DNA from: Amoebophrya sp. A120
Taxonomy: Eukaryota > Protista > Dinoflagellata
Direction of reading: 5' to 3'
Assembly: GCA_905178155.1 (NCBI GenBank)
Contig: CAJINV010000027.1
Span: 339,125 to 347,832 of the forward strand
Length of the DNA: 8,708 bases
A program made the position numbers and the translations under genes. The notes under the pieces are model-generated. The model was not told the DNA's origin, ran no database searches, and was given only the letters and a program-made list of their open reading frames with translations. Of the stretch, positions 1 to 8,708 are shown piece after piece. Position 1 is the stretch's first letter. Every line of letters starts with the position of its first letter.

Positions 1-646
1 AACTCTTCGTCTTCGAACAAGTTTCAACTTCTACCTTCTTGGGTTAGCTCCGAAACACGTGGTCTGCGAGTAATGCAGCTTACAAGTAAGCGCAGCGGAG
101 GAGGTTCACGGGTTTGCGAGTATATCTTTGTTTGTCAGCAGCTACTGAATCTAAATGGCCCAAGATTATGCCAAAATCCTGTGAGGGTGAAATCAAGATA
201 GTAGACAACACATGGAAAGCCGTTTGATTCATGCATTTTTAGAGGTTTTCGCTTTCGGTATTGCACTCGCGACATCTCAATCGTAGACCTTTGCATTTAG
301 ATCTGTAGTAGCTTACTCGAGCGAAAGAAGTGATGAAATTCGTCAACGTATTGGTTTGCATTAACTCAATAGGTCAGGAAATTGATCAAATAGCACAGAC
401 CATTTCAAAGAAAGTTGAGCGAAAGCATTGAAATCGAACAGCCATTTAGATCAAAAAGGGACACTAAGTATTGAAATGAAGGAGCTCAATACTAAAAGGA
501 ACGCAGAGCCGTGAGAGTCTTAGTTTCCTGGATCAGTCGAGTAGATCAATACAATTCACGGAATTCGTGCCGACGTATTGGCTTAACGTAAATCAATACG
601 TCGCTGATCTGCATCATTTCTACGCTTAAGCGAACAAATTTACTCA
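1..646 (-). repeat. Candidate 3' LTR (distal end undefined)
   Basis: Non-coding and AT-richer than the ORFs, beginning with TG two bases after the putative PPT. There is no second copy in the window to confirm it. Confidence 0.4.
258..603. repeat. Four dispersed copies of the inverted motif GTATTG-N12/13-TCAAT(A)
   Basis: GTATTG starts at 258 (N13, TCAATC), 348 (N12, TCAATAG), 468 (N12, TCAATAC) and 575 (N12, TCAATAC). Confidence 0.75.
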
Positions 647-683
647 AATTCCCCCCAGCGTAGATGCATGCAGATCAAGCGAC
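600..683. other. Long imperfect hairpin
   Basis: gtcgc/gcgac (600-604/679-683), tgatctgcat/atgcagatca (605-614/668-677) and ctacgct/agcgtag (620-626/657-663). Confidence 0.75.
649..656 (-). promoter_or_regulatory. Putative polypurine tract (GGGGGGAA), followed by TT and a candidate LTR start TG at 646-645
   Basis: The minus strand reads CTGGGGGGAATTTGAGTAA about 90 nt after the pol stop. A G-run PPT, a 2-nt spacer and TG is the usual PPT/U3 layout, but the tract is short. Confidence 0.5.
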
Positions 684-736
684 TTCGTAAATAGAGTGGT
701 AGAAGAAAGGAAGAGAAGGCAGACAGTAGTAAACTC
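684..736 (-). repeat. Distal arm of the long-range inverted repeat, starting 12 nt after the pol stop
   Basis: Complementary in the mRNA to 4532-4580, about 41 bp in short helices including two G-U pairs. Confidence 0.8.
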
Positions 737-748
737 ATAATAGTAGCG

Positions 749-3700
749 CTAACCTTTTACATAGGTCATCTTTTTCATAAAATCGAGATAGTCATTTACT
801 GTCCCAGGACGACCATCATCATCGTACGCAGCGATCGCCTGCTTCGAACTAAACCAAGTGTTAATATCCCAAATCTTCCCGCTTCGCTTGCCATTCGTAA
901 ACATGTGGCCGGGATTACTGAAATCGTATAAGTGGACCTTCGTGTCCACTATTCGTTCCATCGAATCGGGATTCTTGATGGCCAGCTTCGTCGACCGTTC
1001 GCGATCCATCAGCAAATAACTACGCTGGTACACCTTGTGGATGTCGAACAGCTCACTTCGACAGTTCCCAGCCAGCGAGACCTTCGCCTTTCGATCCGTA
1101 TGTGGGAGCTGCACCATCACAATCTGCCCACGAGGTAGCGACTCCAAATTGCAGCCATGTGCTTGCGCGTTGAGTCGACTCCGGTAATCTGTCGTCGCTT
1201 TGCGCTGCTCCTGAACAATCAGCTGCCGCTCTTTCCTTCGACGAACAGCCTGATCAAATTGATCCAAAAGATCGTCGCCACCAATGCGCAGGGGCTCCTG
1301 CAGCAGCAACTCCGTCGGTGTGAGGTTATCCCGCGCGCCACAGGGCATGTTCCTGAGGTAGTACTGAAACCGTTGGACCTGCTTGTCCCATTCGATCGCT
1401 TTCCGAAACGTAAAGAACTTCCGCGAAAACGGATGGACCCTCTCTACCGCCTGCTGCGACTTAGGGTTATACGCTGTTCCCGGTGCGTACTTGGTGTTCG
1501 GGAACTCTTTAGCCAGCCAGACGCGGATCTTAGCATTTTCAGCAAAACCGAAACCGTTGTCAGCCCTCAGCACCTTCGGAGGACCAAACTCAAGGAAAAT
1601 ACGCCGACAGATTTTGATCACGGTATCGGTGTCCTTCATCTTCGTCGCTTCGCCCCAGATCCACATGGTCGCACTATCGACACAGGTGAACAGGTGCAAA
1701 TTGCCGGCGCGTGTAAGTTTGAACGGACCCTGGAAGTCGATGTCATAGATGTCTTTAAACTCGAGACCCGATTCGTTGACCCGCAACGCCGTTCGCTCCG
1801 GGGTCCCGTGGTACTCGGTACACTGGAAGCATTTTGCACAGTGCTGCGCGCAATCGTTCCAAATGGTTGGCCACCATACTCCCAAGCGGGTGAGGTGCGC
1901 CATCGTTCCAGCAGCCCGAGCATGCTCCGAGTCGTTGTGTGCGTGATCTAGAAAAAACCTTCTTGCAGTCACGCCAGCCGGGTGCTCGTCATTGATTTCC
2001 CAAATGCCCTTCGGGATGTACAAACTCCAAACCCCACCACTAAAGACCACGAGCGCGCCTTCGTCGTCGATGCAGTGCGGTCGTAGTAAGCATTCGAGGA
2101 CGATAGCTCTACGCTCAGCGGTCGGAATTTTGTTGCCCAGCTTCAAGATGATGTCAGCAGTTGCAAAGCCTTGCTTCAGCAGTTCTGCGGCACGCCGTAA
2201 CAGTGCACACTTTGGATCTCGCTCCTGTAGGCGAATAATCCGTAGGGACCAATCTTGACGCAGCTTCTCGTAAGCATTGACGGACCTCCGCTCGCTACGC
2301 GGAACCTTCGGATCGCCAAAAAACGCGAAGAAGTCTGCTCCTGCTACTGGCATAACGTCGCCAACTGCTCCAAACTCCCACGCCTGTCCAGCTACAAACT
2401 TATCCGAATAGCGAGCAACGTAGATATTCCGCCAGTCCGGGACGCGAACCCAGTCCGTACCTTCTTCAGGTTCTACTATTTGCGACTGCGAAGGCATTGC
2501 CCTATTCGCAAAAAATTTCTTGAAAATTGTAGCGGGGTCGCGGTTCAACTGGTCCGGAGTCAGTTCTTCAGCTAGTTCTTCGATAGCTACAGGCTGCTGC
2601 TCGTCTGCAGCCTCTTCTTCGCTCTCTTCCGCGCCTTCCTGCTGCTCTTCCGGATCCTCTTCTTCGTCGCTTGGCACGTACAGACTATCGTCGTCGTCGT
2701 CTGTGCTCGCATCTGCAAACTCGTCCGGAACAGAATCATCACCAGCCTCCAAACGAGCTTCTTCAACATTCCCCCCAGGCTGGTGTGATTCAGCTTCAAT
2801 ATTTCCGAAGCGAAAAGAGGAGTAGGTGGCAGGTGGTGAAAAGTCCGGCGCTTTTGGGTCAAACAGCCACGCCAGGATCTGACGAGCTGAAAATGGAAAC
2901 GGAAGCTCTTCTTTTGTAACTGTCGACGTCTTCACGGAAGGGTGCCGGGAGGCTGCGTCAGCTATGACGTTGATGATGCCACTGATGTACACCCGGTGGA
3001 TCGCACTACTGTCCAGCTTGTACTTGACTGCCTCGAGCCATCGCAGCACCTTGTCCTGCACGCGCTGATTGCCCACCAGGTCATCAAGTCGGCCAAGGTT
3101 TTCGTGGTCAAACATGAGGAAGCTCTCGAGGCCTTCAACATACCGGAAGCCGTCCTCCACGAAGAGTTTCACGGCGGAAAGTTCCTGTTCCAACACTGAC
3201 CAAGCCTGCTCCGTCTCATTGAAGGAGACACCTTTTACGACGCAGGGGCGTAATGGGCCGCCGGACCGCTCTGCTTGGGCGATCGTGTAGCTCCTACCAA
3301 ATCGGCTTGCATCGCAGAGGATAACGACTGGCCGGCCGGTATTGCGCCAGTCTCGAGCAGCTTTAAAATCAATCGAGCGAAGCGGGACGTCTACAGCAAT
3401 ACTGTTCTTCAAAGCTTTGACTGCGTGCTGCGCCTCGTTGTCGTGCTGGTACTGGGTGAAGCTCTTCCCATGTTTCTTGGTGTAGGGCGCAAGGGGTCCT
3501 CGGTGCCGCTGGTAGTCTGGTATAAACTCACGGAGATAGTTCACAAACGCCAAAAAACTAACCAGGTCGTCCTTACTCTCCAGCTCGGGCCATTGCTTCA
3601 ACTGTTCAACTTTCCGCGGAGTAGGTTTTCTTCCTTGCTTACTAACTTGAAACCCAAGCACTTCGACCTCCCGTTTGCCGAATACTGACTTCTTCAGCGA

Positions 3701-4609
3701 GAGCGCAAAGCCTGTCGCGCGGCAGCGTTCGAAGAGTTTACGGGTTCGGACGAGGAAGTCGTCGAAGCTGGAGCCTTTGTACACCAGGTCGTCAATGAAG
3801 ACGCCGTCGCAAACGTCCTCAAAGACCGACGCTGTCTGTTTCTGAAAAAATGCAGGCGCAGGGGATGGCCCCAAGGGTAGCCGCGTAGGGTAGTAACACC
3901 CGTCGGGTCCGACAACGGCCAAAATCTGCTGCATCCGTGTACTCAGCTTCACCTGGTTGTAGCCCATTGCAAGATCACAGCACCCGAAAAACTCGCCCCC
4001 CTCCAGGTTGTTGAAGATCTGCAAGGCGTCCGGCATGCGGAAAGCGACGGGCTGCATGTTCTTGTTGTCCGCCCGATAATCCACGACGATCCGTTTCGTC
4101 AAGTGGCCACGGCGATCCGCCAAAAACATAGGCGAAACGTGCAACGGGGTCGGCATGGTGTTGTCCACCTTCACCAGCTTGCCCTCGCGAATCTGTTCCC
4201 GGACCAAAAAGTCCATCCGAATGCGATCCATAAACGAGAGCGGGTAGGGCGAGAAACATTTCCACTGCGTCTTCTCCTTCATTTCGAAATCAGCCTCGAT
4301 GGGGTCCCCGGTCTTCGTTTTCAGACGCGGAAATGGGCAGCCGAGGTCGTGTAAGACGTCTGCAAACTCGCCAATCAGCTGCAAGAACTCCTCCCGCTGT
4401 TCGTCTGTATCGAACCCAAGACCGTCTTTCCGATACCTCTCTAGTACGACCTGCTTCCATTCTTCACCAGTCGGGTCGTACTGCTTCACTAACTTCTTTT
4501 CTTTTTCTTCGATTTCTGCAAGCAATTCTTCGAGCTTATTACTACCGTCTTTTTTCTCTTCTTTCTTCTTGTATTTCGAATTTCCATAATAACAGGGTTG
4601 CCGAGCTAG
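749..4609 (-). CDS. pol: Pol (RT-RNase H-integrase), in frame with ORF1 and probably expressed by UGA readthrough; the ORF-track TTG start at 4525 is likely not a real start
   Basis: The frame is open from 4609 (CTA GCT CGG CAA CCC..., 28 codons before 4525) to TAG at 751-749. RT motifs: RIVVDYRADN, DLAMGYNQV, LPLGPSPAPAFFQ, FIDD. RNase H motifs: CDAS, EQELSAV, FDHENL, NVIADAASR. Integrase has HHCC and DDE. Confidence 0.93.
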   Translation of the reverse strand, partial: LARQPCYYGNSKYKKKEEKKDGSNKLEELLAEIEEKEKKLVKQYDPTGEEWKQVVLERYRKDGLGFDTDEQREEFLQLIGEFADVLHDLGCPFPRLKTKTGDPIEADFEMKEKTQWKCFSPYPLSFMDRIRMDFLVREQIREGKLVKVDNTMPTPLHVSPMFLADRRGHLTKRIVVDYRADNKNMQPVAFRMPDALQIFNNLEGGEFFGCCDLAMGYNQVKLSTRMQQILAVVGPDGCYYPTRLPLGPSPAPAFFQKQTASVFEDVCDGVFIDDLVYKGSSFDDFLVRTRKLFERCRATGFALSLKKSVFGKREVEVLGFQVSKQGRKPTPRKVEQLKQWPELESKDDLVSFLAFVNYLREFIPDYQRHRGPLAPYTKKHGKSFTQYQHDNEAQHAVKALKNSIAVDVPLRSIDFKAARDWRNTGRPVVILCDASRFGRSYTIAQAERSGGPLRPCVVKGVSFNETEQAWSVLEQELSAVKLFVEDGFRYVEGLESFLMFDHENLGRLDDLVGNQRVQDKVLRWLEAVKYKLDSSAIHRVYISGIINVIADAASRHPSVKTSTVTKEELPFPFSARQILAWLFDPKAPDFSPPATYSSFRFGNIEAESHQPGGNVEEARLEAGDDSVPDEFADASTDDDDDSLYVPSDEEEDPEEQQEGAEESEEEAADEQQPVAIEELAEELTPDQLNRDPATIFKKFFANRAMPSQSQIVEPEEGTDWVRVPDWRNIYVARYSDKFVAGQAWEFGAVGDVMPVAGADFFAFFGDPKVPRSERRSVNAYEKLRQDWSLRIIRLQERDPKCALLRRAAELLKQGFATADIILKLGNKIPTAERRAIVLECLLRPHCIDDEGALVVFSGGVWSLYIPKGIWEINDEHPAGVTARRFFLDHAHNDSEHARAAGTMAHLTRLGVWWPTIWNDCAQHCAKCFQCTEYHGTPERTALRVNESGLEFKDIYDIDFQGPFKLTRAGNLHLFTCVDSATMWIWGEATKMKDTDTVIKICRRIFLEFGPPKVLRADNGFGFAENAKIRVWLAKEFPNTKYAPGTAYNPKSQQAVERVHPFSRKFFTFRKAIEWDKQVQRFQYYLRNMPCGARDNLTPTELLLQEPLRIGGDDLLDQFDQAVRRRKERQLIVQEQRKATTDYRSRLNAQAHGCNLESLPRGQIVMVQLPHTDRKAKVSLAGNCRSELFDIHKVYQRSYLLMDRERSTKLAIKNPDSMERIVDTKVHLYDFSNPGHMFTNGKRSGKIWDINTWFSSKQAIAAYDDDGRPGTVNDYLDFMKKMTYVKG
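1280..1945 (-). other. Integrase zinc-binding (HHCC) and catalytic core
   Basis: HAHNDSEH...WWPTIWND...CAKCFQC, then DIDFQGPF (D 1738-1736), RADNG (D 1561-1559) and YNPKSQQAVER (E 1444-1442). Confidence 0.92.
2945..3330 (-). other. Ty3/Gypsy-type RNase H domain
   Basis: DAS (D at 3313-3311), WSVLEQELSAV, FDHENL, RW and NVIADAASR supply the four acidic catalytic positions. Confidence 0.9.
3600..4270 (-). other. Reverse transcriptase domain
   Basis: SPMFL, DYR, DL..GYNQ and P.G...APA.FQ motifs, with catalytic FIDD at 3799-3788. Boundaries are approximate. Confidence 0.95.
4532..4580 (-). repeat. Proximal arm of a long-range imperfect inverted repeat (partner 684-736)
   Basis: Minus strand TTCG-AAATA ca AGAAGAAAG-AAGAGAA aaa AGACGGTAGTAA taa GCTC aligns with plus strand 684-736 TTCGtAAATA gagtggt AGAAGAAAGgAAGAGAA ggc AGACAGTAGTAA ACTC. 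Confidence 0.8.
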
Positions 4610-4612
4610 TCA
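4606..4612 (-). promoter_or_regulatory. UGA-CUAG stop-codon readthrough signal
   Basis: The minus strand reads GCC TGA CTA GCT. It is the only stop in 2630 in-frame codons before the terminal TAG. UGA-CUA(G) is the known leaky context in Sindbis virus nsP3/nsP4 and in mammalian readthrough genes such as AQP4, MDH1 and LDHB. Confidence 0.8.
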
Positions 4613-7600
4613 GGCGACTGACTGCAGCAGGGACGCGTCGTTCGAGTCCTTGACCTCCTTCAGGAATGCCTCTGCATCCTGCTCATGCGGGATCGCTTTC
4701 AGAGCCTGTCTCATGTCGCGGTCACCTACCGACCCGACCCCGCCGTAAGAGCGAGCCAACGCCTCGCGATCGTCTTGCAAAACGACGCCCGCCTTCTTTG
4801 CTTTCTTCTTGATTAGCTCGGCCTCGCGTCGCTGCTTCCGGGGAACGAAGGCCAGGTCTGGAATCATATGCGCGAAGCTCCCAGACTCGGGCAGGAGCGA
4901 CTGCTTCGGTTCCAAGAAATCCAAATCAAAGGTCACCTGTTTGGGCTTCTTCTTCTGTGCGACGGGAGGGCTCGCAGGAGTATTGGTATAGCTTAAGTCA
5001 GTACTTTTGTCATTGGTTTCGCTAGCTGCTGCCTTCAGCGCGTTGTCCTCGTCTGCATGTAGCAGCTTCTCCTCCTTGTCAGGTTTGGGCTTGCCTGACG
5101 TATTGGGTTTAGGTAACTCAATACGTCCAGCCGCTTCGTTCTGGTCCGTTTCCAAGGCCTCCACTTGCAATGGCGGGAGCTTGGTCGTTTTCAGCTCGAT
5201 TACGTCCTCTAGCGCAATCGTACGCACGCGTTGATTCGGGTTGTAGAGGGAAATCGGCATGGTTTCCGGAAAGGAGTTGACGTGCAAAACTGCCGGGCCA
5301 GGGTAGAAGGTCAGCCCCTTAGTTTTCACCTGCTCAGAAACGTCAAGGACGTACGCACACTGTGGGTCGGTGACGAGCGGACGGACCACCTCCGCAACAT
5401 CCACTTCGATCTCCTCCCCCGACGGCACCACCAGCATAGTGCCCATCTTGACGTCTTCGCCCATCTTGATCAGCATCCCGTCAACTCCAAAGCTGTGCAG
5501 GTCCTTGGGCACGTTCCGGGCGACCAAATAGGTCGGGGCGCGTTCGAACCCCAGACCAAGCTGCATATACATGGCGTAGCCGCAGGCCATATCTTCGGAC
5601 AAGTCGGGAACCACCAGAAACTTCACGGCCTGGGACCACGACTTTCCGCCGTTGTTGACCCCCTCGATGGCAATCTGTAGCGTCAGGTACTTGGACTGGA
5701 TCCGGCGGGTGTGCTGCTTGCGGCCAAACGTGATAACGACGTCGGCAGTCTCCTCGTGCAGAGCTTTATCGCGATGGCGCTCATACATCTCTTGCGAGAT
5801 GACACTTTGCTGCTGTCGATTCACCAAGCAGCCCGAGTCCTTCTGGCAGCAGACACGGGCGAAGGCCTGACCGTCATGCATCAGGTTGACCATCACATAC
5901 GGACCATCCTCTCCGGTCTTCATTAAATTCATTTCCGCGCCCTGCTCTCCCTTCAGCTCATCAGCTGGGGCGTTGTTGGGTGATTTCGGCGCCTCGACGT
6001 CATTCCCAACACTGGCGACACTAAACTGATTGCATTCGGCGAAGAGCTGACCACTTTCGGTAACCCAGTAGCGGGCAATCATCGACTGCAAATCCTCCTG
6101 CAAATTGACACGCACAGCCGTCAAGCCCTCCGGCAGCTTGTACGTAAACCTTTCGGCAGCGATAATCTGGGTGAAGAACTCGTAGTCGTGCAGCCGCAAA
6201 TTAGAAGCTTTGGCCGAAACAAGCCTGCCTTTTCTCGGGGCATCACGTCCAGTGACATTCAAGACCTCCTTCTGGCACGGGGCGCTCACCTGCGTGAGAC
6301 GGCCACAAGCCTTTCCGTCTTCGCGAATCGCCCACGATGTCGGTGCACCTTTGCCGGCAGTGATCGTGATCCGCGGGAGATGGGCGTCGTCTTGTCCATC
6401 GCCTTCGACGGCTCCGCCCGGTGCTGCCACAGGTTTGACGTCTTCGCCGTTGTCTTCTGTCTCGTTGTCCATATTGCCGAGGGCACCGGCATCGAAGCCA
6501 CGAAGACCGCCAAACGTCGCCGGTAGCTTGACAAAGGGCACACGGGAGCACCGATCTAACGCATCCGCAAGCGGAATGTGCTCGCCGCGGGTCTTCAGTT
6601 GCGCCACCTCCTCGGTGTGCTTCCCGAATTCGGCGGAATTTATGAAGCGAGTCATCTTGGTGCTGCAGCCGCACACGCCCTTCTTGGTCCACACGCTGCA
6701 CTTACCAGCGTCCCGGCGTCGCCGGAATGCGCTGTTCGGTGCACTCGCCCAAAAGGTCGGACAGCATTCGGCGGCGTCGGGGATGCCAGGGCGTGGCGAC
6801 TCAGGGACTAAGTGAAACACGTCCTTCTTCTCGGCGTCGCTGCAAGTCGGGCACCGTTTGCTGACGAGCTTTTCGCCGTGGAGCAGCACTTGCGTCTGTT
6901 TCTGTTCGGCCATATAGTGCTCCTGTGCCCCATGAGCAACCGCTTCACATTCGTCCTGGTTACTCCCGAAGACCTGGCGGCGACCACCATCCGGGCGGAT
7001 GGGGTACGGCTGCCCCGCATTTCCGTAGGAGTTCTGCTGGTGGTTTGCCTCTAAATCTGGGTCGATTTCTTCCTCTCGTTGTCCGCCATAGCGGCCAGTC
7101 TTCTCAATTTTCGACATGAAGATCTCCTTCCCCTGCTTCTTGTTCGCTGCCGACCGAATCGGCTCGAGTACTTTCTGCAGGCTCAGATGGGCTTCGGGGA
7201 TGTCGTCGATCTTCGTCTCGACACGGCTGACGACCCACGGCGGCAGCCCGGAGTTGTATAGGACGTGGTTGTTCAGGTCAGACATTTCCTGATTGGTGTC
7301 GGCCTGTGTACCGAGCGACCAGTAAAAGTTCTTGAACTTCTTGCGCGCGCGCATCAATTCTTCGAATTCAGCCGTAAAGTTGGAAACGAAGGCAGCAAGC
7401 TGGGACGGCTGTCCTCCCTCGCATCTGACCGCTTCCAGGGACTTGCGCTGGAGGTCCAGTTCCTTCAGTGGTTCTAGGCCCACGACCGCCTTCATATCGT
7501 CGACCCAATCGCGAGCCGCCGCAGCATGCAGGTCGTCTGTGACAGTCGCTTTGTGGTCACCGATCATGCCGTTGAGGGAATCGCGGACACGTTTCCATGC

Positions 7601-8638
7601 TGTCAAGGCGGTTCCTGTAGCCAGCGTCTCGAGCTGTGCCCACGCAGTTCCTGGGCGGCGCTGTTTTACCCACGACTTGTAGGCCTTCAACTCCGAGAAG
7701 AGCTTTTCCGGGTCTTTCGCCGAAATCTCCAATGTAGCAGCAGCAGGCTTTGCGAAGCCGGCGTCTTGCTCTGCTCCACCACCGTCCGGGCGAGCTAACA
7801 GCTTGAGCAAGAGTTCTTCTCCCTTCGTTTCGCGATCCAGCGCACTGTTGTGGATGACAAAGGTCGCGCGGAACTGACCCTTCTCGGTCACTTTCAGGGT
7901 CACGGGGGTGCTGCTCCCGAGGCTCGCCTTCATTTTCTTCGCCAGCTTCTGTTTGAAGATTTCCGCTTCCAGGTGCTTCTTCATGTACATTTTCTCGGCA
8001 ACTACTTCGCCAGCAATGCCCTCGTCCGTGCATTTCAGATCCATGAAAACCATGCACGGAATCTTTAACAGCTTCTCTTTCACCTCCTTCAGTTTCTGAC
8101 CGTCCTGCTCGTCCTCGCTCAGGTCGTCGAGCACAGCAAGGTAAGAGTCGAAGGTGTTACGGAGCTGACCAGTCTCGAGACGAGTCTCGAGGACAACCTC
8201 GGGCAAAACTTCTTCTTCAACATCTTCCGCCTGACCGTCCAGGTCCTCGCTGCCCCAGTCGCCCTGAGCTTCCTGCTGTTGTTCCTCGTTGTGGAGGTTC
8301 TGGCGGACGGTTCTGGCGCGGGGACGCCGGGCTCCTTTCTGTTCGCCGTTCGGGTCGTGGAGGACTGCGGTCCCTTCCACGATCTGGGTCCAGTACTTCC
8401 TGTCCAAGTCCGCCTTGCTGACCGAGTTCCGCAGACTGATTTGCAAAAATTGGCCGAGTTTTTCTGCATAAGCGTGGCGCGGCACACTAATGAAGCGGGC
8501 CCCGTCTGCGTACTCCGCAGTAAAATAAAAACAACTGCCTCTATACCCTACGTAGGTAAACGAGCGACCGTCTTGATGATCATAACCTTCTCCGGGTTTT
8601 AGCGTCGGCCCGGCGGCGAAGACGTTCGTCGTTGCCAT
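4610..8638 (-). CDS. gag: Gag-protease polyprotein (ORF1, 1342 aa)
   Basis: ATG at 8638 is in a strong context (AAG ATG G) with an in-frame TAG upstream at 8689-8687. The ORF has a helical/charged central region, a Cys/His cluster at 6617-6853 and a protease-like DSG motif at 5839-5831. It ends at TGA 4612-4610. The Gag assignment is positional, since no canonical capsid motif was recognised. Confidence 0.8.
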   Translation of the reverse strand: MATTNVFAAGPTLKPGEGYDHQDGRSFTYVGYRGSCFYFTAEYADGARFISVPRHAYAEKLGQFLQISLRNSVSKADLDRKYWTQIVEGTAVLHDPNGEQKGARRPRARTVRQNLHNEEQQQEAQGDWGSEDLDGQAEDVEEEVLPEVVLETRLETGQLRNTFDSYLAVLDDLSEDEQDGQKLKEVKEKLLKIPCMVFMDLKCTDEGIAGEVVAEKMYMKKHLEAEIFKQKLAKKMKASLGSSTPVTLKVTEKGQFRATFVIHNSALDRETKGEELLLKLLARPDGGGAEQDAGFAKPAAATLEISAKDPEKLFSELKAYKSWVKQRRPGTAWAQLETLATGTALTAWKRVRDSLNGMIGDHKATVTDDLHAAAARDWVDDMKAVVGLEPLKELDLQRKSLEAVRCEGGQPSQLAAFVSNFTAEFEELMRARKKFKNFYWSLGTQADTNQEMSDLNNHVLYNSGLPPWVVSRVETKIDDIPEAHLSLQKVLEPIRSAANKKQGKEIFMSKIEKTGRYGGQREEEIDPDLEANHQQNSYGNAGQPYPIRPDGGRRQVFGSNQDECEAVAHGAQEHYMAEQKQTQVLLHGEKLVSKRCPTCSDAEKKDVFHLVPESPRPGIPDAAECCPTFWASAPNSAFRRRRDAGKCSVWTKKGVCGCSTKMTRFINSAEFGKHTEEVAQLKTRGEHIPLADALDRCSRVPFVKLPATFGGLRGFDAGALGNMDNETEDNGEDVKPVAAPGGAVEGDGQDDAHLPRITITAGKGAPTSWAIREDGKACGRLTQVSAPCQKEVLNVTGRDAPRKGRLVSAKASNLRLHDYEFFTQIIAAERFTYKLPEGLTAVRVNLQEDLQSMIARYWVTESGQLFAECNQFSVASVGNDVEAPKSPNNAPADELKGEQGAEMNLMKTGEDGPYVMVNLMHDGQAFARVCCQKDSGCLVNRQQQSVISQEMYERHRDKALHEETADVVITFGRKQHTRRIQSKYLTLQIAIEGVNNGGKSWSQAVKFLVVPDLSEDMACGYAMYMQLGLGFERAPTYLVARNVPKDLHSFGVDGMLIKMGEDVKMGTMLVVPSGEEIEVDVAEVVRPLVTDPQCAYVLDVSEQVKTKGLTFYPGPAVLHVNSFPETMPISLYNPNQRVRTIALEDVIELKTTKLPPLQVEALETDQNEAAGRIELPKPNTSGKPKPDKEEKLLHADEDNALKAAASETNDKSTDLSYTNTPASPPVAQKKKPKQVTFDLDFLEPKQSLLPESGSFAHMIPDLAFVPRKQRREAELIKKKAKKAGVVLQDDREALARSYGGVGSVGDRDMRQALKAIPHEQDAEAFLKEVKDSNDASLLQSVA
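5546..5905 (-). other. Retropepsin-like aspartic protease domain
   Basis: PYVMVNL...RVCCQKDSGC...SVIS, later followed by VKFLVVPDLSEDMACGYAMY. This matches the D-[ST]-G motif plus the C-terminal F-x-V-V...D-x-(ILG) pattern in divergent form. Confidence 0.7.
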
Positions 8639-8708
8639 CTTGACGCGTTGGGTTCGTGGTTGTAGGTGTCTTTCGTGTCGGTGGCGCTATGGAACTCGTC
8701 GGGAACGA

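Follow-up and report, generated by a model that had tools for sequence, protein, structure and literature searches.

Stop codons and their distant RNA partners

Pairing of RNA over kilobases at recoding sites is established in plant RNA viruses. In the tombusvirids CIRV, TCV and TNV-D, a proximal element on the 3' side of a leaky stop codon (PRTE) pairs across ~3.5 kb with a distal element in the 3' UTR (DRTE); as outlined in the reports on these viruses, the loop codes for the polymerase and the distal partner has a structure tied to replication next to it (PMC3234231, PMC5893793). The readthrough stimulators covered in the sources that we drew on start ~8–12 nt past the stop on a local stem-loop (PMC3542737, PMC13517186, PMC3234231). 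Among LTR retrotransposons, an in-frame UGA is described for Candida Tca2 (PMC2194720) and for fission-yeast Tj1, Tosmo1-3 and Tcry1 (PMC10085805). How the UGA of Tca2 is bypassed is treated as open in its description (PMC2194720), and the remote cis elements proposed for it have not been found. A different geometry comes from poly(A) foldback reporters, in which, according to their description, 26-nt duplexes starting 28 or 42 nt past the stop suppress decay (Eberle et al. 2008, PMC2689704).

Here we analyze a stretch of 8,708 nt from Amoebophrya sp. A120 (contig CAJINV010000027.1, positions 339,125 to 347,832; hereafter the window), whose minus strand carries all features described below. 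It contains what may, tentatively, be a natural foldback element: a clamp of ~40 bp that would loop out the RT-integrase region of a retrotransposon and tune termination, readthrough and RNA survival. The literature searched contained no natural foldback element in a retroelement, and the remark of the first-pass annotation that no description of such a duplex was known for Ty3/Gypsy elements agrees with our literature searches, which turned up none in retrotransposons.

A Gypsy-type element with an in-frame UGA

The window holds a Gypsy-type LTR retrotransposon in which gag-protease is followed by UGA CUAG and then by RT-RNase H-integrase. ORF1 (4610..8638, 1342 aa) comprises a Gag-like region and a retropepsin-like protease and ends with the TGA at 4612–4610; the window edge lies 70 nt before its ATG. 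The protease part contains a DSG motif near aa 932, and in the ESM Atlas residues 900–1160 matched clusters of retroviral aspartic proteases (0.95), which is a language-model lead. The structure predicted for this region had a pLDDT of 32, a sequence search of it against the PDB returned nothing under E 1, and ORF1 gave no Pfam match. ORF1 is 35% identical to g14850.t1 of Amoebophrya AT5.2. The Pol frame (749..4609, 1286 codons, stop TAG at 751–749) continues in frame with ORF1 and encodes RT, RNase H and integrase, with Pfam matches to RVT_1 (3e-11) and RT_RNaseH (4e-9) above the cut-off and to rve and Integrase_H2C2 slightly under it. The Amoebophrya sp. A120 gene model P0063 corresponds to the RT of the element (358 of 358 aligned residues identical), and the RTs of A25 relatives are 72–74% identical to it. 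The domain order protease, RT, RNase H, integrase (with the integrase below the cut-off and the protease a language-model lead) and the succession of polypurine tract and LTR are those of Ty3/Gypsy elements, so the earlier assignment to the Gypsy type stands. No tRNA was found in the window, and a search for DNA of relatives in viral, metagenome and prokaryote genome contigs yielded 0 loci.

Downstream of pol, a putative polypurine tract of six G and two A (649..656), recognized by sequence and position, precedes the 3' LTR (1..646). The far end of the LTR lies outside the window; its boundary was placed at ~647, where contigs continue into other DNA. The LTR contains three copies of the palindrome GTATTG-N13-CAATA (at 348, 468 and 575), and neither AATAAA nor ATTAAA occurs in the last 760 nt. 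A long hairpin (598..682; −43.5 kcal/mol, z = −7.4, reached by 0 of 200 shuffles) encloses the polypurine tract and the start of the LTR.

The in-frame stop with its leaky-type context UGA CUAG (4606..4612) separates protease and RT, a position that the first-pass annotation had not remarked upon. It is the sole TGA, against 35 TGG, across 2630 codons, and an ORF1 relative with 35% identity (P0062) terminates at the same codon. The conservation of the stop in this relative together with the UGA CUAG context makes it likely that the UGA is programmed. One sequencing run (taken as RNA by guess only) provided contigs covering 4069–4356 and 4407–4660, the second of which carries the UGA and differs from the window solely at 4553; in a second run, the UGA was not among the listed variants. 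Explanations of the UGA as a placeholder letter or as a private mutation were rejected, because it is kept in both runs and P0062 ends there. Decoding as a regular Trp codon was rejected on codon usage (35 TGG and 1 TGA; beside 129 Gln codons, TAA is absent and TAG never internal), and SECIS-directed selenocysteine insertion was dismissed since the three Rfam matches (E ≤ 1) included no SECIS family and the last 748 nt contained no such motif. A separate start for Pol was also rejected: the first in-frame Met lies ~110 codons past the UGA, far behind a conserved motif 8–25 codons past it, and this motif likewise weakens the case for an internal promoter at the 5097–5127 palindrome. Single-frame relatives of 2418–2913 aa continue through the protease-RT junction, so the functional product is expected to be a Gag-protease-RT-integrase fusion. 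In another Amoebophrya strain, according to the account consulted, UGA reportedly serves contingently as a stop or as Trp (PMC6394959), which hints that the position of the stop may matter in the genus. Conserved across Amoebophrya strains, a stop placed between protease and RT is an unusual layout by itself.

A predicted duplex across pol and its chance expectation

The first-pass annotation had proposed a long-range duplex that links the region behind the UGA to the 3' UTR and brackets pol. Duplex folding reproduced its helices, with positions 4580–4531 complementary to 737–684 in 43 pairs at p > 0.5 and an energy of −44 to −48 kcal/mol. The predicted helices are 4580–4572/684–693 (with one bulge), 4569–4553/701–718, 4550–4540/721–731 and 4536–4531/732–737. 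The outer helix starts 29 nt and the main helix 40 nt past the UGA, the distal arm begins 11 nt past the pol stop, and the arms are 3793 nt apart. The proximal arm (4531..4580; ~50 nt, mean unpaired probability 0.63) falls within codons for SKYKKKEEKKDGSNKL, a motif that recurs in the relatives P0001, P0002, P0003, P0066, P0067, P0069 and P0218, and is purine-rich because the protein sequence forces purine codons. The distal arm (684..737) lies within the 92 untranslated nt that separate the pol stop from the polypurine tract, and has the form of a pyrimidine tract with AG behind it (683–682). The hairpin 598–682 directly past this arm extends the earlier description. Opening the two arms costs little (6.9 and 9.1 kcal/mol), and hairpin and duplex form together in co-folding. 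A candidate inner extension would pair 4510..4516 with 779–785 in the last pol codons, at pair probabilities of 0.84–0.99 in a two-fragment fold.

How far the duplex exceeds chance depends on the comparison. Dinucleotide shuffling never reached −44.3, whether applied to both arms (2000 shuffles), to the distal arm (2000) or to the entire 748-nt 3' region (500). The proximal site was the best of 864 sense windows (runner-up −27.2), and the duplex was the top inverted match, with a score of 36, among 218 in the window that lie >300 nt apart; this score was attained by none of 100 synonymous shuffles that left the non-coding parts intact and by 2 of 100 in which these were block-shuffled. Net of local folding, the duplex (−22.3) ranked first of 537 (next −17.4), and none of five fully shuffled elements came near it (best −17.0). 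A Glu-rich linker at 2653 paired with the same UTR at −49.2 raw, at an opening cost of ~50 kcal/mol against 16 for the duplex. On two counts the energy is not exceptional: the raw energy is ordinary, since 231 of 6000 seeded pairs equal or exceed it, and two of six peptide-preserving shuffles with the UTR kept gave a best net energy (−22.2 and −21.9) about that of the real element. Taken together, the folding comparisons support a duplex above chance.

These mixed outcomes bear on a neutral origin, in which a pyrimidine-rich UTR happens to match a Lys/Glu-coding purine run, perhaps seeded by old inverted copying during reverse transcription. Low-complexity purine sequence, about which the first-pass annotation had rightly cautioned, supplies 18 of the 43 pairs; the ordinary raw energy and the two equalling shuffles point the same way, as do other inverted repeats in the element and synonymous redraws of the proximal arm, which reach the duplex energy in 87 of 3000 cases (core helix 21 of 3000). 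However, the non-repetitive flanks match too: shuffling them around a fixed pyrimidine tract gave an equally strong duplex in only 3 of 5000 trials for the window letters, and in 10 of 5000 for those of the main contig. The best inverted match of the window also adjoins both stop codons, and sequence changes tend to yield G-U pairs on the sense strand. We regard the neutral reading as rather unlikely.

The preference for the sense strand, claimed earlier as a sign of selection on RNA, held in part. In tighter windows the sense duplex was stronger than the antisense one (−44.3 vs −40.5; −48.0 vs −38.7 with main-contig letters), and in wide windows both were −44.9. Two arm letters differ from public contigs, namely 4553 (in all three covering runs), where the public letter adds one G-C pair, and 730 (in the main contig), where it gives one more G-U. 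Position 730 also differs between the main contig and that of a second subfamily, which is ~12% diverged and has a predicted duplex of −41.6 to −41.9, its proximal arm not being seen separately. All four transitions between the subfamilies at paired sites preserve pairing (p = 0.038), as is compatible with a duplex formed in RNA, and random mutation at equal load retained the energy in 4–13% of 2000 trials. The outer helix (+29) is broken in the second subfamily. The core carries 1 change in 17 positions against 11–14 in 52 elsewhere (p = 0.06–0.14), a subfamily difference that is not significant and fits a neutral origin. Retention of the predicted duplex in the second subfamily thus lends weak support to selection (p = 0.04–0.14).

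Possible roles and comparison with known systems

With a probability of roughly 0.35, we suggest that the arms are under selection as a foldback clamp: the 3.8 kb between them would be looped out, and the 3' end would likely come to lie near the UGA, so that this codon acts as a near-normal stop. The arms would pair in the RNA, with the RT-integrase region as the loop. With the clamp closed, a 3' UTR of >4 kb would in effect measure a few hundred bases, a change that may favor clean termination and shield the RNA from decay. Most ribosomes would then terminate at the UGA and release Gag-protease, and the CUAG context alone would let a few through to make the fusion with RT and integrase. Each readthrough ribosome would temporarily melt the clamp, which could couple Pol output to the state of the RNA. 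That such a geometry can favor termination over readthrough goes beyond the first-pass annotation.

Several features favor the foldback clamp. Its spacing resembles that of the foldback reporters (+29/+40 here, +28/+42 there), and no local stem occurs at +8 to +12. The arms are cheap to open and rank first in net energy, and the hairpin 598–682 takes out another 85 nt of distance. The conservation of the stop at 35% identity, the expected fusion product, the duplex retained in the second subfamily and its four pairing-preserving transitions agree with this reading as well. Against it stand the weak signal of selection, the broken outer helix, the protein-forced purines and the two shuffles of equal net energy. 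Also against it, nonsense-mediated decay is reportedly inefficient in Plasmodium, and a survey of this pathway, as far as its account extends, included no dinoflagellate (PMC5709506). If the LTR palindromes are promoter sites, the poly(A) site would lie >300 nt beyond the distal arm, whereas in the foldback reporters, as described, the 3' arm lay 16 nt before the poly(A) signal and the effect faded with distance (PMC2689704).

The first-pass annotation had instead favored direct stimulation: the duplex would raise readthrough on full-length RNA only, and ribosomes entering pol would melt it. The span and the 3'-UTR partner match PRTE-DRTE (~3.5 kb), for which self-limiting melting has been proposed in the report cited (PMC3234231). 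UGA-CUA sites often require a 3' structure according to their description (PMC3542737), and in Tca2, where 300 nt around the UGA are reported to give no readthrough, remote cis sequences have been proposed (PMC2194720). However, known stimulators begin ~8–12 nt past the stop, at the mRNA entry channel, whereas the helices here start at +29 to +40. The UGA is followed by CUA as in type II signals, and folding detected no stem-loop starting ~8 nt 3' of the stop; the first 60, 100 and 150 nt past it gave −2.8, −11.2 and −19.8 (shuffle means −6.0, −14.7 and −20.8). PRTE and DRTE, in the description available, span 6–7 nt, one within a bulge and the other within a loop (PMC5893793), in contrast to a 40-bp helix here. 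With no local stem, a main helix at +40 and an outer helix damaged in the second subfamily, stimulation in the tombusvirid or alphavirus manner found no support, and we consider a readthrough stimulator unlikely.

A role in packaging or reverse transcription, through RNA compaction or presentation of the polypurine-tract hairpin and with the stop irrelevant, appears very unlikely. Long-range pairing aids Ty1 reverse transcription, which offers a precedent, and the distal arm adjoins the polypurine-tract hairpin; the proximal arm, however, lies mid-genome, remote from the 5' end and just past the UGA. The least credible reading, that the arms act as introner-like inverted repeats that splice out pol to leave a Gag-protease-only mRNA, draws on the report that ~30% of non-canonical A120 introns have 8–20-nt inverted repeats and U1 is undetected (PMC7789003, which sought introns ≤1000 nt only) and on the pyrimidine tract and AG of the distal arm, but introners carry their repeats at the very ends with 3–5-nt direct repeats, whereas here the outermost helix is imperfect and carries damage in the second subfamily, and the best helix lies toward the inner end. 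The sequencing runs examined contained no arm-to-arm joint, with no confirmed RNA run spanning the arms and two raw RNA runs yielding 0 reads.

With its two arms defined, this LTR element opens the question of remote cis elements to direct testing. Should the clamp favor termination, a geometry so far known from engineered constructs would have a counterpart in nature, with implications for how retroelements escape decay despite multi-kilobase 3' UTRs; a true foldback would also offer a pattern to search for in cases that lack an explanation, such as Tca2.

Compared with the tombusvirids, the element shares a predicted pairing, across kilobases, of the sequence behind the stop with the 3' UTR, the polymerase-coding loop and a distal partner beside a replication-type structure, here the hairpin 598–682 that coexists with the duplex in co-folding. 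The viral partners, as described, lie in the bulge of a local readthrough stem-loop and in a hairpin loop, follow UAG-G and belong to uncapped RNA viruses (PMC5893793), whereas the element has ~43 pairs, no significant local stem, UGA CUAG and the biology of an LTR retrotransposon. It resembles the alphavirus type II signal, described as UGA-CUA plus an extended stem-loop (PMC3542737, PMC8310308), in sequence and not in structure. With Tca2, Tj1, Tosmo1-3 and Tcry1 it has the in-frame UGA in common, and with Tj1 and Tosmo also the UGA-CT context (PMC10085805); in those elements the stop separates Gag from a protease-containing Pol, unlike the stop between protease and RT here, and their descriptions as consulted mention no long-range duplex (PMC2194720, PMC10085805). 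The foldback reporters share with the predicted clamp a long duplex that starts 28–42 nt past the stop and has its partner toward the 3' end; they are, by their description, engineered, were assayed in HeLa cells and place their 3' arm immediately ahead of the poly(A) signal (PMC2689704), whereas the Amoebophrya element is natural, with a leaky-type stop.

Coding frames and the in-frame UGA

Two long frames of the same phase lie on the minus strand, with a single TGA at 4612–4610 between them. ORF1 (1342 aa) extends from the ATG at 8638 to this TGA, and the pol frame (1286 codons) continues after it to 749; its Pfam domains follow the Gypsy order of reverse transcriptase (RT), RNase H, and integrase. 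A Pfam search of ORF1 gave no match. In the ESM Atlas, its residues 900–1160, which include a DSG motif, matched clusters of retroviral aspartic proteases (0.95), a lead toward a protease of this type; the stop at 4610–4612 would therefore divide protease from RT, rather than Gag from protease. On the same strand, the polypurine tract, a purine run, occupies 656–649, and the 3′ LTR starts at about 647, where contigs continue into other DNA. The RT-RNase H part was identical to P0063, a named Amoebophrya sp. A120 gene model, at 358/358 aligned residues with a 39-aa gap, which makes this syndinean, a parasite of dinoflagellates, very probably the host. Short GGT repeats flank the 39 codons skipped by P0063 (3665–3781), which lie just past the RT catalytic motif; the skip reflects either a non-canonical intron or an error of annotation. 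Relatives are present in the Amoebophrya strains A25 (72–74% identity) and AT5.

The in-frame UGA is real. A contig from sequencing run X4 spanning 4407–4660 differs from the window solely at 4553 and so contains the UGA, no change is listed at the stop in run X1, and the element frames hold one TGA versus 35 TGG codons. The AT5 protein g14850.t1, 35% identical to ORF1, terminates at the same codon. In relatives of 2418–2913 aa, a single frame spans the junction, and a KYKK or SYKK/SYKH motif, with a Glu/Leu-rich helix behind it, is retained directly after the UGA position; this motif lies well upstream of the first Met in the window’s pol frame. The stop position is common to the element and its AT5 relative, the other clade members having a single open frame. 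Judged from these comparisons, the UGA is likely programmed. UGA CUAG is described as a leaky stop context in passages of PMC10085805 and PMC3542737. A small hairpin predicted at 4607–4625 pairs the last ORF1 codons with a 3′ strand that includes the UGA. In X4, which is another sample and only guessed to be RNA, just two element contigs occurred in 4069–4660, both beside or across the UGA.

A predicted long-range duplex between the post-UGA region and the 3′ end

Folding reproduced the helices proposed in the first-pass annotation, with 43 pairs linking a proximal arm at 4580–4531 to a distal arm at 684–737, between the pol stop and the polypurine tract. The duplex begins 29 nt past the UGA (main helix 40 nt) and 11 nt past the pol stop. 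Its energy was −44.3 kcal/mol with the window letters versus −48.0 with those of the main public contig. At 25/28 of the listed places where the window departs from the main contig, or from every contig, it has T (among 40 of 780 rows), and it looks like a consensus in which ambiguous letters were filled in.

The expectation that this energy would be exceptional relative to shuffled controls held in part. No dinucleotide shuffle was as strong (0/2000, 0/2000, 0/500), and the duplex was the best of 218 long-range inverted matches in the window, equalled in 0/100 and 2/100 shuffled elements. With the pyrimidine tract fixed and the flanks alone shuffled, 3/5000 and 10/5000 were as strong. When local structure was paid for, the duplex ranked first of 537 pairs (scored if they reached −41 and belonged to the 6000 with the best seeds), and 0/5 fully shuffled elements came near its net energy. 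In contrast, 231/6000 seeded pairs were at least as strong in raw energy, the best net energy of 2/6 peptide-preserving shuffles was about −22, like the real one, and 87/3000 synonymous redraws matched the duplex. As a sequence match it exceeds chance, at a meaningful place; as an energy it is not overwhelming. The suggested sense-strand bias was similarly mixed, the antisense duplex being 4–9 kcal/mol weaker in some settings and equally strong in one.

Directly past the distal arm, a minus-strand hairpin at 598–682 (−43.5 kcal/mol, z −7.4, 0/200 shuffles) encloses the polypurine tract and LTR start and coexists with the duplex in co-folding. The palindrome GTATTG-N13-CAATA(C/G) has three LTR copies (348–372, 468–492, and 575–599) and one inside ORF1 (5100–5124, ~490 nt before the UGA); 572–602 and 5097–5127 have perfect 9-bp arms in common. 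Other contigs match this motif alone, followed by GC-rich flanks, and it may therefore be a host promoter site. The long acidic linker separating RNase H from integrase (2580–2720) has purine-rich codons also able to pair with the UTR pyrimidine tract, yet these are locally folded. The element’s strongest raw duplex (−67 kcal/mol) joins 6560–6610 with 6950–7000, ~400 nt apart in the Gag-like region.

Variation between two subfamilies

The same sample contained a second subfamily, ~12–15% diverged (68/553, 117/784, and 63/557 letters). Two runs of that sample covered its distal region, with 19 of 24 substitutions listed and the ones close to the ends outside the listing. Five inserted letters have slipped the purine tract, one pair in the outer helix is broken, and the single change in 720–736 retains pairing. 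Five substitutions fall at paired positions: pairing is preserved or strengthened by the four transitions (p = 0.038 for these) and broken by the one transversion. The predicted duplex reaches −41.6 to −41.9; random mutation at equal load did as well in 4–13% of 2000 trials, and the change rate of the duplex core versus the rest gave p = 0.06–0.14. At the proximal arm, one contig of depth 55.3 spans 4553, and two contigs of 26.5 and 28.6 branch off at 4661, from which we infer that both subfamilies share this arm. Since further merged stretches occur at 2204–2256 and 8389, this sharing does not by itself establish special constraint. Two-sided changes between the two subfamilies were not observed, the second’s proximal arm not being seen apart, and searches of viral, metagenome, and prokaryote contigs gave no DNA of more distant relatives. 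The case for selection on the duplex is suggestive only, and a neutral origin, although doubtful, is the strongest rival explanation.

Possible function and comparison with known systems

The first-pass annotation had suggested the duplex as a possible tombusvirid- or alphavirus-like readthrough stimulator. For the Candida retrotransposon Tca2, remote cis elements have been proposed (PMC2194720). However, known stimulators, as described in parts of PMC3542737 and PMC13517186, start ~8–12 nt past the stop, where mRNA enters the ribosome, and the tombusvirid long-range pair of 6–7 nt is added to a local stem-loop (passages of PMC5893793 and PMC3234231). Here, pairing starts at +29 to +40, and the first 60–150 nt past the UGA fold no better than shuffles. 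Because this local stem was not found, the duplex was placed in neither the PRTE-DRTE nor the type II class of stimulators. A stimulatory role appears unlikely. A function in packaging or reverse transcription is improbable, and introner-like splicing of pol (cf. parts of PMC7789003 and PMC12130899, whose supplementary repeat tables might include this element) more so.

A closer likeness is to foldback reporters, in which, according to portions of PMC2689704, a 26-nt duplex at +28 or +42 brings the poly(A) tail to the stop and suppresses decay. Based on this match in spacing and length and on the late onset without a local stem, we tentatively prefer a clamp (probability roughly 0.35) that would loop out pol and present a short 3′ end to the UGA. 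The CUAG context would supply a small leak, and readthrough ribosomes would open the clamp for a time. The annotation knew of no description of such a duplex in Ty3/Gypsy elements, and our search of the available full texts likewise listed no retroelement in which a duplex links the 3′ UTR to sequence just past the stop. Recoding sites with long-range pairing are already known; what is new is the element class and the geometry.
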